Virus record (IMG/VR): IMGVR_UViG_2695420487_000019
DNA length: 5,898 nucleotides
Strand: one strand, 5' to 3'
DNA from: a virus
Taxonomy: Duplodnaviria; Heunggongvirae; Uroviricota; Caudoviricetes
Part shown: piece after piece, positions 1-5,898 of the stretch
How positions within the stretch are numbered: position 1 is the first letter of the stretch
Layout: the number at the start of each line of letters is the position of its first letter
The notes under the pieces: generated by a model
Told to the model about the DNA's origin: nothing
The model's database searches: none
The model's input: the letters and a program-made list of their open reading frames with translations, nothing else
Made by a program: the position numbers and the translations under genes

Positions 1-316
1 TATAATAAACTTACTTTTTTATCATTTTTCCACTTTAACAACATTTTGCTCCACTTTTCCACGACCAAACAACTTGAAATCTGGTTAAAATAACACGCAA
101 CACTATTCTTCTTCCTTGAGTCCGCCCGGAACTCGAAAAACAAACCGAGTTAAAGCCATTTTTCACAAAATCGATTTTGGGTCTCACCAAAGTTACGGGG
201 TTGCATACGCATTCGTTTATTTTCGAACGTGTACATACAAATATGCACAAAAATAATCAAAATTATTTTCTGAGATGCATTATGATATGAAAACCAATTT
301 CGTATAGAGTCTCACT

Positions 317-907
317 ATGTCTCGAATTTTTGCTTACTGTCGGATATCAACGCTGGATCAGACCACCGAAAATCAACGCCGGGAAATCGAAAGTGCAGGT
401 TTTAAAATCAAACCTCAGCAAATAATCGAAGAACACATTAGCGGCTCAGCAGCAACCAGTGAGCGTCCTGGTTTTAACCGGTTGCTTGCTCGCCTGAAAT
501 GTGGTGATCAATTGATTGTGACAAAACTGGATCGCCTTGGTTGTAATGCAATGGATATCAGGAAAACAGTGGAACAACTGACCGAAACAGGTATCAGAGT
601 GCATTGCTTAGCATTGGGGGGCATTGACCTGACCAGTCCAACAGGAAAAATGATGATGCACGTAATTTCAGCAGTCGCTGAATTTGAACGAGACCTTTTA
701 CTTGAACGCACTCATTCCGGGATAGTAAGAGCCCGCGGCGCAGGGAAACGTTTTGGTCGACCACCTGTGTTAAATGAAGAACAGAAACAGGTGGTATTCG
801 AACGAATTAAGTCAGGTGTAAGTATAAGTGCCATTGCCCGGGAATTCAAAACCTCGCGGCAAACCATTTTAAGAGCCAAAGCAAAACTTCAGACACCTGA
901 CATATAA
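317..907 (+). CDS. pinQ: Serine recombinase, DNA invertase of the Pin/Gin/Cin/Hin family (196 aa)
   Basis: Intact ORF, ATG at 317 and TAA at 905-907. N-terminus [15 protein letters not shown] has the resolvase/invertase catalytic motif (Y-x-R-I-S-T-x-x-Q, presumptive nucleophile Ser11). C-terminus [21 protein letters not shown] is a helix-turn-helix. The protein matches PinQ/PinR of the K-12 Qin/Rac prophages from memory. Symbol chosen from locus context (noh-cos, ynfO, ydfO, gnsB neighbours); pinR-type cannot be excluded without a search. Confidence 0.9.
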
Positions 908-1004
908 AAAATAATCTCGGTGTGAGATGCTTTACGTCTTCCAAGCCCCCTTCCTTGCCGTAAATGGAGAGATACATCTAATTATAGAATTTATATGTTT
1001 TACC

Positions 1005-1580
1005 CTACGGCAGTGCTGGCCATTCAATATCCGGTGCAGTTGATGTATCAACACGGTTCAGCAACACCCGATACTTTTTCCAGGCTTCCAGCAACAAGGT
1101 TTCTTCCTCCGTTGCGATCTCCAGATCCACAGCATCCTGAAGCGGCGCTATATGCTCACTGGCTATCTGCATCAGGCTGTTTTTTGTTTCTTCCGCCTCC
1201 CGGATCCGGAACAGTTTTTCTGCTTCCGTATCCTTCACCCAGGCTGTGCCGTTCCACTTCTGATATTCCCCTCCCGGCGATAACCAGGTAACATTTTCCG
1301 GTAACGGACCGAGTTCAGAAATAAATAACGCGTCGCCGGAAGCCACGTCATAAACCGTTTTACCCCGATGATCTTCAACGAGATGCCACGATGCCTCATC
1401 ACTGTTGAAAACAGCCACGAAGCCTGCCGGAATATCTGGCGGTGCAATATCGGTACTGTTTGCTGGCAGACCTGTATGAGGCGGAATATATGCGTCACCT
1501 TCACCAATAAATTCATTAGTTCCGGCCAGCAGATTATAAATTTTTATGGTCCGTGGTTGTTCACTCATTCTGAATGCCAT
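1005..1580 (-). CDS. tfaQ: Tail fibre assembly protein (Tfa, 191 aa)
   Basis: Intact minus-strand ORF beginning [24 protein letters not shown], the N-terminus I recall for lambdoid Tfa chaperones (TfaQ/TfaR/TfaE). Its start codon overlaps the stop of the upstream fibre-tip ORF in a TAATG arrangement at 1578-1582, indicating translational coupling. Convergent with pin. Confidence 0.85.
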
Positions 1581-1888
1581 TACGCAAGCCTCACAATATA
1601 GTTAAATGCGATGTTTTTGACGGTGTTTTCCGCGTTACCAGCAGCGTTAACGGTGATGGTATGTCCATGTGAACCAATCGCAACGGAGTGCGTATGAGCA
1701 CCAATACCGACAGTATGTGCGTGTGCACCTGCGCTTGCAGCAGTACCCGATACAGAGTGCGTATGAGCGCCTGCAGAAGAAGTGTTAACACTGTATTTAG
1801 AATAATCAGGTGATCCACTTCCCGGAGCACCACTGGAACCACCTGAAACAAATGTCATCGAATGGGTATGTGCACCGGCTGTCCCCAT
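1580..1888 (-). pseudogene. stfQ: Side tail fibre C-terminal tip fragment with repeated His-x-His motifs, joined out of frame to the upstream J-like fragment
   Basis: Translation carries five HxH units (GAHTHS three times, GAHAHT once, SHGHT once), as in the iron-coordinating distal tip of T4 gp37-type fibres. The frame is open upstream to 1984 but that stretch overlaps real J-frame coding sequence, so the Met at 1888 is not a natural start. The position between J and tfa matches lambda stf. The symbol follows locus context and is uncertain. Confidence 0.65.
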
Positions 1889-3135
1889 GCATTTACCGCC
1901 CGGACTGTCAGCCTGTAATTTCCCAGCGCCAGCTGCGTGAAGCGATATGTGGTTTCCGTCGTCCGGGCCGTGCTGACCAACCGCTCACTGCCGTCGTCCG
2001 CTGCCACGGTCAGGCGAAGCATAAAGCTCACCCCCTTCACCACCTTCGGCGTGTCCCAGCGCGCCAGCACCTGGTATTCCCCGCTGTCTGCGGTGACTTC
2101 TGCGGTCAGGTGCTGAACTGCTGGCGGCGTGACACCATTCACCGTGCCGCTCTGGTCACCGTCAAAGTGCGCCCCGTTATCCACGATGGCTTCTTTCTCC
2201 GGTACATGCTGCACGGCAGTGATGGCATACGTACCGTCATCGTTCTCACGGATACTCACACAGCGGAACAGGCGCTGACGCAGCGTCGGCAGCTTCAGCC
2301 CCCACACGCTGTACTCGGCAACGCCGTCAGGAACCCGGCTCACTTTCACCTTCACGCCGTCGGTGACGGACTGGACCTCCACGCTCACCGGATTACCCTG
2401 CCCGTCAACCAGGCTTATCAGCGTGGTGCCGGAGGATGGCAGCGTGATTTCACGGTCGAGCGTCAGTGTCCGCGTCTGGCTGTTCACCGCCAGCACGCGC
2501 CCGCCGATGCTGATCCCCGCATAGTCATCATCACAGATTTCAATGACATCACCTGGTACATGGCGAAGCCCTTCGGCACCCACGCTGAAGTCCACGGTCT
2601 GCGTTTCCAGCAGTTCCGTTTTAATCAGCCACAGCCCGGCTCGGTGCGCCTGCCCCCGCCTGGTACAGCCAAAGGCATCCATCTTCGTGACGTTACGACC
2701 GTAACGGGCAATGGCCTGCGTGTCCTCCACAAGCTCTGTCGCCGTCTCCCAGCCGTTATCCGGGTCAATCCAGTTCACCTCAACGGCATTATGGCGGTCC
2801 TTCAGGGCGCTGAAGCTGTAGCGGAACGGCGCGCCATCATCCGGCATCACCACATTACTGCGGTTATAGGTCCACACCTTATCTGATGGTCGGTCCTGCA
2901 CGAACGTCAGCGTCTGCCCGTTCCATACCGGCATACAGCGCATCGCCGAGCAGAAATCACTGAGAACATCCCACGCCTTACGCTGTGTGGTCAGCCAGGC
3001 ATTACAGGTGATGCGCGGCTCCGTGCCGCCAAAACCGTCCGGCACCGACTGGTCGCAACACTGGCCGATGACATACAGCGCCCATTTATCCACATCTGCC
3101 GCACCAAGACGTTTACCCATGCCGTAGCGCGGGTG
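1855..3135 (-). pseudogene. Internal fragment of a lambda J-like tail tip / host specificity gene (about 425 codons), missing its 5' end, with the 3' receptor-binding part replaced out of frame by the fibre tip
   Basis: The ORF 1855..3222 translation from about residue 30 (RYGMGKRLGAADVDKWALY...) to its end (...[23 protein letters not shown]) matches the central region and fibronectin-III-like repeats of lambda gpJ as I recall it. The first 29 codons of the listed ORF lie on Nu1 DNA in another frame and are spurious. Terminates 7 codons after AWGQ, at the junction with the fibre tip. Confidence 0.8.
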
Positions 3136-3370
3136 GCTGGAGATCTGTCTCGCTGGCCTGCCGCAGTTCTTCAACTTCCCGGCGCAGCTTTTCGTTCTCA
3201 ATTTCAGCATCCCTTTCGGCATACCATTTTATGACGGCGGCAGAATCATAAAGCACCTCATTACCCTTGCCACCGCCTCGCAGAACGGGCATTCCCTGTT
3301 CCTGCCAGTTCTGAATGGTACGGATACTCGCACCGAAAATGTCAGCCAGCTGCTTTTTGTTGACTTCCAT
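3113..3370 (-). pseudogene. nohA: 5' fragment of a lambda Nu1-type terminase small subunit gene (N-terminal winged-helix cosB-binding domain, about 78 codons, then 6 foreign codons and a stop)
   Basis: Translation MEVNKKQLADIFGASIRTIQNWQEQGMPVLRGGGKGNEVLYDSAAVIKWYAERDAEIENEKLRREVEELRQASETDLQP matches lambda gpNu1 residues 1 to about 78 almost exactly (from memory), then diverges to PALRHG-stop where the J fragment begins. It sits the same distance downstream of cosN as in lambda. Confidence 0.85.
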
Positions 3371-3595
3371 TGTTCATTCCACGGACAAAAACAGAGAAAG
3401 GAAACGACAAAGGCCAAAAAGCCCGCTTTCAGCACCTGTCGTTTCCTTTCTTTTCAGGGGGTATTTTAAATAAAAACATTAAGTTACGACGAAGAAGAAC
3501 GGAAACACCTTAAACCGGAAAATTTTCATAAATAGCGAAAACCCGCGAGGTCGCCGCCCCGTAACCTGTCGGATCACCGGAAAGGACCCGTAAAG
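3371..3595 (-). other. Lambda-type cohesive end site (cosQ-cosN-cosB), apparently intact
   Basis: The reverse complement of 3371-3559 reads GGGCGGCGACCTCGCGGGTTTTCGCTATTTATGAAAATTTTCCGGTTTAAGGTGTTTCCGTTCTTCTTCGTCGTAACTT...GAAAGGAAACGACAGGTGCTGAAAGCGGGC...TGTCGTTTCCTTTCTCTGTTTTTGTCCGTGGAATGAACA, near-identical to my memory of the lambda left end with its R3, I1, R2 and R1 elements. The reverse complement of 3560-3590 (GGGTCCTTTCCGGTGATCCGACAGGTTACG) matches the lambda right end and cosQ region. Confidence 0.85.
3548..3559 (-). other. cosN 12-nt cohesive-end core (GGGCGGCGACCT on the minus strand)
   Basis: An exact match to the lambda 12-nt 5' overhang sequence is seen directly at these coordinates. 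Confidence 0.85.
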
Positions 3596-3758
3596 TGATA
3601 ATGATTATCATCTACATATCACAACGTGCGTGGAGGCCATCAAACCACGTCAAATAATCAATTATGACGCAGGTATCGTATTAATTGATCTGCATCAACT
3701 TAACGTAAAAACAACTTCAGACAATACAAATCAGCGACACTGAATACGGGGCAACCTC

Positions 3759-3992
3759 ATGTCTACGAAGAACAGAACCCGCAGAACAACAACCCGCAAC
3801 ATCCGCTTTCCTAACCAAATGATTGAACAAATTAACATCGCTCTTGAGCAAAAAGGGTCCGGGAATTTCTCAGCCTGGGTCATTGAAGCCTGCCGCCGGA
3901 GACTGTGCTCAGAAAAAAGAGTTTCTTCTGAAGCAAACAAAGAAAAGAGTGACATTACTGAATTGCTCAGAAAACAGGTCAGACCAGATTGA
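3759..3992 (+). CDS. ynfO: Small ribbon-helix-helix-like DNA-binding protein (77 aa), YnfO/YlcI-type prophage moron protein
   Basis: ORF with ATG at 3759 and TGA at 3990-3992; a G-rich stretch (GGGG) lies about 6 nt upstream of the ATG. The pattern basic arm, beta strand (NIRFP), helix (NQMIEQINIALEQKG), turn (SG), helix (NFSAWVIEACRRRL) parallels Arc/MetJ-type RHH repressors. Size and position (plus strand just past noh and cos) match ynfO of Qin as I recall it. Confidence 0.7.
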   Translation: MSTKNRTRRTTTRNIRFPNQMIEQINIALEQKGSGNFSAWVIEACRRRLCSEKRVSSEANKEKSDITELLRKQVRPD

Positions 3993-4049
3993 AGCAATTT
4001 AGATAATCGTGCAGACTACGCCCCCTCATATCACATGGAAGGTTTATCT

Positions 4050-4460
4050 ATGGATCAGGTAGTCATTTTTAAACAAATATTTGATAAAGTTCGAAACGAT
4101 TTAAACTATCAATGGTTTTATTCTGAGCTAAAACATCACAATGTCTCACATTACATTTACTATTTAGCCACAGAGAATGTTCATATTGTATTAAAAAATG
4201 ATAATACAGTGTTATTAAAGGGCCTAAAAAACATTGTGTCTGTCAAATTTTCAAAGGATAGGCATCTTATAGAAACGACCTCTAATAAGCTGAAATCCAG
4301 AGAGATCACATTTCAGGAATACAGAAGAAACCTTGCTAAAGCAGGAGTTTTTCGGTGGGTTACAAATATCCACGAACAAAAAAGATATTACTATACCTTT
4401 GATAATTCATTACTATTTACTGAAAGCATCCAGAAAACTACACAGATCTTACCACGCTAA
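4050..4460 (+). CDS. ydfO: Uncharacterised prophage protein, YdfO/YbcV-like (DUF1398-type), about 136 aa; the alternative upstream ATG at 4035 would give 141 aa
   Basis: ORF ending TAA at 4458-4460. The ATG at 4050 has a good Shine-Dalgarno sequence (GGAAGG, 4037-4042) 7 nt upstream; the ATG at 4035 has none. Markedly AT-rich (about 28% GC in a hand-counted 60-nt line, 4081-4140). Assignment to the YdfO family rests on size, position and partial sequence memory only. Confidence 0.65.
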
Positions 4461-4469
4461 ACCATAACG

Positions 4470-4496
4470 TCCGGCTTCTCTCACTCCTGAGCCGGA
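4470..4496 (+). terminator. Possible hairpin downstream of the ydfO-like gene (7-bp stem TCCGGCT / AGCCGGA, 13-nt loop)
   Basis: Inverted repeat seen directly; followed by a T-containing stretch (TTGGTTTAAT) but not a clean U-run, so a weak terminator candidate. Confidence 0.3.
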
Positions 4497-4554
4497 CTGC
4501 ATTGGTTTAATAAAAACCATCAACAATTGTGATTTAGATATTCGGAACCATTCA

Positions 4555-4586
4555 AATATAACAAAACCCCGTAAAAACGAGGTTTA
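4555..4586 (-). terminator. Candidate rho-independent terminator downstream of the gnsB-like gene
   Basis: On the minus strand, AAACCTCGT-TTTT-ACGGGGTTT forms a 9-bp stem with one mismatch and a 4-nt loop, followed by TTTTGTTATATTT. It lies 25-55 nt past the gnsB stop (4612-4614). Confidence 0.4.
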
Positions 4587-4611
4587 TGGATAAATTTTAT
4601 TATTGAATACA

Positions 4612-4770
4612 TCAGATTAAATTAATCTTGACATCATAGCTTTCAAGACCCGTCATTTTTTCCCGTGCGGTAAACTGAATACTGGTAACTTCTTTCCCGG
4701 TCTTTTTCTTAAGTTCAATAATTTTTTTTGTTATATATTCAGAAATATCTGCTTCTGCTTTTGTTTTTAA
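4612..4770 (-). pseudogene. gnsB: GnsA/GnsB-family small protein gene, 5'-truncated by IS5 at about codon 5; the remaining 52 codons are fused in frame to 30 codons read from the IS5 end
   Basis: The C-terminal 52 residues LKTKAEADISEYITKKIIELKKKTGKEVTSIQFTAREKMTGLESYDVKINLI align without gaps to residues 6-57 of the 57-aa GnsA/GnsB proteins as I recall them (...TGKEVSEIRFTAREKMTGLESYDVKIKIM). The listed ORF 4612..4860 continues upstream across the IS5 terminus, where the codons L-F-A-P-S are encoded by the IS5 inverted repeat. Confidence 0.75.

Positions 4771-5898
<1,128 letters not shown>

Follow-up and report, generated by a model that had tools for sequence, protein, structure and literature searches.

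The pinQ gene of the cryptic Escherichia coli prophage Qin is probably a Tn3-family transposon resolvase gene and not a tail-fibre invertase gene

Background

The Fis-dependent DNA invertases Gin of phage Mu, Cin of P1, PinE of e14, and Hin of Salmonella are small serine recombinases that have an HTH_7 domain and are encoded beside tail-fibre and tfa genes. These four proteins are 65-82% identical to one another, and their systems have 26-bp crossover sites of the form ...AAACC-NN-GGTTT..., a second fibre/tfa set, and inversion isoforms. In P1, the cix sites lie at the 3' end of cin and at the junction between the constant and variable parts of the fibre. A Tn3-type resolvase, in contrast, acts on a single res upstream of its own gene, with one res per DNA molecule, and not on two inverted sites. 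In Tn3 and gamma-delta, the tnpA and tnpR genes are divergent, and a res of three subsites lies between them, with site III adjoining tnpR and the crossover site at the end farther from it. Site I of gamma-delta and Tn3 is 28 bp long. The gamma-delta resolvase shares 36-37% identity with the invertases.

Thousands of E. coli genomes, and several phage records as well, label the genes pinQ and pinR as DNA invertases, and the anti-phage mechanism proposed in a recent paper rests on this reading (Kirigo et al. 2025, NAR; PMC12529663). In the passages of that paper covered here, overproduction of K-12 PinQ is reported to bring the inverted share of the P segment of e14 up from 30% to 88% and deletion of pinQ to lower P-segment inversion, from which it was concluded that PinQ is an active invertase in trans. 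The same passages report that deletion of pinQ sensitises cells to T2, that T2 induces pinQ and pinR, and that in a pinE mutant, the P segment is locked despite the presence of pinQ and pinR. They do not remark on a transposon origin, on relics of res or terminal repeats, or on a missing catalytic arginine.

The window analysed here is a stretch of 5,898 nucleotides (IMG/VR record IMGVR_UViG_2695420487_000019) in which a pin gene adjoins a tail-fibre assembly gene. The original prediction, made from the sequence, held that this gene encodes an intact Pin-family invertase, that no pair of inverted crossover sites accompanies it, and that it might be an orphan left by a degenerate invertible segment.

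The Qin locus and its fibre genes

Along its whole length (100%), the window aligns with E. coli NZ_CP144928.1 at 99.9% identity, and its place there corresponds to the K-12 Qin gene run ydfK-pinQ-tfaQ-...-ynfO-ydfO. Judged by this match, the window is the right arm of the cryptic prophage Qin of E. coli, and the pin gene is pinQ; it differs from K-12 pinQ at three codons. The window represents a Qin deletion variant other than that of K-12, one that has kept a fragment of J (Table 1). Up to position 1881, the stf tip is 100% identical to full-length stf loci, and the J fragment is 94% identical to J of phages 2H10 and Tritos. The stf/J junction consists of a 4-bp microhomology and the J/Nu1 junction of a 3-bp microhomology, neither with a recombinase site; for this reason, the two deletions are not Pin products, and the suggestion that Pin had mediated the nearby deletion is not borne out.

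Table 1. Features of the window around pinQ (positions in the window; strand in the third column).
Feature	Position	Strand	Description
res site I relic	204..229	+	26-bp 12-2-12 crossover site, CATACGCATTCG-TT-TATTTTCGAACG; colinear with TGTCCGAAAnCG-NN-CGnTTTCGGACA of eight family members
res site II relic	244..275	+	32 bp, TGCACAAAAATAATCAAAATTATTTTCTGAGA; family consensus TGTACGAAAG-N12-ATTTCGGAYA
res site III relic	287..307	+	ATGAAAACCAATTTCGTATAG, adjoining the start codon; homologous to ATGTACACCCATTTCGTACAG of the transposon; right half-site well kept
pinQ	317..907	+	196-aa small serine recombinase, probably from a Tn3-family tnpR; Ser11 nucleophile present, Cys76 (542-544) in place of the catalytic Arg
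Terminal inverted repeat relic	916..950	-	38-bp repeat, right end of element; reverse complement GGGG---GCTTGGAAGACGTAAAGCATCTCACACCGAG versus GGGGTCCGCTTGGAAAACGGAAAATATCCCACGCTAAG
Inverted 10-mer, left arm	957..966	+	GCCGTAAATG; phage DNA between transposon end and tfaQ stop; chance match
tfaQ	1005..1580	-	Tail-fibre assembly protein, Caudo_TAP domain; convergent with pinQ
stf tip	1580..1881	-	3' end of side tail-fibre gene, Phage_fiber repeat; upstream part removed by deletion
J fragment	1875..3136	-	Internal fragment of lambda-type tail tip gene; Phage-tail_3 and Ig_J domains
stf/J deletion junction	1878..1881		4-bp microhomology (GCTG); window versus parental stf (L110) versus parental J (2H10)
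Inverted 10-mer, right arm	1889..1898	-	9/10 complement of the left arm; within J coding sequence
Nu1/nohA fragment	3134..3370	-	5' fragment of terminase small subunit gene; fused to J via 3-bp microhomology (TGG)

As had been noted, only one stf tip and one tfa lie beside pin. This arrangement, J-lom-stf-tfa followed by a convergent pin, with a single fibre tip and a single tfa, is the normal one in the viable phages 2H10 and Tritos and is found in 63 of 91 prophage loci, the remaining 28 having a different fibre module. All 63 loci that carry tfaQ have it in the same orientation, no inverted arrangement occurs among the 91 loci, and the junction that inversion is predicted to create is present in none of 5426 complete genomes. 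The covered passages of PMC12529663 likewise report no inversions in Qin or Rac. PinQ thus differs from Gin, Cin, PinE, and Hin in having neither the 26-bp sites, nor a second fibre/tfa set, nor inversion isoforms.

Crossover-site search and the inverted 10-mer

A matrix built from the gix, cix, pix, and hix sites recovered the two known sites both in e14 (scores of 30.8 and 27.3) and in Mu (29.5 twice), everything else in these controls scoring at most 11.3. With this matrix, no invertase-type 26-bp (12-2-12) site was found in the window, where the best score of 10.2 compares with shuffle maxima of 8.3 +/- 2.6, nor in the 17.9-kb Qin arm (best 10.2) or the whole 46-kb genome of phage 2H10 (best 11.7). 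The statement that no inverted crossover pair can be recognised here consequently stands, and so does the orphan reading in its cis sense, namely a recombinase with no usable pair of sites beside its gene. Two candidates were rejected. One, a gix-like 27-mer (4567-4593), is interrupted by insertions in each half, has a score in the shuffle range, and forms a hairpin between convergent genes. The other, a hix-like half-site (TGAAAACC-AA, 288-298) resembling the inner part of hixL, is the left half of res site III in mutated form; 2H10 and the transposon both have ATGTACACC there.

The weak inverted 10-mer that had been offered as a hint of crossover sites is present and matches at 9/10 positions. 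However, it is one among 75 inverted pairs in 3.4 kb (I20), and 36 of 400 shuffles (9%) give a 9/10 match between the two 100-bp regions, so the repeat is at chance level. Its left arm sits 7 bp beyond the transposon end described below, and its right arm belongs to J DNA that lies about 5 kb farther away in intact phages; the arms are near each other because the deletion brought the J DNA close.

The PinQ protein

The PinQ reading frame is open and has Resolvase (E = 3.6e-36) and HTH_7 domains, with Ser11 aligned to the serine-recombinase nucleophile, and its best matches in the PDB are the solved structures of Gin. Its identity to PinE, Gin, Cin, and Hin is, however, only 35-39%, which places it as far from these invertases as the gamma-delta resolvase is, and so its assignment to the Pin family is not upheld. 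PinQ and the gamma-delta resolvase themselves share 32% identity. Far closer are the TnpR of an E. coli plasmid transposon (84%) and TnpRs of the ISSba14 type (77-78%), all of equal length. In addition, PinQ and the transposon TnpRs have the recognition helix (S/T)RQTILR in common; the half-site of these TnpRs is TGTCCGAAA and not TTCTCCCAAACC.

Over the 72 bp homologous to the P1 enhancer, pinQ DNA is 54-56% identical to cin, gin, and pinE, and those three are 76-79% identical to one another. A simple Fis-site pattern, tried for a pinQ enhancer, missed the annotated P1 enhancer that served as positive control and so has no bearing on pinQ.

Intactness of the reading frame does not extend to the catalytic residues. 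Codon 76 (TGT) specifies Cys, whereas in Gin, Cin, Hin, PinE, and the gamma-delta resolvase, this position is occupied by the catalytic Arg that ends the motif DRLGR. Of the catalytic set of Tn3 resolvase (Y6, R8, S10, D36, R68, and R71), PinQ has kept Y7, R9, S11, and R73, while the equivalent of R71 is Cys76. The DRLGC version is present in every prophage and phage copy examined, with all 21 prophage alleles and the divergent allele P0009 included, whereas DRLGR is the version in 112 of 120 family representatives, every transposon copy among them. Cys76 is also common to the window and K-12, so the protein overproduced by Kirigo et al. carries the same substitution. In Tn3 resolvase, the R71A and R71K changes abolish recombination and slow cleavage at least 1000-fold (PMC2794168). 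By analogy, efficient catalysis by PinQ is unlikely. Conversely, if the report of PinQ as an invertase holds, Cys76 does not abolish catalysis.

Transposon relatives and relics around pinQ

The genes for the TnpRs that are 77-78% identical to PinQ lie 160 bp from a divergent gene for a 994-aa transposase (DUF4158 and DDE_Tnp_Tn3 domains). The whole element is 3.8 kb long, has the same 38-bp inverted repeat at both ends, and is present as identical copies at three sites of a single Shewanella baltica genome, where PGAP (NCBI) labels its transposase 'Tn3-like element ISSba14 family transposase'. IncI, IncK, and IncFIB plasmids of E. coli carry a close variant; 65 records contain this plasmid version at full length, among them several replicons of one strain. 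The 84%-identical homologues had at first been read as plasmid multimer-resolution genes, a reading ruled out by the divergent transposase and the terminal repeats.

These elements resemble Tn3 and gamma-delta in having divergent tnpA and tnpR genes with a three-subsite res between them, in the order of the subsites, and in half-sites of the TGTCCGAAA type, which we take to match the left half of gamma-delta site I. Unlike the gamma-delta site, site I of this family is 26 bp (12-2-12).

DNA homology between the window and the plasmid transposon covers 237-952 at 82% identity and reaches 80 bp upstream of the pinQ reading frame. On the right, the BLAST homology stops at 952, exactly where the transposon ends; on the left, the remnant has no sharp boundary. 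Upstream of pinQ, 204-307 aligns colinearly with the res array of eight diverse family members, and downstream lies a relic of the terminal repeat (of the type GGGG...ACG.AAAA...TAAG) that matches at 27 of 38 positions, with eight substitutions and a 3-bp deletion. The three subsites have fared unequally. Site I scores 0.4 in the window and 6.1 in 2H10, against 30-37 in intact members, and, by these scores, is decayed past recognition as a site in the window; the matrix finds nothing else that resembles site I, whether in the window, in the Qin arm, or in phage 2H10. Site II retains 26 of 32 consensus positions, by count from the alignment, and has lost the CG core of both half-sites. In site III, the half-site TATACGAAAT (297-306, minus strand) reaches 13.0, a score exceeded by only one other match in the window, and the site III relic probably overlaps a putative pinQ promoter. 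It should be noted that the res relic can be recognised only through colinear alignment, sites I and II not being findable de novo as motifs. A 10-bp matrix for half-sites is too short for this purpose: its best match is a chance one inside IS5, and site III alone is conspicuous.

The pinQ gene therefore shares with the tnpR genes of the ISSba14 family its length, its recognition helix, a colinear upstream res, and a homologous downstream 38-bp repeat. The differences are the missing transposase gene (a tblastn search with TnpA gave no match in the window, the Qin arm, 2H10, or Tritos), the unrecognisable site I, the lost site II CG cores, the change of Arg76 to Cys, and the setting, which is the accessory region of a lambdoid prophage and not a mobile 3.8-kb unit.

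Selection on pinQ

The gene is open in 89 of 91 copies; frameshifted copies occur at loci L029 and L030. Near-identical prophage pairs differ at only 3-4 sites and are uninformative for dN/dS, and these comparisons were replaced by polymorphism counts and by the divergent allele P0009. Over the 21 alleles, 13 polymorphic codons are synonymous and 7 nonsynonymous (binomial P = 1e-4). The dN/dS ratio is 0.38 within the prophage clade, about five-fold higher than the 0.08 between true TnpRs, and Cys76 is common to two alleles that differ at dS 0.22. As estimated from these figures, pinQ is under purifying selection, though relaxed. Continued purifying selection, in turn, implies that the PinQ protein does something.

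Origin and possible roles of PinQ

We consider it very likely that pinQ is the resolvase gene (tnpR) of an ISSba14-like 3.8-kb Tn3-family transposon and not a tail-fibre invertase gene of the Gin/Hin/Cin/Pin type. In such a history, the transposon would have inserted into an ancestral lambdoid phage, next to its tail-fibre genes, and would then have been left without tnpA, while the decayed res (204-307) and terminal repeat (916-950) stayed around pinQ. No invertible segment or inverted sites lie beside pinQ because the gene would be a leftover transposon resolvase; since a resolvase of this kind uses one res per molecule, a flanking inverted pair and a second fibre/tfa set would never have existed. 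A transposon origin thus explains the missing segment without special pleading. We infer that pinQ cannot invert tfaQ-stf and that it probably cannot resolve in cis.

What, then, might be the present role of PinQ? Most likely it is sequence-specific DNA binding. Lambdoid phages may have kept TnpR for this activity after the transposase, the crossover site, and a catalytic arginine were lost. PinQ could repress its own synthesis at the surviving site II/III over its promoter and could possibly have effects in trans on other recombination systems. On the e14 results in particular, one may tentatively suppose, as a conjecture with a small but appreciable chance of being right, that PinQ and PinR are exapted resolvases acting as DNA-binding factors and that the P-segment shift is inversion catalysed by PinE and biased or stimulated by PinQ, not PinQ catalysis. 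Such a bias might come about through binding at or near pix or through mixed complexes.

Action in trans on segments elsewhere had been raised in the original prediction and has since been published for K-12 PinQ (PMC12529663). In its strongest form, PinQ is a fully active invertase of segments in other prophages, kept as an anti-phage switch. This would agree with the reported shift to 88% inverted and the T2 phenotypes, with the purifying selection on the reading frame, and with the fact that one pix half-site (CTCTCGAAAACC) has CGAAAAC in common with the half-site of the transposon family. However, the catalytic Arg is Cys, the recognition helix is of the TnpR type, and the passages covered of PMC12529663, which describe the P segment as locked in a pinE mutant, contain neither a catalytic-site mutant nor an in vitro assay. 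In addition, e14 is absent at its usual icd site in NZ_CP144928.1, the only genome that matches the whole window, and viable phages carry identical pin genes although the hosts of these phages need not have e14. Direct PinQ catalysis on e14 is doubtful because PinQ has Cys76, the effect depends on pinE, and the best-matching genome lacks e14 at icd, and we regard a fully active trans-invertase as unlikely.

It is rather improbable that pinQ is a functionless relic, merely unbroken so far. The loss of tnpA, of site I, and of one catalytic residue, together with the relaxed constraint and the two frameshifted copies, would fit such a state, but the large majority of open copies, the synonymous bias, the retention of Cys76 across alleles as divergent as dS 0.22, and the deletion phenotypes that the covered passages of PMC12529663 report all argue against it.

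That PinQ is still a working cis resolvase with the upstream region as its res, resolving, for example, phage or prophage dimers, appears very improbable given the collapse of the site I score, the loss of both site II cores, Cys76, and a dN/dS about five-fold above that of true TnpRs, even though the res region is colinear and rightly placed, site III is well kept, and the gene is intact in viable phages. Finally, a Pin-type invertase whose invertible tail-fibre segment has degenerated, with a single tip, a single tfa, and weak sites near 957-966 and 1889-1898 as its remains, can almost certainly be dismissed, for although pin has tfa and stf as neighbours, an arrangement also seen in Mu, P1, and e14, and the 9/10 inverted match is real and lies roughly where the cix sites of P1 would place it, the right arm is J sequence that is near only through a microhomology deletion, the match is at shuffle level, the matrix that worked on the positive controls finds no invertase site, intact phages are also single-tfa, no inverted isoform occurs in the loci or genomes surveyed, and PinQ falls outside the invertase clade and is bounded by what appear to be transposon relics.

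As a tnpR that would be stranded, with a decayed site of its own and a key catalytic arginine missing, pinQ changes which experiments are meaningful for the proposed anti-phage mechanism. It would also be a clean example of a transposon part kept under selection in temperate phages. For annotation, there are two warnings: a 'pin' beside tail fibres need not mean a host-range switch, and a plasmid gene labelled 'pinR' is often a Tn3-family resolvase gene. In one paper, Tn5403 and pinR are listed next to each other ('Tn5403-pinR'), and the name Tn5403 was considered for the element and set aside, the sole curated name obtained being ISSba14 family.

Locus and prophage setting

The window matches E. 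coli NZ_CP144928.1 over 100% of its length at 99.9% identity (5898 bases), and this is the only genome matching the whole of it. The annotated gene order there is ydfK, pinQ, tfaQ, a tail-fiber fragment, a J fragment, a terminase small-subunit fragment, ynfO, ydfO, a gnsB-like gene, and an IS5-type element. Since the homologous stretch of K-12 is annotated as the cryptic prophage Qin, the window represents the right arm of Qin. K-12 Qin is another deletion variant, having a longer stfQ fused to nohA and lacking the J fragment, whereas in the window the stf tip and the Nu1 fragment are separated by a retained 1.26-kb internal piece of J; consequently, the two must be different, independent deletions of the same Qin arm. 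The gnsB-like gene is interrupted by the IS5-type element (annotated as ISKpn26 family), and an annotated 'GnsA/GnsB family' ORF runs on into this element. Matches to most other genomes end at 4771, where GGAAGGTGCGAATAAG, the IS5-type terminal repeat, begins; within the collection, the insertion occurs in only two genomes.

Relationship of PinQ to transposon resolvases

The original prediction assigned the product of pinQ to the Pin-family invertases. However, PinQ is only 39% identical to PinE, 36% to Gin, 36% to Cin, and 35% to Hin. These four are 65-82% identical to one another, and gamma-delta resolvase is as close to them as PinQ is. A protein search instead revealed a large family, 77-84% identical to PinQ, on plasmids and chromosomes of Escherichia, Salmonella, Providencia, Morganella, Klebsiella, Hafnia, and Shewanella; on IncI, IncK, and IncFIB plasmids, no tail-fiber genes neighbor the relative. 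Members at 77-78% identity lie 160 bp from a divergent 994-aa protein with DUF4158 and DDE_Tnp_Tn3 domains, the classic organization of tnpA-res-tnpR. The ends of this 3.8-kb element are defined by three identical copies at different places in one Shewanella baltica genome; GGGGTCCGCTTGGAAAACGGAAAATATCCCACGCTAAG is present at both ends in inverted orientation, and NCBI PGAP names the transposase 'Tn3-like element ISSba14 family'. A version on E. coli plasmids (83.6% nucleotide identity) occurs at full length in 65 records and, because the chromosome and three plasmids of one strain sometimes carry copies, is mobile. In an IncK2/Z plasmid (locus L009, NZ_CP029742.1, positions 5612-5690 of the locus), IS4321, an insertion sequence that targets the 38-bp ends of Tn21-type transposons, splits the terminal repeat lying downstream of tnpR, thus providing an independent mark of the transposon end.

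Relics of such an element surround pinQ (see table). By BLAST, the region of the window aligning with the plasmid element comprises the ORF, 80 bp upstream, and 45 bp downstream, and it ends at the element's terminus. Alignment of the upstream regions of eight diverse family members revealed three common res subsites, each with a colinear counterpart in the window. The remnant has no sharp left edge. The window, the Qin arm, and the lambdoid phages 2H10 and Tritos contain no trace of tnpA, and the first three of these lack a second site I-like sequence. In an Erwinia oleae locus (L023, ~1890-1925), the usual three are preceded upstream by a fourth palindrome of site II type (TGTACGAAATGTAAAACACTAACTTTCGGACA), perhaps a duplicated accessory site or a piece of a second res.

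Features of the window and consensus sequences of the res subsites
Feature	Position	Description
Site I consensus		26 bp; TGTCCGAAAnCG-NN-CGnTTTCGGACA; eight members
Site I relic	204-229	Score 0.4 (intact members 30-37; 2H10 6.1)
Site II consensus		32 bp; TGTACGAAAG-N12-ATTTCGGAYA; eight members
Site II relic	244-275	26/32 consensus positions (manual count); both CG cores lost
Site III consensus		~20 bp, abuts start codon; (T)GTACAcccaTTTCGTACA; eight members
Site III relic	287-307	Right half-site TATACGAAAT well kept, score 13.0
Match to plasmid element	237-952	82% identity
pinQ	317-907 (+)	Open, 196 aa; Resolvase and HTH_7 domains
DRLGC codon	542-544	CGT-to-TGT
Codon 115	659-661	His/Gln polymorphism
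Terminal-repeat relic	916-950	Reverse complement matches 38-bp repeat at 27 positions, 3-bp deletion
Inverted 10-mer	957-966 / 1889-1898	9/10 match
J homology	1875-3136	
J plus Nu1 fragments	1875-3370	J fragment lies between stf tip and Nu1 fragment
stf/J junction	1878-1881	GCTG common to both parents
Hairpin	4567-4593	CCCCGTAAAAACGAGGTTTATGGATAA
'GnsA/GnsB family' ORF	4612-4794	
IS5-type element	4771-5898	

Thus, it is quite likely that PinQ is a stranded transposon resolvase and that it carries out no cis inversion at all. The earlier idea of an orphan recombinase holds in that usable cis sites are lacking, but PinQ is an orphan because a transposon resolvase was stranded, not because a tail-fiber switch decayed. 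The label 'pinR' is automatically applied to resolvase genes of resistance plasmids, e.g. '...Tn5403-pinR-ecoRIIR' (PMC13253593, PMC6506616); this spread of a prophage name to transposon resolvases is the mirror image of the mislabelling of pinQ as an invertase.

Catalytic residue, selection, and action in trans

The gene had been considered intact. Its ORF is indeed open, but a key catalytic Arg is missing: DRLGC replaces DRLGR in the window as well as in K-12 PinQ, 2H10, Tritos, and all prophage copies examined, a single codon change at the residue corresponding to Tn3/gamma-delta R71. Of 120 family representatives, 112 have DRLGR, every transposon copy among them. Tn3 resolvase with R71A or R71K does not recombine DNA, and its cleavage is slower by ~1000-fold or more (PMC2794168); Cys would be expected to cause the same loss of function in PinQ.

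Nevertheless, pinQ is not drifting freely, since 89 of 91 copies are open and polymorphism is mostly synonymous (13 synonymous versus 7 protein-changing polymorphic codons among 21 alleles, where ~76% nonsynonymous would be expected; P = 1e-4). Values of dN/dS are 0.38 within the prophage clade, 0.15 for pinQ versus plasmid TnpR, and 0.08 between true TnpRs; constraint on the prophage gene is relaxed, yet this is not free drift. The Cys, the res relic, and the neighboring tfa recur in a second prophage allele (P0009), which lies at dS 0.22 from pinQ. Codon 115 is CAC in 33 copies, including the window, and CAA in 56. In alignments this codon falls on the His of the FFFHV motif in the invertases (Hin H107, where activating mutations map); transposon TnpRs have Gln.

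It was also proposed that the protein could act in trans. Kirigo et al. 2025 (PMC12529663) report just this for K-12 PinQ, stating that it inverts the 1797-bp e14 P segment at pix repeats and so blocks T2 adsorption; they found no inversions in Qin or Rac. However, caution over direct catalysis is warranted, because in their pinE mutant the P segment is locked although pinQ and pinR are present, and no catalytic-site mutant or in vitro test turned up in the sections of that paper that were searched. Caution also follows from the missing Arg, from a recognition helix that is that of TnpRs with TGTCCGAAA-type half-sites, and from the absence of e14 at its usual site in NZ_CP144928.1 (2638767-2640443), where icd directly adjoins iraM and the published target is therefore missing from that site. 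As the present role of PinQ, binding to DNA and regulation of its own gene, perhaps with indirect effects in trans, are favored over efficient catalysis.

Tail-fiber layout and crossover sites

The view that a degenerate invertible tail-fiber segment lies beside pin is not supported by the phages. Viable lambdoid phages (2H10, Tritos, mEp460_ev081, Turner, and HannyBb) encode proteins 99.5% identical to PinQ, and the order in 2H10 and Tritos is J, (lom,) stf, tfa, convergent pin, a ydfK-like gene, and int, with one fiber gene set and no second tfa. Among 91 loci with this pin (80 IMG/VR contigs together with genomes and phages), tfaQ adjoins pin in the window's orientation in 63, a different fiber module is present in 28, and inverted tfaQ is found in none. 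Furthermore, a synthetic query for the junction expected from inversion at the 10-mers was matched over its full length in none of 5426 complete E. coli genomes; the top hits covered one half only. The single stf-tfa layout is normal rather than decayed.

Nor did Pin make the nearby deletions, as had been suggested: up to 1881 the stf tip does not differ from full-length stf loci, J homology having already begun, the J/Nu1 junction has TGG common to both sides, and matrix searches found no invertase-type or res-type site at either junction, so both are ordinary illegitimate deletions at microhomology.

The claim that recognizable inverted crossover sites are lacking was borne out by the proposed gix/cix/hix/pix search. 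A half-site matrix, derived from the gix (Mu), cix (P1), and pix (e14) sites of annotated records together with hix, was scored as 12-2-12 sites; the controls that matter (e14, Mu, P1) were drawn from records. It recovered exactly the two known sites in e14 (30.8, 27.3) and Mu (29.5 twice), the next best being <=11.3. The top score was 10.2 both in the window and in the Qin arm (17.9 kb) and reached 11.7 across all 46 kb of 2H10, none of which yielded a crossover site; shuffled-window maxima were 8.3 +/- 2.6.

The inverted 10-mer said to bracket tfaQ and the stf tip does exist, but its estimated chance of about one in three compares with 36 of 400 shuffles in which the two relevant 100-bp regions shared a 9/10 match. 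It is one (I20) of 75 inverted pairs found in 3.4 kb and can be extended to 15 nt at 80%. Its right arm lies inside J-homologous DNA, which in intact phages is separated from pin by lom and the 3.3-kb stf gene.

The top matrix match in the window (4567-4593), yet inside the shuffle range, resembles Mu gix (TTCCTGTAAACCGAGGTTTTGGATAA) with one extra base per half. Lying between the convergent ydfO and gnsB-like genes and forming an imperfect hairpin, it is probably a terminator. In 2H10, the third-best match (45943) is a similar sequence.

Follow-up and report, generated by a model that had tools for sequence, protein, structure and literature searches.

An out-of-frame J/stf junction in the cryptic Escherichia coli prophage Qin as a probable microhomology-associated deletion scar

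Gene content of the locus

We compared the window, i.e., the whole 5,898-nt stretch of DNA analyzed here, with complete E. coli genomes and found it to be 99.9–100% identical to the Qin prophage locus. The gene order at this locus is ydfK–pinQ–tfaQ–'stf–J'–Nu1'–ynfO–ydfO–gnsB, and the annotation of NZ_CP144928.1 lists ydfK, pinQ, tfaQ, three pseudogenes (in order, 'tail fiber protein', 'host specificity protein J', and 'terminase small subunit'), ynfO, ydfO, a gnsB-family gene, and IS5; an IS5 element has also inserted into gnsB. A site between ydfJ/ydfK and ynfO–ydfO–gnsB–cspI, together with pinQ and tfaQ, is that of the cryptic prophage Qin (NZ_CP144928.1 and K-12 annotation). Judged by gene order and identity, the window represents the late-gene end of this cryptic lambdoid prophage of E. 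coli, adjoining ydfK, which precedes pinQ. Its main genes and gene remnants are as follows.

317..907, plus strand: pinQ, an intact serine recombinase gene of the Pin/Gin/Hin family (RefSeq annotation).
1005..1580, minus strand: tfaQ, an intact tail fibre assembly gene (Pfam Caudo_TAP, 2.4e-43; RefSeq tfaQ).
1580..1881, minus strand: 'stf remnant, consisting of a hybrid codon, the last 99 codons (A909–A1007 of the 1007-codon CV839-06 Stf), and the stop at 1582–1580 (98.9% identity, residue mapping).
1878..3136, minus strand: J' remnant, lambda J residues 282–700 (419 codons; blastn to lambda J and CV839-06 J, Pfam, residue mapping).
3134..3370, minus strand: Nu1' remnant, codons 1–79 of the terminase small subunit (lambda nt 1–427; blastn, Pfam, residue mapping).

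The J' remnant carries Phage-tail_3 (PF13550, 1.1e-42) and the first Ig_J domain (PF24421, 5e-35), the latter cut at profile position 90 of 104. It is without the N-terminal 281 and the C-terminal 432 residues of J, the latter including the receptor-binding domain, and PF24801, PF24489, PF09327, and PF12421, all present in the intact J of strain CV839-06, were not detected by Pfam in the J fragment of the window. J' falls short of a complete lambda J/TipJ protein in that the N-terminal FNIII-A, second Ig, tail-tip, and C-terminal receptor-binding domains are missing, and it is a fragment rather than a member gene of the lambda J/TipJ family. RefSeq describes it as 'host specificity protein J, incomplete, missing N- and C-terminus'.

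The 'stf tip contains HxH repeats of the T4 gp37-like needle/tip, and a Pfam Phage_fiber repeat (PF03335) was found in the 102-aa ORF. Over its C-terminal 214 residues, the parental Stf gives an end-to-end alignment with the chain in PDB 2XGF (E 2.2e-87), which agrees with the T4 gp37-like tip described in a first-pass annotation of this DNA, and the 99 retained residues lie within this alignment. Pfam and alignment indicated that the phage_tail_N domain, the shaft/fibre repeats upstream of the tip, and the Collar domain of the 1007-aa CV839-06 Stf are absent from the window. In RefSeq, 'stf is a 'tail fiber protein, incomplete, missing N-terminus'. Downstream, the ATG of tfaQ overlaps the stf stop (TAATG).

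On the other side of J', Pfam recognized the first half of Phage_Nu1 in the upstream 85-codon ORF. There, a second deletion joins Nu1 codon 79 out of frame to J codon 282, with the shared bases CCA at 3136–3134. No major tail protein, tape measure, or tail assembly genes are left in the window or in the remainder of the Qin prophage. J' and 'stf are probably non-functional pseudogenes.

The J/stf junction and the 4754-bp deletion

The corresponding chromosomal site of strain CV839-06 is occupied by a much less reduced prophage, in which J (1132 aa), lom, a complete stf (1007 aa), tfaQ, and pinQ follow one another. Positions 1–1881 of the window matched its pinQ–tfaQ–stf 3' end at 98.9% identity, and positions 1875–3136 matched its J at 94.3% identity and lambda J (nt 17608–16347) at 92.6% identity (blastn). 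The two aligned places are 4754 bp apart in CV839-06, and the window is the CV839-06 arrangement minus these 4754 bp. The switch of identity is genuine rather than a chance pattern: the match to stf stops at 1881, that to J sets in at 1875, and the 7-nt overlap between them marks the breakpoint.

1875..1881, minus strand: deletion junction, CAGCCGG (three-way alignment of window, J, and stf).

The first-pass annotation had located a frame change at 1876–1882, in good agreement with this measured breakpoint. In the three-way alignment, identity to J runs up to ...GCATGGGGACAGC, and identity to stf starts at CAGCCGGTGCAC.... The bases CAGC (1881–1878) are exact in both parents, whereas stf continues with CGG and the J references with AGG (CAGCAGG); within CAGC(C/A)GG, 6–7 of 7 positions match between the parents. 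On the side of J, the available references reach only 93–94% identity and do not include the actual parental allele, and the length of the microhomology is therefore given as 4 or 7 nt. In short, each flank of the junction is colinear with a gene of its own in CV839-06, where the locus is undeleted and the two genes lie apart, and a short sequence common to both parents lies exactly at the breakpoint, as in a deletion scar.

Missing at the junction are J residues 701–1132 (432 codons), all of lom, and Stf residues 1 to about 908. The deleted length is not a multiple of three (4754 = 3 x 1584 + 2) and its ends come from different genes, so that the remainder of stf stands in the −1 frame relative to J. 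For the same two reasons, an out-of-frame join was the likelier outcome (2/3 of the possible phases).

The alignments give the parents, the breakpoints, the deletion size, and the frames directly, and the following course of events is suggested by them. The ancestor would have had the usual order J–lom–stf–tfa–pin, and one illegitimate recombination would have joined J codon 700/701 to stf codon 908/909 at the short shared sequence. Illegitimate recombination of this type is RecA-independent, e.g., replication slippage or end joining at microhomology, and a mechanism of this kind is probable here. As the sequence itself shows, the J frame now reads seven nonsense codons and then a stop, and the 99-codon stf tip has lost its own start and lies behind a fortuitous ATG and chance-open J DNA. 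We consider it very likely (probability of roughly 0.94) that the J/stf join is a microhomology-associated deletion scar in Qin that left two dead gene fragments in the course of ordinary prophage erosion. Among the explanations offered by the first-pass annotation, namely a frameshifted deletion scar, a sequencing error, or a site of slippage, the first was borne out by the 4754-bp loss relative to CV839-06, whereas the other two were not.

A Pin-mediated site-specific origin of the junction was also considered and rejected: the Din-type crossover core (AAACCnnGGTTT) did not occur above chance level within the window, and the parental stf contained no good gix/hix-like site.

Two reading frames across the junction

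The J frame lies on the minus strand, in the codon phase of ORF 3222..1855 (455 codons). It is J-like as far as Q700 (codon 1881–1879), after which come seven foreign codons, PVHIPIR. The tip frame, on the same strand and −1 relative to J, runs from the ATG at 1888–1886 to the stop at 1582–1580 as a 102-codon ORF ending in ...NYIVRLA. Both frames are open over 1855–1984 (130 nt), and the coordinates that had been given in the first-pass annotation for the J frame, the tip frame, and their overlap of ~130 nt were all exact. The features that delimit the overlap are as follows.

1855..1877, minus strand: out-of-frame tail of the J frame in stf DNA (PVHIPIR) and the stop TGA at 1857–1855 (translation).
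1855..1858, minus strand: ATGA, made up of an ATG in phase with the tip frame (M of HSMTF) and the overlapping TGA that ends the J frame (sequence reading).
1886..1888, minus strand: chance ATG within sequence stemming from J (AAT GCA TGG, out of the J frame), which opens the 102-codon tip ORF.
1985..1987, minus strand: TGA that closes the tip frame upstream; intact J genes have it too, in the same frame (sequence comparison).

Upstream of the ATG at 1888, the tip frame has 32 open codons within J DNA. In the intact J genes of lambda and CV839-06, the −1 frame is equally open past the junction point and has the same TGA, which indicates that the upstream openness of the tip frame predates the deletion. 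Runs of at least 33 open codons span about 6% of positions in that −1 frame of lambda J, consistent with the earlier suggestion that the tip frame is open upstream to 1984 by chance. The ATG at 1888–1886 reads GTG in a divergent allele from strain Z1323CEC0014, and the ATGA at 1858–1855 is a possible point of termination–reinitiation. The two-frame overlap is a by-product of the deletion and not a recoding device.

Distribution of the junction and order of deletions

We searched complete E. coli genomes with a 41-nt probe centred on the junction, of which neither half alone can seed megablast. The exact 41-mer was found in 90 of 5426 genomes; every match was perfect (100% identity) and chromosomal, and no genome had more than one. 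With a 61-nt probe (blastn), 91 of the 5426 genomes matched, and 90 of them were identical over 61 nt. Within the 61-nt probe, the sole variant, Z1323CEC0014, differs by two substitutions and is free of indels, leaving the frames unchanged. Its flanks are ~3% diverged overall and ~6% diverged in the ~120 nt of J adjoining the junction, and its seven J-side differences are all synonymous in the J frame. To account for this divergence, one must assume that other prophages later donated sequence by gene conversion or that an identical deletion took place independently a second time. A single ancestral, vertically inherited event may underlie the junction, which recurs in 90–91 genomes and across five upstream structures. 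Outside the complete E. coli genomes, the junction was present in none of 50,697 deposited phage genomes and was not found in the GTDB species-representative genomes. Among viral records, only nine IMG/VR fragments of 4–13 kb contained it.

The breakpoint in J, equivalent to lambda nt 17608, is common to at least five upstream deletion structures, which keep the following lambda-equivalent nucleotides before the stf tip.

Window type: 1–427 and 16347–17608.
ML35 type: 1–703 and 17302–17608.
F829: 1–701 and 16726–17608.
NCTC9040: 1–703, 2177–3470, and 16136–17608.
1332KP: 1–956 and 13434–17608.

Of these, ML35 is a laboratory strain in common use, and 1332KP retains L, K, and I along with the complete N-terminal 700 codons of J, and it is 100% identical to the window type on both sides of the Nu1/J junction. 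The Nu1/J junction itself was found in only 25 complete genomes. Because the J/stf junction is common to five upstream structures and the Nu1/J junction is limited to these 25 genomes, the J/stf deletion appears to have come first, with independent nested deletions after it. Through these later deletions, separate lineages would have lost the head and tail genes that lie between Nu1 and J, and in the lineage of the window this second event would have joined Nu1 codon 79 to J codon 282.

Alternative explanations

The tip peptide might be made, folded with the intact TfaQ, and put to use by the host, e.g., in blocking a phage receptor, by analogy with StfE2 of the prophage e14. The small Stf C-terminal chimera StfE2 is reported to reduce adsorption of phage T2 (PMC12529663). 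Moreover, none of the five decay variants has lost the tip, tfaQ, or pinQ, which K-12 also keeps in a different form, and the ATGA and TAATG overlaps would permit coupled translation of J', the tip, and TfaQ, which is conceivable from the arrangement of starts and stops. Selection may act on the tfaQ–pinQ block, which is intact in every variant, and hence some use of the tip fragment may be made. If this were true, a host-protective tip would explain the survival of tip–tfaQ–pinQ in every decay variant. However, such retention is explicable by chance deletion endpoints and selection on pinQ alone, and the report on StfE2 found no inversion in Qin and mentions neither stfQ nor tfaQ (PMC12529663). 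In addition, the ATG at 1888 is not conserved, being GTG in Z1323CEC0014, and lacks a good Shine–Dalgarno sequence; no sigma-70-like promoter for the tip ORF was found near the junction, where the match count was not above that of shuffles. In the alignment to 2XGF, the fragment also starts partway along the HxH needle, so that half of the interlocking strands are missing and folding into the native trimer would be unlikely, and RefSeq annotates the tip as a pseudogene. We therefore regard a host function of the tip as very improbable. Equally doubtful is its more specific form, in which a gp37-like peptide of ~92–102 residues, made by reinitiation at the ATGA or from the ATG at 1888, would protect the host by receptor occupancy or by poisoning T-even-type fibres.

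A second possibility, less probable still, is that ribosomes on J' slip by −1 and produce a fusion of J', a linker, and the Stf tip, in analogy with lambda G/GT. The candidate site is a heptamer within the overlap.

1918..1924, minus strand: G_GGA_AAT, a canonical X_XXY_YYZ heptamer in the J frame, at which a −1 slip enters the tip frame.

The slippery site of lambda G/GT is G_GGA_AAG, from which the heptamer at 1924–1918 is one base off; it lies in the J frame within the 130-nt overlap, where the −1 frame leads to the tip, and the divergent allele of Z1323CEC0014 retains a heptamer (G_GGA_AAC). Against this, about 0.18 such heptamers are expected by chance per 45 codons, and lambda J has three in frame elsewhere. 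The intact J genes of lambda and CV839-06 encode the same residues but have no heptamer at the equivalent place, which means that G_GGA_AAT rests on a synonymous third-base difference in a Gly codon. The 88 nt downstream of the heptamer fold no better than shuffles (z = 0.07), and in E. coli, AAU or AAC in the A site shifts poorly relative to AAG. Furthermore, the overlap exists only through a recent deletion, J' in the window has lost its own start along with the N-terminal 281 residues and is out of frame with Nu1', the prophage is without other tail genes, and the slip product would include 13 nonsense residues. Of the features of a programmed frameshift, a heptamer in the overlap is present, whereas conservation in intact homologues and a downstream stimulatory structure are not. 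We judge G_GGA_AAT to be a chance occurrence.

The weakest alternative, a sequencing or assembly error in which the true sequence has one base more or fewer and forms a continuous J–Stf ORF, is effectively refuted by the population data: single-base indels are frequent errors in general and the junction adjoins a GGGG run, but the identical 41-mer recurs in 90 independently assembled complete genomes, the sole 61-mer variant has substitutions rather than indels, and an in-frame version would still be the 4754-bp deletion product of two separate genes. An artificial in-frame chimera of J and the tip was also searched against a collection of 5.8 billion proteins, and none of the best 120 matches spanned both halves. 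Coverage among these matches was 46–52% except for one at 64%, a pure Stf fragment, and the best score was that of one half; the in-frame J–Stf fusions that the first-pass annotation had proposed to look for in homologues were thus not encountered among them.

At the end of a contig (P0044) in a draft assembly, J after ...NAWGQQG is joined in frame to a different, O157-type Stf shaft. This join is not contiguous in any complete genome, and we regard it as either an assembly artefact or a scar of unrelated origin.

The idea that a 1-nt shift would create a continuous J–Stf chimera with an unusual tail tip, as raised in the first-pass annotation, is not supported, and a functional tail tip protein is not expected. 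This is because the J piece comprises only residues 282–700 and is out of frame with the 79-codon Nu1 stump, and because Qin is without major tail protein, tape measure, and tail assembly genes. The idea is also countered by both findings that the annotation itself had listed as speaking against it: the 91 homologous loci have the same junction in the same frames, and the tip aligns to a separate gene, the 1007-codon stf, whose first ~908 codons are missing here.

Significance of the deletion scar

The J/stf junction is already covered by existing annotation, in which both pieces are RefSeq partial pseudogenes. Internal deletions that leave out-of-frame stumps are an expected route of prophage decay, and the significance of this one is small. 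Neither recoding nor a new tail-tip architecture should be claimed for the 130-nt two-frame overlap. Nevertheless, the junction provides a clean marker of one Qin-variant lineage (91 of 5426 complete genomes), and the at least five further deletion structures that arose from this lineage offer a small worked example of stepwise prophage erosion.

Comparison with known systems

Qin of K-12 occupies the same chromosomal site, with the flanking genes ydfJ, ynfT, and ydfK on one side and ynfO, ydfO, gnsB, and cspI on the other, and it has the same pinQ and tfaQ, with about 98–99% DNA identity outside the deleted zone. Both prophages hold late-operon remnants from internal deletion. In K-12, however, Nu1 (lambda nt 1–719; nohA) is joined directly to the last 320 codons of stf (stfQ) and no J fragment is present, whereas the window has only 79 codons of Nu1, a 419-codon J fragment, and only 99 codons of stf. 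The deletions in the two forms of Qin are independent.

DNA identity to phage lambda is 92.6% for the J fragment (lambda J nt 16347–17608), 93.8% for tfaQ together with the last 150 nt of stf, and 98% for the Nu1/cos region. Lambda has complete genes, whereas in the window J is without residues 1–281 and 701–1132, lom is absent, and stf is without about 90% of its length. Upstream of its last 150 nt, the tip does not resemble lambda at the DNA level; its counterparts there are other Stf alleles of E. coli and T4 gp37. With T4 gp37 (2XGF), the parental Stf shares an alignment of 214 residues that takes in the HxH repeats and the final segment, but the window keeps only roughly the last 100 residues of the chain, without the collar and the first half of the needle.

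The heptamer G_GGA_AAT resembles that of the lambda G/GT frameshift (G_GGA_AAG) in its form and in its position in the upstream frame within an overlap. Unlike the lambda site, it is missing in intact J homologues, has no stimulatory structure, lies in an overlap made by a deletion, and is associated with two products of which neither is a functional gene.

StfE2, a small Stf chimera reported to be created when PinQ inverts the P segment of e14 (PMC12529663), is likewise a small Stf C-terminal protein in a cryptic prophage with a Pin recombinase. StfE2 arises by reversible site-specific inversion and has been tested experimentally, whereas the junction in the window is an irreversible deletion, known from sequence, without a Din-type site above chance. 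The report on StfE2 concerns a different locus and lends some support to the idea, of low probability for Qin, that Stf stumps can be useful.

A second deletion junction fuses J codon 282 to codon 79 of the terminase small subunit gene Nu1, with 3 nt, CCA, common to both sides. This join is also out of frame: past it, the Nu1 frame runs to ...DLQPPALRHG and a stop at 3113, and the 455-codon ORF of the tail-tip gene remnant J' is opened by an ATG at 3222, an out-of-frame position inside Nu1 DNA. Only 25 of 5426 complete genomes carried this junction. The features concerned are as follows.

3113-3370, Nu1 frame up to its end past the junction
3134-3136, Nu1/J deletion junction
3371-3559, cos-side region
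~3548-3571, lambda-type cohesive end site (cos), intact: GGGCGGCGACCT, with ...CGACAGGTTACG before it

Window positions 3134-3559 were 98% identical to lambda nt 427-1. Since cos is intact and the Nu1 region is lambda-like, the prophage retains cos and the N-terminal DNA-binding part of Nu1, although the terminase large subunit is absent from it.

We found an identical Nu1 breakpoint, ...GATGAACTGATA/ (the slash marking the break), in the structurally different Qin variants of strains ML35, F829, and NCTC9040. Among the compared loci of other Qin variants, the Nu1 3' end lies at the following positions.

L009, 5315
L010, 5896
L008, 6127

Three different partners follow the common breakpoint, starting with GATAACGGGG (J), GATAACGGCTGG (J), and GATAAAGGGG (A). 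This Nu1 position is a recurrent left breakpoint with microhomology of the GATA(N)(N)GG type.

Other E. coli genomes encode in-frame fusions of the Stf tip present in the window with at least five unrelated N-terminal partners, namely Nu1, the K/C40 peptidase, a DUF1441 terminase subunit, a ParB-like protein, and a Cro/YdaS-like protein (fusion proteins P0081, P0088, P0079, P0069, and P0073). Four of these fusions have an identical Stf join point, ...(P)D/MRGWTIKGKPAS (Stf residue ~839), where no Din-type crossover site was detected. This site, in the conserved collar motif, may be a hotspot for recombination. One draft-assembly contig end encodes a protein (P0044; L021 10001-10850) in which J is joined in frame to O157-type Stf shaft sequence after ...NAWGQQG, two codons past the J breakpoint of the window. 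Early phage genes lie directly upstream of this join, which was found contiguous in none of the complete E. coli genomes; the join represents a scar of independent origin or else an artefact of assembly.

The Z1323CEC0014 allele (L011 1213-1655) has the same J/stf junction as the window, with flanks diverged by ~3% overall and by ~6% within the ~120 nt of J adjoining the junction. Within this stretch, all J-side differences (7/7) are synonymous in the J frame. The pattern suggests that, once the deletion was in place, other prophages with functional J and stf alleles acted as donors in gene conversion; alternatively, the deletion may have occurred a second time.

The outer parts of the window hold two further elements.

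317-1004, stretch holding the intact serine recombinase gene pinQ (317-907)
4772-5898, IS5-family element with an ISKpn26-like transposase, starting with GGAAGGTGCGAATAAG at 4772

The IS5-family element is placed inside the 5' end of gnsB. The window is colinear with other genomes up to 4771 and no further, and only one complete genome matched it entirely in a single colinear piece.

The window contains only one stf/tfa set, and a search of it for a Din-type crossover core gave none above chance level; PinQ is therefore without a local inversion target. This is consistent with the published action of PinQ in trans on prophage e14 (PMC12529663).

Follow-up and report, generated by a model that had tools for sequence, protein, structure and literature searches.

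The array of five HxH units found in the window, which comprises 5,898 nucleotides of DNA recorded as that of a tailed virus, is most likely the leftover distal needle of the side tail fibre (Stf) of prophage Qin, left behind by a 5.08-kb deletion and in all likelihood a non-functional pseudogene; we give this reading a probability of about 0.92. The original prediction, that the fragment encodes a metal-stabilised trimeric needle, has to be revised in this respect, because the sequence represents what is left at the 3' end of an stf gene that comprised about 1116 codons; this end is fused out of frame to a fragment of the host-specificity gene J and keeps five of the seven HxH units. The window itself covers that end of the cryptic lambdoid E. 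coli prophage Qin at which the tail genes lie. Its genes pinQ, tfaQ, partial tail fibre, partial J, partial terminase small subunit, ynfO, ydfO and gnsB recur with 100% identity in E. coli chromosomes, where these loci are situated between ydfJ/ydfK and cspI, and the annotation of strain K-12 names the corresponding place 'cryptic prophage Qin'. The start codon of tfaQ overlaps the stop codon of stf. The positions of all features are compiled in Table 1.

Table 1. Features of the stf remnant and its neighbourhood in the window.
Feature	Position	Strand	Description
pinQ	317..907	+	intact serine invertase, 196 aa; Resolvase and HTH_7 domains; convergent with tfaQ
tfaQ	1005..1580	-	intact tail-fibre assembly chaperone, 191 aa; PF02413 E 2e-43, phrog_105 E 6e-100
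stf-derived DNA	1580..1881	-	last 99 codons plus stop; shares 97.7% identity with the 3' part of the intact fibre gene L006 (852 aa)
Chimeric 102-codon ORF	1580..1888	-	codons 1-3 (ATG GGG ACA) from J in another frame; codons 4-102 are the stf 3' end
HxH unit 1	1859..1876	-	GAHTHS, residues 5-10; last ascending-strand unit; its H7/H9 are the counterpart of T4 gp37 H929/H931
Variable head (receptor-binding tip) cassette	1772..1858	-	residues 11-39, between two His boxes
HxH unit 2	1754..1771	-	GAHTHS, residues 40-45; aligned to gp37 H966/H968; inside direct-repeat copy 1752-1771
HxH unit 3	1712..1729	-	GAHAHT, residues 54-59; aligned to gp37 H980/H982
HxH unit 4	1685..1702	-	GAHTHS, residues 63-68; aligned to gp37 H989/H991; inside direct-repeat copy 1683-1702
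HxH unit 5	1658..1675	-	GSHGHT, residues 72-77; aligned to gp37 H998/H1000
Conserved C-terminal segment	1583..1657	-	25 residues, common to T4 gp37, lambda Stf and K-12 StfQ
J/stf deletion junction	1875..1881	.	the two homologies overlap by 7 nt, including the perfect 4-nt microhomology CAGC (1878-1881)
J fragment	1882..3136	-	internal part of host-specificity protein J; Phage-tail_3 and Ig_J domains; out-of-frame fusion at both ends
Nu1 fragment	3134..3370	-	5' part of the terminase small subunit gene Nu1 (nohA-like); enters the J fragment out of frame

The presence of five HxH units within about 100 residues was borne out by the translation of the minus-strand ORF 1888..1580 (102 aa), in which GAHTHS occurs three times, GAHAHT and GSHGHT once each, and all 10 His residues fall inside the units. 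Random shuffling of the ORF's own residues produced five or more HxH in 31 of 100,000 trials. The assumed kinship with the iron-binding needle of T4 gp37 proved to be true homology. A phmmer search against the PDB retrieved the T4 gp37 tip (2XGF) with an E-value of 4.4e-25, whereby residues 26-102 were placed gap-free onto positions 166-242 of the chain with 67.5% identity over 77 residues, and all eight His residues of this part coincide with H966/968, H980/982, H989/991 and H998/1000 of gp37. Counted from the C-terminus, the four descending units are situated at -60, -46, -37 and -28, positions shared with T4 and most of 85 long homologues. Among the profiles, phrog_295 'tail fiber protein' was matched with E 3e-40 at its very end (profile positions 695-794 of 794), and the Pfam family PF03335 (Phage_fiber) was matched with E 6e-7 and 29.4 bits for the whole protein against a curated cut-off of 20; its best stretch covers residues 37-50 and thus spans one GAHTHS unit, however, this family describes only a 14-residue phage tail fibre repeat and is silent on whether the gene is intact. 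In a representative library, which also supplied the full-length homologues, 420 proteins matched at E <= 0.001. Conservation of the His residues had been named as a point on which the prediction could fail, and H56, H58, H65, H67, H74 and H76 are each at least 90% conserved in an alignment of 49 sequences. The AlphaFold2 model of the 102-aa ORF, calculated with this 49-sequence alignment, displays almost no secondary structure (pLDDT 57.9, pTM 0.19); it represents an obligate interdigitated trimer modelled as a monomer and is too poor to bear on the fold. Metal binding and a trimer geometry around a threefold axis would be expected for this module by homology to T4 gp37, in which seven iron atoms are held by HxH motifs and H929/H931 are essential (PMC6957217; PMC11705849), the latter pair being described as an iron-binding motif needed for plaque formation (PMC6957217). 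The C-terminus of T4 gp37 and gp38 have been assigned a lambda-type origin (PMC3157838).

The truncation becomes apparent from the Qin locus of strain ET5, which shows the gene order J-lom-stf(1116 codons)-tfaQ-pinQ. Positions 1-1881 of the window correspond to ET5 locus 5226-7106 with 98.8% identity, while positions 1875-3136 correspond to ET5 locus 12181-13442, i.e. 5081 bp are missing relative to ET5, which comprise lom, the 3'-terminal third of J and the first ~1017 codons of stf. Both the junction and the frame shift are visible in a three-way alignment, in which the ATG is seen to belong to J sequence read in a different frame; the J frame ends at the stop 1855-1857 inside the 102-codon ORF. 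Taking the 102-residue segment as a fibre tip is therefore correct for residues 4-102, which derive from stf, but not for codons 1-3 including the start codon, which are out-of-frame J sequence. The same junction is present in 91 of 5426 genomes, and its occurrence in 91 complete genomes makes an assembly artefact unlikely; the allele is carried, for instance, by strains BUCT2930 and CFS3292. In genomes with one side only the stf matches end at 1881 and the J matches start at 1875 or 1878. Intact homologues with the same head cassette carry HxH units at -141, -109, -95, -60, -46, -37 and -28 from the C-terminus, of which the window retains those from -95 to -28, while -141 and -109 are deleted. 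Besides these two of the seven units, the remnant is devoid of the collar (represented by PF07484 in homologues), the whole shaft and the greater part of the ascending strand. At the identical locus, PGAP calls only positions 1580-1786, as 'tail fiber protein, incomplete, missing N-terminus', and marks it as a pseudogene. An SD-like GGCGG can be read by eye 7 nt upstream of the chance ATG at 1888, and late-operon read-through from the Q/lysis side of Qin is conceivable.

By analogy to T4 gp37, three chains of the intact fibre would ascend along the needle, build a small variable receptor-binding head and descend again. Each GxHxH unit, contributed by three chains, would provide six His residues to bind one metal ion, which is iron in T4, at the threefold axis, with seven such units per chain, and the Tfa chaperone encoded just downstream would aid the folding. 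In the window, an illegitimate deletion of 5.08 kb at the 4-nt microhomology CAGC removed the J 3' third, lom and about 1017 stf codons, such that 99 codons were left over, with one HxH unit of the ascending strand, four of the descending strand and the head cassette between them. The stf remnant lies out of frame behind the J fragment, which itself is out of frame to the Nu1 fragment, and the ATG of the '102-aa ORF' is a by-product of the J sequence. Judged from the structural description of T4, the fragment is probably unable to fold alone without the ascending strand, and it is probably not expressed at all. The realistic role of the remnant is that of homologous DNA for recombination by infecting phages, in which a head cassette is flanked by conserved His-box and tfa sequences. 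Lambda has been found to recombine with the stf-tfa homology of K-12 Qin at a frequency of about 2e-6 (PMC3945230).

A selected function of the remnant appears improbable. It would imply that the truncated tip is kept in about 2% of E. coli either as a metal-stapled trimer masking a receptor or as a selected head-cassette donor that alters the host range of T4-like and lambdoid phages. The more specific assumption, that translation from the ATG at 1888 together with TfaQ yields a short, metal-stapled, head-bearing trimer masking a surface receptor against phages in analogy to e14 StfE2, is considered very doubtful. It could be argued that the 102 codons are open and preceded by the SD-like motif, that tfaQ and pinQ are both intact, that the same fusion ORF is kept in 91 complete genomes, and that a short chimeric Stf protein of another cryptic prophage has been reported to block T2 adsorption (PMC12529663). 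However, the start codon derives from J sequence in another frame, no promoter-like site was found ahead of the remnant, the needle has lost two of its seven HxH units along with most of the ascending strand, PGAP treats the locus as a pseudogene, and StfE2 has a different, gp53-like C-terminal domain. Moreover, sister copies of the ORF have lost TAASAG by an in-frame deletion (P0003) or carry the substitutions H58Y, which hits one of the His residues, and T77I (P0001), a pattern that looks like decay rather than constraint.

The neighbourhood of pinQ offers another explanation, namely that the fragment is the silent alternative tip cassette of a Pin-driven invertible segment, similar to S'v-U' of Mu or the P segment of e14, which awaits inversion onto a constant stf part. 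The silent cassettes of Mu, P1 and e14 consist of a tip without start codon plus tfa. The start-less tip plus tfa of the window resembles them, and the serine invertase gene pinQ adjoins both. However, no inverted repeats flanking stf/tfa were found (900-1900), the e14 crossover sequence CCTTCTCCCAAACCAA gave 0 matches at up to 3 mismatches, and the Din-core pattern had no match near the fragment and no excess over chance. Instead of two opposed tip/tfa cassettes, there is one tfa and one tip in the window, and both are encoded on the minus strand. Furthermore, pinQ and tfaQ point towards each other, the genes of the less-decayed ET5 locus simply follow one another as J-lom-stf-tfa-pin with one uninterrupted stf, and PinQ reportedly acts on e14 in trans and not beside itself. 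With no crossover sites found in the window and no inverted repeats, the invertible cassette was rejected and is regarded as highly unlikely. Finally, the chance of dealing with an accidental His-rich, low-complexity stretch in a spurious ORF is practically negligible: the ORF start is indeed fortuitous and another ORF overlaps on the same strand, but such a view is refuted by the shuffle test, the match to the solved structure 2XGF, and the 420 library matches, and the six highly conserved His columns of the 49-sequence alignment speak against it as well.

The HxH units had also been proposed to be encoded by recurring DNA repeats that may serve as substrate for slippage or recombination. Such repeats exist, however, they are short and no stronger than expected from the codon choice for a repeated peptide. 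GAGTGCGTATGAGC occurs in exactly two copies, inside 1683-1702 and 1752-1771, 69 nt apart, the third GAHTHS (1857-1876) is written with other codons and is 75% identical to the copies bearing this sequence, and the GTATGTGC-type pair (1715-1732 and 1862-1879) is 78% identical. Tandem Repeats Finder reported no repeat in 1580-1890, indicating that the units are interspersed and not tandem at the DNA level. An exact repeat of at least 14 nt appeared in 10% of 5000 synonymous-codon resamplings of the same protein; hence, the DNA repeats follow from the peptide repeat and carry no separate signal. The number of HxH units, for which a comparison among homologues had been suggested, does indeed vary between 5 and 11, with 7 as the most frequent value, and in one natural variant at the locus (GCA_025250525.1, contig DAJEMP010000113.1) precisely the 69 nt separating the two flagged 14-nt repeats are deleted. 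A further variant has an 18-nt deletion (GCA_024354565.1). The idea of a recombination substrate thus gains from the variable unit number and from this one repeat-bounded deletion, but not from the length of the repeats. Several other chimeric ORFs have their fusion point in or beside a His box (P0130 gpE|THS, P0014 J|NHTHS, P0163 gpA|THS). An enrichment of deletion endpoints at His boxes was considered as well and rejected: about 4 of 6 junctions lie there, which is not significant, because His-box codons and one flanking codon cover by rough estimate ~40% of the distal 141 codons.

The iron needle that gp37/Stf fibres build from HxH units and the Pfam repeat belonging to it are already known, as are the cryptic prophage Qin and its decayed stf, and the result matters little beyond correct annotation, as RefSeq and genome pipelines already label this sequence a partial tail-fibre pseudogene. 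Database entries for the '102-aa protein' list a chimeric artefact that the deletion junction created. The remnant records the decay of a lambdoid tail region via a microhomology deletion at base resolution. Moreover, a head cassette that also occurs in T4-like phages is preserved here between conserved flanks, where it might be reused by phage engineers as well as by natural recombination.

Compared with the T4 gp37 tip (2XGF), the window shows the same C-terminal distances of the four descending HxH units, an identical stretch of the last 15 residues and a gp38/Tfa-type chaperone gene next downstream. It differs by having five of seven HxH units, no collar, no shaft and little of the ascending strand, by the sequence of the head cassette and by its length, with 29 residues between the HxH units compared to about 33 in T4; furthermore, T4 gp37 is a virion gene, whereas the copy in the window is a prophage pseudogene. 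Lambda Stf (orf401/orf314) with Tfa and other lambdoid side tail fibres share the C-terminal needle module and the arrangement with the chaperone. The lambda-type tip of HK629 has the same final 41 residues at 92.7% identity, but lambda-type tips possess eight HxH units, owing to an extra 9-residue descending unit, and have 10 extra ascending residues and a longer head cassette.

Parallels can also be drawn to the His-box changes in gp37 of T-even phages (Tetart et al. 1996, 1998), where a variable adhesin segment is enclosed by conserved motifs, within or near which exchanges have been reported (PMC3157838). The head cassette of the window is likewise situated between two His boxes, and a His-box repeat lies at either end of the natural 69-nt deletion, whereas the evidence from the window consists of one deletion variant and mosaic boundaries and not of selected host-range mutants. 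Tetart et al. are said to have found in 1996 that host-range duplications in T4 are bounded by GxHxH 'His boxes'; our literature search for 'His box' found no paper using the term.

A further close relative is StfQ (b1547) with TfaQ of K-12 Qin, which shares the chromosomal locus, the neighbours and identical descending HxH units. Over window 1-1771, which runs from pinQ past tfaQ into the last ~64 stf codons, the DNA of the two is 97.9% identical, and the identity stops just upstream of the -60 His box. Beyond this point the two head cassettes differ, that of the window resembling the cassette of the T4-like phages AV116/AV118 and not that of K-12 StfQ. Unlike the window, in which 99 stf codons are fused to a J fragment, K-12 Qin retains 320 stf codons with all seven HxH units, which are fused to nohA without any J fragment. 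The alleles of the window and of K-12 Qin go back to different deletions of a fuller ancestor.

The array of His-x-His (HxH) units in the window belongs to a known family, the gp37/Stf needle (PF03335), and is here truncated and pseudogenised in the well-known cryptic prophage Qin. The minus-strand ORF 1888-1580 is open over 102 codons and contains all five units of the original prediction. Each of its ten His residues falls within an HxH pair, and at least five HxH appeared in just 31 of 100,000 shuffles of the ORF's residues. A phmmer search against all PDB sequences gave a single match, the T4 long tail fibre tip 2XGF (E 4.4e-25). Residues 26-102 could be aligned without gaps to the C-terminus of the 2XGF chain (166-242) with 52 identical residues out of 77 (67.5%), and the eight His residues in this part all pair with gp37 H966/968, 980/982, 989/991 and 998/1000 (chain residue 1 being gp37 785, an offset consistent with the published H929/H931; PMC6957217). 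Moreover, the match to PF03335 (phage tail fibre repeat) exceeds the curated threshold, and phrog_295 'tail fiber protein' is matched through the last 100 positions of the profile. Hence, the assignment of the array to the gp37-tip module and the conservation of the metal-ligand His are confirmed. In the gp37 needle seven iron atoms are located along the needle, each bound by the HxH motifs of three chains, and the exchange of H929 or H931 to alanine abolished plaque formation (PMC6957217; PMC11705849). Since the C-terminus of T4 gp37 and gp38 are considered lambda-type by origin (PMC3157838), homology of a lambdoid prophage fibre to gp37 is expected.

Features of the window and of the HxH array
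Feature	ORF residues	Window position	Strand	Source
HxH unit 1 GAHTHS	5-10	1876-1859	-	
HxH unit 2 GAHTHS	40-45	1771-1754	-	
HxH unit 3 GAHAHT	54-59	1729-1712	-	
HxH unit 4 GAHTHS	63-68	1702-1685	-	
HxH unit 5 GSHGHT	72-77	1675-1658	-	
Serine invertase (pinQ)		317-907	+	Pfam, PHROGs
Tail-fibre assembly protein (tfaQ)		1005-1580	-	Pfam, PHROGs
Host-specificity protein J, internal piece		inside 1855-3222	-	Pfam, PHROGs
Terminase small subunit Nu1, first 81 residues		3113-3370	-	Pfam, PHROGs
DUF3950, DUF1398 and GnsB proteins (other neighbours)				Pfam, PHROGs
IS5-type transposase (neighbour)		4918-5898	-	Pfam, PHROGs

The proposal that this fragment encodes a metal-stabilised trimeric needle was not borne out. 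Searching 1.8 billion representative proteins returned 420 matches, and the homologues sharing the same head (P0122-P0131) are long fibres with 85% identity over residues 3-102. They carry seven HxH units at -141, -109, -95, -60, -46, -37 and -28 from the C-terminus, the same pattern as in T4 gp37, whereas the window retains only those from -95 to -28. When the minus strand was compared by BLAST with the retrieved loci, J homology appeared at 2000-1875 and stf homology at 1881-1580, and a three-way alignment placed the switch from J to stf within CAGC (1878-1881). The start of the ORF, ATG GGG ACA, derives from J: the sequence GCA TGG GGA CAG, which encodes A W G Q in J, is here read in a frame shifted by one base, and the J frame itself terminates at 1855-1857. 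The junction was found with a junction-spanning query in 91 of 5426 complete genomes; the remaining matching genomes contain one side alone, with the stf side ending at 1881 and the J side beginning at 1875 or 1878. In strain ET5 the same locus has lom and J besides pinQ and tfaQ, and its stf extends over 1116 codons, interrupted by one internal stop. Window 1-1881 corresponds to 5226-7106 and window 1875-3136 to 12181-13442 of the ET5 locus, hence 5081 bp are missing from the window allele, namely about 1017 stf codons, lom and the 3' third of J. A second, out-of-frame junction joins Nu1 and J at about 3134-3136. No promoter-like site was found in front of the remnant.

According to the gp37 alignment, the last ascending unit, equivalent to T4 H929/H931, is formed by residues 5-10, the small receptor-binding head is represented by residues 11-39, and the descending strand is present in full as residues 40-102. 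Lost are the shaft, the collar (PF07484 in homologues) and the ascending strand with two units. Because the T4 needle is made from ascending and descending strands of three chains, the 99 stf-derived residues alone would be unable to form a native needle. AlphaFold2, run on the monomer, gave a pLDDT of 57.9 and a pTM of 0.19, values too low for the model to inform on the fold.

As predicted, the number of HxH units varies among homologues. Among 85 homologues of at least 300 aa it ranges from 3 to 11 and is most often 7 (52 proteins), where the counts 3 and 4 and one of three 5-count proteins (P0163) represent chimeric or truncated ORFs or a protein without upstream units. The eight-unit fibres of lambda-type HK629 (L005 5682-6626) and T4-like AV118 (L003 1253-4330) contain an additional 9-residue unit on the descending strand and 10 additional residues on the ascending strand, in AV118 a duplicated SSFDYGTKT, and their first spacing is 42 versus 32. 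Such changes are coordinated on both strands, which fits the need for the strands to keep register along the needle. In the homologues, the head separates the third from the fourth unit by a variable 35 to 56 residues, all other spacings are constant, and at least five unrelated head sequences were found between near-identical flanks of the His box (GxHxH). The window head cassette (1772-1858) shows about 80% protein and 78% DNA identity to that of AV116 and AV118, which are virulent T4-like Mosigvirus phages; here, temperate and virulent phages have exchanged a tip. Many database 'proteins' ending in the tip (P0130, P0014, P0163, P0188, P0121) are chimeric ORFs created by other deletions in prophages, which fused capsid gpE, J, terminase gpA or gpA plus J to the tip; several of their junctions lie in or beside the His box, by a rough estimate not above chance.

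The DNA repeats underlying the array are present, albeit modest. Two exact copies of GAGTGCGTATGAGC occur within 1683-1702 and 1752-1771 at a spacing of 69 nt, a third copy of this type lies at 1857-1876 with 75% identity, and the two members of a GTATGTGC-type pair (1715-1732 and 1862-1879) share 78% identity. Tandem Repeats Finder reported no repeat in the HxH region. An exact repeat of at least 14 nt appeared in 10% of 5000 synonymous-codon resamplings, in which the protein was held constant and the codon usage was taken from the window's own genes; hence, the nucleotide repeats are a product of the repeated peptide and give no extra signal. Their predicted role as deletion substrate is supported by two natural variants. 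In GCA_025250525.1 (L008 1-466), the one draft assembly from which this variant is known, stf lacks in frame exactly the 69 nt bounded by the two 14-nt GCTCATACGCACTC repeats, which costs two HxH units; this stf adjoins ydfI/ydfZ and thus belongs to the Qin locus. In GCA_024354565.1 (L009 2914-3204) the same J-stf fusion ORF lacks, also in frame, 18 nt encoding TAASAG. Since the 69-nt loss takes descending units with no matching ascending change, it is probably another inactivating lesion, and the 18-nt deletion resembles the decay of a pseudogene. Recombination of lambda with the stf-tfa homology of K-12 Qin occurs at ~2e-6 per phage via Red or RecA (PMC3945230), hence the most realistic residual role of the remnant is that of donor DNA for infecting phages.

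The neighbouring pinQ is intact. However, a reading of the tip as part of an invertible segment was rejected, because inverted repeats flanking the tip (900-1900) and a match to the e14 crossover sequence in the window were not found and ET5 shows the plain order J-lom-stf-tfa followed by convergent pin; the Din core pattern is likewise not enriched in the window. PinQ is reported in a 2025 paper to act in trans on prophage e14, where it inverts the P segment and gives rise to StfE2, which blocks T2 adsorption (PMC12529663). The C-terminal domain of StfE2 differs from that of the Qin remnant, hence this provides context and no evidence for a function of the remnant.

Several E. coli strains carry the stretch 900-3400 in their chromosomes at 100% identity. 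Its annotation there lists pinQ and tfaQ together with a 'tail fiber protein', J and a terminase small subunit, the last three as partial, and the PGAP entry for 1580-1786 reads 'tail fiber protein; incomplete; missing N-terminus'. The locus is flanked by ydfJ/ydfK on one side and ynfO-ydfO-gnsB-cspI on the other, and the corresponding place in K-12 bears the label cryptic prophage Qin. Over 1-4771 the window is 99.9% identical to the reference Qin locus, and the match ends exactly at an IS5-type element (window 4771-5898), which has integrated into gnsB behind codon 5, begins with the terminal repeat GGAAGGTGCGAATAAG at 4771 and replaces the GnsB N-terminus; its transposase ORF (326 aa) extends to the window end. 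A perfect inverted repeat of 15 nt, AGAAAGGAAACGACA / TGTCGTTTCCTTTCT (3395-3409 / 3437-3451, 27 nt apart), lies directly in front of the Nu1 start and resembles the terminase-binding R sites of lambda-type cosB; the packaging site may have been retained longer than the terminase gene.

Finally, Qin decayed through different deletions in different lineages. The window allele joins Nu1' (81 aa), J' (about 420 aa) and stf' (99 aa), whereas K-12 Qin lacks J; its stfQ of 320 codons, which retains the full set of seven HxH units, is fused to nohA (189 aa), and its head cassette is unrelated. Sequence identity between the window and K-12 extends from pinQ to ~1771 and sets in again at ~3134. ET5 retains J, lom and the long stf. 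The window and K-12 alleles arose from a fuller ancestor by separate deletions, and neither can be derived from the other.

Follow-up and report, generated by a model that had tools for sequence, protein, structure and literature searches.

The window, a 5,898-nucleotide stretch of DNA, contains a junction at which the terminase small subunit gene nu1 of a lambdoid prophage is joined directly to the interior of the tail-tip gene J. We interpret this as an ordinary deletion scar in the E. coli prophage Qin, in which an illegitimate nu1-J join probably left the two gene fragments as inert remnants, and we give this reading a probability of roughly 93%. The deletion event is a reconstruction from sequence comparison, and a genome representing its direct ancestor was not found. 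The features of the window and the lambda segments kept by other alleles of the locus are collected in Table 1.

Table 1. Features of the window, and lambda segments retained by other alleles at the same locus (window positions unless lambda is stated)
Feature	Position	Strand	Basis or remark
tfaQ, intact tail fibre assembly gene	1005-1580	-	PGAP on identical sequence; lambda tfa homology
stf' fragment, side tail fibre C-terminal remnant (GAHTHS repeats)	1580-1877	-	Pfam Phage_fiber repeat
Second deletion junction, J (lambda 17605) to side tail fibre C-terminal part	1878		J homology stops at 1878
455-aa chimeric ORF	1855-3222	-	29 codons nu1 DNA, 419 codons J, 7 codons stf DNA; both ends out of frame
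J' fragment, tail-tip gene J codons 281/282-700 of 1132 (lambda nt 16347-17605)	1878-3136	-	blastn; BLASTP
Truncated nu1 ORF tail, 6 codons (PALRHG) from J DNA in the wrong frame	3113-3133	-	Translation; TAA at 3113-3115
Deletion junction	3134-3136		3 nt common to nu1 parent (lambda 425-427) and J parent (lambda 16347-16349)
nu1' fragment, terminase small subunit codons 1-79	3134-3370	-	78/79 identical to lambda gpNu1
cosB and nu1 leader region (lambda nt 13-190)	3371-3547	-	Within 98.1% alignment, window 3134-3559 to lambda 427-1
cosN 12-nt cohesive-end sequence GGGCGGCGACCT (lambda nt 1-12)	3548-3559	-	Exact match; 3559 = lambda nt 1
Lambda right-end homologue (lambda nt 48502-48141)	3560-3921	-	blastn vs lambda 47500-48502: 98.1% over 362 nt
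ynfO	3759-3992	+	Overlaps distal part of lambda right-end homologue
1332KP allele	lambda 1-956 / 13434-17605		Same locus
NCTC9040 allele	lambda 1-697 / 2177-3464 / 16136-17605		Same locus
FDAARGOS_1337 allele	lambda 1-699 / 16135-17605		Same locus
300709 allele	four islands		Same locus
F829 allele	lambda 1-701 / 16710-17605		Same locus

The window is 99.9% identical to NZ_CP144928 over its full length and lies in the ydfJ/ydfK neighbourhood, with the genes in Qin order: from the ydfK side, pinQ, tfaQ, stf', J', nu1', cos, ynfO, ydfO and gnsB::IS5. The order that defines Qin continues beyond gnsB with ynfN, cspI, rzpQ, rrrQ and further genes. Outside the deleted block the window is collinear with the region of MG1655 annotated as 'cryptic prophage Qin'. 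The full-length match, the Qin context and the collinearity with K-12 bear out the guess of the first-pass annotation that this was a Qin-like prophage, and identify the window as part of Qin, a cryptic lambdoid E. coli prophage. The late operon runs on the minus strand in the order cos, nu1, morphogenesis genes, J, stf and tfa, with tfaQ forming the downstream edge of the decayed operon, and the segment homologous to lambda's right end lies against the left end, which is the prophage arrangement. The sole IS element in the window is an IS5-like ISKpn26 that begins at 4772 inside gnsB.

Alignment to lambda, which the first-pass annotation had proposed as a check on the breakpoint and on microhomology, places the junction to the base. 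On the minus strand, lambda nucleotides 1-427 (cos plus nu1 codons 1-79) abut lambda nucleotides 16347-17605 (J codons 281/282-700). DNA homology on the Nu1 side ends at window position 3134, with 100% identity to phage PhiR70_1 and 98.1% to lambda nt 1-427, and homology on the J side extends from 3136 to 1878, with 98.4% identity to mEp460 and 92.8% to lambda nt 16347-17605. The alignment ends overlap by three nucleotides (TGG on the plus strand, CCA on the minus strand). The junction was also placed by comparing three sequences, the window and the nu1 and J regions of strain 1332KP, and neither this comparison nor the lambda alignment left filler or unassigned bases between the two homologies. 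Additional coding sequence between the nu1 and J homologies, or a tail gene other than J as the partner, had been named as findings that would overturn the interpretation; there is no gap, and the segment is gpJ.

In lambda coordinates the loss amounts to 15,922 nt, where the initial estimate had been roughly 15 kb. The genes A, W, B, C, nu3, D, E, FI, FII, Z, U, V, G, T, H, M, L, K and I are lost, as are 309 nt from the 3' end of nu1 and 842 nt from the start of J. The initial description had nu1 codon ~78 fused to J, J homology starting within a few codons in a different frame, and the 5' half of J removed along with the head and tail block. The fusion, the change of frame and the loss of the block all stand; however, the break falls after codon 79, J begins at once, within the shared nucleotides, and only the first quarter of J (281/1132 codons) is missing here. 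The J frame is shifted relative to that of nu1 and, because the join is out of frame, nu1 stops six codons on, at the predicted stop codon, and the J fragment is left without a start of its own.

The junction has the make-up expected of an illegitimate one, consisting of two lambda-collinear segments that overlap by 3 nt and are also collinear with sister Qin alleles. An IS end at the junction, as an IS-mediated adjacent deletion requires, was not found: there is no IS element at 3134-3136 and none within 1.6 kb of it, the distance to the element in gnsB, which is itself missing from 24 of the 25 junction-bearing complete genomes described below. When the parental sequences around 427 and 16350 were inspected, by eye only, no att core or gix-like site was seen. 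We suggest that illegitimate recombination, either homology-independent or guided by very short homology, joined nu1 after codon 79 to J codon 281/282, perhaps by replication slippage or end joining at the 3-nt microhomology. Since the chance of a microhomology of at least 3 nt is ~0.05 (equal base frequencies), the observed one is barely above chance and therefore says little on mechanism. Short-homology illegitimate recombination in E. coli is reportedly responsible for the lacI deletions studied by Albertini et al. in 1982, and is said by Ikeda's group to underlie the formation of lambda bio transducing phages. The nu1/J junction resembles these systems in being clean, with few shared nucleotides, no filler and no mobile element, although 3 nt lies at the low end of their range.

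The junction is not confined to the window. The identical 200-bp nu1/J junction sequence was recovered as one piece, at 100% identity, from 25 of 5,426 complete E. coli genomes, which come from varied hosts and were produced by different laboratories on different platforms, and it is also present in six IMG/VR contigs. Lambdoid prophages with near-identical nu1 and J sequences occur several times per E. coli genome, a median of two places per genome matching the junction probe, and might in principle have been misassembled, or have recombined with one another instead of undergoing a deletion within Qin. We regard both possibilities as exceedingly unlikely. The recurrence of one junction in 25 independently sequenced complete genomes speaks against an artefact, the sequence on either side belongs to Qin and keeps its usual order and orientation from ydfK to gnsB, and sister alleles hold the missing DNA next to sequence that is 100% identical up to the break.

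What remains of the two genes further supports the view that deletion within Qin produced inert fragments. The 85-aa ORF at 3113-3370 on the minus strand comprises gpNu1 residues 1-79 followed by the six frame-shifted residues and the stop, and matches Pfam Phage_Nu1 (PF07471; E=1.4e-48) over profile positions 1-81 of 164. The whole winged-helix cosB-binding domain (residues 1-68) is kept, with matches to PDB entries 1j9i (residues 1-68) and 6hn7, whereas the self-assembly and C-terminal gpA-binding regions (~residues 100-181) are missing, leaving less than a full gpNu1. The self-assembly and gpA-binding regions of gpNu1 are needed for a working terminase. The nu1' product thus appears to be a fragment and not a functional terminase small subunit; PGAP labels it 'terminase small subunit, incomplete, missing C-terminus'.

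The J' fragment lacks the N-terminal 280 residues and the receptor-binding C-terminal part (701-1132), and retains the central domains Phage-tail_3 (PF13550, E=1.1e-42) and Ig_J (PF24421, E=5e-35). It is labelled by PGAP as 'host specificity protein J, incomplete, missing N-terminus and C-terminus', so that RefSeq/PGAP independently lists as partial pseudogenes both of the partners that the first-pass annotation had called pseudogenes. Residues 30-448 of the 455-aa ORF are 95% identical to gpJ residues 282-700 by BLASTP. The earlier remark that this ORF is partly artefact, its first 29 codons being nu1 DNA in the wrong frame, is correct, and extends to its other end, where it runs into stf DNA; annotators should be warned that the 455-aa ORF is no gene. 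At this second junction, tail-fibre homology covers 1593-1878, and the J C-terminus (38% of J), lom and most of stf have been removed, the remnant of the last being labelled by PGAP as 'tail fiber protein, missing N-terminus'. The 200-bp sequence of the J/stf junction is present in 92 genomes.

The intact DNA-binding domain, the intact cos adjoining the Nu1 fragment and the persistence of the allele in 25 genomes from varied hosts would fit a domesticated role, either for the Nu1 fragment, as a regulator or DNA-binding decoy that might, for instance, hinder packaging of incoming lambdoid phages, or for a useful J-derived 455-aa protein. We consider such a role very improbable, given that the Nu1 fragment ends in frame-shifted codons, that the 455-aa ORF opens with out-of-frame nu1 codons and offers no obvious reason why it would be translated, that many different truncations are tolerated in sister strains and that PGAP calls both pieces pseudogenes. 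Within the clade there is also no sequence divergence from which selection could be read. In our interpretation nu1' and J' are probably without function.

Comparison with Qin prophages of other strains, also proposed in the first-pass annotation, identified same-locus alleles that keep more DNA and are 100% identical to the window on both sides of the break; these more complete alleles point to loss, not gain. The 300709 allele contains at least four junctions and that of NCTC9040 two, one of them common to both strains. Flanking sequences were compared over 30,338 shared positions in four junction-bearing strains and four with other alleles, and since the flanks of these sister strains are only 7-20 SNPs apart, the losses took place in situ and recently. 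Decay at the Qin locus is thus both recent and multi-event. When a precursor was sought by flank phylogeny, the 47 variable sites were nearly all singletons and gave a star-like tree without resolution.

The first-pass annotation had taken a single deletion to be implied. The deletion itself holds; its singleness does not follow, since at least six other alleles exist at the same locus, some of them derived from two to four deletions. Whether the window allele arose by one large deletion or by a last small deletion over an older junction is a matter of about even odds. Exactly one deletion of ~15.9 kb, from a Qin with a complete head and tail block, has somewhat under an even chance in our estimation. 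It requires the fewest events for the window allele taken alone, the star-like flank phylogeny ties the junction-bearing strains to no particular partly deleted allele, and the segments kept by sister alleles together imply a recent ancestor with most or all of lambda 1-17605. However, multi-step decay is demonstrated at the same locus in 300709 and NCTC9040, the FDAARGOS_1337 allele is only 480 bp from the window allele, around the junction, and the SCZE5 junction CCAGCCGCGCT matches the J partner CCACCCGCGCT at 10/11 positions, which would make it a much better substrate than the 3 nt offered by intact nu1.

Stepwise erosion, in which a later and smaller deletion erased an earlier junction (699/16135, or the nu1-internal 428/675), comes very close to an even chance. 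Candidate intermediates exist: a 480-bp loss from the FDAARGOS_1337 allele would yield the window junction, and the 10/11 match would similarly favour a step from an SCZE5-type junction. In addition, the primary left end points of the clade cluster at nu1 nt 697-701, which the window allele has lost. On the other hand, 699/16135 is present at the Qin locus in one genome only, which shares no derived SNP with the junction-bearing strains, and the SCZE5/ECJXMCRH7 allele lies on a different, K-12-like Qin haplotype (99.58% vs 99.77% identity) without any J, which rules it out as the direct precursor. We also rejected import of a DLP12-type junction as the origin of the FDAARGOS_1337 allele: its J side is 100% Qin-type, there is no second copy in the genome, and the DLP12 copy of 699/16135 differs from it 22 nt from the junction.

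A separate observation concerns the positions of the breaks. In Qin and DLP12 prophages the same deletion end points recur, apparently far beyond chance. The reused sites include nu1 nt 697-702 (GATA^CCGGGG), nu1 nt 427/428, lambda 8064/8065 and three of the four CCGCGCT sites. Left end points at nu1 nt 697-702 account for at least nine different junctions on at least five cos-nu1 haplotypes, position 8064/8065 is the left end in one allele and the right end in another, and the 699/16135 junction is carried by two J haplotypes. The four CCGCGCT sites are those within lambda 1-23 kb; the three serve as right end points and include the J end of the window junction, and the left end points of the window (427) and of the SCZE5 allele are no more than 1 nt apart. 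Both window end points coincide with those of other, independent alleles, which a purely random-break model does not predict and which counts against a plain illegitimate reading.

It is conceivable, though we think it unlikely, that the junction came from a sequence-specific process, either an enzyme or a replication pause, acting repeatedly at a few sites in lambdoid late operons. Neither a candidate enzyme nor a recognisable recombinase site was identified, no hairpin or unusual DNA structure was found at the nu1 nt 697 hot spot (z = -0.02), the motifs were spotted only after the data had been viewed, and serial deletions inheriting one end point could explain part of the reuse. A scan of IMG/VR with the 16-mer CTGGATGAACTGATAA gave 60 matches, 52 by chance and eight at nu1 junctions. 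Microhomology strength was rejected as the cause of partner choice, the observed partners not being the top ones (26 to 1,416 other positions match equally well or better). The same applies to CCNGG restriction-type, Dcm/Vsr, DnaA-box and invertase gix sites at the hot spots, judged by eye, for which the right ends misfit or the break is misplaced within the motif. Literature searches found no description of base-level end-point reuse or of nu1 hot spots. We likewise hold it improbable that lambdoid late operons erode non-randomly, with a few sites reused across independent Qin and DLP12 lineages; if they do, specific cutting or stalling, or selection that removes terminase gene A while sparing cos and nu1, would be implied, and the window junction would be secondary, made by a deletion that took the primary hot spot away.

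Interpreted as a deletion scar, the nu1/J junction has close counterparts. In K-12 MG1655, the nohA (b1548)/stfQ (b1547) junction of Qin occupies the same locus, with the same tfaQ-pinQ right flank and a cos-nu1 left flank that is 99.3% identical over window 3134-4771, and is a scar of the same kind, with a nu1 homologue placed directly against part of a tail-fibre gene. It differs in that the nu1 side reaches lambda nt 719, leaving nohA nearly full length, whereas the window is cut at nt 427; moreover, its partner is the side tail fibre gene and J is wholly lost, whereas the window retains 1.26 kb of J and carries the J(17605)/stf scar that K-12 lacks. The 699/16135 junction, present in 64 complete genomes, including the DLP12 prophages of E. 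coli B (REL606), E. coli C and ATCC 8739 and the Qin of FDAARGOS_1337, similarly fuses nu1 to an internal point of J, with all head and most tail genes gone. Its end points (nu1 nt 699, J nt 16135) and microhomology (TACC) are different, and it retains a further 272 nt of nu1 and 212 nt of J, lying wholly inside the deletion of the window.

We found no description in the literature of this particular nu1/J junction. Both gene fragments are already public as pseudogenes in RefSeq/PGAP, and to that extent the finding is known and ordinary. Prophage decay by deletion has reportedly been documented at the level of gene content by Bobay et al. in PNAS in 2014. Defective ('grounded') prophages have also been described at the gene-content level, with Qin very variable in size among 189 strains (Ramisetty & Sudhakari, 2019; PMC6379469). 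The window resembles such decayed prophages, in which morphogenesis genes are lost while lysis genes, cos, morons, toxin-antitoxin genes and regulators are kept.

Taken alone, the junction matters little, being a base-level record of one more route by which Qin has lost its head and tail genes, although its presence in 25 complete genomes makes it of some use as a lineage marker. The reuse of end points is a question apart from the junction itself and could merit a separate study of how prophages are dismantled. The window allele is one data point in a rapidly decaying locus, where decay appears unusually fast and repeated, with at least seven alleles on flanks that are ~0.05% different.

Chromosomes of E. 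coli match all 5,898 nt of the window, the top match being NZ_CP144928 (99.9% full-length), where the corresponding region sits between ydfJ/ydfK and cspI. The gene order there is pinQ, tfaQ, a partial tail fibre gene, a partial J, a partial terminase small subunit gene, ynfO, ydfO, gnsB interrupted by the IS5-like element ISKpn26, and ynfN. The 'cryptic prophage Qin' annotation of MG1655 shows the identical gene order without the J piece and without the IS, and K-12 Qin aligns with the window at 97.9-99.3% identity, window 1769-3133 excepted. Since gene order and alignment agree, the first-pass annotation was right in its guess of a Qin-like prophage.

Within this prophage, whose late genes run along the minus strand, a segment from cosN through the 5′ part of nu1 (98.1% identical to lambda, 100% to phage PhiR70_1) is fused to the middle of J (92.8% identical to lambda, 98.4% to mEp460). 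The coordinates assigned to this junction from sequence were all correct, with small corrections: the break lies after nu1 codon 79 rather than ~78, the two homologies have zero gap between them, not a few codons, and the first quarter of J is lost, not its 5′ half. The junction was resolved by comparing the window with both nu1 and J as they stand uninterrupted in a sister strain: the nu1 parent reads GATCTCCAGCCA followed by GGGACT, the J parent CTGACCCA followed by CCCGCGCT, and the window GATCTCCAGCCA followed by CCCGCGCT. The junction holds neither filler DNA nor a mobile element, and the stretch absent between the two remnants, counted on lambda, is 15,922 nt. Of 5,426 complete genomes, 25 contain the 200-nt junction as one unbroken match of 100% identity (matches H67-H91), and six IMG/VR contigs carry the identical sequence; the junction is real and not an artefact. 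PGAP labels the pieces 'terminase small subunit, incomplete, missing C-terminus' and 'host specificity protein J, incomplete, missing N-terminus and C-terminus'. The feature is an ordinary, previously annotated deletion scar of a well-known cryptic prophage. The clean join, at which the two alignments share 3 nt, fits illegitimate recombination through either slippage or end joining; because at least 3 shared nt are expected by chance in ~5% of random joins, this microhomology is weak evidence.

Features of the window and deletion alleles of sister strains at the Qin locus (a/b, lambda nt a joined to lambda nt b; genome counts among 5,426 complete genomes)
Feature or allele	Window position	Lambda nt	Remarks
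pinQ	317-907		intact, 196 aa; L012 (compared locus) 22329-22919
stf′	1580-1877		C-terminal part
J/stf junction	1878	17605	J codon 700
J′	3136-1878	16347-17605	minus strand
cos-nu1′ homology	3559-3134	1-427	minus strand; from cosN
cos	3548-3921		complete, prophage configuration
cosN	3548-3559		GGGCGGCGACCT; minus strand
Lambda right-end homologue	3560-3921		362 nt, 98% identical
ynfO start	3759		within lambda right-end homology
gnsB	4612-4771		interrupted
82-aa ORF	4612-4860		gnsB::IS fusion artefact
ISKpn26	4772-5898		IS5-like
ISKpn26 transposase ORF	4918-5898		cut by window end
1332KP		1-956; 13434-17605	L, K, I and J 5′ part present; 956/13434 in 6 genomes
NCTC9040		1-697; 2177-3464; 16136-17605	697/2177 in 5 genomes; 3464/16136 in 1 (plus one near-variant)
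300709		1-697; 2177-3501; 5294-5626; 9780-10687; 15668-17605	
FDAARGOS_1337		1-699; 16135-17605	699/16135 in 64 genomes, mostly in DLP12
F829		1-701; 16710-17605	
FORC 064 and many others		1-703; 17302-17605	703/17302 in 89 genomes

The interpretation as a deletion junction is supported, while the 'single deletion' of the first-pass annotation is unproven. Its suggested comparison with other Qin-like prophages proved productive, revealing fuller alleles at the same locus on Qin backbones that match the window at 99.9-100% identity either side of the break; the K-12 allele differs (lambda 1-719 joined to stf). Four junction-bearing strains and four strains with other alleles share 30,338 positions, with 47 variable sites and a star-like tree; two SNPs are common to three of the four junction-bearing strains, and none among these positions ties the junction strains to one particular other allele. 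Across the 40-kb regions L011-L018, strains representing at least five different deletion alleles differ by only 7-20 SNPs per 30 kb of shared flank. In this clade, the Qin late region has decayed structurally much faster than point substitutions have accumulated. Given so few SNPs and a star-like tree, several different deletions arose over a very short period; the ancestor that gave rise to them must still have carried most of lambda 1-17605, and in at least two lineages several have demonstrably piled up. The NCTC9040 allele corresponds to that of FDAARGOS_1337 with an additional island of 1,288 nt (L002 4347-5634; 3′ end of A, W and 5′ part of B) that has TA on both flanks; the outer end points lie within 2 nt of those of FDAARGOS_1337. 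Either the island was lost precisely or the same pair of sites was used more than once.

The window's deletion wholly includes that of FDAARGOS_1337, the difference being 480 bp. A second possible route is suggested by SCZE5 (L161 3095-3115) and ECJXMCRH7 (L169), which carry an in-frame nu1-internal deletion, 428/675, whose left end is within 1 nt of that of the window junction. Its junction, CCAGCCGCGCT, matches the window's J partner, CCACCCGCGCT, at 10 of 11 positions (window 3126-3136), so that a junction of this type might have served as substrate for the fusion; however, the allele sits on a K-12-like Qin haplotype without J, and for this reason it was rejected as the precursor itself. 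Overall, we regard a single deletion of 15.9 kb and a smaller, last one as about equally likely.

Deletion end points are reused in Qin and DLP12 prophages. A left end at nu1 nt 697-702 (CTGATA^CCGGGG), at the 3′ end of nu1 and immediately ahead of the GTG start of gene A, occurs in at least nine different junctions, with right partners at A 2177, A 1129, Z 8065, J 16135, J 16710, J 17302, J 17967 and two tail-fibre sites, spread over at least five cos-nu1 haplotypes of both prophages (loci L002, L006, L007, L009, L010, L054, L060, L061, L123 and L160); the window's deletion took out this site. The 699/16135 junction (microhomology TACC) is found in the Qin of FDAARGOS_1337 (L006 3868-3874) and the DLP12 of REL606 (L007 6368-6374) with two J haplotypes that differ already 22 nt from the junction, and it therefore probably arose twice, by independent recurrence rather than transfer. 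Three of the four plus-strand CCGCGCT sites in lambda 1-23 kb serve as the right ends of deletions (678 in SCZE5, 16351 in the window, 20877 in K-12 Qin and IMG/VR contig L112); the heptamer is common to the sequence right of 428/675 in SCZE5 and the window's J partner. Position 8064/8065 serves as a left end in SCZE5 and as the right end of a deletion in IMG/VR contig L060. Neither microhomology rank nor DNA structure explains this reuse, which is a lead and not a result, the motifs having been noticed after the fact in a sample that is not an unbiased census.

The J/stf junction is a second scar; lost there are the receptor-binding part of J, lom and the bulk of stf. Its 200-nt junction occurs in 92 complete genomes and is common to every sister allele except that of K-12. 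IMG/VR contigs with the identical nu1::J junction differ in their tfa/stf haplotype, of which there are two (L165-L167, lambda 21847-22535 at 95.1%; L162-L163, lambda 21824-22535 at 94.3%), which hints that the tail-fibre end recombined after the nu1::J deletion arose. Elsewhere in the locus, the gnsB::ISKpn26 insertion is confined among complete genomes to NZ_CP144928, gnsB being intact in the other 24 genomes with the junction. pinQ has an internal stop in PK6 and a frameshift in 1332KP, and several relatives carry different IS insertions nearby: IS1 in ydfJ, ISKox3 adjoining ynfT, IS3 adjoining gnsB and IS1414 between pinQ and tfaQ.

In the 85-aa ORF, gpNu1 residues 1-79 (78/79 identical) run into PALRHG before a stop at 3113-3115; the ORF spans the entire solved DNA-binding domain (PDB 1j9i, residues 1-68), covers only half of its Pfam model, and lacks the assembly and gpA-binding parts. 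Residues 29-448 of the 455-aa ORF are 95% identical to gpJ residues 281-700, its first 29 codons being out-of-frame nu1 DNA and its last seven out-of-frame tail-fibre DNA; this remnant has no start, N-terminus or receptor-binding end. Nothing suggests a function for either remnant, and sister strains tolerate many other truncations. The intact cos and the 5′ part of nu1 continue to provide homology to infecting lambdoid phages for exchange; experiments have demonstrated exchange of this kind in DLP12 (lysis-cos-nu1/A region) and in Qin and Rac (stf-tfa regions) (PMC3945230).

Follow-up and report, generated by a model that had tools for sequence, protein, structure and literature searches.

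Analysis of the window, by which we mean the whole 5898-bp stretch of DNA under study, revealed a lambda-type cos site beside a truncated gene for the small terminase subunit, Nu1. The reading that we favor, with a probability of roughly 0.8, is that this cos is a leftover from the decay of the Qin prophage, that its sequence remains intact, that the cut-off Nu1 resulted from a deletion into the tail-tip gene J, and that the site is idle alone. The window encodes no terminase, and for this reason its cos would be inert on its own. The feature is already known in kind, as it represents the Qin cos and nohA region in the form of a lineage-specific deletion variant.

Genomic context of the window

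A sequence search identified the chromosome of E. coli SCPM-O-B-12142 as a 99.9% match to the whole window. The annotated genes of this match run in the order ydfK, pinQ, tfaQ, a tail-fiber pseudogene, a host-specificity protein J pseudogene, a terminase small subunit pseudogene, ynfO, ydfO, a GnsA/GnsB-family gene and an IS5-family transposase. Beyond the transposase lie ynfN, cspI, rzpQ, rrrQ and essD, with relBE and hokD further along. This annotated context was compared with the MG1655 feature 'cryptic prophage Qin'. Both the position beside ydfJ and the gene set (ydfK-pinQ-tfaQ, then ynfO-ydfO-gnsB-cspI-rzpQ-rrrQ, then relBE-hokD) are those of Qin. This identifies the locus as Qin, a defective lambdoid prophage, at the same chromosomal place as Qin of K-12. 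A BLAST comparison against the complete lambda genome resolved the window into a mosaic of lambda-like pieces (Table 1).

Table 1 Features of the window and their lambda counterparts. Positions are those of the whole 5898-bp window, with the strand in parentheses where assigned; scores are relative to lambda unless otherwise given.
Feature	Window position	Lambda position	Match and source
tfa and end of stf	1015-1729	22538-21824	93.8%, BLAST
Internal fragment of tail-tip gene J	1875..3136 (-)	16347-17608	92.6%, BLAST; Pfam Phage-tail_3, Ig_J
Nu1' remnant ORF, 85 aa	3113..3370 (-)		Nu1 codons 1-79 (3134-3370), six out-of-frame codons, stop
cosN right side to Nu1'	3134-3559	427-1	BLAST
cosB R1	3395..3410 (-)	151-166	15/16; C151T, the first base
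cosB R2, inverted relative to R3 and R1	3436..3451 (-)	109-124	16/16
I1 region with IHF site	3452..3494 (-)	66-108	41/43; A73G, T102C
cosB R3, TerS binding site	3495..3510 (-)	50-65	15/16; C53T at window 3507
I2 spacer, cosN to cosB	3511..3542 (-)	18-49	32/32; sequence from PMC4856287
cosN, ~22-bp nicking site	3543..3564 (-)		22/22
Cohesive-end 12-nt sequence GGGCGGCGACCT	3548-3559 (-)		Single exact match in window; 0.02 expected by chance
cos left side	3560-3921	48502-48141	BLAST
cosQ heptamer GGGTCCT, packaging-termination signal	3583..3589 (-)	48473-48479	7/7; role from PMC4669245
Fur-box cluster	3591..3615 (.)	48447-48471	16/19 match to Fur consensus; ends 2 bp from cosQ
FNR site TTAAGTTGATGCAGATCAATTAAT	3680..3703 (-)	48359-48382	Exact match to K-12 FNR-bound site
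ynfO (DUF3950), divergent neighbor of cos	3759..3992 (+)		Annotation; Pfam PF13132
ydfO homologue	3976-4479	47527-47023	84%, BLAST

Organization of the cos site

Window positions 3800-3134 (minus strand) were aligned with lambda 48262-48502 followed by 1-427. The two sequences share 98.8% identity over 667 bp, with eight substitutions and a 1-bp deletion, and the aligned lambda segments meet at the circularized cos junction, where bp 48502 is directly followed by bp 1. The cosQ heptamer and the 16-bp inverted repeat of R2 and R1 were located directly in the lambda sequence, while published descriptions give cosN as about 22 bp and I2 as about bp 18-50 (PMC4856287). The first-pass annotation of this DNA had described cosQ, cosN and a cosB with R3, I1, R2 and R1 elements on the minus strand, with few substitutions relative to lambda, and both the overall identity and the element-by-element scores bear this description out. 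All of the cos elements lie within positions 3371-3600, the interval that it had singled out for alignment with lambda, and the cosN core (22/22) and the cosN-R3 spacing are unaltered.

The conserved cosQ site measures 7 bp, and selection acts on the left half of cosN (PMC4669245). The spacer between cosQ and cosN is identical to that of lambda at 18 of 18 positions, so the lambda distance is kept. The distance between cosN and cosB is critical (PMC9026076), and the complete identity of I2 means that the cosN-R3 spacing is preserved. Within cosB, R3 comprises bp 50-65, of which bp 55-63 are contacted by TerS, and the R3 changes with known effects on packaging map to bp 56, 58 and 59 (PMC9026076). 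The nine positions of this contact core all agree with lambda in the window, and C53T lies outside it. The best match to the IHF consensus WATCAANNNNTTR falls at lambda bp 79-91 (window 3469-3481) and is unchanged, with A73G and T102C both outside it. The spacer between R2 and R1 carries an A136G substitution and is 1 bp shorter than in lambda. The marks of a lambda-type cos are present, namely cosN with its cohesive end, cosQ at the lambda distance and the cosB arrangement and spacing. Judged by sequence, the cos is intact and of lambda packaging specificity, and a terminase of that specificity should recognize and cut it.

Variation in cosB

A different reading of the cosB changes is that the cos is a functionally dead fossil, in which C53T, C151T, the two I1-region changes and the shorter spacer abolish terminase recognition. 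Single transitions at conserved base pairs of the R sequences do give packaging defects, with those in R3 being the worst (PMC9026076). In addition, the exact window allele occurs in no sequenced phage; a search for it among sequenced phages returned a best identity of 98.1%. With no exact phage match to rely on, the variants were compared one by one in an alignment of 12 cos sequences (the window, lambda, K-12 Qin, K-12 DLP12 and eight deposited lambdoid phage genomes). Each of the five window cosB differences is present in at least one deposited phage genome. All five states (T53, G73, C102, T151, and G136 with the shorter spacer) are combined in phage 2H10, whose only mismatch to the window across bp 1-190 is a spacer position, bp 134. 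T53 is also present in an Stx1 phage and in DLP12, T151 is common to the window and 2H10, and subsets of the window variants were found in Kati, PhiR34_1, PhiR42_1, PhiR47_2 and an Stx1 phage. Reference lambda alone among the 12 aligned sequences has the longer R2-R1 spacer. The shorter form occurs in both Kati and Chlobot, which are environmental isolates according to their records, and Kati additionally carries G73. To the left of cosN, the cosQ side of the window is identical to lambda, while the cosB side is 2H10-like.

2H10 was taken to be viable because its genome is deposited and classified as that of a phage; a literature search for a paper on its isolation as a plaque-forming phage returned none. 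The R3 positions at which defects are known (bp 56, 58 and 59) fall within the bp 55-63 core and are unchanged here, as is the distance from cosN to R3, the shorter spacer is the form present in every aligned sequence but reference lambda, and the full set of changes co-occurs in 2H10. We consequently regard a functionally dead cos as quite unlikely and retain the reading of an intact leftover.

The Nu1 remnant

Nu1 homology extends from the ATG at window 3370 to position 3134 (lambda bp 427), with 78 of the 79 codons agreeing with lambda and the remaining one giving A75T. The three substitutions in these 237 bp, two of them synonymous, provide no power for a selection test. Nu1' meets J' at a microhomology of about 3 bp (CCA), with the J side beginning at lambda bp 16347, and a deletion would have removed Nu1 beyond codon 79 and fused the remainder to the interior of J. 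The join is out of frame and therefore adds six foreign codons and a stop, resulting in an ORF of 85 aa, which PGAP annotates as a terminase small subunit pseudogene. The earlier estimate of about 78 surviving codons and an 84-residue product was essentially right.

The surviving part had also been described as the winged-helix DNA-binding domain, and profile and structure matches agree. The stub matches positions 1-81 of the 164-position PF07471 (Phage_Nu1) profile, PDB 1J9I (residues 1-68) and chain B of 6HN7, the latter being TerS 1-98 complexed with RppC (PMC6739421). Both the recognition helix (residues 17-24) and the wing (residues 31-39) are intact, and all of the published dimer-interface residues (I11, F12, G13, S43, A44, I47 and A51) are kept. 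Residues 1-79 thus hold the TerS winged-helix DNA-binding and dimerization domain. In TerS the central domain serves oligomerization and the C-terminal domain binds TerL (PMC9026076). The central domain and the TerL-binding domain (the last ~40 residues) are both missing from the remnant, whose ORF ends at residue 85. Lacking these domains, the stub cannot act as a terminase subunit, and from its predicted domain content the Nu1 remnant is not a functional TerS. A promoter scan detected none directly upstream of Nu1'; the only promoter-like match lies inside the ORF, and the count of such matches is at chance level. The likeliest view of the 85-aa stub is that of a pseudogene product with very little expression.

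Prevalence and erosion of the locus

A lambda-type cos was detected in 4595 of 5426 complete E. coli genomes, at a median of two places per genome. Since most E. coli genomes have such leftover sites, the window cos is real but ordinary. The exact Nu1'::J' junction is present in 58 of the 5426 genomes (~1%). The ynfO-ydfO module was found in 2153 genomes, with a contiguous cos in 1978 of them; about 8% are without one.

At least five different structures occur at the Qin locus. Strain 1332KP retains a full 181-aa nohA followed by A', L, K, I and J', while NCTC9040 has Nu1, A', W and portal'. In K-12, Nu1 extends to bp 719 and is fused to stf; in the window it extends to bp 427 and is fused to J. 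In NCTC9066, ynfO abuts a portal fragment, both cos and Nu1 have been lost, and no cosN match was found. The proposal that cos is always kept in Qin remnants is ruled out by this last strain. Neither the K-12 nor the window structure can be derived from the other, and the two therefore arose by separate deletions in a more complete ancestor. This pattern of repeated, independent losses, at least one of them taking cos with it, fits neutral prophage erosion rather than selected retention and shows no hint of preservation of either cos or the stub. The four remnants with any Nu1 sequence (1332KP, NCTC9040, K-12 and the window) all keep cos and at least 79 Nu1 codons, making weak selection on the stretch of cos and the Nu1 5' end possible.

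Alternative roles of the retained stretch

The first-pass annotation had raised the idea that the residual Nu1 domain could bind cosB and either help or hinder. It is conceivable that the Nu1 stub, with or without the chromosomal cos, has been kept as an anti-phage decoy, in which TerS heterodimers or occupancy of cosB would poison packaging and cos would act as a terminase sink. There is a precedent in the Rpp proteins of PICIs, which block lambda, mimic the TerS DNA-binding domain and heterodimerize with TerS (PMC6739421). The dimer-interface residues, recognition helix and wing are all present in the stub, TerS 1-98 is soluble and competent for Rpp interaction (PMC6739421; PDB 6HN7), and the DNA-binding domain persists in all four Nu1-bearing remnants. 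However, pairing of the stub with TerS would, in contrast to an Rpp heterodimer, restore exactly the DNA-binding domain of the phage itself. Expression is a further obstacle: the junction is out of frame, the ORF is a pseudogene according to PGAP, no promoter-like site was found directly upstream of it, and expression would need read-through of the Qin late operon, an operon broken in this strain by the IS5-family insertion. The rarity of the junction (58 of 5426 genomes) and the complete loss of cos and Nu1 in NCTC9066 also argue against retention of a decoy. Were the stub to interfere with packaging it would constitute a simple new anti-phage decoy, but nothing found points there, and we hold this reading to be improbable, a shade more so than a dead cos.

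A host-side role could also be sought in the Fur-box cluster and FNR site that lie between cos and ynfO (Table 1). Gel-shift work showed Fur binding to the K-12 nohA counterpart of the Fur-box cluster (PMC2189734), and the K-12 FNR site was bound by FNR in ChIP-chip and EMSA (PMC1802558). Given these adjacent sites, part of the cos region may have a host-side regulatory role. The broader proposal is that the stretch persists as host regulatory DNA for the divergent ynfO-ydfO or for Nu1', unrelated to packaging, and the binding of the K-12 counterparts in vitro by Fur and FNR and in vivo by FNR (PMC2189734, PMC1802558) speaks in its favor. Both sites are on the cosQ side, however, which leaves the intact cosB and the Nu1 5' end unexplained, and both are also present in phage lambda and are thus phage heritage. 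Deletion of fnr had only a marginal effect on cloned low-activity promoters (PMC1802558), and NCTC9066 keeps ynfO-ydfO although its deletion starts just upstream of the ynfO start. We consider it very improbable that such a function accounts for the stretch. Equally remote is a combined scheme in which the Nu1 1-79 stub would be an Rpp-like dominant-negative and cos a terminase sink, together forming a domesticated anti-packaging defense with Fur and FNR tying expression or cos access to iron and oxygen.

Predicted consequences of cos cleavage

If the window cos is an intact leftover, as we propose, its cleavage would depend on a terminase supplied by a superinfecting lambda or phi80-type phage or by an induced resident prophage. 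TerS would bind R3, R2 and R1 with IHF bending I1, after which TerL would nick cosN. Packaging would start at cosN, pass cosB and Nu1' and continue toward decreasing window positions, and the 50 kb of source chromosome that follow in this direction hold ydfJ, ydfI, dcp, dgcZ, marRAB, the lsr operon and hipBA. Terminase would stay on the cosB end and translocate toward Nu1'-J'-tfaQ-pinQ-ydfK and then ydfJ, dcp, marRAB, lsr and hipBA.

The first-pass annotation had suggested that a superinfecting lambdoid phage could package flanking host DNA from this site, and had looked to transducing particles as evidence. Lambda initiates packaging at cosN and cosB and terminates it with cosQ and cosN at a downstream cos (PMC4669245). 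A terminase of the cos type makes no second cut without a second cos, and the protruding DNA blocks tail attachment (PMC6687093). A search of the 50 kb downstream detected no second cosN; five matches with two mismatches were found, against 3.5 +/- 1.9 expected by chance. The second cos at 38-51 kb downstream that mature particles need is thus absent. With no second cos within a headful, normal termination is impossible and mature transducing particles are not expected. The suggestion survives at most in the form of defective single-cos (docL-type) heads, which would be the products of packaging from this site, while the expectation of transducing particles does not stand. Lambda itself has reportedly been seen to package prophage and host DNA from a single cos, yielding docL particles (Little & Gottesman 1971; Sternberg & Weisberg 1975). 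A 2026 paper on capsid-packaged DNA contained nothing relevant on lambda packaging from chromosomal cos sites, and searches for direct work on the Qin cos, lambda qin111 or nohA turned up none, with Espion et al. 1983 encountered only in reference lists.

The choice of helper also narrows. Phage 21 had been named as a candidate alongside lambda and phi80, but lambda and phage 21 discriminate between their cosB sites by more than 1000-fold (PMC4669245); phage 21 would therefore not recognize the window cosB and drops out as a helper. The premise that this cos has no cognate terminase holds within the window. It probably holds as well in BUCT2930, in which the cos and junction queries each matched a single place, and it is less secure in the other strains with the window cos allele, which have 2-5 matching places.

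With a helper, the likelier outcomes are a double-strand break, phage-prophage recombination and abortive single-cos packaging. After cleavage the cosQ-side end would be free of terminase and open to processing by Red or RecBCD, and an active-orientation Chi lies 4.3 kb from this end, inside the Qin lysis genes. The cos would then serve as a hotspot for exchange between an infecting phage and Qin. De Paepe et al. mapped roughly half of the lambda-DLP12 recombinant junctions to positions adjoining cos and proposed that the exchange is stimulated by cos breaks in phage and prophage alike (PMC3945230). By analogy, recombination would be the more likely biological consequence of cutting the window cos.

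Significance

With 4595 of 5426 complete genomes carrying one, leftover lambda-type cos sites are close to universal in E. coli and, as with DLP12, are plausible places for terminase breaks and gene capture by infecting lambdoid phages. For the equivalent DLP12 cos, a role as terminase target and hotspot of recombination has already been considered in the literature (PMC3945230). The window adds a well-resolved example and an independent deletion series at one locus, tracing the erosion of Qin. Beyond careful annotation, its importance is small.

Comparison with known systems

The cos of phage lambda (cosQ-cosN-I2-cosB[R3-I1-R2-R1], followed by Nu1) provides a close structural model, as the order, orientation and spacing of its sub-sites are those of the window. 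The window site differs by its five cosB changes, all of which are outside known contact positions, and by being chromosomal rather than part of a replicating concatemer, with no full terminase genes adjacent to it.

In docL packaging, as in the process outlined above, the start would be at one chromosomal cos and packaging would proceed unidirectionally into host DNA without a terminal cos. The docL experiments, however, concerned an induced, replicating, excision-defective lambda prophage with its own terminase, while here a helper would have to act in trans on an unamplified locus.

PICIs such as EcCICFT073 resemble the window in being chromosomal elements with a lambda-like cosQ and cosN and an adjoining short TerS-like winged-helix protein, Rpp (PMC6739421, PMC9026076). 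They nevertheless have their own distinct cosB, their Rpp has a C-terminal coiled-coil dimerization domain, and they excise and replicate. In the window the cosB is lambda's own and the protein is a truncated TerS, and the Qin integrase is a pseudogene in the K-12 annotation. The remnant has the DNA-binding domain of an Rpp-type redirector without the C-terminal domain, and from this predicted make-up and the lambda cosB beside it, it is not an Rpp.

Qin of K-12 (the nohA-ynfO-ydfO region) shares both the locus and the flanking genes with the window, with 99.3% identity across window 3134-4771. Its Nu1 extends to lambda bp 719 (176 of 181 codons), is fused to stf and is accompanied by no J fragment. 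The window, in contrast, has only 79 Nu1 codons, fused to an internal fragment of J, and its strain carries the IS5-family insertion beside gnsB.

The cos and nohD of DLP12 in K-12 likewise place a lambda-type cos in a defective prophage, and T53, G73, C102 and the shorter spacer are common to both sites. Terminase breaks have been suggested to occur at the DLP12 cos, which is a demonstrated hotspot of lambda-prophage recombination (PMC3945230). DLP12 has a full-length nohD and 3.3 kb of lambda homology spanning cos, whereas the homology to the right of cos in the window ends after 427 bp.

Deletion structures and insertion at the Qin locus

Comparison of window 1772-3133 with the Qin-locus sequences of other strains (L005 5077-6132, L017, L018 and L019) demonstrated that Qin, at a single chromosomal locus, exists in at least five distinct deletion structures, represented by 1332KP, NCTC9040, K-12, the window and NCTC9066. 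This deletion series could serve to work out which parts of the prophage were lost first and which later. The longest open reading frame in the window, encoding 455 amino acids, spans the junction between the small-terminase remnant (Nu1') and the internal J fragment; its ATG start codon lies within Nu1 but belongs to a different reading frame, which continues into J. This reading frame is almost certainly an accidental chimera. An IS5-family insertion is located between cos/Nu1' and the Qin late genes. The window is covered to 80% or more in only 30 genomes, and many others match positions 1-4771 alone.

Features in and around the cos region of the window
Feature	Window	Strand	Lambda	Remarks
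455-aa ORF	1855-3222	minus		Pfam Phage-tail_3 and Ig_J
FNR site, exact copy	3680-3703		48359-48382	TTAAGTTGATGCAGATCAATTAAT
Near-consensus Fur-box cluster	3591-3615		48447-48471	GTAGATGATAATCATTATC; 16/19 consensus match
IS5-family (ISKpn26-like) transposase gene	4918-5898, extending past window end			Insertion adjoining gnsB homologue

Reported changes in NohA and NohD

Phage-survivor colonies of K-12 have been reported to carry the 'mutations' R48K/R70L in NohA, the Qin Nu1 homologue, and K48R/L70T in NohD, its DLP12 paralogue (PMC11297538, Table 2). The changes listed there for the two paralogues are largely mirror images of one another, a pattern that looks less like new mutation than like gene conversion between the copies in Qin and DLP12, or cross-mapping of reads from one to the other. 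Residue 48 is arginine in K-12 nohA and lysine in both the window and lambda.

Chi sites and regulatory sites beside cos

For RecBCD entering the cosQ-side end left by a terminase cut at cosN, the first Chi in active orientation is found at about position 19836 of L001, a stretch of the source chromosome surrounding the window, 4276 bp past window position 3560, where it sits in rrrQ among the Qin lysis genes. Within 50 kb on the cosB side, Chi sites of opposite orientation outnumber those of active orientation by at least 8 to 2.

The FNR site, also present in phage lambda, is bound by FNR in the nohA/ydfO and nohB intergenic regions of K-12 as determined by ChIP-chip and EMSA; the cloned promoters had low activity, and deletion of fnr affected them only marginally (PMC1802558). 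The Fur-box cluster ends 2 bp from cosQ in the window. A literature search found no treatment of the consequence of Fur binding beside cosQ. The equivalent site at nohA in K-12 is retarded by Fur in gel-shift experiments, and a cluster of this kind has been predicted at nohB in DLP12 (PMC2189734). Phage lambda itself carries the same Fur-box cluster sequence.

Comparison with lambda and related cos sites

The R2-R1 spacer of reference lambda contains one extra base (lambda bp 136-137) relative to all 11 other aligned cos sequences, namely those of the window, K-12 Qin, DLP12 and eight phages. Judged from this alignment, reference lambda is the outlier in R2-R1 spacing.

Follow-up and report, generated by a model that had tools for sequence, protein, structure and literature searches.

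The segment between cos and gnsB of a lambdoid phage raises two questions: what its two small genes encode, and whether they belong together. The stretch analysed here (5,898 nucleotides of the Caudoviricetes record IMGVR_UViG_2695420487_000019, hereafter the window) had been read from its letters as holding an AT-rich two-gene moron, in which an Arc-like ribbon-helix-helix (RHH) protein is followed by a protein of unassigned function. Comparison with bacterial genomes showed that the region belongs to a defective lambdoid prophage of the Qin type in E. coli and comprises its ynfO-ydfO segment. Positions 3400-4920 were 99.9% identical, with full coverage, to E. coli NZ_CP144928, where the RefSeq gene names are ynfO and ydfO; both are already catalogued prophage genes, and nothing is new in their identity. 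The Qin prophage of E. coli K-12 carries the same locus, with the shared order pinQ-tfaQ-stf'-J'-nohQ'-cos-ynfO-ydfO-gnsB; the present strain differs from K-12 in having gnsB interrupted at its 5' end by IS5. The two predicted ORFs of 77 and 136 amino acids were real, at 3759-3992 and 4050-4460 of the plus strand. They sit between cos and the IS5-disrupted gnsB and are transcribed against the late operon, which bears out the position assigned to them, between cos and the lysis side and on the other strand from the late genes; PhiR42_1, an intact, induced phage, has them arranged identically.

Around the pair, a domain search identified an N-terminal fragment of Nu1 on the minus strand (3113-3370). 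The 12-nt cohesive end of cosN (3548-3559) could be read directly from the sequence, AGGTCGCCGCCC being the reverse complement of lambda GGGCGGCGACCT. Position 3560 aligns with the last base of lambda, 48502, and alignment to lambda showed that the plus-strand region upstream of ynfO (3560-3758) is the counterpart of the lambda right end, on the cosQ side. Downstream, the convergent ydfO/gnsB intergenic region (4461-4611) holds a hairpin at 4564-4585, a terminator-like site on the minus strand (4585-4564) which could end both converging transcripts, termination in the plus direction being presumptive. The gnsB remnant (4612-4771, minus strand; PF08178, E 1.1e-30) is without its first ~5 codons and promoter. 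Its alignment to the intact gnsB of PhiR42_1 stops at 4771, the 5' truncation by IS5, and the IS5 terminal repeat GGAAGGTGCGAATAAG directly abuts the gene. The IS5/ISKpn26-family element (4772-5898, minus strand), recognised by DDE_Tnp_1 and DUF772, RefSeq and the junction, is partial and runs off the window. An Rfam scan of 3371-4920 found no RNA family.

The first protein, YnfO, gave the expected DUF3950 match (PF13132, E 2.7e-21, 75.6 bits versus a cutoff of 25), together with NCBIfam NF041551 (36.6 bits versus a cutoff of 30) and PHROG 949, and thus lies above the curated cutoffs of both DUF3950 / YlcI-YnfO family models. Residues 1-52 form a conserved core and residues 53-77 a variable tail. 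From cosN through ynfO codon 54, a segment that includes cosQ, lambda and the window are 98% identical, while ydfO reaches only about 80%, and this could suggest that a cis-acting packaging (cos) function explains the conservation of 3560-3920 and that ynfO is a chance ORF. Stx phages, however, keep the ORF even though their terminase module differs and their homology does not extend upstream beyond the ATG. Compared with their copies, the ynfO core showed 17 synonymous versus 10-11 non-synonymous differences (dS 0.77, dN 0.09-0.10, dN/dS 0.11-0.13), and DUF3950 is also found in satellites of seven genera. The chance-ORF reading is already contradicted by this synonymous-substitution pattern, and we regard it as negligible. 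Both ynfO and ydfO are under purifying selection (dN/dS 0.11-0.22).

YnfO is basic, with a pI of 10.6 for the whole protein and 11.2 for the core. Its AlphaFold model, a single-chain prediction, has an extended segment at residues 11-18 and helices at 19-32 and from 34 onward (pLDDT 84-86 over 21-50), which is the beta-strand, helix, helix topology of an RHH protein within about 45 residues. Among 18 diverse DUF3950 members, the elements IRFP, FS-WV, C and L were invariant, and a variable-length loop in the family alignment fell exactly between the two modelled helices. The top Foldseek matches of the model were all RHH proteins (ParD, TCP domain, Reg576; 5ceg, 7b22, 7r5a, 5zkt, 6gyg), at E 1.5-9.9, and hhalign placed YnfO 12-32 on Arc 9-29, NIRFP against NLRWP (P = 0.005, probability 7%). 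Profile searches found no RHH family at E <= 10 in Pfam, with seven DUF3950 members searched, or in the PDB, and querying PDB sequences with YnfO by itself or with two family profiles yielded chance matches only. The Arc-like RHH assignment held in topology, while the RHH top matches and the Arc register came without significant scores (Foldseek E of at least 1.5, hhalign 7%): an RHH fold is plausible for YnfO, though not statistically established. YnfO is probably an RHH DNA-binding regulator, a role to which its pI, the model, the Foldseek and hhalign register, the invariant residues and the satellite context described below all point.

The second protein, YdfO, matched DUF1398 as expected (PF07166, E 2.9e-46, above the Pfam gathering cutoff) and has the fold of PDB 2HH8, an NMR structure from which it differs at two residues (H29 and L134 here, R and F in 2HH8). 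The fold consists of two alpha-alpha-beta-beta-beta repeats and has a groove-like face, and BLASTP of one half against the other found no sequence trace of this structural duplication. It is essentially unique: YdfO had no significant structural match other than itself, and comparing its model by Foldseek with the viral structures of BFVD returned nothing at E <= 0.001. No transmembrane or signal segment was detected in YdfO. Compared with its lambda homologue, ydfO showed dS 0.55 and dN 0.10. The labels "head protein" and "envelope protein" carried by YdfO homologues were found to be without support. Resistance to oxidative stress, the only published functional claim for YdfO, was likewise rejected, as it stems from confusion with YfdO: Wang et al. 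2010 names YfdO, YfdK and YfdS of CPS-53, not YdfO.

One of the candidate roles put forward for the pair was superinfection exclusion or another anti-phage activity; in such a module YdfO would be the effector, and YnfO would repress it or act as sensor. A position and orientation against the late genes is typical of lysogenic-conversion loci (PMC7067206), and the family is patchy and restricted to Enterobacteriaceae, both of which fit such a role. However, no PADLOC-DB 2.0 model matched YnfO, YdfO or the GnsB remnant at E <= 1, YdfO is devoid of effector-like domains (nuclease, NTPase, membrane or other) and structurally matches nothing significantly but itself, and these two genes are missing from the classical list of lambda genes expressed in lysogens (cI, rexAB, lom, bor; PMC7067206). 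One avian E. coli mutant that had become phage-resistant spontaneously had lost ydfO along with other genes (PMC8711792), which argues neither way on defence. We consider an anti-phage function unlikely.

Whether the two genes were acquired together was judged from base composition. The GC content was 44.4% for ynfO, 35.1% for the intergenic region, 31.4% for ydfO and 31.7% for gnsB, against a window mean of 48.5% and 60.7% and 53.5% for the neighbouring phage genes J and Nu1. The hand-counted values of the original prediction were accurate (28.3% at 4081-4140, 61.7% at 2341-2400), and the description of the pair as AT-rich was right for ydfO, but ynfO is near the window mean. The low-GC tract comprises ydfO, the intergenic region and gnsB, so that the composition break falls between ynfO and ydfO and not around the pair, and separate acquisition of the two as one piece was not borne out. 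Of the features of a moron, deviant composition was seen for ydfO and gnsB, not for ynfO; ydfO lies between genes that adjoin each other in related phages, is missing from the equivalent slot in BP-4795 and Stx2_EH2201, and occurs in only 43 of 50,697 phage records. The break between the genes would also favour their being unrelated neighbours, with the target of YnfO elsewhere (a phage or satellite operon boundary, or another element) and ydfO an independent accessory gene with its own promoter, the two being linked only by a non-essential slot beside cos.

The transcriptional arrangement gave a different indication. The genes are co-directional, and with the ydfO start at 4050 the spacer (3993-4049) is 57 bp, as originally measured, and carries a GGAAGG Shine-Dalgarno sequence at 4037-4042, 7 nt upstream of the start. 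An alternative start at 4035 would give 141 instead of 136 amino acids; the 136-aa call is better, because the upstream ATG of lambda is out of frame. No terminator-like site was found between ynfO and ydfO, and no sigma-70 consensus promoter in 3350-4950 (4.3 expected by chance), a range that includes the region upstream of ynfO and the spacer; of a moron's own promoter and terminator, only the hairpin at 4564-4585 was recognised. Same strand, short spacer and an uninterrupted junction suggest that ynfO and ydfO are co-transcribed in the window, which speaks against unrelated neighbours. The spacer continues the reading frame shared by the two genes, interrupted only by one TGA. Read-through into a ynfO-ydfO fusion was considered and rejected: P0002, a 233-aa "fusion", shows W in place of the TGA and is therefore a gene-calling artefact of genetic code 4.

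Two candidate operators were found upstream of ynfO, the palindrome TGATAAT-G-ATTATCA at 3597-3611 and an inverted repeat, ATCAATTATGACG / CGTATTAATTGAT, at 3657-3669 and 3677-3689 (over 3657-3689 also written ATCAATTA/TAATTGAT). These repeats in 3560-3758 may serve as operators. They show no covariation, all lambda-type copies being nearly identical in that stretch (window 3560-3921 is 98.1% identical to lambda 48502-48141). Homology between lambda-type and Stx-type ynfO copies starts exactly at the ATG, and because of this no upstream site is conserved across both contexts.

Lambda itself carries both genes. The ydfO homologue is lambdap78, and the ynfO homologue is a 64-codon ORF, complement 48109-48303, which is absent from the lambda reference annotation. 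The ylcI-ybcW-ybcV genes of DLP12 and the lambda right-end genes have the same position beside cos and the same orientation, and compared with the window, the YnfO core is 98% and YdfO 79% identical. In lambda and DLP12, 54 bp of the Qin-type ynfO 3' end (codons ~55-72) are replaced by 613 bp with ybcW/lambdap79 on the opposite strand, which yields a 64-aa YnfO with a different tail and leaves the ynfO and ydfO homologues apart. The parallel drawn with ylcI-ybcV of DLP12 was thus correct in position but not in adjacency. Tolerance of such an insert is what unrelated neighbours would predict, and because the ydfO homologue lies 613 bp farther away, beyond an opposite-strand gene, ydfO may have its own promoter, independent of YnfO; in transcript studies ydfO responded as its own unit (PMC4077768; bioRxiv 2024.09.21.614188). 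On the other hand, lambda keeps the last 17 nt of Qin-type ynfO immediately before lambdap78, so the contiguous pair is the older arrangement. According to one report, the inserted gene, lambdap79, sets off the Vulcan defence system, and lambda phages that escape have lost lambdap79 through recombination with Qin (bioRxiv 10.64898/2026.09.04.749371).

The distribution of the two families was then compared across genomes. DUF3950 adjoined DUF1398 only for DUF1398 copies at least 68% identical to the YdfO of the window, and about 36 divergent DUF1398 loci had no DUF3950 within 4 kb. These divergent genes stand alone on the chromosome and are preceded by long upstream regions, as is ycgX between bluR and iraM; in Kluyvera, a small ORF divergent from DUF1398 matched no Pfam family. 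Conversely, DUF3950 occurred without DUF1398 in Stx phages and in PICI-like satellites. YnfO was present in 153 phage records versus 43 with YdfO, and in E. coli genomes more than half of the ynfO-like copies were without a ydfO-like neighbour (8362 places versus 3875). A YnfO search of viral contigs gave only copies at least 96% identical and was uninformative on co-occurrence. The expectation that the two genes travel as a unit thus fails outside the lambda/Qin/DLP12 lineage, and ynfO and ydfO are separable neighbours. The independent distributions and the stand-alone DUF1398 genes again favour unrelated neighbours, which we hold to be a serious though clearly less probable explanation.

The same data bear on a type II toxin-antitoxin system, in which the RHH antitoxin YnfO would neutralise the toxin YdfO through its C-terminal tail. 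Gene order, gene sizes and an RHH-like N-terminus with a variable C-terminal tail would suit it, as would other addiction genes nearby (gnsB here; relBE and hokD in the same prophage). Yet neither the partnerless DUF1398 loci nor the many solitary ynfO-like copies fit obligate pairing, and in lambda and DLP12, with the YnfO tail replaced and 613 bp between the genes, the YdfO homologue is intact and selected, and lysogens are unharmed. YdfO was over-produced for NMR (2HH8), a screen recovered the clone over-expressing YbcV as viable (PMC2853380), and lambdap78 was scored non-essential by CRISPRi (PMC10695390). Neither protein had a Pfam, NCBIfam or PADLOC toxin or antitoxin match, and the 57-bp spacer exceeds that of typical toxin-antitoxin operons, as the original prediction had remarked. 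A toxin-antitoxin-like role is disfavoured, and we consider it highly improbable.

In Stx phages and satellites, the DUF3950 gene always flanked a long operon and was oriented against it. In the satellites of seven genera (Proteus, Yersinia, Salmonella, Actinobacillus, Gilliamella, Xenorhabdus and Pasteurella), it was the sole rightward gene, divergent from a primase operon across about 200 bp, and this region contained three phylogenetically conserved, operator-like RGTGT-N5/6-CAC boxes overlapping a TTGACG -35 element. Such boxes were not found in the window apart from the octamer CACGTCAA at 3646-3653, which is common to the window and the satellites and could be a chance match (roughly 0.07 by estimate); a strict GGTGTG-N-CACACC search, which was too narrow, found nothing convincing in the window. 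What lies downstream of DUF3950 also varied: YdfO here, two unrelated ORFs in Yersinia, and nothing in Stx phages and Proteus.

The best reading of these results, which we favour with moderate confidence, is that YnfO is a small DNA-binding regulator and YdfO an exchangeable, non-toxic cargo. The two genes would form a small transcription unit pointing away from cos and opposed to the late operon of the phage. YnfO, most likely as an RHH dimer, would bind DNA and, through sites within the ~200 bp upstream of ynfO, (auto)regulate transcription, and would thereby set the level of the downstream ydfO in this window. YdfO would be a soluble protein of the cytoplasm, non-toxic and with a fold of its own, probably serving as accessory cargo. 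More broadly, and only tentatively, DUF3950 (YnfO/YlcI) might be an Arc-like repressor family that marks and controls the boundaries of long operons in mobile elements from Enterobacterales, Pasteurellales and Orbales. In PICI-like satellites it would be the missing repressor of the primase/replication operon, working via the three RGTGT-N5/6-CAC operators; in lambdoid phages including lambda it would control a counter-oriented accessory cassette beside cos or the terminase genes, YdfO being one exchangeable cargo among several.

In E. coli K-12 the two genes are counted among the uncharacterised ones, and they have homologues in lambda, the best-studied phage, so a defined role would fill a small, long-standing gap. 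With the toxin-antitoxin idea unlikely, the two genes are better studied separately, and for DUF3950 the satellites supply a regulatory hypothesis that can be put to the test.

Three known systems resemble this locus. Like Arc and Mnt of phage P22, YnfO is small, with a basic N-terminal arm and the beta-strand/helix/helix order, and its T12, N14 and R16 align with Arc Q9, N11 and R13 in the motif N-[IL]-R-[FW]-P. These three Arc residues contact DNA in the Arc-operator structure. YnfO differs from Arc and Mnt in having no significant sequence or structure score to them, in a helix 2 motif of FS-WV-x-AC versus the usual RHH G-x-S/T, and in that the window holds no ant-type target gene. Like bor and lom of lambda, ydfO is a non-essential late-region gene with deviant base composition, and the ynfO-ydfO locus shares with bor its place between cos and the lysis genes as well as its location on the opposite strand; bor and lom, however, encode envelope proteins expressed in lysogens, whereas YdfO is free of signal and membrane segments and has no recognised promoter here. 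In the regulatory module of Gram-negative PICI and cf-PICI, finally, DUF3950 has a set place, flanked by the alpA-side operon and the primase operon; there it belongs to a different subfamily, 32-44% identical to YnfO, and stands without DUF1398.

The window was found to be a Qin-type defective lambdoid prophage of E. coli, and the reported feature is its already known ynfO-ydfO locus. Segment 3400-4920 matched NZ_CP144928 (strain SCPM-O-B-12142) over its full length with 99.9% identity, and RefSeq annotates this counterpart with pinQ, tfaQ, tail-fibre and J fragments, a terminase small-subunit fragment, ynfO, ydfO, a GnsA/GnsB-family gene and an IS5-family transposase. In the window, cosN (3548-3559) is followed by ynfO (3759-3992, + strand, 77 aa), ydfO (4050-4460, + strand, 136 aa), a gnsB remnant (4612-4771, - strand) and an IS5 element running from 4772 to the window end. 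The window's arrangement of ynfO and ydfO was observed unchanged in the intact, induced phage PhiR42_1. The ydfO start at 4050 was preferred because a GGAAGG Shine-Dalgarno lies 7 nt upstream and in lambda the ATG further upstream lies in another frame. HMM searches unambiguously matched the two products to DUF3950 (YnfO, E 2.7e-21) and DUF1398 (YdfO, E 2.9e-46), as had been expected, and YdfO is the protein of NMR structure 2HH8 save two substitutions.

A defective-prophage deletion junction was observed at 3113-3222, where an N-terminal Nu1 fragment (3113-3370, - strand) joins a J fragment (ORF 1855-3222, - strand); cos has been kept, while the stretch from Nu1 to J has lost every head gene and most of the tail genes. 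Within the tail-fibre assembly gene tfaQ, a full-length match to Rfam IS009 (RF02111) was found at 1039-1237 (- strand), scoring 221.5 bits vs a gathering score of 117. At 4612-4860, gnsB is broken by an IS5/ISKpn26-family insertion with its junction at 4771/4772: homology to the intact gnsB of PhiR42_1 ends at 4771, the IS5 terminal repeat GGAAGGTGCGAATAAG comes next, and the promoter and first ~5 codons are lost. The RefSeq call at this place is a chimeric 60-aa ORF which starts inside the IS end. The original prediction had described both genes of the pair as AT-rich. Its hand-counted GC values were right (28.3% and 61.7%) and ydfO has 31.4% GC, but ynfO, at 44.4%, lies outside the low-GC tract, which comprises ydfO, the following intergenic region (35.1%) and gnsB (31.7%), with the GC break between ynfO and ydfO.

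Judged by their substitution patterns, ynfO and ydfO are real genes, since dN/dS was low both for the ynfO core against Stx-phage copies (0.11-0.13; 17 synonymous and 10-11 non-synonymous changes) and for ydfO against its lambda homologue (0.19). That 3560-3921 is 98% conserved in lambda might be read as a cis-acting effect of cos or of the DNA only, a reading that is extremely improbable: the synonymous-change excess in the ynfO core contradicts it, and the Stx phages have a different packaging module, with homology starting exactly at the ynfO ATG. The 233-aa P0002 (761 member sequences) was rejected as a YnfO-YdfO fusion and attributed to gene calling under genetic code 4, because the two genes share one frame, TGA is the sole stop separating them, and P0002 has W at the ynfO TGA.

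Lambda has both genes. Its YdfO homologue, lambdap78 (47045-47452 complement), is 79% identical, and its ynfO homologue is an unannotated 64-codon ORF (NC_001416 48303-48109 complement; 2710-2904, - strand, in the extracted lambda right end L001), which matches the DUF3950 protein YnfO with 98% identity over its residues 1-54. This ORF is absent from the lambda reference annotation, and other lambda-like RefSeq records name it a 'YlcI/YnfO family protein'. Window 3560-3921 aligned with lambda 48502-48141 and window 3976-4100 with lambda 47527-47402; therefore 54 bp at the 3' end of the Qin-type gene have given way in lambda to 613 bp (47528-48140) carrying lambdap79 on the opposite strand, an insert that the window does not have between 3921 and 3976. 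The same insert carries ybcW in DLP12 (3512-3715, - strand, in the ylcI-ybcV locus L007). Immediately before its ydfO homologue, lambda retains the final 17 nt of a Qin-type ynfO, which makes the contiguous pair the older arrangement. A 2026 preprint reported that the Vulcan NADase defence is triggered by lambdap79 and that lambda escapers delete this gene via recombination with Qin (bioRxiv 10.64898/2026.09.04.749371). The Qin partner in this recombination is exactly the segment seen in the window.

Lambda right-end sequence also appeared in assemblies labelled Pseudomonas, Kitasatospora, Brevibacillus, Flavobacterium, Staphylococcus, a spider and others (loci L009-L031, L035, L039, L040, L046-L048), often on contigs of ~3.5 kb or 48.5 kb, with many 'ena' proteins on the ~3.5 kb contigs. 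These look like lambda DNA added as a spike-in or sequencing control, so that the named organisms would not be true hosts; a nanopore control fragment has the same ~3.5 kb size.

The proposal that the pair travels as a unit held only inside this lineage. Among 70 genomic DUF1398 loci, a DUF3950 ORF was located upstream only where the DUF1398 copy was at least 68% identical to YdfO, and no DUF3950 was detected within 4 kb at the ~36 divergent loci (25-49% identity), among them ycgX-type copies in Escherichia, Shigella and Citrobacter as well as copies in Klebsiella, Kluyvera, Pseudocitrobacter and Salmonella diarizonae. Phage records contained the YnfO core in 153 cases and YdfO in 43. In complete E. 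coli genomes, ynfO-like DNA was present at 8362 places (3785 genomes) and ydfO-like DNA at 3875 places (3019 genomes), and 2675 of 5426 genomes had the pair, either contiguous or with the ybcW insert. BP-4795 and Stx2_EH2201 carry a solitary DUF3950 gene between Rz and the HNH/terminase block, again on the opposite strand. That ynfO and ydfO are unrelated neighbours is possible, if doubtful. A toxin-antitoxin system, one role originally suggested, is highly unlikely: the rearrangement in lambda and DLP12, the solitary members of both families and the tolerated over-expression all contradict it. We consider it fairly probable that YnfO would act as a small DNA-binding regulator, probably RHH, at the head of a counter-oriented accessory unit, whose cargo in the window would be the non-toxic YdfO. 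The divergent-type DUF1398 gene of Kluyvera and related Enterobacteriaceae was seen to have a small conserved ORF (MLEGYFDLD...ENRKRLLAVQAALEI...) beside it in divergent orientation (L052 3515-3832, L054 3504-3728, L063 3508-3732 and L073 3532-3756, all - strand), and the two copies searched (L052, L054) matched no Pfam family even at E <= 10.

YdfO has no transmembrane or signal segment, which leaves the inherited names 'envelope protein' and, in PHROG 413, 'head protein' without support. The same applies to its homologues, which carry 'head protein' (PHROG 413; RefSeq lambdap78) or the older 'putative envelope protein': the gene sits outside the head cluster and on the opposite strand, its product is soluble with neither signal nor membrane segments, and CRISPRi scored lambdap78 as non-essential in lambda (PMC10695390). 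The basic pI of YdfO (9.7) is not conserved, as divergent members have 5.8-6.9. PADLOC models gave no match to YdfO, and an exclusion or defence module is an improbable reading of the pair. The ydfO transcript was reported to rise 12-fold (microarray) and 117-fold (qPCR) 30 min after ionic-liquid shock (PMC4077768), and DicC induction altered ydfO (bioRxiv 2024.09.21.614188). ybcV was among the genes up-regulated in a sabinene-tolerant strain, and its over-expression affected glycogen level (PMC2853380); an hha/ydgT mutant showed de-repression of ycgX, to which a 2025 survey assigned no function. PMC4077768 also states that YdfO over-expression protects against oxidative stress, citing Wang et al. 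2010 (PMC3105296), which names YfdO, YfdK and YfdS of prophage CPS-53 and never ydfO. The claim is a YfdO/YdfO gene-name mix-up, which could be copied by later papers.

YnfO is probably an RHH protein, though this is not proven. The predicted model shows an extended stretch (residues 11-18), one helix at 19-32 and another from 34 onward, and its top Foldseek matches were all RHH proteins; this topology agrees with the Arc-like fold originally proposed, but no score was significant (Foldseek E at least 1.5; hhalign of YnfO 12-32 on Arc 9-29, P 0.005, probability 7%). Profile searches of Pfam and PDB returned no RHH family for YnfO. The protein is very basic (pI 10.6), and the DUF3950 family alignment has a variable-length loop precisely between the two helices. 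A weak tblastn match to the YnfO core was noticed inside ydfU (DUF968) of the same prophage (L003 17660-17743, - strand; 39% identity over 28 residues, E 0.003), which may be chance or a related DNA-binding segment.

A second DUF3950 subfamily (54-67 aa, 32-44% identical to YnfO) was found in Pasteurella, Actinobacillus, Proteus, Providencia, Morganella, Xenorhabdus, Arsenophonus, Serratia, Yersinia, Erwinia, Pantoea, Klebsiella, Salmonella and Gilliamella, and in every context read the gene lies inside a PICI-like satellite. It is the sole rightward gene between the alpA-side genes and the primase operon, from which it diverges across ~200 bp. Downstream cargo of DUF3950 varies, being YdfO in the window, two unrelated ORFs in Yersinia and nothing in Proteus. 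In Pasteurella phage Pmp7 (OR544138), a 224-aa 'transcriptional repressor' CDS (L156 2083-2757, - strand) opposes a 59-aa DUF3950 gene (2504-2680, + strand) that scores above the Pfam cutoff (29.3 bits vs 25), and the 224-aa CDS was probably called on the wrong strand.

Alignment of the ~200-bp region separating the DUF3950 gene from the primase operon in seven satellites of seven genera (A7: ~4800-5000 of L157, L160, L163, L164, L165 and L167; 2280-2503 of L156) revealed three conserved boxes, RGTGT-N5/6-CAC, amid variable sequence, the middle box overlapping the TTGACG -35 element of the leftward promoter. When these boxes were sought in the window, the only trace of them was the octamer CACGTCAA (3646-3653), perhaps a chance occurrence. 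The window's own candidate sites are an inverted repeat (3657-3689) and a palindrome (3597-3611), where all lambda-type copies are nearly identical and so offer no covariation. Read from its sequence, the satellite layout would be that of a repressor gene placed next to its own operators, and its boxes look like a three-operator switch; we tentatively suggest that, in lambdoid phages and PICI-like satellites, DUF3950 might be a so far uncharacterised family of Arc-like repressors.
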